In this document: positions 1 to 64,000 of the stretch, piece by piece
Layout of the letters: every line of letters starts with the position of its first letter
Position numbering within the stretch: the first letter of the stretch is position 1
Source: Bacteroidota bacterium
Lineage (GTDB): Bacteria > Bacteroidota > Bacteroidia > Bacteroidales > UBA4417
Length of the DNA: 64,000 bases
Assembly: GCA_022711175.1 (NCBI GenBank)
Contig: JAKLFM010000001.1
Coordinates: 1,777 to 65,776, forward strand
Direction of reading: 5' to 3'
The notes under the pieces: model-generated
Seen by the model: the letters and a program-made list of their open reading frames with translations, nothing else
Database searches by the model: none
Told to the model about the DNA's origin: nothing
Translations under genes and position numbers: made by a program

Positions 1-447
1 TTCAATGAAGCCGATGCAATTATTTCAAAACGAAAAGAGAATAGCACCTCGAATGTTTCACAAACCGAAAATGCAATTCAAAATATTATACTTGAAGAAC
101 TTGAAAATTTTGAAGGTATATTTTTTGCAACAACCAACCTTGCAAAAAATCTTGATTCGGCATTTGAAAGGCGTTTTTTATTCAAAATTGAATTTCAAAA
201 ACCTGATATTTCGGTAAAAGCCAAAATATGGAATTCAAAATTACCAAGTCTTTCTGAATCAGAATGTGAAACACTTGCAAACCGCTTTGATTTCTCTGGA
301 GGCCAAATTGATAATATTGTTAGAAAGAATGAGATTCATGAAATAATTCACGGTACTACAGTAGATTTTAATAATATTCTTGATTTCTGCAAAACGGAAT
401 TATTATCAAAAAATAGTGGAGTTAGAATAGGTTTCACAAAAGCATAA
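1..447 (+). CDS. AAA+ ATPase, C-terminal part (5' end cut by window edge)
   Basis: Frame 1 is open from base 1 to TAA at 445-447. It is absent from the ORF track because it has no start codon. The translation FNEADAIISKR...GIFFATTNLAKNLDSAFERRFLFKIEFQKPD matches the Walker-B end, sensor-1 (TTN) and Arg-finger (ERRF) region of classic-clade AAA proteins, followed by a helical lid. The track ORF 5..217 is an out-of-frame shadow. Confidence 0.8.
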   Translation, partial: FNEADAIISKRKENSTSNVSQTENAIQNIILEELENFEGIFFATTNLAKNLDSAFERRFLFKIEFQKPDISVKAKIWNSKLPSLSESECETLANRFDFSGGQIDNIVRKNEIHEIIHGTTVDFNNILDFCKTELLSKNSGVRIGFTKA

Positions 448-451
448 AATC

Positions 452-1348
452 ATGTCAAAGAGAGAATCAATTGCACGATATAATCTGATAATCAAAAAGC
501 TCAGAAAACAGCCATCTTCATTTTCGGAAATTTCTGATTACCTCGCATTTGAATCAGATTTACAGGAATACAATTTCAACGTATCGAAACGTACATTTCA
601 AAGGGATATCGAAGATATTCGTTCGGTTTATAATATTGATATTCAATATGATTTTTCGAGAAAGGTTTATTATATTGACTTTGACGAGCAACCAGAAGTA
701 AACGAGAGAATTTTAGAGGCTTTTGATACGTTTAACGCTTTAAATATTAGCGACAGGCTTTCAAATTATATCCACTTTGAAAAACGACGACCTCAAGGCA
801 CCGAAAATCTTTATGGATTACTACATGCCATAAAAAATAAGGTTCAAATATCATTCTCATATCAAAAATTCTGGGAGGATGAAATCACACATCGCATTAC
901 AGAACCCTACGCTCTTAAAGAATTTAAAAACCGTTGGTATATACTTGCAAATGATTTGAAAGACAAAAAAGTAAAAAGCTTTGCATTAGACAGATTAACG
1001 AAATTGGAGATTACAAGGAAAAAGTTTCAGCTACCAAATGATTATAATGTAAATGAGCATTTTAAATATTGTTTTGGGATTATAAGTCCGAATGAGCATA
1101 AACCACAGGAAATCATTTTGTCTTTCGACCCATTTCAAGGCAAATACATAAAAACATTACCGCTTCATGAATCACAAGAGATTCTAAAAGATAACGAAGA
1201 TGAATTACTTGTAAAACTAACGTTGTTCGTAACACATGATTTTTTCATGGAAATTTTATCATTTGGCGATAATGTAAAGGTTATTCAACCAGTTAGTTTG
1301 ATTGCAGAAATTAAGAAAGCTTATGAAAACGCTTTGAAACTTTATTGA
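452..1348 (+). CDS. HTH + WYL domain transcriptional regulator (BrxR/CapW-like architecture)
   Basis: 298 aa. The N-terminal wHTH-like segment (RYNLIIKKLRKQPSSFSEISDYL...SKRTFQRDIEDI) is followed by a literal WYL core (ALKEFKNRWYILANDLKDKKVKSFALDRL) and a C-terminal extension. It starts 4 nt after the ATPase stop. Confidence 0.8.
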   Translation: MSKRESIARYNLIIKKLRKQPSSFSEISDYLAFESDLQEYNFNVSKRTFQRDIEDIRSVYNIDIQYDFSRKVYYIDFDEQPEVNERILEAFDTFNALNISDRLSNYIHFEKRRPQGTENLYGLLHAIKNKVQISFSYQKFWEDEITHRITEPYALKEFKNRWYILANDLKDKKVKSFALDRLTKLEITRKKFQLPNDYNVNEHFKYCFGIISPNEHKPQEIILSFDPFQGKYIKTLPLHESQEILKDNEDELLVKLTLFVTHDFFMEILSFGDNVKVIQPVSLIAEIKKAYENALKLY

Positions 1349-1352
1349 TAAG

Positions 1353-1739
1353 GTGATAACTGAAAATGAAATTAATGAGTTGAATAAATTTCTGGAATCG
1401 GATAGTTTTGATATTGAAGAATTCGATAAATTATACAAGTCTCTAAAGCATAATAATACCTTTAAAATCAAACTGTTTGATTTTGAATACTACAACGAAA
1501 AAAGATTAGAAGAAGCCAAGAAGGAAAAAATTATTTGTGTTGAATTAATGAATTTTGAGAGAGCTGCATCTAATCGTGATTTGGAGTTGGAGTGCCAAAA
1601 ATATATTGATATAAAATCAGAATTTAAAATTGAGAAATCAGCATTCCATTACGAACAGAAATATTTAATGTACTTTTATTTTGGAACTGCGAAAAATGAT
1701 AAATTAGTAAGAGAATATTTAAAAAAGGAAACGCTATGA
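1353..1739 (+). CDS. small UVR-motif protein, function unknown
   Basis: 128 aa with a GTG start 4 nt after the WYL stop. It contains NFERAASNRDLE, which resembles the UvrB/UvrC (UVR) motif FE.AA..RD. The sequence is acidic and helical. Confidence 0.5.
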   Translation: MITENEINELNKFLESDSFDIEEFDKLYKSLKHNNTFKIKLFDFEYYNEKRLEEAKKEKIICVELMNFERAASNRDLELECQKYIDIKSEFKIEKSAFHYEQKYLMYFYFGTAKNDKLVREYLKKETL

Positions 1740-1759
1740 AAGCCCACCCTTCGCAGTCA

Positions 1760-2060
1760 TACACATTGGCAAGTCGCTCAAAAAGCCGACACACAATCCA
1801 AAACTTGCCAAAGAGTATGCCTGCCCCAACGCACGGCAGACAGAAACGATGTAGCAAATTGAAAGGAAAAATAATGGAAAACAATGAACACCAGCCCCTA
1901 ACAAGCCGTATAAAACATTGGGGTTTAAGTGGTTATGCAAGCGTTCTGCCCCGCATCAAGTTCAGTGTAACTGGACAGTATAGTAGCCCGCAATCCCCAA
2001 CGTTTCATACCGCCAACCGTTGTATGCAAGCCGACTTGACTGCGGGCAAGCATTTTTTCA
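1760..2060 (+). ncRNA. candidate structured non-coding RNA (unclassified); strand uncertain
   Basis: This is a GC-rich patch inside an AT-rich island. Three overlapping track ORFs on both strands have implausible basic, low-complexity translations. There is a perfect 9-bp stem, 1766-1774 TTGGCAAGT with 1803-1811 ACTTGCCAA, and a 7/8 stem, 1818-1825 with 1835-1842. GCCCGCA (1986-1992) and CTGCCCCGCA (1946-1955) can each pair with TGCGGGCAAG (2041-2050). A T6 run at 2053-2058 follows. Confidence 0.25.
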
Positions 2061-2176
2061 ACTAGCAAATCCTATCTTTTCAAGTTTCGTTTTCTAGAAA
2101 GAGTATCTTAATTTCTATTTATCTCCAACCCATTATTTGAATTAAAGGATTATTTTTGAGTAATAACTTGAATAAT

Positions 2177-3016
2177 ATGACACAGGATACAGCAATTAAA
2201 CTATTCAATGATAAGCAAATAAGAACACTATGGGATAATGACCAAGAAAAGTGGTTCTTCTCCATAGTTGATGTAATTGGAATATTGACTGAAAGTCCTA
2301 ACCCTCGTAAATATTGGAGTGTCCTAAAAACCAGGCTTAAGGCTGAAGGAAGTCAGTTGGCTACAAATTGTAGTCAACTGAAAATGCTTTCTGCCGATGG
2401 AAAATACTACAAAACAGATGTAGCGGATACAGAACAACTTTTTCGTTTAATTCAATCTATTCCATCACCTAAAGCAGAACCATTTAAACTTTGGTTAGCA
2501 AAAATCGGCAGAGAAAGAATAGACGAAATTGAAGACCCCGAAATAGGTATTGACCGACTAATGGAAACTTACTTACGAAAAGGTTATTCAGCATCATGGA
2601 TAAATCAGCGGCTTAAAAGCATTGAAGTACGAAAGGAACTTACCGATGAGTGGGAGAATCGTGGCGTAAAGAAAGGACAAGAATATGCAATTCTTACCGA
2701 TGAAATAACAAAGGCCTGGAGTGGATTTACAACAAAACAATACAAGGATTTTAAAAAACTTAAGAAAGAAAGCCTGCGAGACCATATGACTAACCTGGAA
2801 TTAGTGCTGAATATGCTTGCAGAGGCGACAACCACGGAAATCTCTATAGAAAAGAAACCCAAGACATTTAAAGAAAACCAGAAAATTGCCAAGCAAGGTG
2901 GAACAATTGCAGGAAATACCAGGAAAGAAATTGAAGCAAAATCAGGAAAGAAAATAGTTACAAGGGAAAATGCGAAGCAACTAAACGAGAAAAAGAATAA
3001 AGAACTAGATAAATAA
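2177..3016 (+). CDS. Bro-N domain protein (DinD / phage antirepressor-like)
   Basis: The N-terminus FNDKQIRTLWDNDQEKWFFSIVDVIGILTES is typical of the Bro-N DNA-binding domain, and the C-terminal half is helical and Lys-rich. I chose the ATG at 2177; the track begins at an upstream TTG at 2156. Confidence 0.7.
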   Translation: MTQDTAIKLFNDKQIRTLWDNDQEKWFFSIVDVIGILTESPNPRKYWSVLKTRLKAEGSQLATNCSQLKMLSADGKYYKTDVADTEQLFRLIQSIPSPKAEPFKLWLAKIGRERIDEIEDPEIGIDRLMETYLRKGYSASWINQRLKSIEVRKELTDEWENRGVKKGQEYAILTDEITKAWSGFTTKQYKDFKKLKKESLRDHMTNLELVLNMLAEATTTEISIEKKPKTFKENQKIAKQGGTIAGNTRKEIEAKSGKKIVTRENAKQLNEKKNKELDK

Positions 3017-3043
3017 ACGGCCAGCATACAATAAACAAGGCTT

Positions 3044-3165
3044 CCCCGCAATTGCGGGGCGGGCTGTGTAGCGATAGCCCAGCCCCGATACACCGGGGCA
3101 GGCTATGAAGCTCCCGCATATAGCGGGACAGGCTGTGTTGCACTGCCAGCCCCGCCTTTGCGGGG
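3044..3165. repeat. array of four GC-rich hairpins interleaved with CAGGCTGTGT-like spacers
   Basis: The hairpins are CCCCGCaattGCGGGG (3044-3059), CCCCGatacacCGGGG (3083-3098), CCCGCatataGCGGG (3113-3127) and CCCCGCctttGCGGGG (3150-3165). They are separated by CGGGCTGTGTAGCGATAGCCCAG, CAGGCTATGAAGCT and ACAGGCTGTGTTGCACTGCCAG. Confidence 0.7.
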
Positions 3166-3580
3166 AAATCAAGCAACGCCGTTTTCTTATGGAGTTTCAA
3201 TTGTTTTAAGTGATTTAGGGAGGCAGCCCTGCGAGCTGTTTTTTTTACTGTTATAGATTAATTTGGATGCTGAAAAGTCGATAATTGCCTGATTGTATAG
3301 CTGTTAGATTGCTTCTCATTCTTGTTCGGATACTATAATGCCGGGCCCATTCTAAGGACAGTTTGATCAATCGGTCTCATTGTGTTGGTTTCTGGTGATT
3401 AGATACTGCGGCGGCGGCCTCCCGGCTTCAAACAATTCAATCGTTATCATCAGCCCCTTACCACAGCATGGGCACAGGCTTGGATTTGGAGTGAAAGATT
3501 ACCCTTTCAGGTATAGGAAATAAATATACCGTTCAACTTAATATATCAAACTCAAGCCAATTCAAATTCTTACCTACGTT

Positions 3581-3709
3581 ATGCAGAAAAAAACACTTGT
3601 TCAGGCAATTCTTGGAATCGTGGTTATAGGAGCCCTCTCATGGATTATTTTCAGATACTTTGTACCCTCCATGCAGTCACCATTCGAAAATCGAACAATC
3701 GGAATCTAA
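3581..3709 (+). CDS. possible 42-aa single-pass membrane peptide
   Basis: An ATG-to-TAA ORF I found by eye, below the track's size cutoff: MQKKTLVQAILGIVVIGALSWIIFRYFVPSMQSPFENRTIGI. It has one hydrophobic helix. I see no further support. Confidence 0.2.
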   Translation: MQKKTLVQAILGIVVIGALSWIIFRYFVPSMQSPFENRTIGI

Positions 3710-3842
3710 ATGGTTCGCCATGCGATGACAGCATGATAGTACCGACTATCAAATTATTCTACCTGCAAATAAATATTTCATTGATTATCAGCAAAAAAAG
3801 ACCTATATTAGCTAAACTTAAACAAGACCTGAACCGGTTAAT

Positions 3843-4652
3843 ATGAGAACAATCAAGTGCCTGTTATTCCTGGTTTTTTTGTTACAATTCCTGAAAGTTT
3901 CGAGCCAGGATATCATTTACCGGAATGATACAAAACAACCGGTGATAGTTAACATAATCTCCGAGCAGGTTTCAAGCCGTGTTTACAGATTGTTTAACAG
4001 CAGCGATACTGCCATCCACCATATCAGTATCACAAGGATCGACAGCATCATCTATCAAAGCGGCAAAAAAGAAATTTTCGCGACTATCAAAACTGAATCC
4101 CTGCCAGTATTAAGCAATACCGGTAAAGACTTCAGCGCCTTTACACATCATCTTGCAGGTATTGATGCCGGAGCCTGGTTTTATAAAAATATACGATTCA
4201 GCTATGAATACTTCCCGTTTAATCCAAACCTTGGTTTCAAAACATCAGTGAGTTTCAGAACAACTCCATTTATGAAAATTGAAATATACGACTACGATTA
4301 TGGCGATGAGGAGTTATCGTACCATTACAGGAATTTCAGGGGATACTCAGTATGGCATGGCACCCTTGGCGCTGACTATTATTTCTTTAAGCCGGGAAGT
4401 TTCCGCGTGCTTACAGGTCTTCATTATGTGCACGGCACTTACATTATCAGCTACATAATCACTGATGGAAATTACAACGTTGTAGGAACCAGGGACGAAC
4501 GGAAGCCGTTAAACGGCATGTTGCTCAACGTTTACCTCTTTTACAGGGTAAATGAGTACCTTTCGGTGAACATTGGCGTGGATAAACCGCTGTGGATGAA
4601 ACCGCCAATGCAGCGGAGTGTCTTTACTGCTGAATTTCTTCTTAACTTTTAA
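3843..4652 (+). CDS. secreted hypothetical protein, probable outer-membrane beta-barrel
   Basis: It has a signal peptide (MRTIKCLLFLVFLLQFLKVSSQ), alternating aromatic/Gly-rich strands and a C-terminal ...FLLNF with a terminal Phe. Confidence 0.5.
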   Translation: MRTIKCLLFLVFLLQFLKVSSQDIIYRNDTKQPVIVNIISEQVSSRVYRLFNSSDTAIHHISITRIDSIIYQSGKKEIFATIKTESLPVLSNTGKDFSAFTHHLAGIDAGAWFYKNIRFSYEYFPFNPNLGFKTSVSFRTTPFMKIEIYDYDYGDEELSYHYRNFRGYSVWHGTLGADYYFFKPGSFRVLTGLHYVHGTYIISYIITDGNYNVVGTRDERKPLNGMLLNVYLFYRVNEYLSVNIGVDKPLWMKPPMQRSVFTAEFLLNF

Positions 4653-4662
4653 AGTCACTATC

Positions 4663-6354
4663 ATGAAAGCTTTGACATTCCAAATAAAAATCATATCACG
4701 CCGGCTGCACTCGCAATACCGGAGAAGGATTTGGCTGCAAAGGTTCACGATCATCCTGCTCGCTCTCGCCGTGCTGAACCTCTCGGTAGGATGCATGCAC
4801 TATTTTAAAGTGAATGCCTCAATGCCTCCTACCGGCGAGAACCTGTCGGGCCTTACTGCTGTAAAAAAGACCATCATCGTGCATTTCGATAATAAGAAGT
4901 GGGTGTTGGTAAATCCTGAAGTAAAAAACAACCAGCTCTCCGGAAAACTGGAAGAATACAGGAATCTGCCTACACTGAAACCTGTAAAGGCTGACAGGCC
5001 GAACCGGTACATGACAAGAACCAGCTGGAACCAGAGTTACCTGCTGAACGAAGTTCACATTTACCCTGCTGAATTTACCGATACCGGAAACGGAACTGTT
5101 TCGATGCCAATCAGTTCGCTTGACAAACTCGAAATTTATGAAAAGGACATTGCCGCAACCGTCGGATCATGGGTGTTAGGATTTCTTGGTGGCGCAGCCA
5201 CGGCGTTTACTGTCTTCATCGTACTTTTAGCCATTTTCAAAGAGTCGTGCCCGTTTGTTTATACCTGGGACGGCACCGATTACCGGTTTGCAGGGGAAAT
5301 ATATAGCGGAAGTATATACAAAAACCTCGAGAGGCATGATTATCTGAGGTTGCCAACCTATCCCGGCCAGGAGTCATATAGGCTGAAAATCACAAACGAA
5401 GCCTTTGAGATACAGCATACCAACCTTGCAGAACTGATTGTTGCCGATCATGCTTCAGACTGTGATGCGGTGATTGACAAATACGGCAGGGTTCTTACCC
5501 TCGGTGACCTGCAACAACCTGTCATAGCAACAAACCTTATCAACCAGGACGTGACACAACAAATCAGGGAAAAAGATAACCTGATTTACCAGACAAGTTC
5601 TGCCTCAGGTGAATATAACCTGACGGACGGGTTGATTCTTCAGTTCCCTCCTGCCGGCAATGCCGCCACGGCAAAACTGGCCATCAGGGCAAAAAACTCT
5701 GTTATGCTCGACTTTATGCTCGGCAGGTTCCATGATATGTTTGGCTCGGCCTATCAATATATTATGAAGATGCAGGGTGAACAGCCCCGCGAAGTGCTTC
5801 AGCAATGGATGCTTGACCAGGGAATACCGCTTTCGGTATCAGTGAAACGCAACAATGCCTGGGAATTCACTGATTTTTACAACATTGCCGGCCCAATGGC
5901 CATGAAGGACGATGTACTTGAAATACCTTTGAACGGCACTGAAAACACTCCGCTGGAGGTTAAAATTGAATTTGGAAGCTTTTTCTGGGAGATTGATTAT
6001 GCTGCCATTGATTATTCGCCCCGGTCAGTAGTATCAACTTTTACGATTCCGCTAAGTTCGGCAGTGAACGAGCATGGCCGGGATATTTCAAGGTCACTGA
6101 AGGGTGATGATTCAAAATATTATACACAGCCAACAACCGCCGACCAGGCAGTGGTCACATTCAATCTGCCTGCCGCTGCCGGCCCCGAAAGAACCATATA
6201 CCTGCATTCTAAAGGATGGTATGAGCTGATGCGTAATCCTAAAGGTCCGCACGACAAGGAATACCTGCTCACTTTTAAGCAACCCGGGCGTTTTAACCAG
6301 TTTGTGATTGAAGAGATCAGGAAGATTGAACAAACGGCTGCTGAAATAAAATAG
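4663..6354 (+). CDS. hypothetical lipoprotein with an internal TM helix
   Basis: The ATG at 4663 gives MKALTF...LLALAVLNLSVGC, a lipobox LSVG-C. An internal hydrophobic segment VGSWVLGFLGGAATAFTVFIVLLAIF is followed by KESCPFVYTWDG. I do not recognise the family. Confidence 0.55.
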   Translation: MKALTFQIKIISRRLHSQYRRRIWLQRFTIILLALAVLNLSVGCMHYFKVNASMPPTGENLSGLTAVKKTIIVHFDNKKWVLVNPEVKNNQLSGKLEEYRNLPTLKPVKADRPNRYMTRTSWNQSYLLNEVHIYPAEFTDTGNGTVSMPISSLDKLEIYEKDIAATVGSWVLGFLGGAATAFTVFIVLLAIFKESCPFVYTWDGTDYRFAGEIYSGSIYKNLERHDYLRLPTYPGQESYRLKITNEAFEIQHTNLAELIVADHASDCDAVIDKYGRVLTLGDLQQPVIATNLINQDVTQQIREKDNLIYQTSSASGEYNLTDGLILQFPPAGNAATAKLAIRAKNSVMLDFMLGRFHDMFGSAYQYIMKMQGEQPREVLQQWMLDQGIPLSVSVKRNNAWEFTDFYNIAGPMAMKDDVLEIPLNGTENTPLEVKIEFGSFFWEIDYAAIDYSPRSVVSTFTIPLSSAVNEHGRDISRSLKGDDSKYYTQPTTADQAVVTFNLPAAAGPERTIYLHSKGWYELMRNPKGPHDKEYLLTFKQPGRFNQFVIEEIRKIEQTAAEIK

Positions 6355-6378
6355 TCATTTCAAATTAAAAATCCGTCA

Positions 6379-7554
6379 TTGAGCAACGATAACATATCAG
6401 GCATCCTGGCAGGCCGCAGGCTTTGGTTTTTCCGTTTTAAACTGCGGCTGTTCATTCTGAAAGAAGCTTTCAGATTTCATCATCATCCTGCAAAAGCTTA
6501 CCGGGAGCTCAAAATGCTTCAACAGGTGAACCGTAACCGAACGGGGAATATCATAGTTAAAATGGTACGCAGCGGTCGGAGGTATTATTTTACTACCGAT
6601 TACCCGGGTTACCCGTCAGCGAATTTAAGCGGTATGCTTCGGAATGAATTCGCTGAAAACAATAACGGGAACGTGCATACATTGAATACTGCCGTACTCA
6701 AAACGCTTGTGTGGGGAATAACGAACCGTTGCCCGCTCACCTGTGCACATTGCTACGAATGGGATAACATTGATAAGAGGGATACGCTGGATATGCCGGC
6801 ATTAAAGCAATTGCTGAGTATTTATAAATCGAACGGCCTGAGGCATATACAGTTTAGCGGCGGAGAGCCTCTTGCCCGCTTCGAAGAACTGGCTGAACTG
6901 GTGAAAGAAGCTTCACCGACCATGGATTGCTGGTTGCTCACTTCGGGTTACGGGCTGACCGGAGCAAAAGCTGCAGCACTGAAAAAAGCAGGGCTTACCG
7001 GCGCCCATATAAGTCTCGATCACTGGGATGAAGACGAACACAACAAGTTCAGGAACAACCGCCAAAGTTACATGATGGTGATGGAGGCCATAAGGAACTG
7101 CATTTCATCCGGAATACTGGTTAGTTTGTCGTTGTGCGCCACAAGGGAATTTGTTACCTACGACAACCTGATGAAATATGCCGATCTTGCTAAAAAAACA
7201 GGAGTACAATTCCTCCGGATTCTTGAACCCCGCGAAGCGGGGAAGTTCTGCGGCAGGGAAGTACGGCTCAGCAGAGAACAGGTTGACCTGATTTCAAAAT
7301 TCGTTGTCACATTGAATACTGACCGGCAATTCAGGCGTTACCCCATTGCTGCATTCCTGGGATACCACCAGCGTAAAACCGATTGCTACGGCGCCGGCAA
7401 CCGCTTTTTATATGTTGATCCAAACGGCGATGTACACGCCTGTCCGTTTTGCCGCGGCAGCATGGGCAACCTGCTTGATGAACCATACGATCATATCATC
7501 CGTCGGGTAAGGCAGCAAGGGTGCAGGTTTATGGAACAAGTCGTAAATGCCTGA
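6379..7554 (+). CDS. radical SAM enzyme with C-terminal SPASM/twitch-like Cys cluster
   Basis: GITNRCPLTCAHCYEW provides the CX3CX2C motif, and QFSGGEPL is the GGE (SAM-binding) motif. The C-terminus reads CYGAGNRFLYVDPNGDVHACPFCRG...GCRF. The start is uncertain: TTG at 6379 or an internal ATG. Confidence 0.8.
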   Translation: MSNDNISGILAGRRLWFFRFKLRLFILKEAFRFHHHPAKAYRELKMLQQVNRNRTGNIIVKMVRSGRRYYFTTDYPGYPSANLSGMLRNEFAENNNGNVHTLNTAVLKTLVWGITNRCPLTCAHCYEWDNIDKRDTLDMPALKQLLSIYKSNGLRHIQFSGGEPLARFEELAELVKEASPTMDCWLLTSGYGLTGAKAAALKKAGLTGAHISLDHWDEDEHNKFRNNRQSYMMVMEAIRNCISSGILVSLSLCATREFVTYDNLMKYADLAKKTGVQFLRILEPREAGKFCGREVRLSREQVDLISKFVVTLNTDRQFRRYPIAAFLGYHQRKTDCYGAGNRFLYVDPNGDVHACPFCRGSMGNLLDEPYDHIIRRVRQQGCRFMEQVVNA

Positions 7555-7691
7555 TTCCAACTTTGCTTAAACGAATAAAACGGGGCCGGATGGATTGTTC
7601 ATTCATCGGCATTACAATCTCACAAAGTGATTACGGATAACTATTTCTTCCCGGAAATATTACATGGCTTCGGTTCAACGCAGACAGCCTC

Positions 7692-9983
7692 TTATTTCAC
7701 AACCAGTTTGCCTGTGAGCAGACAGGGTTTTTTATCTTTTTCGCAAATTACCTCCACAAGGTAGAGTCCGGGTGTAAGCCCGCTGAGTTCAAGCTGCAAC
7801 GGGTTTTCAGTACCTGTAAAACTCACATTGTGCAACTTTCCACCGGTATTGTATAATTTCACAGCTACAACCGATATGCCGGCTGCACCCTCAATGCGAA
7901 CAGTTGCAATATCTTTTGCCGGATTAGGCATAATTAACAGATGAGTTTCCGGTGTATGCCAAGGTTCTTCAAAACTGTTTGCCGATGCAGTATAACCTTT
8001 ATAGAATCCCAGCCCGCCGGAGTAATTCCCGGCAAGTAGCTCAACTAAAGTATCATTGTCAATATTTGCAATGGCAACCGAACTCCTCCACCCGTCATTG
8101 ATTCCCTGCAGCAAACCTTCGAAGGTAAAACGGCCGTCAAGGTTGTTTTCGATGCCGCTGTAAACCCATATTTCACCAAACTCGGAACCGACAAAAAGCA
8201 ACTTCCTGCCTTCATCCGTTTTATAAAAATAAGGCACACTGTAACCGTAATACGACAGCCCGGTGTTGGTGACATCGATCCCGCCCAGCGAATCGGTTAT
8301 CAAGGTGTACCCGGGATTGCCGGCCTGGCCGGTATTCCGGTAGTAATAAAGTTTGCCTTTGCGGTTGCCACATACAAGGTCGTTCAATCCATCTTCATCC
8401 AGGTCAACCACCTGTGGTGCGCAAAAGTCGCCGACGTCTAATTGCTTAAAAGCGGGATCAGCTAGTTCGAAATCGGCCGGCTGCCCTGCCCCTGCCCTAT
8501 TATGCACGTAAACCATTTTGCCTTTCGAATTTCCGCACAGCAGGTCGGTAACGCCATCGCCATCCACATCGCCTGCAGCTGGTATGAGTGACTGCATTTT
8601 CAACGCACTGAGTCCAAGGTAATCACGGGTCAGCAGCTTAAAAGCCGGCACGCTGGCGGTTCCTGTGTTTTCGAAAAGCGCCAGCGATGATACATATTCG
8701 CAGGTGAGTCCGTATAACGGGTCGAAGTAACTGCTGTCGAGGTAACCGTAATTGCCAACGATCATATCCAGTAAGCCATCACCGTTATAATCAAAAAACA
8801 GGGGATATGCTCCGAGTCCGAGGTCTATCATCTCATCCTGCAGGAAATCGCTTTGTTTTAAACTATATTGAGGCGCTGCATTGTTTCCTGTATCAAGGTA
8901 TAGCCGGCAGCTGTTCATCCCGTCGGAGCGGATGAGGCTTGGCTCAAACGAAGAGGCAATGAGATCAATGCGCCCGTCGTTGTTTACATCGGTGGCTGAA
9001 CAGGCTGGAAATGAAACAATGTTTACAGGATCAGCTGCCTGCGGAAAGGACGATGAAAAGGAGACCATGTTGGCATCCTGGGCAGTGCCGCCATTGGTAA
9101 GTAATAGAAGGGTTGAATAATCCACGTCGCCAAGCGCAAGGTCATACAGCCCGTCGCCGTTAAAATCGAGCACAAGCAACGTGGAACCGGTGTGCTTAGG
9201 ATCGCTGCTTTTTAATGATGGAATCATTCCATGACCTGTTGCGTATTCAGGACAGGTATCGAGTTTTATCGAATTATTCTCGGCGCCTTCGGCAAAATAT
9301 CCCCAGCAGTCGCTCACCTTCTCAAACTCAAGCGAATCGGCATTGCCATAATATTCCATCGAAAGGTTCTTATGCCACTCGATGAAGGAGCCCAATCCCC
9401 AGAAAGTAAGGATATCCTTGTCGCCATCATTGTCAACATCCACTATGGCCGGGTAATCAACATAGGTCACGAAAATATTGGTGAGTGTGGTTCCCTGCAA
9501 GGAAACGAGGTACGGCCCCGATACCAGTGTAAACGCCGGCATATCCTGTGAATCGTTACGGTACACCTTTATACCACCGGTAGTGTAGGTGAAAACATCT
9601 TCCCTCCCATCGTTATTATAATCAACGAGTTGCATCCAATGTTCAACGGGAGGAAAGCTGCCTGCATACTCAGGATGATATTCGTAGCCGATTTGCGACA
9701 CTATTCCTTTGTTGATGAATATCAATATCCGGTAACCGTGGCGATCGAAAACCACAAGGTCTTTTATGCCGTCAGCATTCAGGTCCATGCTGCCGAACTG
9801 GCAGTTATTGAGCCCGCCGGCAAAAGGCATTTCGAGTTGTGAATTATCGGAGATGTAAACTTCAGGCACCTGTGAGATGGCTCTTTTAACGAAAAAACCG
9901 GACTGTGCGCTGACTATCGCCGGAACAACAAGCAGAAAAACTGCCATCCACAAAAACCTGAACATAGACATCATACTCAGCAA
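7692..9983 (-). CDS. FG-GAP/VCBS repeat protein with T9SS C-terminal sorting domain
   Basis: At least seven D.[DN].DG..D calcium-binding repeats are present (DLNADGIKDL, DVDNDGDKDI, DFNGDGLYDL, DYNGDGLLDM, DVDGDGVTDL, DLDEDGLNDL and others). It has a signal peptide, and the C-terminus IMPNPAKDIATVRIEG...GLYLVEV...GKLVVK is a type-A sorting domain. Confidence 0.8.
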   Translation of the reverse strand: MLSMMSMFRFLWMAVFLLVVPAIVSAQSGFFVKRAISQVPEVYISDNSQLEMPFAGGLNNCQFGSMDLNADGIKDLVVFDRHGYRILIFINKGIVSQIGYEYHPEYAGSFPPVEHWMQLVDYNNDGREDVFTYTTGGIKVYRNDSQDMPAFTLVSGPYLVSLQGTTLTNIFVTYVDYPAIVDVDNDGDKDILTFWGLGSFIEWHKNLSMEYYGNADSLEFEKVSDCWGYFAEGAENNSIKLDTCPEYATGHGMIPSLKSSDPKHTGSTLLVLDFNGDGLYDLALGDVDYSTLLLLTNGGTAQDANMVSFSSSFPQAADPVNIVSFPACSATDVNNDGRIDLIASSFEPSLIRSDGMNSCRLYLDTGNNAAPQYSLKQSDFLQDEMIDLGLGAYPLFFDYNGDGLLDMIVGNYGYLDSSYFDPLYGLTCEYVSSLALFENTGTASVPAFKLLTRDYLGLSALKMQSLIPAAGDVDGDGVTDLLCGNSKGKMVYVHNRAGAGQPADFELADPAFKQLDVGDFCAPQVVDLDEDGLNDLVCGNRKGKLYYYRNTGQAGNPGYTLITDSLGGIDVTNTGLSYYGYSVPYFYKTDEGRKLLFVGSEFGEIWVYSGIENNLDGRFTFEGLLQGINDGWRSSVAIANIDNDTLVELLAGNYSGGLGFYKGYTASANSFEEPWHTPETHLLIMPNPAKDIATVRIEGAAGISVVAVKLYNTGGKLHNVSFTGTENPLQLELSGLTPGLYLVEVICEKDKKPCLLTGKLVVK

Positions 9984-9984
9984 A

Positions 9985-10854
9985 TCAAAGTACCAAAATT
10001 ACTTTTACCGGCAGGTGGTCGCTTGGATAATAATCGCCTGAATGGTAAGTGTTTACAAAGTACTTTAACACTTTCAGTGCTGGCTTCAGGAAGATGAAGT
10101 CAATATTTTCGCCCGTGAGGCCACCGACTTTAAAACCGGTATAGGTATAAAAAGGTGTATCGGCATTTTCGGCCAGGTAGAAAGCGTTAGTAAGATGTGC
10201 CGGGTCCGACTTTCGCGTGAGGATGCAGTATGGTTCGGACGAAGGATCGGCATTGAAGTCGCCCATTATAATGGCAGGTGATTTTGCGGCAAGCGAATCA
10301 ACCGCGTGCAGCAGCAAACGGGCGCTGTTTCTGCGCGCCATCGTCCCCATGTGATCGAAATGGGTATTGAAAACAAAGAACAATTTCCCTGTTGCTATTG
10401 TGCGAAGCTGAACCCACGATACAACGCGGGTACAGGCGGCATCCCACCCCATGCTGCCTGGCACTTTCGGCGTTTGTGATAACCAGAATGTACCGGATGA
10501 AATGCTTTTATAAAGCAACGTATCAAAGAATATGGGTGAAAATTCGCCTTTAGTAATGCCGTTTTCGCGTCCCTCTCCAACTCTTTTATACCGCGGGAAA
10601 GCTTTCTCGGCATCCTGTATCTGGTTGTAGAGCGCTTCCTGTATGCCGAAAACGTGGGGATTTTCATTTTTCAGTACACTAAAAAAGACATTCTTACGGT
10701 TCGGCCAGGCGTTAATTCCGTCATCAGGGGTATCGAGCCGCATATTCCATGTGATGACATTTAGTGTATCCTGGGCTGATATCCTGACACCCTGAGCGCA
10801 GACTGCCGTCGCCACAAAAAAAATGAAAACAGCCGTTGATAAGTTTCTGATCAT
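9985..10854 (-). CDS. endonuclease/exonuclease/phosphatase (EEP) family protein
   Basis: It has a signal peptide and the motifs ITWNMR, GIQEA, NTHFDH, GDFNA and SDHLPV, in the order typical of EEP hydrolases. Confidence 0.8.
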   Translation of the reverse strand: MIRNLSTAVFIFFVATAVCAQGVRISAQDTLNVITWNMRLDTPDDGINAWPNRKNVFFSVLKNENPHVFGIQEALYNQIQDAEKAFPRYKRVGEGRENGITKGEFSPIFFDTLLYKSISSGTFWLSQTPKVPGSMGWDAACTRVVSWVQLRTIATGKLFFVFNTHFDHMGTMARRNSARLLLHAVDSLAAKSPAIIMGDFNADPSSEPYCILTRKSDPAHLTNAFYLAENADTPFYTYTGFKVGGLTGENIDFIFLKPALKVLKYFVNTYHSGDYYPSDHLPVKVILVL

Positions 10855-10878
10855 AGCGAAAATCTTAAATCATCATTA

Positions 10879-10886
10879 CAAAAATA
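10879..10886 (-). promoter_or_regulatory. putative Bacteroidota -7 box (TATTTTTG on minus strand)
   Basis: CAAAAATA on the plus strand matches TAnnTTTG on the minus strand. It lies about 25 nt upstream of the EEP start at 10854. Confidence 0.35.
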
Positions 10887-10990
10887 ATATTTCCATACAG
10901 GCAGATCAGCAGAATCAGCGGGCATTTCAAAAAAGTATTGCACGCCGATAATCTTTGTTATTGCCCGTTTGTAAATTAAGTAACAATTTC

Positions 10991-10998
10991 TACCTTTG
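10991..10998 (+). promoter_or_regulatory. putative Bacteroidota -7 box TACCTTTG with upstream TTTG (10968-10971)
   Basis: It matches TAnnTTTG, and a TTTG lies 19 nt upstream. It is 47 nt before the secDF ATG at 11045. Confidence 0.45.
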
Positions 10999-11044
10999 CA
11001 GGCTCAAAAATCAGAACAAATCTAACTATCTAAAACCTAATAAC

Positions 11045-14000
11045 ATGCAGAATAAAGGCGCAATTCGTTTTTTTGCCATAGCATTCGCCCTGGTGTGCCT
11101 TTTCCAACTTTCGTTCACCATTGTTGCCCGAATTACGGAGAAAAAAGCAGCTAATTATGCACAGACTGAGGCTGTGAAAGCTGAGGCCAAACTACTGGCC
11201 AAAGGAGATGCTACCCGCGAAATAAACGTGCTGGACTCGCTGGTACAATCCCGCAAAAGGTACTATCTCGATTCGGTTTCGAATCAGCCTGTTTATAACA
11301 TCCTTATCAGGAAATATACTTACAAGGAATGTACCGAGCGCGAGATAAACCTTGGCCTCGACCTCAAAGGCGGTATGAACGTCACGATGGAGGTGTCGGT
11401 TGCCGATGTGGTAAGGGCAATGTCGGGATACAGCCAGAACGAAACTTTTGTGAAGGCTATGAACATGGCCAACCAAAAGATGAAGACCAGCCAGAGCGAT
11501 TTTGTTACTTTATTCGGCGAATCATTTACCGAGATTGACCCAAATGCAAAGCTTTCGGCCATATTCAGCCGCATGGAACTGCGCGATAAAATCAAGCCAA
11601 ATTCAACGAACGAAGAAGTGCTCAAGGTTATCCGCCAGGAGTGTACTGATGCTTTCGATCGCACCTTTAATATCCTGAAAAACCGTATCGACCGTTTTGG
11701 CGTTACCCAACCCAATGTGCAGAAGCTGCAAACTTCCGACCGTATTCTCATCGAATTACCCGGTATAAAAGAGCCCGATCGCGTGAGGAAACTTTTGCAG
11801 GGAACTGCCCAGCTCGAATTCTGGGAAACTTATCAGTTCAATCTGCTCAACAACAATTTTGCCGAAGCCAACAAACGCCTTGCTTCCGGTAATACTGGCG
11901 ATACGCTGGTTGCTTCAGCCGATTCGGCCAAAACCGCTGCTGTTGATACCACCATGGCTGCAAAAGCCGATTCCACCAAAAAAACACTGGCCGAAAAACT
12001 TAAAAGCGACACGACAAGCAAAAAAGACGACCAGTCGTTTGAGAAATACGCCAAGGAAAACCCGCTGTTTGCCTATCTGCGCCCTGCCTATTACCAGGGT
12101 AAAAACAACCAGTATTATGCCAGCGACCGTGCAACCGTTGGTTATGCAGCCATTAAAGATACTGCAAGGGTGAACAACATGCTGAAAAAGGTTCGTACCG
12201 TGTTTCCACAGAACCTTGTTTTAGCCTGGAAAGCCAAGCCCTCACCGGAGATGCCTGATGTACTTGAACTTGTTGCCTTAAAAGCCAGCACCCGCGAAGG
12301 CACTGCCGCCCTCGACGGGTCGGTGATTGTGGATGCACGCCAGGATTATGATCAGAACGGACGTGTGGAAGTATCGATGAACATGAATGCCGAAGGAGCC
12401 AAGAAATGGCGCCGCATCACAGCCGATAATGTTGGCAAACAAGTTTGTATTGTACTCGACGGATATGTGCAGAGCGATCCCAATGTGAATGACGAAATTC
12501 CCAACGGGCGTTCATCCATTACCGGGAACTACAGTATAGAAGAAGCCCAGGACCTTGCCAACGTGCTGAAAGCCGGTAAACTGCCTGCCCCGGCCCGTAT
12601 CGTACAGGAAGAAATTGTGGGACCTTCGTTAGGTCGCGAGTCGATCAATTCAGGGTTCATCTCATTCATCATCGCGTTCCTCCTGGTGCTGGTTTATATG
12701 GCACTGTATTACAACCGTGCAGGCCTTATCGCCAATATCGCACTACTTGTCAACGTTTTCTTCCTTATTGGTGTGCTTGCCTCAATCGGTGCTGTGCTCA
12801 CGCTGCCCGGTATCGCCGGTATCGTGCTCACCATGGGTATGGCGGTTGACGCCAACGTTATCATCTACGAGCGTATCCGTGAAGAAGTGAGGGCGGGCAA
12901 AGGACTACGGCTTGCCATTGGTGATGGTTTCAAACACGCCTATTCGGCCATTATCGACGGTAACGTCACCACCATTATAACCGGTATAGTGCTCTACATT
13001 TTCGGGTCAGGCCCGATTAAAGGCTTTGCCACTACCCTTATTATCGGTATTCTCACTTCACTGTTTACCGCCATCTTTATCTCAAGGCTCATATTTGAAA
13101 GACTTCTTGATAAAAACGTCAACATTCCTTTCGGAAACAAATACACCATTAACGCCTTCACAAACCTTCACATCGATTTCATCGGCATTCGCAAGAAACT
13201 TTATATCGTTTCGGGTGTGATCATCCTGATTGGTATCATTTCACTTGCAACCAAAGGACTCAATTTCGGTGTTGATTTTGCGGGAGGACGTTCATATATC
13301 GTGCGCTTCGACCAGGCAGTAAAAACCAATGATGTGCGCGTTGCCCTGGGCAAAGCTTTTGGCGAAGCTCCTGAAGTAAAGACCTTCGGTCCTTCGAACC
13401 AGGTAAAAATCACAACCAAATTCATGGTTGACGACCGTTCCACTGCTGCTGATTCTATTATTGAAGGAAAGATGTTTGAAGGATTGAAACCGCTCTTTAA
13501 GGCACCACTAACAAAAACTGATTTCAGCGCCACAAACGAAAATATAGGGATACTCAATTCACAAAAAGTTGACCCGGTCATTTCGGACGATATCAAAAAA
13601 TCATCGGTTTGGGCAGTTACTTTTGCCTTGCTCGCTATCTTCCTTTACATTTTCATCCGATTCCGTAAATGGCAGTTTGGCCTCGGAGGCGTTGTTTCAC
13701 TGGCGCACGATACTATCATCACCATATCCATGTACTCGATATTCTATGGCATATTACCATTCAATCTCGAAGTTGACCAGGCTTTCATCGCGGCCCTTCT
13801 CACCATCATCGGTTACTCCATCAACGACTCGGTTATTATTTTCGACCGAATCCGTGAATGGACCACACTTTTCCCGAAACGTGACCTTCGAACTAATATG
13901 AACGGCGCCATGAACAGCACACTGGGACGTACCGTTAATACGTCGGGTACTACCCTTGTTACGCTGCTTGCCATCTTCCTCTTTGGCGGCGATGTTATCC

Positions 14001-14143
14001 GCGGGTTTATCTTTGCTCTCATCGTTGGTATATTGGTGGGTACCTATTCATCCATCTTCAATGCTACCCCGGTGGCTTACGACTTTATCATGATGCAGAA
14101 GCGCCGTGCCGAAAAGAAAGCACTGGCTGCAGCAAAAAAATAA
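11045..14143 (+). CDS. secDF: protein translocase subunit SecDF (fusion)
   Basis: The ATG at 11045 gives MQNKGAIRFFAIAFALVCLF. There is a large periplasmic domain and two 6-TM blocks containing LPGIAGIVLTMGMAVDANVIIYERIREE and IGYSINDSVIIFDRIRE. The 30 codons upstream in the track ORF look non-native. Confidence 0.9.
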   Translation: MQNKGAIRFFAIAFALVCLFQLSFTIVARITEKKAANYAQTEAVKAEAKLLAKGDATREINVLDSLVQSRKRYYLDSVSNQPVYNILIRKYTYKECTEREINLGLDLKGGMNVTMEVSVADVVRAMSGYSQNETFVKAMNMANQKMKTSQSDFVTLFGESFTEIDPNAKLSAIFSRMELRDKIKPNSTNEEVLKVIRQECTDAFDRTFNILKNRIDRFGVTQPNVQKLQTSDRILIELPGIKEPDRVRKLLQGTAQLEFWETYQFNLLNNNFAEANKRLASGNTGDTLVASADSAKTAAVDTTMAAKADSTKKTLAEKLKSDTTSKKDDQSFEKYAKENPLFAYLRPAYYQGKNNQYYASDRATVGYAAIKDTARVNNMLKKVRTVFPQNLVLAWKAKPSPEMPDVLELVALKASTREGTAALDGSVIVDARQDYDQNGRVEVSMNMNAEGAKKWRRITADNVGKQVCIVLDGYVQSDPNVNDEIPNGRSSITGNYSIEEAQDLANVLKAGKLPAPARIVQEEIVGPSLGRESINSGFISFIIAFLLVLVYMALYYNRAGLIANIALLVNVFFLIGVLASIGAVLTLPGIAGIVLTMGMAVDANVIIYERIREEVRAGKGLRLAIGDGFKHAYSAIIDGNVTTIITGIVLYIFGSGPIKGFATTLIIGILTSLFTAIFISRLIFERLLDKNVNIPFGNKYTINAFTNLHIDFIGIRKKLYIVSGVIILIGIISLATKGLNFGVDFAGGRSYIVRFDQAVKTNDVRVALGKAFGEAPEVKTFGPSNQVKITTKFMVDDRSTAADSIIEGKMFEGLKPLFKAPLTKTDFSATNENIGILNSQKVDPVISDDIKKSSVWAVTFALLAIFLYIFIRFRKWQFGLGGVVSLAHDTIITISMYSIFYGILPFNLEVDQAFIAALLTIIGYSINDSVIIFDRIREWTTLFPKRDLRTNMNGAMNSTLGRTVNTSGTTLVTLLAIFLFGGDVIRGFIFALIVGILVGTYSSIFNATPVAYDFIMMQKRRAEKKALAAAKK

Positions 14144-14163
14144 TATCATCCTATTACTGAAAA

Positions 14164-14188
14164 GCCCCGGTTTTGCCGGGGTTTTTTC
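14164..14188 (+). terminator. rho-independent terminator after secDF
   Basis: GCCCCGG-ttttg-CCGGGG is followed by TTTTTT. Confidence 0.7.
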
Positions 14189-14258
14189 TTTTAACGGCCA
14201 TTGATTGTGATACATTTCGGTAAAATGTAAAATCTGTCGGCAGATTGCAACCGTTTAG

Positions 14259-14266
14259 TATTTTTG
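14259..14266 (+). promoter_or_regulatory. putative -7 box TATTTTTG
   Basis: It matches TAnnTTTG and lies 22 nt upstream of the tatA start. Confidence 0.35.
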
Positions 14267-14287
14267 TAAGTTCAACGAAAGCTACCG

Positions 14288-14716
14288 ATGTCTCTTCACC
14301 CTATACTCCTATTCCTTGATGTTAGCGGCGGCGAGTTGCTGGTAATTATTGTGGTGATATTCCTGGTATTCGGACCCAGCAAGATGCCCGAAATAGCCCG
14401 CCAGATTGGTAAAGCCATGAACCAGATGAAGAAAGCCTCGAACGACATTTCACGTGAATTCAGGAATCAGACATCGGGACTTACCAGTGAACTTACCTCG
14501 GTTCAAAACCAGATAAAAGACGAAGTGAACAAAGTGAACCGTGAGATGACGAGTACCAGAGACGAGATACGCAAAAACTTTGATGTCGGCGACCCTTCTG
14601 AAAACCCTGAGCCTGCAGTTGCACCATCGTCGCCTGCAGCTGACGGGAACGGTAGCACTACTGAATCGCCCGAACCGCTGCCCGATGTTTACAACCGGTC
14701 GGAAAACGCAGGATAA
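14288..14716 (+). CDS. tatA: twin-arginine translocase TatA/TatE family subunit
   Basis: GGELLVIIVVIFLVFGPSKMPEIARQIGKAMNQMKKAS is the canonical TatA TM helix plus amphipathic helix. The C-terminal tail is acidic and Pro-rich. Confidence 0.8.
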   Translation: MSLHPILLFLDVSGGELLVIIVVIFLVFGPSKMPEIARQIGKAMNQMKKASNDISREFRNQTSGLTSELTSVQNQIKDEVNKVNREMTSTRDEIRKNFDVGDPSENPEPAVAPSSPAADGNGSTTESPEPLPDVYNRSENAG

Positions 14717-14787
14717 TAAATAAATCACGAAACCGTTAATATTCCATCCTTCCTGACAAATATACATCCTCATAAGGAACCTGTTAC

Positions 14788-17241
14788 ATGAAATTTAAAG
14801 CCCTTATATTTTCCCTGTTGCTGACATTCGGATTCGGAGTAGTTCAGGCACAAAACCGTGCCTGGCGGGCTGCTGAGGATGCCTTTAACAGCATGCAGTA
14901 CAATCTTGCATTAACCAAGTATAAAAAGGCATTGTCGAAAGCCAAGGTTAAATCCGATAAGGAGAAGATTTCGTTTCAGATGGCCGAATGTTACCGCATC
15001 ATCAACAATACGAAGAAAGCCGAACCGGCATACAAGAGGCTTGCAACCGCAAAAACCGGCTTTGCCGATAAAAATCCCCTGGTGTATTTATACCTGGCGC
15101 AAGCCATGAAATCGAATGAAAAGTATGCCGATGCGCAGAAATATTTTGAGAAGTATGCCGAACTGGTACCTGAAGACCCTCGCGGCACCAACGGAGCAAC
15201 ATCGTGTGAGTTAGCGCAGGAATGGCTCGAAAATCCCACCAAATTCCAGATGAAAAACGAGAAAATCCTCAATTCAAAAGAATCGGATTTTTCGCCAACA
15301 TATGCCGATAAACTGTATAATACCATCATTTTTACCTCCACCAGGGAGGCATCGACCGGCAAGTTGCAGGATAACTGGACAGGCCAGAGTTTCAGCGACC
15401 TCTACATTTCAAAAACCGATCCGAAGGGCGCCTGGTCAACCCCCGTTTTGCTCGAAAGCAGCAATGTTATTAATACCGGGGCCAACGAAGGCAACCCGAT
15501 GGTAAACAGCAAGTTTAACCAGTTGTACTTTACACGCTGCGGTAACGAAAAAGGTACGCTGCAAGGCTGCCAGATTTTAGTATCACGTCGTACAGGCCGC
15601 ACTTATGGCGAACCAAGAGCGCTTCCTCTGGGAGGAGATTCCACCACGGTTTTCGGTAATCCTTCCATCAGTCCCGATGAACTTACGCTTTTCTTTTCCA
15701 GCGATTTAAAAGGCGGGCAGGGAGGCAAGGACCTGTGGATGGCAACGCGTAAATCGCCCAATGATAACTTCGCGAAACCGCAAAACCTTGGCAATGTTGT
15801 GAATACTCCCGGCGATGAAATGTTCCCATTCATGCGCAACGATACAACGCTGTATTTTGCATCCAACGGCCATCCCGGCATGGGCGGACTTGATATTTTC
15901 AAAACCACATACAGCAACGGAGAATGGACAAAACCGGTAAACCTTCAGTCGCCGATGAATTCAGCCGGTGATGATTTTGGACTGGTTTACCATCCGGAAG
16001 AAGAGCGGGGCTTCTTTTCATCCAATCGCAAAGGCGGTAAAGGAAGCGATGACATTTATTCCTTTGTAAACCCGCCGCTTATATTCACTCTTGCCGGAAC
16101 GGTGAAAGACGATAAAACGCTGCAGTTTATCCAGGCTGCAGTAATTAAACTTGTAGGTTCCGACGGATCATCGGTTGAAGCACGCACTGACGCAAAAGGA
16201 TTTTACAGCTTCAGCAAAACACAAATAAAACCGAATACCACATACGAACTTATATGTAACAAGGCAAACTATTTCAATAAGAAAGCAAAAGAGACCACGG
16301 TAGGACTCGAAAGCAGCAAGGATTTCGTAATTGATTTTAAGCTTGAGCCCATTCCTGACAAGCCGGTTGTGCTGCCCGACATTCTTTATGACCTGGCCAA
16401 GTGGGATTTAAAACCACAATACCAGGACTCTCTTCAGGGCCTTATTAAGACCTTGGACGAAAACGAAACCATCGTGGTGGAACTTGCCTCGCATACCGAT
16501 AACCGCGGTACCGACGAAAGCAACGACATCCTTTCGCAAAAGCGTGCCGAATCGGTTGTTAACTACCTCATTGAACGCGGTATAGACCCTGACAGGCTTG
16601 TTGCCAAAGGTTACGGCGAAAGAGTTCCGCGTACACTAGCCAAGGACAGCCAAAAGGATGGATTTACCTTTAAAGCAGGAACAGTGCTAACCGGTGCCTA
16701 TATTGATTCGTTACAGGGCAAACCAATGCAGGAAGCCGCTCACGCACTCAACCGCCGCACCGAATTCAAAGTGCTGAGCAAGGATTATGTTCCCAAGCAG
16801 CAGAACAAGGCTATTGCCAGCCAGACTCAGAAAGTGACCATTCAACTGAACCCGGATGACAACGTGGTAACATACAATGAAAATGCTGACCAAACCATTT
16901 CGTTCGCGGCTATTGTTAATGGTTATACCCTTAATGTTACCCTCGGCGAAACCGACGGTCTAACTTTTTCGCTTGATCAGGCGCTGAAACTGCTCAAGGA
17001 AGGTGCCATCGGTAAAACCGATTTTGCCGGTGATGCCGAAAAGGTGCTTGCAAACAGCAGCATCGCTGATAAAGCCATTTTCAATGTCGCCGAGATCAAT
17101 ATTGCCAGTAAATCGGCCTTTGATCTCGAAGCGCAGGTACTGCAAAAACAGAAAACGGCAGTATTAATAAACGACAGTATCCTTAAAAAGTTTGGCAAAT
17201 ACAAACTCGACAAGGAAAAGAAACAAATCGTTTTTGAATAA
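14788..17241 (+). CDS. OmpA family protein with TPR, PD40-type beta-propeller and CarboxypepD_reg-like domains
   Basis: It has a signal peptide and repeated PD40-like motifs (SPDELTLFFSSD, TTLYFASN, RGFFSSNR). The OmpA_C core reads VELASHTDNRGTDESNDILSQKRAESVVNYLIERGIDPDRLVAKGYGE. Confidence 0.8.
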   Translation: MKFKALIFSLLLTFGFGVVQAQNRAWRAAEDAFNSMQYNLALTKYKKALSKAKVKSDKEKISFQMAECYRIINNTKKAEPAYKRLATAKTGFADKNPLVYLYLAQAMKSNEKYADAQKYFEKYAELVPEDPRGTNGATSCELAQEWLENPTKFQMKNEKILNSKESDFSPTYADKLYNTIIFTSTREASTGKLQDNWTGQSFSDLYISKTDPKGAWSTPVLLESSNVINTGANEGNPMVNSKFNQLYFTRCGNEKGTLQGCQILVSRRTGRTYGEPRALPLGGDSTTVFGNPSISPDELTLFFSSDLKGGQGGKDLWMATRKSPNDNFAKPQNLGNVVNTPGDEMFPFMRNDTTLYFASNGHPGMGGLDIFKTTYSNGEWTKPVNLQSPMNSAGDDFGLVYHPEEERGFFSSNRKGGKGSDDIYSFVNPPLIFTLAGTVKDDKTLQFIQAAVIKLVGSDGSSVEARTDAKGFYSFSKTQIKPNTTYELICNKANYFNKKAKETTVGLESSKDFVIDFKLEPIPDKPVVLPDILYDLAKWDLKPQYQDSLQGLIKTLDENETIVVELASHTDNRGTDESNDILSQKRAESVVNYLIERGIDPDRLVAKGYGERVPRTLAKDSQKDGFTFKAGTVLTGAYIDSLQGKPMQEAAHALNRRTEFKVLSKDYVPKQQNKAIASQTQKVTIQLNPDDNVVTYNENADQTISFAAIVNGYTLNVTLGETDGLTFSLDQALKLLKEGAIGKTDFAGDAEKVLANSSIADKAIFNVAEINIASKSAFDLEAQVLQKQKTAVLINDSILKKFGKYKLDKEKKQIVFE

Positions 17242-17249
17242 TCCATCGC

Positions 17250-18419
17250 GTGGCGGCTGATCTCAAATATAACCTTCGTGGTGTAAGTGCTTCGAAAGAA
17301 GATGTTCATAATGCCATCAGGAATATTGATAAAGGGCTGTTTCCCAATGCTTTCTGCAAAGTAATCCCCGACCTGCTGGCCGGTGATCCTGAGTATTGCA
17401 CGGTGATGCATGCCGACGGCGCCGGCACAAAATCGAGCCTCGCATATATTTACTGGAAAGAAACAGGCGACCTCTCGGTGTGGAAAGGCATCGCGCAGGA
17501 TGCCATTGTAATGAATACCGATGACCTGCTCTGCGTTGGTATTGCTGATGGAATCCTGCTGTCGTCAACCATTGGCCGCAACAAGAACCTGATTCCCGGC
17601 GAGGTAATCAAAGCCATTATAGAAGGCACAGAAGAGTTCCTCGAAAAGATGCGTTCGCTGGGCGTGGGCATTCACTCAACCGGCGGCGAAACTGCTGATG
17701 TTGGCGACCTCGTGCGAACTGTGATCGTTGACAGCACTGTGACTGCAAGGGCAAGGCGGTCGGATATCATAGAAAATAATATACAGCCCGAGGATGTCGT
17801 TGTCGGCCTGGCAAGTTACGGACAAGCCTCATACGAAAACGCTTACAATGGCGGCATGGGCTCAAACGGGCTTACATCGGCACGCCATGATGTTTTCAGC
17901 CATGAATATGCCGCCAGATACCCCGAAAGCTTTGATAATAACCTCACACCCGATGTTGTGTACTGCGGTGAATTGCTTGTGACCGATAAAACCGAAGTCC
18001 CGGGCATTGATGCAGGTAAATTAGTGCTATCCCCAACACGCACCTATGCACCGGTGATTGCTGAAATCCTCAGGAATCACCGCCATGAGATTCACGGCAT
18101 GATTCATTGCAGCGGCGGAGCGCAAACCAAAGTGCTGCATTTTATTGACAACCTGCACATTATCAAGGACAACCTGTTTCCTGTTCCTCCGCTTTTCAGG
18201 ATGATTCAGGCCCAAAGCAATACACCATGGCGCGAAATGTACCAGGTATTCAACATGGGCCACAGGATGGAACTTTATGTTCCTCAGGCTGTTGCCAAAA
18301 GTATTATTGATATTTCGGAGACATATAATATCGAAGCCCGGATCGTTGGCCGATGCGAACCATCAGATCACAAGCGCCTTACAATCAAAACGCAGGAAAG
18401 CATCTACGAATACCTTTGA
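17250..18419 (+). CDS. purM: AIR synthase-family protein, probable phosphoribosylformylglycinamidine cyclo-ligase
   Basis: Motifs MHADGAGTKS, AMNTDDLLCVG and STGGETADVGD are present, and the 389-aa length is typical of Bacteroidota PurM. The start codon is non-ATG (GTG). Confidence 0.7.
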   Translation: MAADLKYNLRGVSASKEDVHNAIRNIDKGLFPNAFCKVIPDLLAGDPEYCTVMHADGAGTKSSLAYIYWKETGDLSVWKGIAQDAIVMNTDDLLCVGIADGILLSSTIGRNKNLIPGEVIKAIIEGTEEFLEKMRSLGVGIHSTGGETADVGDLVRTVIVDSTVTARARRSDIIENNIQPEDVVVGLASYGQASYENAYNGGMGSNGLTSARHDVFSHEYAARYPESFDNNLTPDVVYCGELLVTDKTEVPGIDAGKLVLSPTRTYAPVIAEILRNHRHEIHGMIHCSGGAQTKVLHFIDNLHIIKDNLFPVPPLFRMIQAQSNTPWREMYQVFNMGHRMELYVPQAVAKSIIDISETYNIEARIVGRCEPSDHKRLTIKTQESIYEYL

Positions 18420-18421
18420 TC

Positions 18422-19354
18422 ATGAAAAAACTACTTACAATCCTTTATTTCAGCTTTCTGATTGTAACGATGAATGCCCAGCCTGTTGAACTCAATACTC
18501 CCACCGGAACGATTTTTGGAACGCTGCAGGTTCCAGATGTGGAGCATCCGGTTCCCGTGGTGCTGCTTATTGCCGGTTCAGGCCCCACCGACCGTGACGG
18601 GAATAACCCGGCGATGAAGAACAATTCGCTGAAAATGCTTGCCGACTCGCTGTTTGAGCATGGCTATGCATCCCTGCGTTATGATAAACGCGGCATTGCT
18701 GAAAGCAAGGATGCCGGCTCCGATGAATCGGAACTTCGCTTTGAGCACTATATTGACGATGCTGCTGCCTGGATTGAACAGCTGCGAAAAGACAACAGAT
18801 TTTCGAAATATATTATCGCAGGCCACAGCGAAGGTTCACTTATCGGAATGATTGCTGCTGCCAAAACTCAGGCAGATGGTTTTATTTCATTAGCCGGTGC
18901 AGGGTATAAAGCTGGTGATATACTGAAAACGCAACTTGCCGCCCAGCCCGAACCGGTCAAAAGCGCATGTTACTCATCCATTGACAGCCTCGAAGCTGGA
19001 AAAACATTTTCGGAAGTAAATCCCCTGCTCTATTCATTGTTTCGCCCCAGTATTCAACCATACCTGATTTCATGGTTCAGGTATAATCCCTGTGAGGAGA
19101 TCAAGAAGCTGACATTGCCGGTACTCCTGGTGCAGGGCACAACCGACATACAAGTGAGCGTTCAGGATGCCGAAAACCTGAAACAAGCTAAACCAGGTGC
19201 ACGGCTTGTTGTGATCGAAGGCATGAACCACATCCTGAAAAATGCTCCCGCCGAAAGGCAGGCAAACATTGCCACTTATACCGATCCTGTTCTTCCATTG
19301 AATGATATACTTGTGAAGGAAGTGACAGCATTTATTATGCAATTGCAACAATAA
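18422..19354 (+). CDS. alpha/beta hydrolase, secreted
   Basis: The ATG at 18422 gives MKKLLTILYFSFLIVTMNAQ. The nucleophile elbow is AGHSEGS (GxSxG), and GMNHIL lies near the C-terminus. Confidence 0.7.
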   Translation: MKKLLTILYFSFLIVTMNAQPVELNTPTGTIFGTLQVPDVEHPVPVVLLIAGSGPTDRDGNNPAMKNNSLKMLADSLFEHGYASLRYDKRGIAESKDAGSDESELRFEHYIDDAAAWIEQLRKDNRFSKYIIAGHSEGSLIGMIAAAKTQADGFISLAGAGYKAGDILKTQLAAQPEPVKSACYSSIDSLEAGKTFSEVNPLLYSLFRPSIQPYLISWFRYNPCEEIKKLTLPVLLVQGTTDIQVSVQDAENLKQAKPGARLVVIEGMNHILKNAPAERQANIATYTDPVLPLNDILVKEVTAFIMQLQQ

Positions 19355-19407
19355 TCTTTGTTTCTGCGTTTACAGCAGTATCCTGTTCACCACAAACGCA
19401 AGAATAA

Positions 19408-20709
19408 TTGAGAAATTCCGGGTCGCTGAAATTTCTGGCAGTTGTAATTATTGCCCTGTTTTGCTTTAAGAATGTTTCCCCGTGCAGCATGTACAAGATT
19501 ACTGTTGCGGGCAAAACCATGGTTGGCAATAACGAAGACAGCTGGCGGCGCGATCCTCGAATATGGTTCGAACAGTCATCGGCTGGCAAAGCAGGCGTTG
19601 CATATGTTGGTTATGCCGGCAAATCGGGACCTGACGGCGCTGTGAACGAATACGGGCTTGCCTATGATGCATTTACCATGCCCCACAAGCCAGGCATGCC
19701 CGGAAGAGACCCCGGCAAAAAAGATTTTTCATACAGCCAGCTGAAAACCATCATGCAGACGTGCAAGACAGTGGATGACGTCAATGCCATTTTAAGTGAA
19801 CAAAACCTGCATGTCCTGAATGGCAGCCCTCTTTTTAACGGAGGAATGTTACTATTTGCTGACAGTACTGGGAAATACTTAGTTGTGGAAGCAGGTAAAC
19901 TGACTTTCGGCAATGACGAGAAGTTCCTGCTGGCAAACTTCAGTATCGCTGATACCAAAGATTTGAGCACCATAAAAATGGAACGCTACTGCAAGGGTGT
20001 TGATTTCCTGAGGAATAAACCGCTGAGTACCGATGTTGCGTTCTGCACTGCCTTATCTGATACCATGAGTGTAAACCGTAAAAAAGCCGGCGACGGAACG
20101 TTATATACCACCATTTACGACCTGAAAGACGGAATCATTTACGCTTACTTCTTTCATGATTATAACCAGCGAGTGACTTTTAACCTTAAGGAAGAACTGG
20201 CAAAAGGCGACCATGCCTATAGTTTCACTGATCTGTTTCCATCCAATTACAACTTCAGCAGATTTCTCAGCTTTATGACTCCCCAGAACAATAAGCTGAT
20301 TTTCATGTTTCTAATAGCCTGCAGCCTGATCTTCGCTTTCACATTTGTCTTCTTCCTCTTCAGTTTTTTCAAATCGCCAAAATCGGAACCTCGCAGGTAT
20401 CTCAAACTTATTTTGTCGTTCACAGGTTTGGCATTTTGCTACTATTCTTATGTACTGCTTCGCAATCAGGGTATTTATTATTTCCCGGCACCATTCCTTG
20501 ACGGCTACTCCGTGATGGTGTCAATATCATCGTACCTGCCTTTATTATTGATCCTTTCGATAATTCCTCTCGTATTGGCGTTGATCAGGATAATCAGAAA
20601 AAAGCAGTGGAGCCGGTTTGCCAGGATAATTTTCGTAGTAAACACATTTGTTTTTATTATACTCTTAGGGTTATTTGCATACTGGCAACTATTTGATATA
20701 TTCGGCTAA
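19408..20709 (+). CDS. Ntn (C45/choloylglycine-like) hydrolase domain fused to a polytopic membrane domain
   Basis: The signal-like segment ends ...NVSPC-SMYKITVAGKTMVGNNEDSW, placing a Cys at the predicted mature N-terminus as in Ntn hydrolases. The last roughly 140 aa contain about 4-5 hydrophobic helices. Confidence 0.45.
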   Translation: MRNSGSLKFLAVVIIALFCFKNVSPCSMYKITVAGKTMVGNNEDSWRRDPRIWFEQSSAGKAGVAYVGYAGKSGPDGAVNEYGLAYDAFTMPHKPGMPGRDPGKKDFSYSQLKTIMQTCKTVDDVNAILSEQNLHVLNGSPLFNGGMLLFADSTGKYLVVEAGKLTFGNDEKFLLANFSIADTKDLSTIKMERYCKGVDFLRNKPLSTDVAFCTALSDTMSVNRKKAGDGTLYTTIYDLKDGIIYAYFFHDYNQRVTFNLKEELAKGDHAYSFTDLFPSNYNFSRFLSFMTPQNNKLIFMFLIACSLIFAFTFVFFLFSFFKSPKSEPRRYLKLILSFTGLAFCYYSYVLLRNQGIYYFPAPFLDGYSVMVSISSYLPLLLILSIIPLVLALIRIIRKKQWSRFARIIFVVNTFVFIILLGLFAYWQLFDIFG

Positions 20710-20804
20710 TACTGCACCAGGTTTCCGGCATCATCTCAGGATTTGTTCTGATACGATATAGCCTCGCCAATGAATAGCCACAACAATACTTCATCATAAA
20801 ACAC

Positions 20805-20812
20805 TACCTTTG
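20805..20812 (+). promoter_or_regulatory. putative -7 box TACCTTTG
   Basis: It matches TAnnTTTG and lies 29 nt upstream of the prfA ATG. Confidence 0.4.
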
Positions 20813-20840
20813 CAGCTGCGAAAAACACTGCAATACCGAT

Positions 20841-21911
20841 ATGTTAGATAAACTCGAAGCCATATACCTGCGATTTCTCGATCTCGAAAAACAAATGGCC
20901 CAGCCCGATGTAATGTCGGACATGAAGTCGTTTGTCAAACTCAATAAAGATTACAAGGAACTTCAACCCATCATTGCCGCTTATAAGGATTACAAAACCC
21001 TGATGAACGGTATCGAAACCGCCCGCACCATCCTCAACGAGGAAAAAGACCCTGAACTGCGCGAGTTCGCCAGGGAAGAACTTGACACCATGCTGGTGAA
21101 GCAGGAGAAAATGGAGGAAGACATTCGCCTGATGCTCATCCCTGCCGATCCGCAGGACGGTAAAAATGCCGTGGTTGAAATCCGTGCCGGAACCGGTGGC
21201 GACGAAGCCAGTCTGTTTGCCGGCGACCTGTATCGCATGTACATCCGCTTTTGCGAAAACAAAGGCTGGAAGATTGAACCCGTGAGCGTTACCGAAGGCA
21301 CCGTGGGTGGCTTTAAGGAGGTGATATTCGAGGTAAGAGGCGAAGGCGTTTACGGCATCATGAAATACGAATCAGGCGTGCACCGTGTGCAGCGCGTGCC
21401 GGCCACCGAAACACAGGGACGTGTACACACCTCGGCAGCAACAGTGGCTGTGTTGCCCGAAGCCGATGAATTTGATGTTGACATAAAACCCAACGACATA
21501 CGCAAAGACACTTACTGCTCGTCGGGACCCGGCGGACAGAGCGTAAACACAACCTACTCCGCTGTAAGGCTCACACATATCCCGACCGGCATTGTGGTTG
21601 CCATTCAGGATGAGAAATCGCAGATCAAGAACTTTGAAAAAGCAATGACTGTGCTGCGGACACGCATTTTTGAGATGGAATACCAGAAATACCTCGACGA
21701 TATTTCGAAAAAACGCAAGACCATGGTATCCTCGGGCGACCGTTCGGCTAAGATTCGCACTTACAACTATCCTCAAAGCCGCGTTACCGACCACCGCATC
21801 AACATGACCGTTTACAACCTGCCAGTTTTCATGGACGGCGACATACAGGAGATGATCAACGAGTTGCAGCTGGCCGAAAACGCCGAACGGCTGAAGGAGG
21901 CAGTGGAGTAA
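20841..21911 (+). CDS. prfA: peptide chain release factor 1
   Basis: GGQ motif ([12 protein letters not shown]) and the RF1-type PAT tripeptide ([10 protein letters not shown]) are present. Confidence 0.95.
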
Positions 21912-21938
21912 GCGAATAGCAAATAGTTAATAGTAAAT

Positions 21939-21976
21939 AACGAATAACGATTAACGAATAACGATTAACGAATAAC
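21939..21976. repeat. short tandem repeat, about 2.7 copies of AACGAATAACGATT
   Basis: Identical 14-mers lie at 21939-21952 and 21953-21966, with a partial copy at 21967-21976. The underlying unit is a 7-mer AACGAWT. The repeat sits between prfA and pyrF. Confidence 0.8.
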
Positions 21977-21981
21977 TTTTA

Positions 21982-22827
21982 ATGAATCGCGAACAACTCT
22001 TCAACCTTATTCAGCAAAAAAGATCGTTCCTGTGTGTGGGCCTCGACAGCGATCTCACAAAAATACCGGCTCATCTTCTGCATGAGGAAGATCCCGTTTT
22101 TGCGTTCAACCGACAGATCATTGATGCCACCATCGAATACACCGTTGCTTACAAGCCAAATTTCGCCTTTTACGAAAGCCGCGGTATAGCAGGGTTACAG
22201 AGCCTTTCGAGAACCATGAATTACCTTGAAGCATTTCAGGACCAGGCTTTTACAATAGCCGATGCCAAGCGTGGCGACATAGGCAACACTTCGGCTCAAT
22301 ATGCTAAAGCTGTTTTTGATAAAAGCATCTCGGGTTTCAGTTTTGACGCTGTAACCGTTGCACCTTACATGGGTGAAGATTCGGTAAAGCCCTTCCTCGA
22401 TTTCGGAGGCAAATGGGCCATTATCCTGGCACTCACGTCAAACAAGGGTTCCGACGATTTCCAGTTGTTCAGCAACGGATCAGGAAAACGGTTGTTCGAA
22501 CAGGTGCTCGAACGCACACAGCATTGGGGCTCGCCCGACAATATCATGTATGTTGTGGGTGCTACCAAGGCCGAAATGCTCAGCAACATCCGCGACATTG
22601 TCCCGGATCATTTCCTGCTGGTTCCCGGTGTGGGCGCCCAGGGCGGAAACCTGCAGGATGTTGCAAAACATGGTATGAACGATCATTGCGGCCTGCTGGT
22701 AAATGCCTCGAGAAGTATCATTTTCGCTTCAAACGGTGTTGATTTTGCTGAAAAAGCCAAAGCCGAAGCCGCTTCAATGCAGCAGGAGATGGAAACATTG
22801 CTTAAATCAGCAGGACTGATTCAATAG
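21982..22827 (+). CDS. pyrF: orotidine-5'-phosphate decarboxylase (type 2)
   Basis: Motifs LCVGLDSD, DAKRGDIGNT and LVPGVGAQGG are present. Confidence 0.9.
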   Translation: MNREQLFNLIQQKRSFLCVGLDSDLTKIPAHLLHEEDPVFAFNRQIIDATIEYTVAYKPNFAFYESRGIAGLQSLSRTMNYLEAFQDQAFTIADAKRGDIGNTSAQYAKAVFDKSISGFSFDAVTVAPYMGEDSVKPFLDFGGKWAIILALTSNKGSDDFQLFSNGSGKRLFEQVLERTQHWGSPDNIMYVVGATKAEMLSNIRDIVPDHFLLVPGVGAQGGNLQDVAKHGMNDHCGLLVNASRSIIFASNGVDFAEKAKAEAASMQQEMETLLKSAGLIQ

Positions 22828-22867
22828 ACCTTCCCTGCCGTTTCCCGAATTACAAACCGGTTCTTCA

Positions 22868-24007
22868 ATGCGCAGCAACATTTTCCGGATTTCTGCCGGC
22901 CTTGCCATAATCATTCTTATTACGTGGTTTCTTCTGCCTAAGTACATGCAGAAAGCCCTTATCTATCAGAAGCCCGGTATCCGTGACCTTGAGATTTTTG
23001 AAAACAGGATGGTGAAGGCCGGCAAGCCAATGGCATGGCCTGTTGATTCACTCTGCAATGCTGAGCCGATCAGCGACAGCGCTTCAGCAGAATTTAAAAA
23101 GTATGAAACTGTGGCATATCTTGTGGTGAAAGGTGGCCGGATTGTTCATGAAGAGTATTGGGACGGATGGAACGACTCAACTGTAAGTAACTCTTTTTCA
23201 ATGGCCAAGAGTATTGTTTCGTTACTCATCGGTTGTCTTATAGAAGAAAAAAAGGTTGCTCTGGATGATCCCGTTCGCAAATACATTCCTGAATTACTGG
23301 ATATGAAGGATCACCCGGTACTGATCAGGCATCTTCTGACCATGAGTTCCGGACTCAACTGGGACGAGAGCTACAGCAGCCTTACATCCGTTACCACTGA
23401 AGCCTATTATGGCAATGATATTCAGGGGCTTGTCACTTCATTGAATCCCACCGAAGTTCCCGGCAAAATTCACAGATACAAAAGCTGTGACACACAGCTA
23501 CTTGGCATTATCGTAGAACGTGCTTCAGGCATGAAAGTCGCTGATTATGCCTCGCTCAGGCTTTGGCAGCCGCTTGGCGCAGAATTTTCAGCCTATTGGA
23601 GCCTCGACAGCAAAGACGGCAACGAAAAAGTTTACTGCTGCTTTAATGCCACTGCCCGCGATTTTGCCCGCATTGGCCAGATGGTTCTCGACAGCGGTAT
23701 GTTCAATGGCAGGCAGGTTGTACCAAAGGACTATATTTCGGAGGCTACCAGTCCGGCAACCTGTCTGAAGGATGATGAAGGAAAACCTTGCGATTATTAC
23801 GGCTATCAGTTCTGGCTAACGACATACAAAGGACAGCGTGTCATATTTGCCCGCGGCATACTGGGGCAATACATATTTATTATTCCTGCGCTCAACACGG
23901 TGATTGTCAGGCTCGGCCACAAACGTAGCGATGAATATACTCATCACACGCCAATGGATGCATTCACTTATATTGACGAAGGCATCCGACTTGCCACTCC
24001 AAAATAA
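22868..24007 (+). CDS. serine hydrolase, beta-lactamase/transpeptidase-like family
   Basis: It has an N-terminal TM/signal segment and an S-x-x-K motif (FSMAKS). The size and layout fit class-C-like esterases. Confidence 0.7.
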   Translation: MRSNIFRISAGLAIIILITWFLLPKYMQKALIYQKPGIRDLEIFENRMVKAGKPMAWPVDSLCNAEPISDSASAEFKKYETVAYLVVKGGRIVHEEYWDGWNDSTVSNSFSMAKSIVSLLIGCLIEEKKVALDDPVRKYIPELLDMKDHPVLIRHLLTMSSGLNWDESYSSLTSVTTEAYYGNDIQGLVTSLNPTEVPGKIHRYKSCDTQLLGIIVERASGMKVADYASLRLWQPLGAEFSAYWSLDSKDGNEKVYCCFNATARDFARIGQMVLDSGMFNGRQVVPKDYISEATSPATCLKDDEGKPCDYYGYQFWLTTYKGQRVIFARGILGQYIFIIPALNTVIVRLGHKRSDEYTHHTPMDAFTYIDEGIRLATPK

Positions 24008-24040
24008 AAAAGCCGGTAACAAAATGTACCGGCCTTTTTA
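24006..24040. terminator. bidirectional terminator between convergent genes
   Basis: The stem is GCCGGTA (24012-24018) with TACCGGC (24027-24033). An A-run lies on the left and a T-run on the right. Confidence 0.65.
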
Positions 24041-24054
24041 CACACTGATTCTCT

Positions 24055-25074
24055 TTAGTCAACAACAGTAACCCAGCCGAAGGGATCCGGTTCGTCACCA
24101 TATTGAATACCAAGCAACAGCCTGTAAAGTTTCGATGAAACCTCGCCGGCTTTACCGTCTTTACAGTACTTATATTCCTGCCCGGTCACACTGTCAACAA
24201 TGCGCCTGATCGGCGAAATCACGGCAGCGGTTCCGCATGCGCCTACTTCGTCGAATTCGGCGAGTTCTTCAACAGGCACTTTGCGTCTTTCAACCTTCAT
24301 ACCGATGCTTTCGGCAAGCTGCATCAGGCTCTTGTTGGTAATGGAAGGAAGTATAGATTCCGATGCAGGGGTTACATAAGTATTCCCTTTTATGCCGAAG
24401 AAGTTGGCAGGGCCGGCTTCATCGATATATTTCTTTTCGCGGGCATCGAGGAAAAGCGCTGATGCAAATCCTTCGCGGTGTGCGCGTTCACCGGCCATGA
24501 GGCTGGCTGCATAGTTTCCACCAACTTTATATCGACCTGTACCCAAAGGAGCAGCGCGGTCGCTGTCGCGGGCAATCTGGATGCTCACCGGGTTAAAGCC
24601 TTCCTTAAAATATGGGCCTACCGGAGTAACAAAAACAAGAAACATATATTCATCAGCAGGTTTTACCCCTACCCTTTTACCGGAACCGAAGAGCAGCGGC
24701 CTGATATAGAGCGATGCGCCGGTGCCGTATGGCGGAACGAAACTCCTGTTAAGCCTTACAACCGAGAAGACAGCTTCTTTAAAAAGCTCGCAGGGGGGCA
24801 CTGCCATAAGCAGTCCGTTGGCCGAATCCTGCATGCGTTTTGCGTTGTCTTCCCAGCGAAATAGCCTTATTTTACCGTCTTTCCCCATATATGCCTTAAG
24901 TCCCTCAAACGCCTGCTGCCCGTAATGAAGCCCGGTTGCGGCGATATGAACTGGCATGTATTCCGAGTCGGAGATTTCGAGCTTGCTCCATTCACCTTCA
25001 CGGAAATAGGCCCTCACGTTAAAATCTGTTTTCAGGTAACCGAAGGGTAACTTCCCCCATTCAATGTCTTCCAT
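24055..25074 (-). CDS. ilvE: branched-chain amino acid aminotransferase
   Basis: 339 aa. Motifs HYGQQAFEGLKAY, YIRPLLFG and GGNYAASL are typical of the long (BCAT-like) class IV aminotransferases. Confidence 0.85.
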   Translation of the reverse strand: MEDIEWGKLPFGYLKTDFNVRAYFREGEWSKLEISDSEYMPVHIAATGLHYGQQAFEGLKAYMGKDGKIRLFRWEDNAKRMQDSANGLLMAVPPCELFKEAVFSVVRLNRSFVPPYGTGASLYIRPLLFGSGKRVGVKPADEYMFLVFVTPVGPYFKEGFNPVSIQIARDSDRAAPLGTGRYKVGGNYAASLMAGERAHREGFASALFLDAREKKYIDEAGPANFFGIKGNTYVTPASESILPSITNKSLMQLAESIGMKVERRKVPVEELAEFDEVGACGTAAVISPIRRIVDSVTGQEYKYCKDGKAGEVSSKLYRLLLGIQYGDEPDPFGWVTVVD

Positions 25075-25458
25075 GGCATTTGGTTTTAGTGATGTATCGA
25101 GTATGGTTATTTTTAAAAAAGTCAGTAACCGTGGTATAAAAGCGTCGCGGTGCTATCACATATTCAGGGCGAATTTATAAATTATTCTTACGTGAAACTC
25201 TGAAAAACACTGTTTTTTAAATAATTTCGGCTAACAACTAACCTGCTGTGAGTATTTGAGTTAAAAAGTGTTTGCCAGGGTGGTGTTTGATATTTCCAGT
25301 TTGAGGTTTCCTTTTTTCTGATCGCTGTTCCGCGTTTCTGAAATTGCAGATTACAAGTTGAAATTGACAGCAAACTCCTTACCCTGTGCCAAATTGTCAT
25401 ATTCCCCGCGATGGCATATCCTTTGATCGACTCATGAAAAAATTTTAAAACAATTACC

Positions 25459-27363
25459 ATGCAAACCGGCAAAATCAACGTTCAGACCGAGAACATTTTT
25501 CCTATCATCAAGAAGTTCCTTTACTCGGATCACGAAATATTCCTGCGCGAGCTCATCTCGAACGCGGTGGATGCCACAACCAAACTTAAAACACTGGCAT
25601 CGATGGGCAAATTCCAGGATGACCTGGGCGACACAACCATCGAAGTATCAATTGATTCGAAAAAGAAAACACTCACTGTTAAAGACCATGGCATTGGCAT
25701 GACCGCCGATGAAGTGGAAAAATATATCAACCAGATCGCCTTTTCGGGTGCCGAAGAATTTTTGAAAAAATATAAGGGTAAAACCGAGGTTGAGCAGAGC
25801 GGTCTTATCGGCCATTTCGGTCTCGGCTTTTACTCGTCGTTTATGGTAGCCGACAAGGTTGAAATTCGCACCAAAACCTACAAGAAAGGCGCCGGTACAA
25901 AGGCTGTACGCTGGGAATGCGACGGTTCGCCCGAGTACAAACTTGAAGAAATTGAAAAAACCGACCGCGGCACCGAAATCGTTCTGCACGTGTCTGGCGA
26001 TTCCAAGGAATTTCTGGAAGAATACCGCATCCTCGAGTTGTTGAAAAAATACTGCAAATTCCTGCCCATCCCCATCCGTTTTGGAAACGAGAAAACCTGG
26101 GAACCCTCCGAAACCGAGAAAGATGACAAAGGCGAACCCAAGCAGGTAGAAGTCGAAAAACCACGCATCATCAACAATACCAACCCTTTATGGAAGCAGA
26201 TGCCGTCAGGTCTTACTGACGAAGACTACAAAAAGTTTTATCGCGAACTCTACCCCAATACCTTCGAAGAACCGCTTTTCAATATTCACCTTAATGTTGA
26301 TTACCCTTTTAACCTTACGGGAATATTGTTCTTCCCCAAGGTGAAACGCAATTACGAAATTCAGCGCGATAAAATCCAGCTTTACTGCAACCAGGTCTTC
26401 GTCACCGATTCGGTCGAAGGCATTGTTCCCGATTTTCTCACCCTGCTGCATGGTGTACTCGATTCGCCCGACATCCCGCTCAATGTTTCGCGCAGTTACC
26501 TGCAAAGCGATCAGAATGTGAAAAAGATTTCGGGCCACATCATGAAAAAGGTCGCCGACAGGCTCGAGGAAATCTTTAAAAACAACCGCGAGGAATTTGA
26601 GAAGAAGTGGGACGACATCAAGATTTTCATTGAATACGGCATGATTTCGGAACCTAAATTCTACGAAAGGGCCGAAAAATTTACGCTGCTGAAGGATACG
26701 GAAGGCAAATATTTCACTTTTGAGGAATACCGGAAACATATAAAGGCAACCCAAACCGACAAGGAAAAGAACCTGATTTACCTTTATACCACCAATATTG
26801 AAGAACAGCACAGCTTCATCAATGCAGCCAAATCGCGCGGTTACAGTGTACTAGTAATGGATACGCCGCTTGATGGCCATTTCATCAATGCCCTGGAGCA
26901 GAAATTTGAAAAATCGCAGTTCACCCGTGTTGATGCCGATGTGGTTGACAAACTGATAAAGAAAGAAGAGCAGCTGCCATCGAAACTTACTGAAGATCAG
27001 CAGAAAGAGCTTACCACCGTTTTTGAAGGCCTGGTTGAAAAAAGCAAATTCCATGTGGTTTTCGAAAGCCTCAGCGAAAGCGATCTGCCGGTTCTGATCA
27101 CGCAGCCGGAGTTTATGCGTCGCATGAAGGATATGTCGGCAATGGGCGGTGGCTACGATTTCATGGGCAGCATGCCCGATAATTACAATCTTGTGGTGAA
27201 CCCAAACCACCGGCTTGTTGGCAGGCTTGCCGAAACCAGTGAGGAGGAATCGCGCAACAAGCTTGCAAAACAGCTCATCGACCTGGCTCTTTTGTCGCAA
27301 AACCTGTTAAAAGGCAGTGAGTTGACAAGTTTTATTCAGCGCAGCGTTGATATCATTCAATAA
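25459..27363 (+). CDS. htpG: molecular chaperone HtpG (Hsp90)
   Basis: FLRELISNAVDA, DHGIGMT and GHFGLGFYS form the GHKL ATPase N-domain. The length is about 630 aa. Confidence 0.95.
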   Translation: MQTGKINVQTENIFPIIKKFLYSDHEIFLRELISNAVDATTKLKTLASMGKFQDDLGDTTIEVSIDSKKKTLTVKDHGIGMTADEVEKYINQIAFSGAEEFLKKYKGKTEVEQSGLIGHFGLGFYSSFMVADKVEIRTKTYKKGAGTKAVRWECDGSPEYKLEEIEKTDRGTEIVLHVSGDSKEFLEEYRILELLKKYCKFLPIPIRFGNEKTWEPSETEKDDKGEPKQVEVEKPRIINNTNPLWKQMPSGLTDEDYKKFYRELYPNTFEEPLFNIHLNVDYPFNLTGILFFPKVKRNYEIQRDKIQLYCNQVFVTDSVEGIVPDFLTLLHGVLDSPDIPLNVSRSYLQSDQNVKKISGHIMKKVADRLEEIFKNNREEFEKKWDDIKIFIEYGMISEPKFYERAEKFTLLKDTEGKYFTFEEYRKHIKATQTDKEKNLIYLYTTNIEEQHSFINAAKSRGYSVLVMDTPLDGHFINALEQKFEKSQFTRVDADVVDKLIKKEEQLPSKLTEDQQKELTTVFEGLVEKSKFHVVFESLSESDLPVLITQPEFMRRMKDMSAMGGGYDFMGSMPDNYNLVVNPNHRLVGRLAETSEEESRNKLAKQLIDLALLSQNLLKGSELTSFIQRSVDIIQ

Positions 27364-27406
27364 ATAAACGATCTTTGATACTACCAAAACCAAAACCAAT
27401 AGTAAG

Positions 27407-28015
27407 ATGAAAAAATCACTCCTCTGGATCGGTGGCCTCATACTTCTGGCTGTCATTCTTTATACCTGGTTGTCAGGCGTTTATAACGGACTGGTAACCT
27501 CCGAACAAAGTGTGAATAAAACCTGGGCCGATGTTCAGGGTGCATATCAGCGCCGTGCCGACCTCATACCCAATCTTGTTGCCACTGTTAAGCAATACGC
27601 CAACTATGAACAGCAAACTTTGATACAGGTAATAGAAGCGCGCGCCAAGGCAACCAAAACCGACATCAATATTGATCCCAAGAACCTTGATGCCAACACA
27701 TTAGCCAAATTCCAGGAAAGCCAGGGGCAACTCACCTCCGATCTTTCAAAACTGCTTGTGATTGTTGAACAATACCCGCAACTCAAGGCAAATGAGAATT
27801 TCATGCAGTTGCAGAACGAGCTTGAACGCACCGAAAACCGAATCAATGTTGAGCGCCGCAATTTTAATGAATCCGTTCAGCAGTATAATACAAAATTGCT
27901 GCGGTTCCCTACCAACCTGCTTGCAGGCATGTTCGGCTTCAGCAAAAGAGCGTATTTCGAAGCTGACAAAGGCGCCGAGAATGCTCCAAAAGTTGACGAC
28001 CTGTTCAATAAATAA
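27407..28015 (+). CDS. lemA: LemA family protein
   Basis: It has an N-terminal TM helix, QRRADLIPNLV and the motif ENRINVERRNFNESVQQYN. Confidence 0.85.
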   Translation: MKKSLLWIGGLILLAVILYTWLSGVYNGLVTSEQSVNKTWADVQGAYQRRADLIPNLVATVKQYANYEQQTLIQVIEARAKATKTDINIDPKNLDANTLAKFQESQGQLTSDLSKLLVIVEQYPQLKANENFMQLQNELERTENRINVERRNFNESVQQYNTKLLRFPTNLLAGMFGFSKRAYFEADKGAENAPKVDDLFNK

Positions 28016-28026
28016 TTCCGGACTTC

Positions 28027-28473
28027 ATGAAGGATAATGCCCGTAGCTTCTTCACCCCTGAACAGCAGGAGGATTTGAAACTCGCAATCATGCATGCCGA
28101 ACTCGATACCTCAGGCGAAATCCGCATCCATATAGAAACCCGATGCCGCGGCGAAGCCAACGACAGGGCAGCCCAGATTTTCAAAATCCTTGGCATGGAC
28201 AAAACTGAGCTCCGCAATGGAATCCTGTTTTACCTAGCCCTAAAGAACCGAAAGTTTGCCGTAATAGGCGACTCGGGAATCAACGCCATGGTTGAGGAAA
28301 ACTTCTGGCAACAACTTAAAGCCATCCTTATCGAACATTTTGCCCAGGACAAATTCACCGAAGGCCTCGTCGTATGCATCGGCAAAGTTGGTGCTGAATT
28401 GAAAAAGTATTTCCCTCACCAGCGCAATGACATTAACGAACTAACGGATGATTTGTCGTTTGGCGACGAGTAA
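28027..28473 (+). CDS. TPM domain-containing protein
   Basis: The sequence contains SGEIRIHIE...RNGILFYLALKNRKFAVIGDSGI. It sits in the usual LemA-TPM-TPM gene order. Confidence 0.7.
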   Translation: MKDNARSFFTPEQQEDLKLAIMHAELDTSGEIRIHIETRCRGEANDRAAQIFKILGMDKTELRNGILFYLALKNRKFAVIGDSGINAMVEENFWQQLKAILIEHFAQDKFTEGLVVCIGKVGAELKKYFPHQRNDINELTDDLSFGDE

Positions 28474-28503
28474 AACCAAAAAACAGCCCTAATCCTGTCC
28501 TTG

Positions 28504-29304
28504 ATGCCCGGAAAATCACGTCACAGTTATTTGCTCTTGTTCATGTTGATCGTACTGCCTTTTGGCGGTGTATTGGCTGATGAGGGCATCCCTCCTGCCC
28601 CAAATCCTCCGCGGTTGGTAAACGATTTAGCCGGGATATTACAACCTGCCCAAATTGAGGAACTCGAGAACAAACTTGTGGCATTCAGCGATTCCTCTTC
28701 AACGCAGATTGTAGTAGTTACGATTTCAAGCTTAAACGGAAACGAAATCTCCGATTTCACCCAAAAGCTCGGACAAGCATGGGGAGTAGGAACAAAACAG
28801 TATAACAACGGGTGTGTCATCCTTGTCAAACCTAAATCCGATACCGAGAATGGTGAAGCCGATATTGAAACAGGCTATGGGCTGGAGCACCTTATCACCG
28901 ACGCAGATGCATGGAATATCATCAACAGAGAGATGATCCCCTACTTCAAGCAAAACGACTATTACGGAGGAATTAATGCCGGGGCGGATGCTGTCATCAG
29001 GTTCACCACGGGTGAGTACAAGTCCGACAGCTACGGCAAATCGAATGCAGGTGGAGAGAGTATTCTCGGCATCATCATTGTTATCATTGTAATTATCATC
29101 ATACTGAGCAAATTCAACCGCAACAATCACCGCACCATAGGCCGAAGTACCGGTATGGGACCGATCTTCTGGCCCGGCAATTCCGGTGGACACTGGGGTG
29201 GTTTCAGCGGCGGCAGCGGCGGATTCGGCGGCGGTGGAGGTGGAGGTTTCGGCGGTTTTGGCGGCGGCAGTTTCGGCGGCGGCGGCGCCAGCGGAAGCTG
29301 GTAA
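28504..29304 (+). CDS. TPM domain protein, YgcG-like, with TM helix and Gly-rich tail
   Basis: The TPM core reads VNDLAGILQP...QIVVVTI...GCVILV. It is followed by the TM helix ILGIIIVIIVIIIIL and a tail GGFGGGGGGGFGGFGGGSFGGGGASGSW. Confidence 0.75.
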   Translation: MPGKSRHSYLLLFMLIVLPFGGVLADEGIPPAPNPPRLVNDLAGILQPAQIEELENKLVAFSDSSSTQIVVVTISSLNGNEISDFTQKLGQAWGVGTKQYNNGCVILVKPKSDTENGEADIETGYGLEHLITDADAWNIINREMIPYFKQNDYYGGINAGADAVIRFTTGEYKSDSYGKSNAGGESILGIIIVIIVIIIILSKFNRNNHRTIGRSTGMGPIFWPGNSGGHWGGFSGGSGGFGGGGGGGFGGFGGGSFGGGGASGSW

Positions 29305-29380
29305 ATCAGGCCTATCGTTGAAACTTATGCTATCTGCTCACAACTTCACATATATATTTTTGATGGTTGTGTGAATTGAT

Positions 29381-29388
29381 TACTTTTG
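29381..29388 (+). promoter_or_regulatory. putative -7 box TACTTTTG (a second candidate TATTTTTG lies at 29355-29362)
   Basis: It matches TAnnTTTG and lies 22 nt upstream of the ATG at 29411. Confidence 0.35.
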
Positions 29389-29410
29389 TCGTGAAGTAAT
29401 CCATTCATTC

Positions 29411-32400
29411 ATGAAAAAATATCTACACTCTCTGTTGCCTGTAATACTGATGCTGGCATGTTTCAGTGTTTCTGCCCAGGAAAAACCTGAGGCCCTTCCC
29501 GACACTTCTCAATATCCATACTGGATAAAGATGATGCAGGACCCTGATGCCAACTTTTTTCAAACTCAGCGTGCCTTTAATCAATACTGGCAAGGAAGGG
29601 AAATCACCAAAGGCTGTGGATGGAAACCTTTTAAGAGATGGGAAAGCTACATGCAAACGCGTGTATCGCCCGAAGGCGTGAAGCCCGCGCCCGATGCTGT
29701 ATTCAATGCATACAATCAATATATGCAGCAGCACGACCAGGCAACCTCGCTCAACGGCAACTGGGTAAGCCAGGGGCCTTTTTCAATTCCAACAGCCAAA
29801 GGCTACCAGGGCTTGGGGCGAATCAATGCCATTGCTTTCCATCCTACCGATCCTGACATCCTTTACATTGGCGCGCCATCGGGTGGCCTGTGGGTAACTA
29901 CCCAGGGCGGCAATAGCTGGACAACCAATACCGATATACTTCCTACATTAGGAGTATCGGCCATTGCCATCAACCCGGCAAACCCGCAAATCATATATAT
30001 CGGTACCGGCGACCGCGATGCCGGCGATGCACCGGGAATAGGTGTTATGAAAAGCACCGATGGCGGTGTAACCTGGAACCTTGCCAACAGCGGAATGGGC
30101 AGCAAGGTTGTGAGCAAAATGCTCATCGTTACGAGCAATCCTGATATTGTAATTGCTGCCACAACCGGCGGCATGTATAAATCAACCGATGGTGGAGAAA
30201 ACTGGGTGTTCAAGGCAGGCGGTAGTTTCAAGGACTTGGTCTTCAAACCCGGAAACCAGGAAATCTTATATGCTGCAGCTGATGCAAGGTTCTACCGTTC
30301 GACCGACCAGGGCGAAACATGGACCCAGATTACATCGGGAATACCATCCGCATCAAGAGGAGTTATCGGCGTTTCGCCGGCAAATCCCGAAATGGTTTAT
30401 TTTCTGCTTGCTAAGAGTGATAACGGTTTCAAAGGTGTTTACAGGTCGGTTGACGGTGGTTTGAATTTTACTACCCGGTCAACCTCTCCCAACATCATGG
30501 ATTGGTCGTGCGACGGTAGCGGAAGCGGCGGCCAGGCCTGGTATGACCTTTGTATGACTGTTGACCCGCTGGATGCCGATGTGATTTATGCCGGCGGAGT
30601 GAACGTTTGGAAATCAGCGAATGGCGGAACATCCTGGCAAATCAGCGGCCATTGGTACGGAGGTTGCGGTGTTCCGGCAGTACATGCCGATCAGCATGTA
30701 TTTGAAGTGAATCCCCTCAACAACAGGATTTACGTAGGCAACGACGGTGGTATTTACTACACTGAAAATGGCGGCACTAACTGGCCCGAAATCAGCAACG
30801 GGCTTGCCATCAGCCAGACCTACAAACTCGGACAGAGCGCCACTGTTGACGAACGTGTGGTGAATGGTTACCAGGACAATGGCTCGTCGCTGTACGACGC
30901 CGGTTCGTGGTATGCCATCGGTGGCGGCGACGGTATGGAATGCGCCATTGATTATACTAATCCATTGTACAGCTATACAACGGTTTACTACGGTTCCATC
31001 GACAGGCACTACGGACTAAACAACCAGGGCGCTATTGCAGGTAACGGAACCAACGGAATTGATGAAGAAGGCGCCTGGGTTACACCGTTCATTATCGATG
31101 AAAAAGACCCAAATACCATGTTCATTGGTTATAAAAACATATGGCGCAGCCGCAATATCAAAAACTCATCTACCGGGGGAGTTAAGTGGACCAAGATTTC
31201 TACCATTAATACGGGCAATCTTTCGGTTCTTGAACAATCTCCGGTGAACACCGACCTGCTGTATGCCTCCAGCAGTGGCAGTATGTACATCTGTACAAAT
31301 GCCCAGGGAGATGAACCTGCCTGGACAAACATTTCGTCATTCCTTCCATCTGGATCGGAAATTACTGATATTGAAGCACATCCTTTTGAAGAAAACACGC
31401 TTTATATCACCCAATCCGACAATAAAATCTATAAATCAACCGATCGCGGCATCACCTGGACAAATATTACCGGAAGCCTGCCCAGCATCCATTTCAGCGG
31501 GGTGGTTTACTATAAAAACAGTATGGAAGGCTTGTACCTTGCCACCGATGCAGGCGTGTTTTACCGTGATCAATCCATGACCGATTGGATTCCCTTTAAC
31601 AACGGAATGCCAGCCAATGCTAGGGTTACTGAACTCGAGATTTATTACGACCCGGTGAGCGTTGCCAACGACAGGCTGAAAGCTGCAACTTACGGACGCG
31701 GCCTTTGGAAATCGGACATGTATTTCGCCACCCCCGTTACTGATTTTGAAGCCGACAGAACGCTGGTTCCTCCGGGATGCCCGGTCAGTTTCAAAGACCT
31801 CTCGTTTGGTGTGCCTTTCGAGTGGGACTGGACATTTGTGGGAGGTACGCCGGGTACTTCAAACGAAAAAAATCCATCGGGCATAACATACAGCACTCCC
31901 GGCACCTACCTTGTGGAACTGACAACCACGAATACCGCGGGTTCCAATACGCTGACAAAGACAGCTTATATCACGGTAAGCGACACATTAAAGCCCGCTG
32001 CTGACTTTGCTGCCGATCAAAAAGTTTTCTGTTCAGCTGGCGTGACCGTAAAATTCACTGACGAAACAGACTACTGCCCAAACACATGGCAATGGGAATT
32101 CACACCCAATACCGTTTCGTTTGTAAACGGAACCAATGTGAGTTCGCAGAATCCACAGGTAATGTTCAACCAAAACGGCAGCTACACCGTGCAACTGGTG
32201 GTTTCCAATGCCAACGGTTATGATGTGGCCGTTAAGCAGGATTATATCATGGTAGGTGGTTACCCTTTGCCATTCAACGAAGATTTTGAAACCATGCAAT
32301 TTGATACCCGGAGCTGGGTAGTTGAAAATCCCGATATGAGCATTACCTGGGACATCGATACCATTTATGCCAACGGTAACAGCCAGTACGCTGCCCGTAT

Positions 32401-33085
32401 GGATTTCTTTCACTATGCAGCACCTCCCGGCCGACGCGACAGGCTCATTTCGCCTGCCCTCGACTTCAGCGGCATGAACAGCGTTGAGCTCACTTTCGAC
32501 CATGCCTATGCTTCCCGCTTCACCACTTCATCCGATTCACTGATTATTTATGTTTCGGCTGATTGCGGCGAAAACTGGACGCGTGTATTCCAGGCCGGAG
32601 AAAAAGGTCAGGGTACATTTGCCACCACTCCCAAAACTACAACACTGTATGTACCAACTATTGTTGACGACTGGTGCGGAATTGGCTGGGGCAGCCAGTG
32701 TATCTCTGTCGATCTGAGCCCCTGGGCTAATATTACCGGCGTAAAAATCGCACTCGAATCGTATAACCGCTTCAGCAACAACCTGTATATCGACAACCTC
32801 AGCATTGCCCAACCTACGGGAATGATTGCACCGCAAAGCATCGGTGGTATCGCGGTATTTCCAAATCCTGCAAAAGGGTTCGTGACAATAACCTCCGACC
32901 AGCCGCTGGGCAAAACCTCACTGGCAATTGTTGACATGGCAGGCATTATCCGTATCAAAAGAACTGCTGACGGCAATCACGCTATCCATGAAACTCTTGA
33001 CATCCGTGATCTGAACCCGGGCATGTATTTCATCAAGATTGACGCCGAACAGAAATCAATCACCCGCAAGCTTGTAATCAACTAA
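29411..33085 (+). CDS. BNR/Asp-box (sortilin/VPS10-type) beta-propeller protein with PKD domains and T9SS sorting domain
   Basis: It has seven or more Asp-boxes (STDGGVTW, STDGGENW, STDQGETW, SANGGTSW, TENGGTNW, STDRGITW and others) and two PKD-like modules (FKDLSFGVPFEWDWTF..., FTDETDYCPNTWQWEF...). The C-terminus VFPNPAKGFVTITS...GMYFIKI...RKLVIN is a sorting domain. Confidence 0.8.
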   Translation: MKKYLHSLLPVILMLACFSVSAQEKPEALPDTSQYPYWIKMMQDPDANFFQTQRAFNQYWQGREITKGCGWKPFKRWESYMQTRVSPEGVKPAPDAVFNAYNQYMQQHDQATSLNGNWVSQGPFSIPTAKGYQGLGRINAIAFHPTDPDILYIGAPSGGLWVTTQGGNSWTTNTDILPTLGVSAIAINPANPQIIYIGTGDRDAGDAPGIGVMKSTDGGVTWNLANSGMGSKVVSKMLIVTSNPDIVIAATTGGMYKSTDGGENWVFKAGGSFKDLVFKPGNQEILYAAADARFYRSTDQGETWTQITSGIPSASRGVIGVSPANPEMVYFLLAKSDNGFKGVYRSVDGGLNFTTRSTSPNIMDWSCDGSGSGGQAWYDLCMTVDPLDADVIYAGGVNVWKSANGGTSWQISGHWYGGCGVPAVHADQHVFEVNPLNNRIYVGNDGGIYYTENGGTNWPEISNGLAISQTYKLGQSATVDERVVNGYQDNGSSLYDAGSWYAIGGGDGMECAIDYTNPLYSYTTVYYGSIDRHYGLNNQGAIAGNGTNGIDEEGAWVTPFIIDEKDPNTMFIGYKNIWRSRNIKNSSTGGVKWTKISTINTGNLSVLEQSPVNTDLLYASSSGSMYICTNAQGDEPAWTNISSFLPSGSEITDIEAHPFEENTLYITQSDNKIYKSTDRGITWTNITGSLPSIHFSGVVYYKNSMEGLYLATDAGVFYRDQSMTDWIPFNNGMPANARVTELEIYYDPVSVANDRLKAATYGRGLWKSDMYFATPVTDFEADRTLVPPGCPVSFKDLSFGVPFEWDWTFVGGTPGTSNEKNPSGITYSTPGTYLVELTTTNTAGSNTLTKTAYITVSDTLKPAADFAADQKVFCSAGVTVKFTDETDYCPNTWQWEFTPNTVSFVNGTNVSSQNPQVMFNQNGSYTVQLVVSNANGYDVAVKQDYIMVGGYPLPFNEDFETMQFDTRSWVVENPDMSITWDIDTIYANGNSQYAARMDFFHYAAPPGRRDRLISPALDFSGMNSVELTFDHAYASRFTTSSDSLIIYVSADCGENWTRVFQAGEKGQGTFATTPKTTTLYVPTIVDDWCGIGWGSQCISVDLSPWANITGVKIALESYNRFSNNLYIDNLSIAQPTGMIAPQSIGGIAVFPNPAKGFVTITSDQPLGKTSLAIVDMAGIIRIKRTADGNHAIHETLDIRDLNPGMYFIKIDAEQKSITRKLVIN

Positions 33086-33105
33086 ACATACTCCTCTTTC
33101 AGAAA

Positions 33106-33132
33106 AACCTGCCATTTCCCGGCAGGTTTTTT
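33106..33132 (+). terminator. rho-independent terminator
   Basis: CCTGCC-atttccc-GGCAGG is followed by TTTTTT. Confidence 0.65.
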
Positions 33133-33139
33133 AATTTTG
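33132..33139 (+). promoter_or_regulatory. putative -7 box TAATTTTG
   Basis: It matches TAnnTTTG and lies 15 nt upstream of the ATG at 33155. This argues against the TTG start at 33137. Confidence 0.35.
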
Positions 33140-33154
33140 AGGCAGATAAAGGCC

Positions 33155-33868
33155 ATGCAAATATTCTATTCACCTGACATTTTGAGCAACACTATTCCTC
33201 AGCAGGTTCAACTGGGTGAGGAAGAATCGGCCCATTGTGTGAGGGTGCTGCGTAAGAAGATTGGGGATACCATCCAGATCACCGACGGGCGGGGAGGTTT
33301 GTTTGAAGCCATAGTGAACAACAATGACCCGAAAAAGTGTCTGGTCACCATTGTTACTGCTTCAGGAGTCCTGCCTCAAAAGCCTTTCAGGTTGCATGTT
33401 GCCGTTGCCCCCACCAAGAACACCGACCGCTTTGAATGGTTCCTTGAAAAAGCTACCGAAATAGGTATTACCGAGATCACTCCAATCATCTGTGAACACT
33501 CGGAACGAACCGTTCTCCGCACCGACCGGCTGCAGAAAGTCCTCATATCGGCCATGAAACAGTCGCTGAACCTGCACCTTCCATTACTGAACGAGCCGGT
33601 TAAACTGGCCGATTTTCTGAAAAGAGAATTTGCAGGACAGAAATTCATCGGCTATGTGGAAGAAAAACAGGAAGTTCTGTTGAATGAACTATATCAAAAA
33701 GGTTCTGACTGTGTTATTCTCATAGGTCCCGAAGGCGATTTCAGTAAGGATGAACTTGAAAAGGCAAAACGAACTGGATTTGAGACAATCAGCCTGGGAA
33801 ATTCGCGTTTAAGAACCGAGACGGCGGCCCTTGTCGCCACCATGACCATCAACTTACTGAACGATTGA
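33155..33868 (+). CDS. rsmE: 16S rRNA (uracil1498-N3)-methyltransferase
   Basis: MQIFYSP...H.VRVLR forms the PUA-like N-terminus. The C-terminal SPOUT knot reads ILIGPEGDFS..E........ISLG.SRLRTETAAL. Confidence 0.85.
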   Translation: MQIFYSPDILSNTIPQQVQLGEEESAHCVRVLRKKIGDTIQITDGRGGLFEAIVNNNDPKKCLVTIVTASGVLPQKPFRLHVAVAPTKNTDRFEWFLEKATEIGITEITPIICEHSERTVLRTDRLQKVLISAMKQSLNLHLPLLNEPVKLADFLKREFAGQKFIGYVEEKQEVLLNELYQKGSDCVILIGPEGDFSKDELEKAKRTGFETISLGNSRLRTETAALVATMTINLLND

Positions 33869-34518
33869 AAATGAAACGATATATCCTACTGGTATTCACA
33901 CTCTTATCACTGACTGCTGGAGCGCAATCCTTCCAGATCGCATTGCTAAAATACAACGGCGGCGGCGACTGGTATGCCAACCCAACCTCGCTTACCAACC
34001 TTATTGATTTTTGCAACAAGAACCTGGGAACCAACATCAGCAAGGATTACGCAACCGTGGATGTGGGCAGTGCCGAGATTTTCGATTATCCTTTTGTGCA
34101 CGTCACCGGGCATGGCAATATCATTTTCAACGACCAGGAAGCGCTAAACCTGAGGAACTACCTGTTGGCCGGCGGTTTCCTGCATATCTCCGACAATTAC
34201 GGCATTGATAAGTTCATCAGGCCGCAGATGAAGAAGTTGTTCCCCGAACTGGATTTTGTTGAACTGCCTTACTCCCACCCTATTTACCACCAGAAATACA
34301 ACTTCCCTAGCGGCCTGCCCAAAATACATGAACATGACAACAAGCCTGCCCAGGGTTTCGGACTGCTATGGGAAGGGAGACTGATCTGTTTTTATGATTA
34401 CGAATGCGACCTTGGCGACGGTTGGGAAGACCCCGACGTGCACAAGGACTCACCTGAAAAACGGTTGAAAGCCTTACAGATGGGGGCGAATATGATACAG
34501 TATGTGTTTACGAAGTAG
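33865..34518 (+). CDS. DUF4159 domain-containing protein
   Basis: It has a signal peptide and the motifs LKYNGGGDWYANPTSL, TGHGNI, GGFLHISDNYG, IHEHD and YECDLGDGWED. I recognise these as the conserved Bacteroidota DUF4159 family. Confidence 0.75.
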   Translation: MKMKRYILLVFTLLSLTAGAQSFQIALLKYNGGGDWYANPTSLTNLIDFCNKNLGTNISKDYATVDVGSAEIFDYPFVHVTGHGNIIFNDQEALNLRNYLLAGGFLHISDNYGIDKFIRPQMKKLFPELDFVELPYSHPIYHQKYNFPSGLPKIHEHDNKPAQGFGLLWEGRLICFYDYECDLGDGWEDPDVHKDSPEKRLKALQMGANMIQYVFTK

Positions 34519-34521
34519 AAG

Positions 34522-34610
34522 TTCCGGTTTCAAGTTTCAAGTTGCAAGTTTCAAGTTGCAGGCACCAGATTACAGCTTCAAGTTTCAAGTACCGGGTGCC
34601 AGGTTTCAGC
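34522..34610. repeat. 7-bp-periodic degenerate tandem array (junction spacer, copy A)
   Basis: It reads TTCCGGT TTCAAGT TTCAAGT TGCAAGT TTCAAGT TGCAGGC ... TCAAGTT TCAAGTA CCGGGTG CCAGGTT, starting directly after the DUF4159 stop. Confidence 0.75.
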
Positions 34611-34654
34611 AAACTGATTAGAAATGTTGGAAAAATAAATATAAGAAATGTTGA

Positions 34655-35404
34655 TTAATCAAAAGATTTCTCCTGAACAATATTACCTTTTTCATCAAAC
34701 TTTGTAATTCTTGTTTTTTTTCCACGTTCGTCGTATTCTTCCTGAGAATGAATAACGCCATTTTTATAAGAATCAACGACACTTCTGTAAATACCTTCTT
34801 TAAATGAATATTTTTTCCAGTGATCTTTATTAATCCGCCAAATATCAAGCGTTCCAGTGAACTTATTATTAATCAATACTTTAACAAGCCCATCTATCGC
34901 GCCGTAATAATCATACTGCCATTCGCCCGATGATGTCACCTGGCCACGGTCATTTTTCATTGCGACCTTTAATTCTTTTCCCTCAGAAATAAAAATATCT
35001 TCTTCGTGGTTTTCAATATCCAAATAAGTACTGTCAATCAATCCTTCTGAACTAATGATCTCAAAATGCTTATCAGAAGATCTGGAGTATCGCGTCACTC
35101 TAACCACTTTTGTATTAACATATTCAATCTCTTTACGCAGTCTGCCATCCGGAAAATTTATTTTCCATACACCAATTGGTTGACCATTATCATCAAAATA
35201 GTACTCCTTGTAAATAACATTGTTAGCATTTACATTCTGCCATTTTCCTATTTGCAACCCATTCTTAGTTATCCCCTGTTTTGTAAAACGCAGATATACA
35301 GAGTTATCTTTATTTGTAATCTCCAGCGTTTGAGCATCAATTTTAACATACGAAAGAAGTGCCAGCGCAATGCAAAGCAAGCATCTAAAACATCTGATTC
35401 TCAT
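34655..35404 (-). CDS. MORN-repeat-variant / YwqK-like secreted protein
   Basis: It has a signal peptide and repeated G.W..Y..(D/N)G motifs (YFDDNGQPIGVWKINFPDGRL, KNGVIHSQEEYDERGKK). The gene is markedly AT-rich compared with its flanks. Confidence 0.5.
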   Translation of the reverse strand: MRIRCFRCLLCIALALLSYVKIDAQTLEITNKDNSVYLRFTKQGITKNGLQIGKWQNVNANNVIYKEYYFDDNGQPIGVWKINFPDGRLRKEIEYVNTKVVRVTRYSRSSDKHFEIISSEGLIDSTYLDIENHEEDIFISEGKELKVAMKNDRGQVTSSGEWQYDYYGAIDGLVKVLINNKFTGTLDIWRINKDHWKKYSFKEGIYRSVVDSYKNGVIHSQEEYDERGKKTRITKFDEKGNIVQEKSFD

Positions 35405-35507
35405 GATTGATAGAAATATATCTTTAACAATCGATTAATAAATACAAATATCGAAAAAATAAAATCACATTGAAGAAGGTTCAATGGTAACGCAAATATG
35501 AATCCGG

Positions 35508-35750
35508 TTACTTTCTCATCAAAATCAATTGCTCCTCCAGCACCTTGATCCTTGCTTCGGCATCGGCTTGCTTTTTACGCTCAATTTCAACCACTTCGGG
35601 TTTGGCATTGGCTACGAAGCGCTCGTTTGAAAGCTTCATCATTACACTTTTTAGGAAACCTCTGGTATATTCAAGTTCCTGAGTGAGGCTGACAATTTCA
35701 GCATTAACATCAATCTGTTGTCCTAGCGGAACGTAGAATTCCCTAACAGT
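35508..35750 (-). pseudogene. detached, diverged copy of the valS 3' end (last ~80 codons plus stop)
   Basis: The minus-strand translation is [77 protein letters not shown]. It aligns with the C-terminus of the full valS at 41304-41545. There is no upstream valS sequence and no start codon. Confidence 0.85.
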
Positions 35751-35764
35751 ACTGTTCGGATTTT

Positions 35765-45144: not shown

Positions 45145-48078
45145 ATGGATCTCACTGCCAAACTCGGACAACTGCACGACAAACTCAGCGGTGATCTTTT
45201 TACCGACGAGTCTTCGCTGGTAATGTATGCCACCGATGCTTCGGCTTACCGCGAAATGCCGATGGCTGTCGCACGGCCAAAAGACAAAAGCGACCTGCTC
45301 GAACTTATCAGGTTTGCACGCGAAAACCAAATAGCCCTTATTCCGCGCAGCGCCGGAACATCCCTGGCAGGACAGGTAGTTGGGAACGGGCTGGTGGTCG
45401 ATATTTCGAAATACATTACAAGGGTTCTGGAAATCAACGAAGTAGAGCATTGGGTGAGGGTTGAGCCGGGTGTTGTGCTGGATGAACTGAACAAAATCCT
45501 TGAACCCAAAGGCCTGTTTTTCGGTCCCGAGACATCCACTTCAAACCGCTGCATGATCGGCGGGATGGTGGGCAATAACTCCTGCGGGTCGCACTCGCTG
45601 GTGTACGGCAGCACCCGTGATCACACGCTGGAAATCAAAGCATTGCTCAGCGATGGCTCGGAAGCTGTTTTCGGATTGCTTACCGTAGATGAATTTGATC
45701 AGAAATGCGCACTTCAGAACCTTGAAGGCGACATTTACCGGAACATCCGGCAAATCCTTTCCGATAAGGGAAATCAGGCTGAGATCAGGTCACAGTTTCC
45801 TGATGCCGGCATTCATCGCCGGAATACCGGATATGCCATTGATTTACTGCTCGAAACCGAACCTTTTACTAACAATACTGAGAAATTCAACTTCTGTAAA
45901 CTCATCGCCGGTTCGGAGGGGACGCTGTGTTTCATCACCGAGATTAAGCTCAACCTCGTCCCGCTGCCTCCAAAGGAGAAAGCCCTCATGTGCGTTCACT
46001 GCAACACGCTGGAGGATGCTTTTAAAGGCAACATTATCGCGCTCAAACACAAGCCGGTAGCTGTCGAACTCATGGATAACGTGATCCTGGAATTGACAAA
46101 AGCCAATATTACGCAGCAGCGCAACCGCTTTTTCCTTCAGGGAGAACCTGCAGCAGTGCTAATTATCGAAATGGCGGAACATTCCCGTGAAGCGCTCGAT
46201 TCAAAGGCAAAAGTCATTGAAAATGAACTTCGTGATGCCGGTTACGGATATCATTTTCCGATGGTTTACGGAAGCGATATCAGCAAAGTCTGGGCATTGC
46301 GTAAAGCCGGTCTGGGCGTACTTTCGAACATGCCGGGTGATGCCAAACCGGTTGCCGTGATTGAAGATACTGCTGTTAATCCGGAGGTATTACCGGACTA
46401 TATGGCCGACTTCAGGCAACTGCTTGAAAAATTGAATCTTAGCTGCATCTATTATGCCCATATCGGGACCGGGGAACTGCACCTAAGGCCGGTGCTGAAC
46501 CTGAAAGATCCCAAGGACGTAGAACTCTTTCATACCGTAGCGCTCGAAACTGCCAGACTTGTTAAAAAGTACCGCGGTTCGCTGAGTGGTGAACATGGTG
46601 ACGGCCGCCTGCGCGGTGAGTTCATCCCAATGATGATCGGCGACAGGAACTACCGGTTGCTGGAGAACATCAAGCGTACCTGGGACCCTGAAGGAATCTT
46701 CAACCCGGGAAAGATTACGGCTACACCCAAAATGAACAGCAGCCTGCGCTATGAACCGGGCTTGGCGGTGAAAGAGCCGGAAACCATTTTCGATTTCTCG
46801 TCAACCCACGGGCTGCTGAAGGCTGCCGAGCAATGCAACGGATCGGCCGACTGCCGTAAATCATCCCTCATAGGTGGCACCATGTGCCCGAGTTATATGG
46901 CTTCGTTCGATGAAAAAAATACCACCCGTGCCAGGGCAAACATCCTTCGGGAATTCCTCACCCGCTCAACCAGAGCCAACCGCTTCGACCACAGGGAGAT
47001 TTATGATGTGATGGACCTGTGCCTGTCATGCAAGGGCTGTAAGAGCGAGTGCCCGTCGAATGTGGATATGGCACGCTACAAGGCTGAATTCCTGCAGCAT
47101 TGGTACGATGAGCACGGCATCCCGCTAAGGACACGACTCATTGCCTATATTACCGCCATCAACAAGCTTGGAATGATCTGGCCGGCAGCCTTTAACTTCT
47201 TCGCAACCAATAGGTTCACTGCTGCATTCCTGAAAAAAATCTTAGGATTTGCCCCGAAACGAAGCATTCCACTGCTCTACAAAACCACGCTCAGGAACTG
47301 GGTAAAACTCAATGCGAATGAGCAAAGCGGGCATAAGCAATTAACAGGTAAGGTTTACCTTTTTGCCGATGAGTTCAGTGATTACAATGACGTTGAGATC
47401 GGCATCAAGGCAGTGAAGCTGCTCAATGCTCTTGGTTATCGGGTTGAAATACCCAAACATACCGAAAGCGGGCGGACCTTCATCTCCAAAGGATTGATAA
47501 GAAAAGCCCAAAAGATAGCACGATTCAATGTTGAAAACCTTGCCAGACTGGTCACTGAAGAAACTCCGCTCATCGGAATTGAACCTTCGGCCATACTTAG
47601 TTTCCGCGACGAATATCCCGACCTTGCCGGTAACAATCTCAAACCGAAAGCATTGGCGCTCGCACCGAGCTGCCTGATGTTCGACGAGTTTATGATGCGT
47701 GAAGTGAAAAAAGGCAAAATCTCCACTCATTCCTTTGTCACTGATAAACAGGAAATTTTACTTCATGGTCATTGCCATCAGAAATCGCTCTCGAGTACCG
47801 GCCCGACAAAGGAGATGCTTTCGCTGCCGGTCAACTACAAGGTAACCGAAATAAAATCAGGATGTTGCGGCATGGCGGGTTCTTTTGGTTATGAGAAAGA
47901 ACATTATAAGTTGTCGCAAAAAGTGGGTGAACTCGTCCTGCTGCCGGCTGTGAGAAATGCTGCCGACACAACTTTAATTGTCGCACCCGGCACAAGCTGC
48001 CGCCACCAGATAAAGGACGGAACCGGGCGAAAGGCATATCACCCGGTAGAAGTTTTATATGACGCACTCATTAAATAG
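45145..48078 (+). CDS. FAD-binding and Fe-S/CCG-domain oxidoreductase (YdiJ-like 2-hydroxyacid dehydrogenase fusion)
   Basis: The FAD_binding_4 N-terminal domain reads IPRSAGTSLAGQ. There are two ferredoxin-type Cys clusters (CNGSADCRKS...CP and CLSCKGCKSECP) and C-terminal CCG repeats (HGHCHQK, SGCCGMAG). The size of about 980 aa is like E. coli YdiJ. Confidence 0.75.
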   Translation: MDLTAKLGQLHDKLSGDLFTDESSLVMYATDASAYREMPMAVARPKDKSDLLELIRFARENQIALIPRSAGTSLAGQVVGNGLVVDISKYITRVLEINEVEHWVRVEPGVVLDELNKILEPKGLFFGPETSTSNRCMIGGMVGNNSCGSHSLVYGSTRDHTLEIKALLSDGSEAVFGLLTVDEFDQKCALQNLEGDIYRNIRQILSDKGNQAEIRSQFPDAGIHRRNTGYAIDLLLETEPFTNNTEKFNFCKLIAGSEGTLCFITEIKLNLVPLPPKEKALMCVHCNTLEDAFKGNIIALKHKPVAVELMDNVILELTKANITQQRNRFFLQGEPAAVLIIEMAEHSREALDSKAKVIENELRDAGYGYHFPMVYGSDISKVWALRKAGLGVLSNMPGDAKPVAVIEDTAVNPEVLPDYMADFRQLLEKLNLSCIYYAHIGTGELHLRPVLNLKDPKDVELFHTVALETARLVKKYRGSLSGEHGDGRLRGEFIPMMIGDRNYRLLENIKRTWDPEGIFNPGKITATPKMNSSLRYEPGLAVKEPETIFDFSSTHGLLKAAEQCNGSADCRKSSLIGGTMCPSYMASFDEKNTTRARANILREFLTRSTRANRFDHREIYDVMDLCLSCKGCKSECPSNVDMARYKAEFLQHWYDEHGIPLRTRLIAYITAINKLGMIWPAAFNFFATNRFTAAFLKKILGFAPKRSIPLLYKTTLRNWVKLNANEQSGHKQLTGKVYLFADEFSDYNDVEIGIKAVKLLNALGYRVEIPKHTESGRTFISKGLIRKAQKIARFNVENLARLVTEETPLIGIEPSAILSFRDEYPDLAGNNLKPKALALAPSCLMFDEFMMREVKKGKISTHSFVTDKQEILLHGHCHQKSLSSTGPTKEMLSLPVNYKVTEIKSGCCGMAGSFGYEKEHYKLSQKVGELVLLPAVRNAADTTLIVAPGTSCRHQIKDGTGRKAYHPVEVLYDALIK

Positions 48079-48082
48079 CTGC

Positions 48083-48622
48083 ATGACTGACAGTTACAAT
48101 AAATATTTCGATTTCTGCCCGCAATGCGGCATAGAGCAGTTCCTGTTTTACAGGGGAAGAAAGTATTTCAAATGCTGCGACTGTGGCTATGAATTTTATT
48201 TCAACATGGCAGCTTCGGTGGTAGCTATTATCCGTAACGACAAGAATGAGGTACTGTTCACCATCAGGCGTCACGATCCAGCCAAAGGAATGCTCGATCT
48301 TCCGGGCGGCTTTGTTGATCCGGGCGAAACGGCTGAAGCGGCGATCGTAAGGGAAATAAAGGAAGAACTTAATCTCGATGTATGCGAATACCGCTATATC
48401 ATGTCATCGCCCAATGAATATCCATACGGAGGATTTAATTACCATACGCTGGACCTTGTATTCGAGTGCACGGTGAGTGACCAGGAAAATATCGCTGTTG
48501 CTGATGACGTTTCGGGGTACAGGTTTATTAATCTTCGTGAAGTGAATGCTGACGAGATCGGCCTTGAATCCATCAGGAACATTATTGCATACCTGAGTGA
48601 GCCTGAAAAGCCGGAACAATGA
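48083..48622 (+). CDS. NUDIX hydrolase with N-terminal zinc ribbon
   Basis: CPQCG...CCDCG forms the zinc ribbon. The Nudix box is GGFVDPGETAEAAIVREIKEELNL. An alternative ATG at 48059 overlaps the preceding gene. Confidence 0.8.
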   Translation: MTDSYNKYFDFCPQCGIEQFLFYRGRKYFKCCDCGYEFYFNMAASVVAIIRNDKNEVLFTIRRHDPAKGMLDLPGGFVDPGETAEAAIVREIKEELNLDVCEYRYIMSSPNEYPYGGFNYHTLDLVFECTVSDQENIAVADDVSGYRFINLREVNADEIGLESIRNIIAYLSEPEKPEQ

Positions 48623-48647
48623 ACTTTACACCGGATATCTTTTGAAT

Positions 48648-48655
48648 TATCTTTG
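48648..48655 (+). promoter_or_regulatory. putative -7 box TATCTTTG
   Basis: It matches TAnnTTTG and lies 15 nt upstream of the ATG at 48671. Confidence 0.35.
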
Positions 48656-48670
48656 TAAAAACTTCGAACA

Positions 48671-49705
48671 ATGAAAAGACTCATCTTCCTTTTATCACTT
48701 ATCTCATTATCAACGCTTTCGGCGCAAACAATTCTTACCTACCACCATAACGGGCTTCGTCCCGGCGACACCATCACCACACAGGAAATTGAATACGTTG
48801 AGCCGGGAAGTGCCGGCGAGAACCAGGTGTGGGACTTTTCGGGGTTAAAATTCACAGGCAAAATCAATACCAGTTGTCTGCCTGAAAATCCGCTGCAAGG
48901 CAGGCAGGGAACTACGGATTATAACGTAGTGATGAAAGAAGATGACCGAGTTTATTATTTCAGCCTCGACGACAACGCATACATCGAACAAGGATTCACA
49001 ACCGGCAATACAAGCATTATTTATTCCGATCCCATCATCCGCCTTAAATTCCCGTTTGCTTACGGGCAAACCTTTACCGACAAATACCTCGGCGATGCCG
49101 TTTACTGCAGCAATTCCATTATACCGGTAGCCGGCGATTACACCGTTACGGCTGATGCCACCGGTACGCTGATACTTCCGGGCATGATCATCAGAGACGT
49201 ACTCAGGGTTAAAACAGAGAAGAATGCTTTCCAGGTTAATCCCTGCAACATTACCGAATCGAAGGTTATCAGGTACATGTGGTATGCTCCCGGAGCCAGG
49301 TACCCTGTGATGGGAACGAGCTATACCGAGCACAAGATCACCTCGAGGGAACCGCAGGTCATCAAAGCTTCGTTTATCAATCCGCAGGATGCCGGGCTGC
49401 AACTGGTTACCGGCGATCACGTTTACCTAAATCATGTTGCTGATTATTCAGTAGTTACCTATCCCAATCCTTTCCAGGAAAAACTTGATTATGTTTACCT
49501 TCTGCGCAAACCCATGAAAGTGACGGTAGAACTTCTCGATGTGTCGGGAAAAGAGCTTTTTGTTATCGAAAGCAAAACCGGCCAGGCCGAGGGGCTGCAT
49601 TTTGGCGAATTAGATGCATACAGGCAGAATCTTTCGATGGGCGTGTATTACCTAAGGTTTACGTTCGGCGGCGAGACACATGTTAGCAAGGTGGTAAAGA
49701 TGTAA
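48671..49705 (+). CDS. hypothetical secreted protein with T9SS sorting domain
   Basis: It has a signal peptide. The C-terminus reads TYPNPFQEKLDYVYLL...VELLDVSGKE...GVYYLRF...SKVVKM. Confidence 0.65.
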   Translation: MKRLIFLLSLISLSTLSAQTILTYHHNGLRPGDTITTQEIEYVEPGSAGENQVWDFSGLKFTGKINTSCLPENPLQGRQGTTDYNVVMKEDDRVYYFSLDDNAYIEQGFTTGNTSIIYSDPIIRLKFPFAYGQTFTDKYLGDAVYCSNSIIPVAGDYTVTADATGTLILPGMIIRDVLRVKTEKNAFQVNPCNITESKVIRYMWYAPGARYPVMGTSYTEHKITSREPQVIKASFINPQDAGLQLVTGDHVYLNHVADYSVVTYPNPFQEKLDYVYLLRKPMKVTVELLDVSGKELFVIESKTGQAEGLHFGELDAYRQNLSMGVYYLRFTFGGETHVSKVVKM

Positions 49706-50380
49706 ATTCCGGCCCGGGCCGATTCCGGAATACAGAAATTCCTATACAGGGGCGATTAAATAAAGCTTTTGCGAAAAGCGGGATAATAACTCAATCGTTT
49801 TTCAATCAACCTTTTGTATTGGGGTTTTCATACTTGCGCTCCGGTTAGTTAACCGGTTTCTTTGGAAACCATAGATCGCCAAACTTCAGTTCGAATACCG
49901 CCCAATTTTTCAAACCCTCCGAACCCGGAAGAAAACCCGCATCGACCGGCATTGTTAACCATATGCCGGATTTTACCTTTTGTAATCATACAGATTGAAC
50001 CCCTTACCCGGAAGTCTTTTGGCAGTAAAGTTTAATACCATGTTATGCCCTCCGCTATCATAAGTAGTTGCTACCCGGGTTTTCGTAAATTTAAACGGCA
50101 TTTGTCCGTTACAAAACAACAACCCTATGAGTGTTTAATTTTTTCATACCATTGCTAAACAAAAGGAGTTATCGGGTGTTTATATTCGGTAAGGCAATGT
50201 GGTCGGAAAATTAATATTTATCACGCCCATCATACTGATTAATATCAGTTTGATCAAATTTTCATACATTAGTAAAGTAAAACACGCAAATCAACCGTTT
50301 TGTCGCCTACCCGGGCTGCAGCGCAATACGAACATGATAAAGCAATATAACTTAAACACAGTCGGCTGATTGTAACAAAA

Positions 50381-51238
50381 ATGACGGATCATTCATCACC
50401 GCTGAATAGATACAACGAGACTGCTTTCAGGATTTCGGAGCAGGTGACGAGGGATTTCAGTACTTCGTTTTATACATCGGTGCGGCTGCTCGACACAGAA
50501 GCGCGTAAAGCCATTTTCAGCATTTATGGTTTTGTGAGGTTTGCCGACGAAATTGTAGATTCGTTTCACGACTATAACAAAACCCAACTGCTGTCGAAAT
50601 TTGAAGCTGATTACAATGATGCATTCAAATCTGGCATAAGCCTGAATCCCGTGCTCCACGCCTTTCAGCTTACGGTCAAAAAATATAATATTTCCGATGC
50701 TCACATACGGTCATTCCTGCAAAGCATGGAAAACGACCTTCGAAAAAAGTCGTACGATACGCATTCAGAGATGAGTCAGTACATATACGGTTCGGCCGAT
50801 GTGGTTGGATTGATGTGCCTCAAAGTGTTCTGTAACGGCAACGAGAAATTGTTTGGCGAACTTGAGCAACCGGCCATGAAACTTGGCTCGGCTTTTCAGA
50901 AAGTCAATTTCCTCCGCGACCTTAAAAACGATATGGAAAATCTTGATCGTCAGTATTTCCCCGGCGTGAGCAAACATAATTTCGACGATGAGAAAAAGCA
51001 GGAGATCGTCAGCGACATTGCAAATGATTTCAGGAAAGCGCTTGAAGGAATAAGGAGATTGCCAGGCAGAAGCAAAGCCCCGGTATTGGTGGCTTATTAC
51101 TATTATCTCAGTCTGCTGAAAAAGATCGAACACACTCCTGCCTCACTCATAATCACGAAACGAATACGTATCTCGAATTTTAAAAAACTTTTACTGTTGC
51201 TCAAGGTGCGGATATTAACAGGTTTAAAGATGATATAG
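50381..51238 (+). CDS. crtB: phytoene synthase
   Basis: Motifs SFYTSVRLL, YGFVRFADEIVD and GSADVVGLM (squalene/phytoene synthase Asp-rich regions) are present, and it is the first gene of a carotenoid operon. Confidence 0.85.
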   Translation: MTDHSSPLNRYNETAFRISEQVTRDFSTSFYTSVRLLDTEARKAIFSIYGFVRFADEIVDSFHDYNKTQLLSKFEADYNDAFKSGISLNPVLHAFQLTVKKYNISDAHIRSFLQSMENDLRKKSYDTHSEMSQYIYGSADVVGLMCLKVFCNGNEKLFGELEQPAMKLGSAFQKVNFLRDLKNDMENLDRQYFPGVSKHNFDDEKKQEIVSDIANDFRKALEGIRRLPGRSKAPVLVAYYYYLSLLKKIEHTPASLIITKRIRISNFKKLLLLLKVRILTGLKMI

Positions 51239-51760
51239 ATGGATGACTGCCATGTGATATTGGTTGACGAAAATGATGTTGCCCTCGGAACAATGGAGAA
51301 ACTCGAGGCTCACCGTAAAGCGCTGCTGCACAGGGCTGTATCGGTATTCATTTTCAATACAAGCGGTAGCTGGCTTTTGCAACAGCGTGCCCGGAATAAG
51401 TATCATTCCAATGGTTTGTGGACTAATACCTGCTGTACCCACCCCTATCCCGGTGAAAGTAATCTGGAAGCGGCTCAACGGAGGTTAAAGGAAGAAATGG
51501 GGATGCAATGTTCACTTCGTGAAATATTTCATTTCACATACAAAGACGCCCTCGATAACGGGTTTACCGAATACGAGCTTGATCATGTATTTATCGGTAT
51601 TTCGGATGAAGCCCCGAAAATAAATCCTGATGAGGTGATGGATTACAGGTACATCAGCCTTGCCGGTTTAAAGAAGGAACTGTTGCAGCACCCTGAAAAC
51701 TTCACGGTTTGGTTCAGGAGAATTGTGAATATATACGAAAACAAACTCACCAACCTATGA
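51239..51760 (+). CDS. idi: isopentenyl-diphosphate delta-isomerase, type 1
   Basis: LHRAVSVFIFN, WTNTCCTHP and the Nudix-like RRLKEEMG and E.DHV motifs are present. The start abuts the crtB stop. Confidence 0.85.
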   Translation: MDDCHVILVDENDVALGTMEKLEAHRKALLHRAVSVFIFNTSGSWLLQQRARNKYHSNGLWTNTCCTHPYPGESNLEAAQRRLKEEMGMQCSLREIFHFTYKDALDNGFTEYELDHVFIGISDEAPKINPDEVMDYRYISLAGLKKELLQHPENFTVWFRRIVNIYENKLTNL

Positions 51761-52233
51761 TAGTCAACATATTAGCCCTGGTGCTTGCCTATGCCTTTAT
51801 GGAATTTGTGGCCTGGTCGAATCACCGGTATGTAATGCACGGATTCCTATGGAGCTGGCATAAAGATCATCATATCCACGATGCCAAACGTGCTGACGAC
51901 GAAATAAGGAAACAGAAAGGATTTGAGAAAAACGACCGTTTCTTCCTCATCTATGCCTTACCGGCAATTGTTCTTATGATCATTGGTTTCTCCAGCCACA
52001 ACTACCTGCTTGTTTACATTGCCGCCGGTATCACCCTTTATGGTTTTACTTATTTTATGCTTCACGATATCGTTTATCACAAGCGATTCAGGGTGCCTTT
52101 CGTGCAGAATAACAACAACCGCTATACCAGGGCTATCATTGCCGCGCACAGGGCACATCACAAACCTAAGAACAAGACTGACTTCAATAACTACGGACTG
52201 CTGGTATTCAGCAAACGCTATTTCAACGCCTGA
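51757..52233 (+). CDS. crtZ: beta-carotene 3-hydroxylase
   Basis: The fatty-acid-hydroxylase His boxes are HRYVMHG, WHKDHH, HDIVYH and HRAHH. The ATG overlaps the idi stop (ATGA). Confidence 0.85.
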   Translation: MIVNILALVLAYAFMEFVAWSNHRYVMHGFLWSWHKDHHIHDAKRADDEIRKQKGFEKNDRFFLIYALPAIVLMIIGFSSHNYLLVYIAAGITLYGFTYFMLHDIVYHKRFRVPFVQNNNNRYTRAIIAAHRAHHKPKNKTDFNNYGLLVFSKRYFNA

Positions 52234-52236
52234 TTT

Positions 52237-52932
52237 ATGTGGCTTTATGCGCTCTTATTAATCGGATCGTTTGCTGTTCCCTTCGCACTGAGTTTTGATA
52301 AAAAACTTCGTTTCAGGGATAAGTGGAGGTTTGTTCTCCCGGCAATCGTTGCAGTAGCCGCAGTTTTTATCCTTTTCGACATTCTATATACACATCTTGG
52401 AATCTGGGGCTTTAATGAACGGTATCACACCGGACTGTCAATGGCAGGGCTTCCTTTTGAGGAATACATGTTTTTTATTGTGATTCCGTATGCCAGCCTG
52501 TTTATTCATTATGCCTTCTACATTTACTACCCTAAGGTGCATCCGGGTCCTGCTACAAGCCGATATATCACCATAGCCCTGTTGTTGCTCTCGGCACTGG
52601 TCATCGCATTCAACTCCGAAAAAGCATATACATTTTATGCCTTTGGGGCACTGATTGTTGCTCTGCTACTCTCCTTTGCTGACCGGACCGGTGAAATCAG
52701 CAGGTTTTACTTCTCGTGGCTTATCATCCTCATACCGTTTGTGATCGTAAACGGCGTACTTACCGGCAGCCTTATCGATCAGGAGGTGGTATGGTACAAT
52801 CCCAATGAAATAACCGGTATTCGGGTTTTCACTATCCCGATCGAGGATTTTGCATACGGCTTCAGCCTGATACTGCTGAACATACTTACAATCAATATCT
52901 TAAATCATGGGAAGCCGCTTTACAAATCCTGA
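52237..52932 (+). CDS. lycopene cyclase domain protein (fused CrtYc/CrtYd type)
   Basis: 231 aa and polytopic, with two halves each carrying the FEEY / PIEDF-type motifs (LPFEEYMFF and IPIEDFAYGF) typical of heterodimeric-type cyclases. Confidence 0.75.
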   Translation: MWLYALLLIGSFAVPFALSFDKKLRFRDKWRFVLPAIVAVAAVFILFDILYTHLGIWGFNERYHTGLSMAGLPFEEYMFFIVIPYASLFIHYAFYIYYPKVHPGPATSRYITIALLLLSALVIAFNSEKAYTFYAFGALIVALLLSFADRTGEISRFYFSWLIILIPFVIVNGVLTGSLIDQEVVWYNPNEITGIRVFTIPIEDFAYGFSLILLNILTINILNHGKPLYKS

Positions 52933-52945
52933 TTCTGCAGCTGCA

Positions 52946-53587
52946 ATGCGCCGGCGCAACCCGCTTACCACCATGAAAGCGGTCGTTGTGCTCTTTTATG
53001 CAGTCGGACTTTCCGGATTGCTTATCACATTTTCCCGTTCATTGTTTCTGAGCCTGTTTCCTTATTTCCTGTTCATCAATGCCATTGTGCTGGGATACTT
53101 CCATACAGGTACCTGCAACCGCAAAGCTCTGGTAATCTGCATCTTGGTATTCATTTCCGCAATATTGGTCGAGGCCATCGGGGTGAAAACAGGAATGATT
53201 TTCGGGAAGTACCATTACGGCAACAGCCTGGGTTTAAAAATATTTGAAACACCGGTGGTTATTGGCATCAACTGGCTGATGCTGGTGTACATGACCTCAG
53301 GAATACTTGAACGTGTCAACCTTCCCGATCTTTTCCGTGTATTGATAGCCTCTGCCGGAATGCTGCTGTATGACGTTGTGCTTGAGCAGGTTGCGCCAAG
53401 AACTGATATGTGGTACTGGCAAGGCAACCAGGTACCTTTTCAGAATTATGTGGCCTGGTTTGCCGTCGCAGTCATTTTCCACAGCGTAGTTAAACTTGCC
53501 GGCATCAGGACAACAAATCCGCTTTCGGGAGTGGTTTTTGCCTGCCAGTTCCTCTTTTTCCTCTTACTTTTCATATTTCTGCGATGA
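52946..53587 (+). CDS. cruF: carotenoid biosynthesis membrane protein (DUF422, CruF-like 1',2'-hydratase family)
   Basis: It is a polytopic protein of about 210 aa with G.K.G..FG.Y.Y and W.W motifs, placed between the cyclase and the acyl/glycosyl transferases. The start is ambiguous (52907, 52946 or 52973). Confidence 0.55.
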   Translation: MRRRNPLTTMKAVVVLFYAVGLSGLLITFSRSLFLSLFPYFLFINAIVLGYFHTGTCNRKALVICILVFISAILVEAIGVKTGMIFGKYHYGNSLGLKIFETPVVIGINWLMLVYMTSGILERVNLPDLFRVLIASAGMLLYDVVLEQVAPRTDMWYWQGNQVPFQNYVAWFAVAVIFHSVVKLAGIRTTNPLSGVVFACQFLFFLLLFIFLR

Positions 53588-54207
53588 TACTCAGGGCAAA
53601 ACATCACTTTATTATTTACCCGTTTTTCAGGTGGTACAGCCGTTGGATTGTACGCCGGAGTTTCGATCGGGTAGAATATAACGGCAACTTCCATGAAAAA
53701 GGATTGCCGGTACTGCTCATTTCAAATCATACCACCTGGTGGGACGGATTCTGGGCAATGGTCATGAACCTGGAAATTTTCAGGCGGAAGTTTCATTTCA
53801 TGATGATGGAAGAGCATTTACGCAGGCATTGGTATTTCAATTATTCCGGTGGTTTTTCAGTAAAAAAGGGCGCCCGCAGTGCAATAGAAAGTATTGCTTA
53901 CAGCGCCGAACTGCTTTCAAATCCCCGCAACCTGGTGCTCATGTTTCCACAGGGTGAGCTTACCTCCGTTCACCAACGGCAACCGCATTTTCAGAAAGGT
54001 GTGGAACGAATCCTCAGCCAGTTAAAAAATGATGTTCAGGTAATTTTTGTGGCAAACATAACCGACTATCTTTCTCACCGGAAGCCCTCACTCTATATCT
54101 ATTTTGAGGAGTTTGAACGGAATGATTTCAAATTACAAGCTATTCAAAAAGCATACAGCCAGTTTTATAACAAATGTATTGAACAACAAGCCCTACTTTC
54201 CGAATGA
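53584..54207 (+). CDS. lysophospholipid-acyltransferase-family protein (CruD-like carotenoid glycoside acyltransferase candidate)
   Basis: The HX4D-type motif is NHTTWWDG, followed by FPQGE. An ATGA overlap joins it to the upstream gene. Confidence 0.6.
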   Translation: MILRAKHHFIIYPFFRWYSRWIVRRSFDRVEYNGNFHEKGLPVLLISNHTTWWDGFWAMVMNLEIFRRKFHFMMMEEHLRRHWYFNYSGGFSVKKGARSAIESIAYSAELLSNPRNLVLMFPQGELTSVHQRQPHFQKGVERILSQLKNDVQVIFVANITDYLSHRKPSLYIYFEEFERNDFKLQAIQKAYSQFYNKCIEQQALLSE

Positions 54208-55295
54208 TGTTCTACCTGGCTGTCACCGTACTTTGTTTTACCGGCCTGCAGTTATTGGTGGCGCTGGTAAACCTTTTATTCCGCAGCCCGCTGCGAAAAT
54301 CAGAGATCAGCGCAGTACCGGTATCGGTGCTCATTCCTGTGCGCAACGAGGAACATAACATTGGCAACCTGCTCAGTGACCTTCGGCAGCAAGCATACAA
54401 AGACCTTGAAATACTCATATTTGATGACGAATCGACCGACGCAACAGCAGAAATAGTGAAGCTTGCCGCCCTCGAAGATTCGCGCATTAAGCTCATCAGT
54501 TCCTTGGGATTGCCCGAGGGTTGGCTCGGAAAAAACTGGGCTTGCCATAACCTGGCTATGCAGGCCAGGGGGAAATTTTTAATGTTTGTTGATGCAGATG
54601 TCCGAATCGGCAGCCATTTCATCAGCAAAGTGCTGGCGAGCGCCAATGAACAAAAAACAGGCCTGCTCTCCATTTTTCCGCGGCAGGTAATGCTTTCTCA
54701 TGGAGAGTGGTTTACTGTCCCTGTGATGAACTACATACTGCTTACCCTGCTGCCGCTTGTTCTGGTGAATAAATCATCATTCAGTTCGCTTTCGGCCGCC
54801 AACGGGCAGTTTATGTTCTTTGATGCGGATATTTACCATAAGTACTTGCCGCACAAGCAATTCAAAGACAAAAAGGTTGAAGACATTGCCATTATACGGT
54901 ATCTGAAGCAGCAAAAAGTACCGGTAGCCTGCCTGGCGGGCGAAAAAGAAATCTCCTGCAGGATGTACAGCGGTTTTGGCGAGGCTGTGCATGGCTTCTC
55001 AAAAAACATCGTGATGTTCTTCGGCAATTCTACTTTACTGGCTATCCTGTTCTGGTCAATAACAACGCTGGGGTTTATCCCGGTCATCATGACAATGTCG
55101 CCGGCAGTTGCCACAGCTTACTTTGCTGCCATTATCCTCATCCGCATGATAGTTTCGGCCACGAGCAGGCAAAACATCGTTTGGAACCTGTTGTTCATGA
55201 TTGCACAGCAACTGGCCATGGGGCTGATGATCTTTTACTCCGTAAGAAACTCTGTCACAAAACAATACACATGGAAAGGAAGAAATATCACGTAA
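54204..55295 (+). CDS. family-2 glycosyltransferase (CruC/CrtX-like carotenoid glycosyltransferase candidate)
   Basis: VSVLIPVRNEE, IFDDESTD and FVDADV (DxD) are present, with C-terminal TM helices. An ATGA overlap joins it to the upstream gene. Confidence 0.65.
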   Translation: MMFYLAVTVLCFTGLQLLVALVNLLFRSPLRKSEISAVPVSVLIPVRNEEHNIGNLLSDLRQQAYKDLEILIFDDESTDATAEIVKLAALEDSRIKLISSLGLPEGWLGKNWACHNLAMQARGKFLMFVDADVRIGSHFISKVLASANEQKTGLLSIFPRQVMLSHGEWFTVPVMNYILLTLLPLVLVNKSSFSSLSAANGQFMFFDADIYHKYLPHKQFKDKKVEDIAIIRYLKQQKVPVACLAGEKEISCRMYSGFGEAVHGFSKNIVMFFGNSTLLAILFWSITTLGFIPVIMTMSPAVATAYFAAIILIRMIVSATSRQNIVWNLLFMIAQQLAMGLMIFYSVRNSVTKQYTWKGRNIT

Positions 55296-56005
55296 TCATT
55301 TTCTTGCTGCTGCTGGCTTCCACAATTGTCCGTGCCGGAAATAAATCAGTCATTTACCAGGCATATATCAGTAATGATATGCTGAAATGGAAGAAGACAA
55401 TTGATGCCATGCAGGCCGGGAAGGACAAAACAAGCCCTTTTCTGCTCGAACTGGTGAATTATCAATACGGATATATTGGCTGGTGTATTGGAAGCGACAG
55501 GAAAGATGAAGCATCGAAATACCTCGAAATTGCCGAAAACAATCTTGAGATACTTGAGAAGCGGTCATACAAAGTTTCGTACTTAAACTCTTATAAATCC
55601 GCATTTTACGGATTTCATATCGGGCTCAGCGTACTCAAGGCGCCGTTTATAGGTCCAAAGAGTGTGTCGGCTGCCGAACTGGCGATGAAACAGGACAGCA
55701 CCAATCCATACGGATTCATCCAATACGCCAATTCGCAGTATTACATGCCCGCAGCATTCGGCGGATCAAAAACACTGGCCATACGATACTACCAGAAAGC
55801 CGAAAAAATAATGAAATCCAACCCTGCTTTCCTGAAGGAAGACTGGAATTACCTAAGCCTTTTGTCGATCATAGGCAAAGCCATGGAAGAAACAGGAAAC
55901 CTCAGGTCGGCCAGGCAGTATTATGAGCGCATACTCAAACTGGAACCGAACTTCTTATGGGTAAAAAACGAACTATACCCCAACCTGCTAAAAAAGATAA
56001 AATGA
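55271..56005 (+). CDS. secreted helical (TPR-like) protein of unknown function embedded in the carotenoid operon
   Basis: The ATG at 55271 gives MERKKYHVIIFLLLLASTIVRAGN, a signal peptide. It overlaps the GT2 3' end by 25 nt, and its stop overlaps the crtI ATG. The sequence is helical, with ARQYYERILKLEPN resembling a TPR. Confidence 0.5.
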   Translation: MERKKYHVIIFLLLLASTIVRAGNKSVIYQAYISNDMLKWKKTIDAMQAGKDKTSPFLLELVNYQYGYIGWCIGSDRKDEASKYLEIAENNLEILEKRSYKVSYLNSYKSAFYGFHIGLSVLKAPFIGPKSVSAAELAMKQDSTNPYGFIQYANSQYYMPAAFGGSKTLAIRYYQKAEKIMKSNPAFLKEDWNYLSLLSIIGKAMEETGNLRSARQYYERILKLEPNFLWVKNELYPNLLKKIK

Positions 56006-57480
56006 AAAATGTACTGATTACAGGCGCCGGCCTTGGCGGACTTGCTACCGGGCTAAGGCTGGCCAAACAGGGTTTCGCTGTAGAGATTATCGAGAAAAAT
56101 GCCAAAGCCGGCGGGCGGCTCAACCAAATAAGCAAAGACGGCTTCACTTTTGATACCGGCCCGAGTTTTTTCAGCATGAGTTACGAATTCGAGGAATTTG
56201 CAAAGGATTGCGATATTGACCTGCCATTCGAATACGTTGAACTCGATCCCCTGTATTCGGTAAACTTCAGCAACGATCCCAAGACCTATTTTCTTCACAA
56301 AGACATTAAAAAGCTGGCGGCACAGTTTGCCGATGTAGAACCCGGCTTTGAGAAGAAGATGGAGAAATACCTGCGGAAATCGGGAAGACTTTTCGACGAT
56401 ACCGTAGATATTGTGATCAAGAATAATTTTGATTCAGTGCTGCATTACCTCGTTGCCCTTATGCGCGTCAATCCGGTTCATCTTCCGGTGCTTGCAAGGA
56501 GTTTCTGGAAACAGGTCACGATGAATTTCACATCAAAAGAGGCACGGCAAATCATCTCGCTGGTAGCTTTTTTCCTGGGGCGAACACCGTTCGATACCAT
56601 GGCCGTTTACACCCTGCTTTCGTACACCGAATTCCGCCACGACGGCTATTACAATGTTAAGGGCGGCATGTACAATATTGTTGAAGGTTTGCTCCGCGAG
56701 CTTGAAAAAGCCGGCGTAAAAATCACCTATAACACTGAAATTGTTGACTTTGAAGAAAATAACGGCCAGCTTAAATCCCTCATTGATGCAACCGGTAAAA
56801 GCCGGAGTGCCGACATTTTTATCATCAATGCTGATGCAGCCGTATTCAGAAGCAGCGTATTTCGCAGAAAGGCCTTCTCGGAAAGGCGCATGCAGAAAAT
56901 GAACTGGACCATGGGTTATCTCACTTTCTACCTCGGAATCAAGGGTAAACTACCGCAAGTAAACCATCACAATTATTACCTCGGTACCAATTACCAGGAA
57001 TATGCCTTACAGGTGATGAAAAACCCTGATACACCCGAAAAGCCATACTATTACGTGAACGTTGTTTCGAAACACAATCCCGGTTGCGCTCCCGAAGGTT
57101 GCGAAAGCCTCTTTTTTGTTTGCCCGGTTCCCAATCTGCTCTTCAAGAAAAACTGGGACGACCGCGATAAAATTGTCGATAGCATTATCCACGACTTTTC
57201 GAAACGTATTGGGCAGGACATAATGCCCGATATCATCTCAAAAACCATTTACACGCCCGAGGACTGGCAATCGCAATTCAATCTTTACAAGGGCAGCGGG
57301 CTGGGTTTATCGCACACCATGGGGCAGATCGGTGCTTTCAGGCCAAAAAATTGGGATGAGAAATTCAAAAATACCTTTTATGTCGGGGCATCCACCATTC
57401 CCGGCGCCGGCTTACCCATGGCGATTATCAGCTCGAAACTGGTTACCGAAAGGGTGGTTAAATTTGCCGACAAAGGCTGA
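56002..57480 (+). CDS. crtI: phytoene desaturase
   Basis: MKNVLITGAGLGGLATGLRLAKQG is a Rossmann FAD motif. The length is about 490 aa, and the C-terminus GASTIPGAGLPM is typical of CrtI. Confidence 0.85.
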   Translation: MKNVLITGAGLGGLATGLRLAKQGFAVEIIEKNAKAGGRLNQISKDGFTFDTGPSFFSMSYEFEEFAKDCDIDLPFEYVELDPLYSVNFSNDPKTYFLHKDIKKLAAQFADVEPGFEKKMEKYLRKSGRLFDDTVDIVIKNNFDSVLHYLVALMRVNPVHLPVLARSFWKQVTMNFTSKEARQIISLVAFFLGRTPFDTMAVYTLLSYTEFRHDGYYNVKGGMYNIVEGLLRELEKAGVKITYNTEIVDFEENNGQLKSLIDATGKSRSADIFIINADAAVFRSSVFRRKAFSERRMQKMNWTMGYLTFYLGIKGKLPQVNHHNYYLGTNYQEYALQVMKNPDTPEKPYYYVNVVSKHNPGCAPEGCESLFFVCPVPNLLFKKNWDDRDKIVDSIIHDFSKRIGQDIMPDIISKTIYTPEDWQSQFNLYKGSGLGLSHTMGQIGAFRPKNWDEKFKNTFYVGASTIPGAGLPMAIISSKLVTERVVKFADKG

Positions 57481-57501
57481 AAACATCAAACAATAAGCTC
57501 T

Positions 57502-57966
57502 ATGGGATTTTACCAATTTATTAAGAAACAGGTCATTACAGCTACTCTCGACGAGGTGTGGGACTTTATTTCATCGCCGGCCAACCTGAAGGAGATCACA
57601 CCGAAAAGCATGGGGTTCGACATTACCTCAGGCGGTTTGCCGGCAAAGATGTACCCGGGGATGATCATTGCATACAAGGTAAAACCACTGGCCGGCATAC
57701 CGGTTACCTGGGTAACAGAGATCACACATATTGAAGAAAAACGCTTTTTTATCGACGAACAACGTATCGGACCATACGCTTTCTGGCATCACCAGCATTT
57801 TATCGAAAAAACAGAAGAGGGAGTACTTATGACCGACATCGTGTCTTACAAACCGCCACTCCTTTTCCTCGGAAGTATTGCCAATACGTTGTTAATCAGG
57901 CGTAAACTTGAACACATCTTTAACTACCGGAAGCACGTTCTTGAGCAGAAATTTCCCGCACGATGA
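57502..57966 (+). CDS. SRPBCC (cyclase/dehydrase-like) family protein
   Basis: 154 aa, with WDFISSP.NL..ITP and PY.FWHH.H motifs. It lies in the operon between crtI and the photolyase. Confidence 0.55.
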   Translation: MGFYQFIKKQVITATLDEVWDFISSPANLKEITPKSMGFDITSGGLPAKMYPGMIIAYKVKPLAGIPVTWVTEITHIEEKRFFIDEQRIGPYAFWHHQHFIEKTEEGVLMTDIVSYKPPLLFLGSIANTLLIRRKLEHIFNYRKHVLEQKFPAR

Positions 57967-59270
57967 AGGAAAACATTACACTATTCTGGTTCCACCGCGA
58001 CCTGCGGCTCAACGACAATACAGGACTGTACCATGCTCTCAATAGTAGCGACCGTGTTTTGCCGCTGTTTATTTTTGATACCGAAATCCTTGATAAACTG
58101 ACCGATAAAACCGACCGGCGCGTTGGCTTTATATATTCTGCTCTATCAAAACTCCAGCAGGAAATAGCTGCTGTCGGTAGTTCCCTGCTTATCACGCATG
58201 GCAAACCGTTTGATATTTTCAATCAATTAACCGACAGATACTCAGTTGAGGCTGTTTACACCAATCACGATTATGAACCGTATGCGTTGGTACGCGATGC
58301 TGCAGTAGCCGATTTATTGAAAAACAGGCAAATACCTTTCCATTCGTACAAAGACCAGGTGATTTTTGAGAAGCAGGACATCCTGAAAAGCGATGGCACT
58401 CCTTACACCGTTTTCACACCATATTCAAAAGTATGGAAACAACAACTTGCTATACAGGGACTCAGGTTCCGGCCAAGTGAAAAACTGATGTCAAACTTCT
58501 ATAAAACGGCGACTCTCCCCTTCCCATCGCTCCAATCGCTTGGTTTTGAACATTCGTGGACAGGATTTACCGAACCCGTAATTGATGAAGATGTGATACG
58601 AAGGTACCACCTCACGCGTAACCTGCCATACCTGCAGGGAACATCGAATATGAGTGTTCACCTGCGCTTCGGCACAATCAGCATCAGGGAACTTGTGAGC
58701 AAAGCACTTGCCTGGAACGAACAATGGCTGAATGAGCTGATATGGCGGGAATTTTTCATGATGATACTGGCAAACTACCCCGAAGTTGTAGAAAAGAGTT
58801 TTAAACCGAAGTATGATTTCATAGTTTGGCGCAATGACGAATCTGAATTCATGAAATGGTGCAGAGGCGAAACCGGCTACCCCTTTGTTGATGCCGGTAT
58901 GCGCGAGCTTAACGAAACCGGACTGATGCACAACCGTGTACGTATGGTTGTTGCGAGTTTCCTCACCAAACACCTGTTGATTGACTGGCGTTGGGGAGAG
59001 CACTATTTTGCCGAAAAGCTGCTCGATTTCGAACTTTCGTCGAACAACGGCAACTGGCAATGGGCGGCAGGTACAGGTTGCGACGCCGCTCCCTATTTCA
59101 GGATCTTCAATCCATGGGAGCAGGCAGCACGATACGATCCTGATTCTGTTTACATTAAGAAATGGGTGAAAGAAGCAGGAACTCCCGCCTATGCCACTCC
59201 AATAGTAGAACACACTTATGCCCGGCAAAGAGCGCTCGAAGCATATAAGAAAGCCCTCAATCCGTTATAA
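57963..59270 (+). CDS. phrB: deoxyribodipyrimidine photolyase / cryptochrome family protein
   Basis: LFWFHRDLRLNDN forms the N-terminus. The FAD-binding region includes TS.MS.HLRFG.IS and WREF, then NNGNWQWAAGTG.DAAPYFRIFNP. Confidence 0.9.
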   Translation: MKENITLFWFHRDLRLNDNTGLYHALNSSDRVLPLFIFDTEILDKLTDKTDRRVGFIYSALSKLQQEIAAVGSSLLITHGKPFDIFNQLTDRYSVEAVYTNHDYEPYALVRDAAVADLLKNRQIPFHSYKDQVIFEKQDILKSDGTPYTVFTPYSKVWKQQLAIQGLRFRPSEKLMSNFYKTATLPFPSLQSLGFEHSWTGFTEPVIDEDVIRRYHLTRNLPYLQGTSNMSVHLRFGTISIRELVSKALAWNEQWLNELIWREFFMMILANYPEVVEKSFKPKYDFIVWRNDESEFMKWCRGETGYPFVDAGMRELNETGLMHNRVRMVVASFLTKHLLIDWRWGEHYFAEKLLDFELSSNNGNWQWAAGTGCDAAPYFRIFNPWEQAARYDPDSVYIKKWVKEAGTPAYATPIVEHTYARQRALEAYKKALNPL

Positions 59271-59276
59271 CACGCG

Positions 59277-59495
59277 CTAATCAAGCAAACCAAGCATAGC
59301 GCCGGCAATTGCCGTTTTCACCTGATCGGTTTTGGTGAGGCCTGTCTTGTAAACTTTGAAAGCCTGTTGTGAATCGCCTTTGTTTTCAAGGTATAAACCT
59401 AACTCGATAATCCTTTTAAGATAGCTATCCTGCAACAGCAACAGCTCCTCAAGCTCAGCAAAATGTTGATCCATGACAAAGGCTTTTTGATTCAT
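59277..59495 (-). CDS. hypothetical 72-aa helical protein
   Basis: It is an ORF with no competing gene. It is helical with a TPR-like segment (YLENKGDSQQAFKVYKTGL). No homology is recognised. Confidence 0.35.
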   Translation of the reverse strand: MNQKAFVMDQHFAELEELLLLQDSYLKRIIELGLYLENKGDSQQAFKVYKTGLTKTDQVKTAIAGAMLGLLD

Positions 59496-59585
59496 TCAAA
59501 ACTATGACTTTAAAGTTAACTTATGTTTAACCCGGCAATAATTAAATGTTAATCGCGTATCTTTACATTTAACAATGATTCCAGT

Positions 59586-60035
59586 ATGGAGACCGGGATA
59601 AAACAACGGCTGGTTGAAACCTGCCGTAAAAAACTTACCGATTCGGGGCTTAACCTGCAACAGGCCATGGACGACCTTCAGCAGCAGGCGAATGATTATG
59701 GAGCACCAAAAGACCGTTACGATCCATTCAAGACACAACTTTTGCGCCGTCGCGATATGCTCGCCCAGCAACTCGCCAAAGAACTTCAGGAACTCCGGAT
59801 ACTGGATAAAATCGATGTGGGCATCGCCAGCCCTGATGTTCGCTTTGGTGCGATAGTCATCACTTCTGAATTTAACTACTTCATTGCTGTTGGCCTCGGC
59901 AAGGTTGACACCACTGATGGAACCTTCTATGCCATCTCGCTGCAAGTACCTCTGTATGAAGCTCTCAAAGGAAAGAAAACCGGTGATAAGGTTGCTTTCA
60001 GAGGCAAAATCATCGATATTAAGCAGATAATATAA
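59586..60035 (+). CDS. GreA/GreB-C-terminal-like small protein (family often mis-annotated as 3-oxoacyl-ACP synthase)
   Basis: The N-terminal coiled coil ends in ...GAPKDRYD. The C-terminus VRFGAIVITSEFNYFIAVGLGKV...FYAISLQVPLYEALKGKKTGDKVAFRGK matches the conserved Bacteroidota family. I prefer it over the antisense ORF 59502..60119. Confidence 0.6.
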   Translation: METGIKQRLVETCRKKLTDSGLNLQQAMDDLQQQANDYGAPKDRYDPFKTQLLRRRDMLAQQLAKELQELRILDKIDVGIASPDVRFGAIVITSEFNYFIAVGLGKVDTTDGTFYAISLQVPLYEALKGKKTGDKVAFRGKIIDIKQII

Positions 60036-60193
60036 TTCCAACAATGCATTTCTGTGTATTGGATACATGTTATGCCCAGTTTCGCTGCTGGTAAGGATTA
60101 TACTGCCTGGCTCCCGCAAAAGTGCAAGAACTTTTTTAACAAGTGGTTCAGAATGTTTTAGTATTTTCGGGAACTAAAATCATATGATGTATT

Positions 60194-60865
60194 ATGGCAA
60201 ATAAAATAATGGATCCCATTGGTAAACTGATGGGCCTGAGGTATAAATCACATCCCTGGCATGGTGTTGAAATAGGTGATAAAGCTCCCGAAGTGCTGAC
60301 CGCATTTATTGAAATGGTCGCCACCGACACTGTAAAGTACGAAGTTGACAAAGTGAGCGGATATCTCCGGTTAGACCGTCCACAGTTATACTCAAATTTC
60401 ATTCCGGCATTATACGGGTTTATCCCGCAAACATACAGCGGTAAGCTTGTTGCCGAATTCTGCATGATGAAAACGGGCATGGAAGGCATCAAAGGCGATG
60501 GCGACCCGATCGATATCTGTGTACTCACCGAGAAAGATATTTCGCATGGCGATATTCTTGTGCGAGCAATTCCTATCGGCGGTTTCAGGATGATTGACGG
60601 CAATGAGTCGGATGATAAAATTATCGCCATTTTGTGCAACGATGCCGTTTACGGAAGCTTTAACGACATTTCGGAACTTCCGCACCAGGTTACCGACAGG
60701 CTGCTCCATTATTTCCTCACATACAAGGACTTACCAGGGCAGCAGCGCCGAGTGGAAATCAATCAAACCTTTGGCCGCGATGAAGCACTTGAGGTGATTA
60801 ACCGTTCGATGGACGATTACCGTAAGCGCTTTGAGAACCTTGAATCTATCCTCAGGGAGGTATAA
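60194..60865 (+). CDS. ppa: inorganic diphosphatase (family I)
   Basis: Motifs YGFIPQT, DGDPIDICVL and DDKIIA, typical of soluble PPases, are present. Confidence 0.85.
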   Translation: MANKIMDPIGKLMGLRYKSHPWHGVEIGDKAPEVLTAFIEMVATDTVKYEVDKVSGYLRLDRPQLYSNFIPALYGFIPQTYSGKLVAEFCMMKTGMEGIKGDGDPIDICVLTEKDISHGDILVRAIPIGGFRMIDGNESDDKIIAILCNDAVYGSFNDISELPHQVTDRLLHYFLTYKDLPGQQRRVEINQTFGRDEALEVINRSMDDYRKRFENLESILREV

Positions 60866-60908
60866 TTCCAGGCACCACTGCTTCCACAATTGCCAATCTT
60901 TTCACTCA

Positions 60909-61286
60909 ATGAAGAATTCAGAATCATCTAAAACCACATTGGTGATTGGTGCAAGCTTACGTGCAAGCCGTTACTCTCATTCCTGTGTGCTTTCGCTTGC
61001 GCAACATGGCATACCGGTTATAGCTATAGGGTTACGTGAAGGAATAATAGGCGAAACCGCTGTCTTAAAAGGGATGCCCGTTTTTCAGAACATCCATACA
61101 GTAACATTGTATATCGGTGCTCAGAACCAACCCTCTTATTACGATTACATTATATCGTTAACACCCGAAAGAGTGATCTTTAATCCGGGCAGCGAAAATC
61201 ACGAATTTGAGGTCATGCTCAGGCAGGCAGGCATTGAAACCATACGTACCTGTACGCTCATGATGCTTGATTATGGTGATTTTTAA
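60909..61286 (+). CDS. CoA-binding domain protein (YccU/YneT-like)
   Basis: The ATG at 60909 gives TTLVIGAS.RASRYS......L...G..V..IG and later VIFNPGSEN, the Rossmann-like CoA_binding_2 pattern. Confidence 0.6.
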   Translation: MKNSESSKTTLVIGASLRASRYSHSCVLSLAQHGIPVIAIGLREGIIGETAVLKGMPVFQNIHTVTLYIGAQNQPSYYDYIISLTPERVIFNPGSENHEFEVMLRQAGIETIRTCTLMMLDYGDF

Positions 61287-61347
61287 CAGTTTGAACACGA
61301 AAACGGCGATCCCGGCGTTTAATCATCACGACAAACACTTTTTCGAG

Positions 61348-61355
61348 TATTTTTG
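61348..61355 (+). promoter_or_regulatory. putative -7 box TATTTTTG
   Basis: It matches TAnnTTTG and lies 10 nt upstream of the ATG at 61366. This supports that start over the TTG at 61267. Confidence 0.35.
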
Positions 61356-61365
61356 CCCTGTAATT

Positions 61366-62676
61366 ATGATTATTCGTCACCGGATGTTTTCACTGAATGG
61401 CATTTTTAACAAGCATAGCCTAACAATTTTGCTGATATTGCTGATTGCCGGCACTGCTGAGGTGCAGGGACAGCCACTTGCCGTTGAAACCGGTACGATC
61501 AGCAGCAGCGTATGCCCCGGTATAAATTATGCTGTGCCTGTGACAACTAGAAACATGATTGGTGTTGATTCACTGCAACTTACTCTACTCTTCGATCCTG
61601 TTGTGCTCAATTATAAAACGTATCGTGCAGTAAATTCTCAGCTTTCAGGAGGCTACTTCGAGATTCAAAACCTTGCCGATAAGGTGGTCATCACCTGGAA
61701 ACGAACTCAAGCGGCAAGCCTTATCAACGACACGTTGGTTGAACTCATCTTCGCCACAGCTCCGGGAACAAGCCAGCTTACTTTTGATGAAGCCGGGAGC
61801 TATTATTTTGCCTCCGACGGCACTCAACTCCCTGATGATTATTTCACCGGAACCATAACTGTATTCAACACTATTTCACTGCATTTTACCGAAATTGACG
61901 CTACCTGTACCAATGCCTGCAATGCCAATTTCATGGTCAATGCATCGGGAGGCGAAGCGCCCTACACCTATTTATGGAACGGCAGTCCTGGCCGCTTCGA
62001 CTCAATACAAACCAATCTCTGCAGCGGTTACAACGAACTGCTGGTGACCGATGCCAACGGTTGTGAAACCGATTCGTTGTTCATTGTGAGTGGTATGCCC
62101 GGCGCCAATGTAAAGATCAGCATTGAACCCGATTCACTAATATATCTTCAAAATCCTACGCTTACGTTCAGTTTTGAGGAAATCTCACCTACCCATGTTA
62201 CCGAAGCTCCGCTATGGGATTTTGGAGACGGTGATACAGCACGGTCATTTAAGCCCACACATACATTTACCACGGCCAATATCAACCAGGACGGCTATTT
62301 CCTGCTTTCATTACTAGTAAAAAACGAAAACGGTTGCGATAGCCTGATACAGATGCGGCTGCCGATCAAAGAAGCCCAAATTCGTATTCCGAATGTGATG
62401 ACACCCAATGGCGACGGCTCGAACGACGCATTTATGATCATCAACGAGGACAAGAACTCTGACGACTGGATCATCAGCCATGAGTTCAAGCGGTTGGAGT
62501 TATATGTATTCGACCGCTGGGGGCGGCGGGTATATGCCAGCGACGACTATCACGGTGACTGGACAGCCCAGGGTATGCCCGATGGGGTGTATTATTTTGT
62601 TATGAAGACGATTGGTTATTACAAAACCGATAAATACAAAGGCTCCCTCACCATATTGGGGAGTGAAGTGAAGTAA
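61366..62676 (+). CDS. cohesin-like/Cys-rich surface protein with T9SS type-B (gliding-motility CHU_C) sorting domain
   Basis: It has a signal peptide. The C-terminus IPNVMTPNGDGSNDAFMI...VFDRWGRRVY...W.......GVYYFV is the type-B sorting domain signature. Confidence 0.75.
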   Translation: MIIRHRMFSLNGIFNKHSLTILLILLIAGTAEVQGQPLAVETGTISSSVCPGINYAVPVTTRNMIGVDSLQLTLLFDPVVLNYKTYRAVNSQLSGGYFEIQNLADKVVITWKRTQAASLINDTLVELIFATAPGTSQLTFDEAGSYYFASDGTQLPDDYFTGTITVFNTISLHFTEIDATCTNACNANFMVNASGGEAPYTYLWNGSPGRFDSIQTNLCSGYNELLVTDANGCETDSLFIVSGMPGANVKISIEPDSLIYLQNPTLTFSFEEISPTHVTEAPLWDFGDGDTARSFKPTHTFTTANINQDGYFLLSLLVKNENGCDSLIQMRLPIKEAQIRIPNVMTPNGDGSNDAFMIINEDKNSDDWIISHEFKRLELYVFDRWGRRVYASDDYHGDWTAQGMPDGVYYFVMKTIGYYKTDKYKGSLTILGSEVK

Positions 62677-62700
62677 CCGGGTAGAGGTTTTTTTCCGGAA

Positions 62701-62988
62701 TTACTTTTTATGGAAGGTCATCTTCTGTACCTCAACGAAATCAATTCCCAGTAATTCGTTTTCGAGGCGTGTGGCTTCGTCGGGGTCACCAAACAGTTCG
62801 AGCAGGATGATGCCGCGATCGTCGTAATAATCTTCGTCAGTATCGTGAAGTCCAAGCCGGGTTCGTATCGAACAACCATAGCGTGTAAGTATCTCCTGAA
62901 TGCGGCTGGTATCATTGGCGCGGTTAACGTATATCCCGAGTATCTTTATCTCTTTCATTGTCAGGGTGTTTTGAGATGATTTATACAA
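62701..62988 (-). CDS. TM1266-like ACT-fold protein (putative iron-only hydrogenase system regulator), paralog 1
   Basis: About 95 aa. ILGIYVNRANDTSRIQEILTRYGCSIRTRLGLHD...GIILLELFGD...LENELLGIDFVEVQKMTF follows the TM1266 family pattern. It lies next to hydG. Confidence 0.6.
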   Translation of the reverse strand: MYKSSQNTLTMKEIKILGIYVNRANDTSRIQEILTRYGCSIRTRLGLHDTDEDYYDDRGIILLELFGDPDEATRLENELLGIDFVEVQKMTFHKK

Positions 62989-62997
62989 CCGGCTATA

Positions 62998-63282
62998 TCA
63001 GCCGCAATTACTAACATTCAGTTTGTCGAGGTCGAACGACATTTCCCTTACTTCGAGGCCACCGATTGATTGGAGTTGGCGAAGCAGTGCATCCTGTTCA
63101 GTTCCGGTGCCTGACAGGTTGAGAATAATGACCCCGTTGCGGCTGCATATATCATCGTTCAACTCATGAAAGCCAAGCCTGGAGCGTATTATGCGTGAAT
63201 TTTCCGAAAGGACAGCTTGTGTGCGCCCGGCTTCTTTAATTCGGTCGGCAATTAAAAGGCCTACAATGCGGATTTGGGACAT
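62998..63282 (-). CDS. TM1266-like ACT-fold protein, paralog 2
   Basis: 94 aa. IVGLLIADRIKEAGRTQAVLSENSRIIRSRLGFHE...GVIILNLSGT...LLRQLQSIGGLEVREMSF has the same architecture as the neighbouring gene. Confidence 0.6.
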   Translation of the reverse strand: MSQIRIVGLLIADRIKEAGRTQAVLSENSRIIRSRLGFHELNDDICSRNGVIILNLSGTGTEQDALLRQLQSIGGLEVREMSFDLDKLNVSNCG

Positions 63283-63426
63283 AACCTATTAGTTTGAAGT
63301 TTAATGTTTAAATGTTTGAAGTTGCGCTAAACGGAACTGGCTTTTTGATGAAAGTCACCGTGCATCAGTCGGGTGTTGAGGTCTTTAGATTGCTTCGATA
63401 CTATTTAAAGCGTCATCAAACCAGAA

Positions 63427-64000
63427 TTAAAAATACAGGTCTCGCTGCCCTGCTTTAATTTTTTCGATGCGGCGCCTGATTTCGGGCACATTAACACGCT
63501 CGGCAGCGGCCTCAAGTTCGGTAAGATTTTTCTCAATGGCTTCGTAACCTTTTTGCTTTGTACCGGCAGGGGCATAATCCTCAAGGTATTCGGTAAGCGT
63601 GAGTATAGCATTGGGTGAGCAATACCGCTTTATGAAGCCCGGAACGGAGAACTCCATGAAATGCTCGCCGGTACGTCCAAGCCTGTAGCAGGCTGTGCAG
63701 AACGAAGGCATATAGCCCGTGTTAATGAGTTCATCGATAATTTCGTTGAGCGAGCGGCTGTCGGCAATATGAAATTGTTCCCTGTTCAGGTTTTGGTCCT
63801 CGTTAAGGCTGTCGGAGTAACTGCCCAATTCAAGCTTGGTACCACCGTCGATCTGCGAAACGCCGAAACGCATTACTTCGCGTCGCACTTCAGGATTCTC
63901 GCGTGCCGTGAGTATCAGGCCGGTATAAGGCACAGCAAGTCGCAATATAGCAACCAATTTTGTAAAATCATAATCGGAAACCCTGTATTTCCCGTCGAAA
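63427..64000 (-). CDS. hydG: [FeFe]-hydrogenase H-cluster radical SAM maturase HydG, C-terminal part (5' end beyond window)
   Basis: The minus-strand ORF stays open to the window edge. LRLAVPYTG, SQIDGG, PSFCTACYR.GRTGE.FM and CSPNAILT are present, and the end ...KAGQRDLYF matches the HydG C-terminal domain. Confidence 0.8.
   Translation of the reverse strand, partial: FDGKYRVSDYDFTKLVAILRLAVPYTGLILTARENPEVRREVMRFGVSQIDGGTKLELGSYSDSLNEDQNLNREQFHIADSRSLNEIIDELINTGYMPSFCTACYRLGRTGEHFMEFSVPGFIKRYCSPNAILTLTEYLEDYAPAGTKQKGYEAIEKNLTELEAAAERVNVPEIRRRIEKIKAGQRDLYF

Follow-up and report, generated by a model that had tools for sequence, protein, structure and literature searches.

The 6.8-kb gap between the DUF4159 and valS genes of this Bacteroidota genome contains detached 3′ ends of both flanking genes, and the larger of the valS pieces carries the imprint of purifying selection, groups with the valS of a related lineage, and is continuous with a gene cassette which is threefold less diverged between two species than the genes around it. 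These observations support the reading of the valS fragment as a donor allele from a related lineage. The best explanation for the locus, which we regard on balance as probable, is that DNA of related lineages was added at a variable locus by homologous recombination at one end and illegitimate recombination at the other.

In the window, by which we mean the whole stretch of 64,000 nucleotides analysed, the resident DUF4159 gene lies downstream of rsmE and is convergent with valS, and the rsmE/DUF4159/valS synteny is kept genus-wide. The features from one conserved flank to the other are as follows.

33865..34518, plus strand: resident DUF4159 gene, the right-hand conserved flank (Pfam PF13709, E=3.8e-68)
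34526..34605, no strand: degenerate 7-nt-repeat spacer beside the DUF4159 stop (repeat family D3)
34655..35404, minus strand: MORN-like gene of 249 aa, cargo of the 'M' cassette (weak MORN_2 match)
35405..35507, minus strand: leader of the MORN-like gene, 103 nt, continuous with the valS fragment (collinear alignment with G017, a genome of the sister species)
35508..35741, minus strand: detached valS 3′ end, 77 codons plus stop, terminus LILMRK (PF10458, E=9e-11)
35742..35764, minus strand: spacer of 23 nt on the 3′ side of the 539-aa gene, with the 12-nt palindrome AACAGTACTGTT
35765..37384, minus strand: secreted protein of 539 aa with T9SS sorting domain, cargo of the 'T' cassette (PF18962)
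37418..40894, minus strand: M43-type metallopeptidase of 1158 aa with T9SS sorting domain, 'T' cargo (PF05572, PF18962)
40895..41047, minus strand: leader of the 1158-aa gene, 153 nt, containing TATCTTTG, which we take to be a match to the Bacteroidota -7 promoter box TAnnTTTG
41048..41111, minus strand: 64-nt valS 3′ end with a 1-nt deletion, terminus ITALK plus stop (repeats D4, D7, D8)
41104..41236, plus strand: detached DUF4159 3′ end, 42 codons plus stop from 41108 (repeat D2)
41237..41303, no strand: second copy of the 7-nt-repeat spacer, from the DUF4159 fragment to the valS stop (repeat family D3)
41304..43958, minus strand: resident valS, 884 aa, the left-hand conserved flank (Pfam tRNA-synt_1, Anticodon_1, Val_tRNA-synt_C)

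Followed in the direction of valS, the gap reads as three alternative fillings in series, each unit beginning with a valS end. The resident valS end is followed by the repeat spacer and the DUF4159 fragment, which lies antisense, and the three make up an empty-type unit. Then comes the T cassette, with the 64-nt valS end, the 153-nt promoter leader and the 1158-aa and 539-aa genes for two T9SS-secreted proteins. After the 23-nt spacer stands the M cassette, with the 234-nt valS end, its 103-nt leader, the MORN-like gene and the repeat spacer which reaches the DUF4159 stop. The 64-nt valS piece is of the resident type, and a single base lost from it (repeat spacing 256 versus 257) has put it out of frame. 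An assembly or binning chimera is ruled out, as eight contigs of other samples repeat the structure at 99.9-100% identity wherever they overlap the locus; two of the eight cover the 11.2 kb in full, and a third has its ends within valS and within DUF4159. No further copy of the valS or the DUF4159 fragment was present elsewhere in the genome, and no similar fragment in the other sampled genus members except a valS stub in G017. The 7-nt-repeat spacer itself is a dispersed intergenic repeat family; similar arrays (with units such as GGAACTT, GAAACTT, GGCACCC) recur at many sites of this genome, among them contigs C181, C158, C19 and C154, and in most members of the genus.

The joints of the cassettes are short. 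At 35741-35744 the spacer which follows the 539-aa gene switches to valS sequence at GAAT; by eye, about 22 of 27 positions of this spacer match its counterpart in G018, a genome described below. The preliminary description had given the valS fragment as 35508-35750, which is nearly right; the valS homology (minus strand) ends at 35741, and the remaining 9 bases up to 35750 belong to the spacer that follows the upstream gene. The 64-nt valS piece shares the 8 nt CTGCTTTT (41104-41111) with the DUF4159 fragment fused to it, and both parents have this motif, as CTGCTTTT in valS and as CTGTTTTT in DUF4159. With microhomologies of 4-8 nt (4-5 nt at GAAT, 8 nt at CTGCTTTT), these joints are illegitimate, as judged from their sequence. 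Integrase, excisionase and transposase were absent from the Pfam scan of the window genes at 33137-34518, 34655-43958 and 44027-46, and neither a tRNA nor an Rfam match lay near the locus, so that known RNAs which could serve as integration targets were not found. The 4-8 nt microhomologies, together with the lack of an integrase and of a tRNA, make one-ended homologous plus illegitimate recombination the best mechanism for this locus. The preliminary description had proposed that the flank ends arrived with the cargo by homologous recombination or transformation. Arrival with the cargo agrees with the joining of the valS piece to a recently exchanged cassette; the homologous part needs amendment, since a double crossover would leave no duplicated ends and the joints are illegitimate. 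The perfect 12-nt palindrome AACAGTACTGTT at 35745-35756 directly adjoins one illegitimate joint and is imperfect in G018; it might act as a small terminator stem, or else form a hairpin prone to breakage.

A single crossover would give the same topology of duplicated ends if the cassette had been a circle carrying a segment with the valS end and the DUF4159 end, inserted in the manner of Campbell so that the homology became duplicated. The valS fragment and the resident gene share an identical core of 44 nt (alignment read by eye), which is probably long enough for RecA-type exchange, and the foreign affinity of the fragment fits such an insertion equally well. However, the left ends of the valS pieces differ (64 and 234 nt here, 66 nt in G017) and lie at microhomologies with unrelated sequence, which argues for an illegitimate joint and not a crossover within homology. 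Also, functions for replication or circularisation are not encoded. We consider insertion of a circle improbable.

We then turn to the selection signature of the valS fragment, which the preliminary description had seen as an open 77-residue frame with its own stop, with roughly 60 of 77 residues matching the resident valS and with many third-codon differences. All three observations hold. The fragment has 77 sense codons and a TAA, with no stop and no indel; against the end of the resident valS (41304-41534), 62 of 76 residues and 177 of 228 bases match, and the 51 differences fall at codon positions 1, 2 and 3 in the numbers 11, 7 and 33. The codon-aware comparison gave dN=0.135 and dS=1.10 and hence dN/dS=0.12 (Nei-Gojobori), while true orthologue pairs over the same valS segment gave 0.06-0.07. 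As the preliminary description argued, a dead copy should change without regard to codon position. If 51 differences hit such a copy at random, about 32 residue changes are expected, and 14 were observed; in a simulation of neutral decay none of 20000 runs ended with 15 or fewer residue changes, so the random-hit model is rejected. A low pairwise dN/dS is nevertheless not enough on its own, and branch-specific counts with outgroups are needed. Since half of the pairwise distance belongs to the resident gene, which is still under selection, the changes were polarised. On the fragment's own branch, after its node with X1 (a syntenic metagenome contig with the order valS, 207-aa gene, DUF4159, rsmE), there are 17 changes in codons 1-71, distributed 3/2/12 over the codon positions (binomial p=0.002), and 10 of the 17 are synonymous. 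The last six codons of the fragment are scrambled, in a tail which is variable genus-wide.

The affinity of the fragment points in the same direction as its own-branch bias. When it was used as query against 5.8 billion proteins, one full-length valS with 89% identity was found, on X1. Over the first 70 codons (210 nt) the fragment is 88.1% identical to X1, 81.4% to the resident gene, 80.5% to G017 and 78.6% to G012, another genome of the genus, and in a maximum-likelihood tree fragment and X1 valS form a clade with support 97/91. Forcing the fragment together with the resident was not rejected by the AU test (lnL difference 16.8, p=0.144), because the alignment has 231 columns only. At 4-fold sites the fragment differs from X1 at 11 of 27 and from the resident genes at 11 of 25 to 14 of 27; the 11/27 implies that X1 is a relative of the source and not the source itself. 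The preliminary description had called for a search for a closer donor allele, and named closest similarity to the resident gene of the same genome, with substitutions distributed at random, as one observation that would speak against import. For the valS piece the nearest sequence is that of X1 and not the resident, whereas a near-identical donor was not found among the genus genomes and metagenome proteins, and an intact valS ending in LILMRK and followed by a MORN-like gene was found in no genome. The resident valS is 84-96% identical to that of G017 per 150 nt, through to the stop, and sliding comparison with G017 and G012 revealed no breakpoint in it. As the resident has no breakpoint against G017, it looks native, and the fragment and its cassette look imported.

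The smaller DUF4159 fragment at 41108-41236 (plus strand, 42 codons and stop) shows a similar pattern of differences and a different affinity. It differs from the resident gene at 14 of 126 bases (codon positions 3/2/9), with a dN/dS of 0.075 and four residue changes, all conservative. This bears out the preliminary counts of about 15 mismatches in 132 nt with 4 changes in 43 codons and their mostly synonymous nature, 9 of the 14 differences being at codon position 3, and for neither fragment is dN/dS near 1 (0.12 and 0.075). The divergence of both pieces bears the mark of purifying selection. However, the donor-allele reading which the preliminary description extended to both fragments is carried by the valS piece, through its X1 clade (97/91), its own-branch bias (p=0.002) and the young cassette linked to it, and finds no such support in the DUF4159 piece, which is without a closer relative. 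The latter is equidistant, in a star-like manner, from the genome under study (G000), G017, G018 and X1 (13-15 differences in 126 nt), and this is the same distance that separates these orthologues among themselves. A fragment as distant as orthologues are from one another did not arise by recent copying of the resident end; from its sequence it could equally be a donor end or a displaced native end. In the last 126 nt of the resident DUF4159 gene G000 and X1 have 11 differences and G000 and G017 have 14, while the rest of the gene shows the opposite order, a weak hint that the resident 3′ end may be foreign, in numbers too small to be significant.

Evidence that cassette material moved between species comes from the MORN-like gene. 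G017 has the order valS, 47-nt repeat spacer, 66-nt stub, the same leader (35405..35507 here), MORN-like gene, spacer and DUF4159, and its stub consists of 66 nt of the same LILMRK-type valS end, with three in-frame stops and a left joint which differs from that in G000. Between G000 and G017 the dS of the MORN-like gene is 0.17, as against 0.62 for valS, 0.63 for DUF4159 and 0.54 for rsmE; at 4-fold sites the MORN-like gene has 8 differences in 72 and the flanking housekeeping genes 181 in 540 (Fisher p=6e-5), which makes the cassette threefold less diverged than its flanks. This low divergence implies that the cassette and its valS-end prefix share a more recent ancestor than the host genomes do, and hence that the M cassette was exchanged between species after speciation. 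In G017 it may either have entered separately or be a copy later shortened by deletion. In a sliding comparison the G000-G017 similarity drops at the repeat spacer 34526-34605, with a 40-nt indel, so that the recently shared stretch stops at the 7-nt-repeat spacer near DUF4159. The search for a donor of the M cassette led to the 1.5-kb contig P0122, on which a 69% identical MORN gene is preceded, at a distance of 105 nt, by a 47-aa gene end. It may be noted that the MORN-like gene has a dN/dS of about 0.32 between G000 and G017, that its family is very rare, 5.8 billion proteins yielding four clusters at E<=1e-20, and that one source labels a member as of 'antitoxin YwqK' type.

These results also bear on an old local tandem duplication, in which slippage or unequal exchange at CTGYTTTT would have copied, in an ancestor, the segment from the valS end to the DUF4159 end, the copies diverged in place, and cargo was gained or lost between them later. 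The joint at which the DUF4159 fragment meets the 64-nt valS piece has exactly such a topology and microhomology, the pairwise dN/dS would be lowered in part by synonymous change in the functional resident, and the AU test (p=0.144) leaves room for fragment and resident as sisters. Against it stand the third-position bias on the fragment's own branch (3/2/12) and the grouping of the fragment with X1 and not with the resident, both of which are also the opposite of what a recent tandem duplication should leave in the valS piece. Moreover, the cargo differs among the three units and the M cassette is threefold less diverged between species than the flanks, and a copy already dead before the split of G000 and G017 is expected to carry far more replacements and probably stops, like the G017 stub. 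Taken together, duplication in place appears distinctly unlikely to us.

The T cassette has its counterpart in G018, where both T9SS genes lie directly beside DUF4159 and a 68% identical orthologue of the 539-aa gene directly adjoins it. The G018 arrangement is a plausible donor-type allele for the T cassette; its contig breaks inside the 1158-aa gene, and the valS end is unassembled. The nearest relatives of the 1158-aa gene elsewhere reach at most 51% identity in the genus and at most 34% in metagenome contigs, and a close donor of the T cassette was not found in the genus genomes and metagenome contigs, which held distant relatives only. G012 conserves the core of the leader of the 1158-aa gene (40930-40986) behind its MORN gene. 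There, at L039 11033-11421, the conserved promoter leader directly follows the MORN-like gene and precedes a 101-aa ORF which matches only the C-terminal sorting-domain region; this ORF looks like what an internal deletion has left of a T-type gene. The content of the gap varies across the genus: it is empty in G002 and G020, and holds a 439+387-aa pair in most of the genus, the MORN gene in G017, MORN and two others in G012, the two T9SS genes in G018 and the 207-aa gene in X1. The 439-aa and 387-aa pair, seen at L069 and L071-L077 in the deeper genus, is conserved and mostly on the DUF4159 strand.

On the reading that we prefer, one-ended homologous plus illegitimate recombination, each cassette would have entered as linear DNA from a related lineage in which it lay directly downstream of valS, and for this reason a variable length of the donor valS end would have been carried along. 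One end of the DNA would have recombined homologously, on the spacer/DUF4159 side, and the other would have been joined illegitimately at microhomology, a process which would be homology-facilitated illegitimate recombination or a close equivalent. The ancestor of G000 and G017 would have had the empty arrangement still seen in G002 and G020. Into it a G018-type piece would have come, reaching from 64 nt inside a donor valS via the two T9SS genes into DUF4159, with its homologous anchor on the side of DUF4159 and the opposite end attached at CTGYTTTT, 133 nt within the recipient DUF4159, whereby one DUF4159 end was presumably cut off. A later, X1-related piece, from 234 nt inside valS through the MORN-like gene, would have been joined at GAAT just after the 539-aa gene and recombined on its other side near the repeat spacer. 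The valS fragment would then have been under purifying selection within a working donor valS, with little decay since. We infer the order of these events, the side of the homologous anchor and the route of DNA entry; to our knowledge, natural transformation is not established for this bacterial group.

The in-frame state of the gene-end copies admits of a further thought, a long shot, that they are portable recombination handles of a cassette array free of any recombinase. If this were true, the resident valS end and the fragment would exchange over the 44-nt core, so that the T cassette looped out as a circle and the M cassette was left fused to a hybrid, still functional valS. The shedding and circularisation of cassettes, and their re-insertion elsewhere in other cells, could then proceed by simple homologous recombination, and the open frame of the fragment would keep all deletion products viable.

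Still less credit is due to the proposal that the valS fragment was retained for use, either as a 44-aa coiled-coil ORF (35508-35642) or within the promoter or leader that serves the MORN-like gene. It could draw on the 77 codons without stop or indel, on the third-position bias of the fragment branch, on public annotations which call a 44-aa gene with a Val_tRNA-synt_C hit, and on a comparison by eye over 51 nt in which the G000 copy has fewer derived changes than the G017 stub, about 5 of the 8 differences having arisen in G017 and none clearly in G000. However, most of the fragment is lost in G017, where the remainder has three stops, and selection in the donor accounts for the bias. A frame hit by 25 random changes stays free of stops with a chance of about 0.4, which makes the open frame of the valS fragment uninformative when taken alone. 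In the identical public contigs the last 44 codons of the fragment, 35508-35642 on the minus strand, are annotated as a gene, and this call is most likely an annotation artefact of a relic. A site-specific integrative element which targets the valS 3′ end and brings a replacement end could explain that each cassette begins with a valS end and that two left ends lie within about 10 nt in valS (64 nt in G000, 66 nt in G017), but it is scarcely credible with no integrase, excisionase or transposase among the scanned genes and no tRNA, repeats of unequal lengths and 82-87% identity, and cargo consisting of ordinary secreted proteins.

The process closest to our preferred reading, homology-facilitated illegitimate recombination, was defined by experiment in naturally transformable Acinetobacter, Streptococcus pneumoniae and Pseudomonas stutzeri (de Vries & Wackernagel 2002; Prudhomme et al. 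2002; Meier & Wackernagel 2003), with typical microhomologies of 3-10 bp according to PMC6382021. The locus resembles it in foreign DNA, beside what would be a homologous anchor, a joint within that range of microhomology, and no need for mobility genes. The joints here are of short microhomology, and the insert is foreign to the recipient by its X1 clade (with AU p=0.144 for the alternative) and by the 8/72 differences of the MORN-like gene. Unlike in those experiments, the process is read here from scars in the genome of an uncultured Bacteroidota, with anchor, RecA dependence and uptake route presumed, and the one locus seems to have accumulated three events, one upon another. The minimal mobile elements of Neisseria (Saunders & Snyder 2002; Snyder et al. 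2007; see PMC3787668) are alike in having variable genes between fixed flanks, no mobility genes and an exchange ascribed to recombination. They swap their fillings by crossovers in both flanks, without duplicated gene ends, whereas here the fillings were added serially with truncated flank ends at the joints; in place of replacement through both flanks we found stacked fillings, illegitimate joints and a valS without breakpoint. Islands which tyrosine recombinases insert at gene 3′ ends share with this locus a duplicated gene end at the border and an intact gene completed by one copy, but here the integrase is absent, the repeats are non-identical and the joints lie at microhomology with unrelated sequence. 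An integrase-driven island is ruled out by the lack of a recombinase among the scanned genes and by the unequal, 82-87% identical repeats.

The locus is thus a well-documented natural example of an already known process, and no new mechanism emerges from it. Its value is that it records, base by base, the addition of secreted-protein genes to a chromosome without mobile-element machinery, by a one-ended recombination which is hardly described in Bacteroidota. The gene-end relics serve as tags for a cassette's lineage of origin, and they show the same MORN-like cassette in two species with different left joints. A similar signal may lie close by, where a 1224-aa PKD/T9SS protein (29411-33085) adjoins rsmE. 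Between G000 and G017 its dN is 0.157 with saturated dS, and between G017 and X1 its dN is 0.073, while the neighbouring genes show the opposite pattern; this suggests a second allele replacement near the locus.
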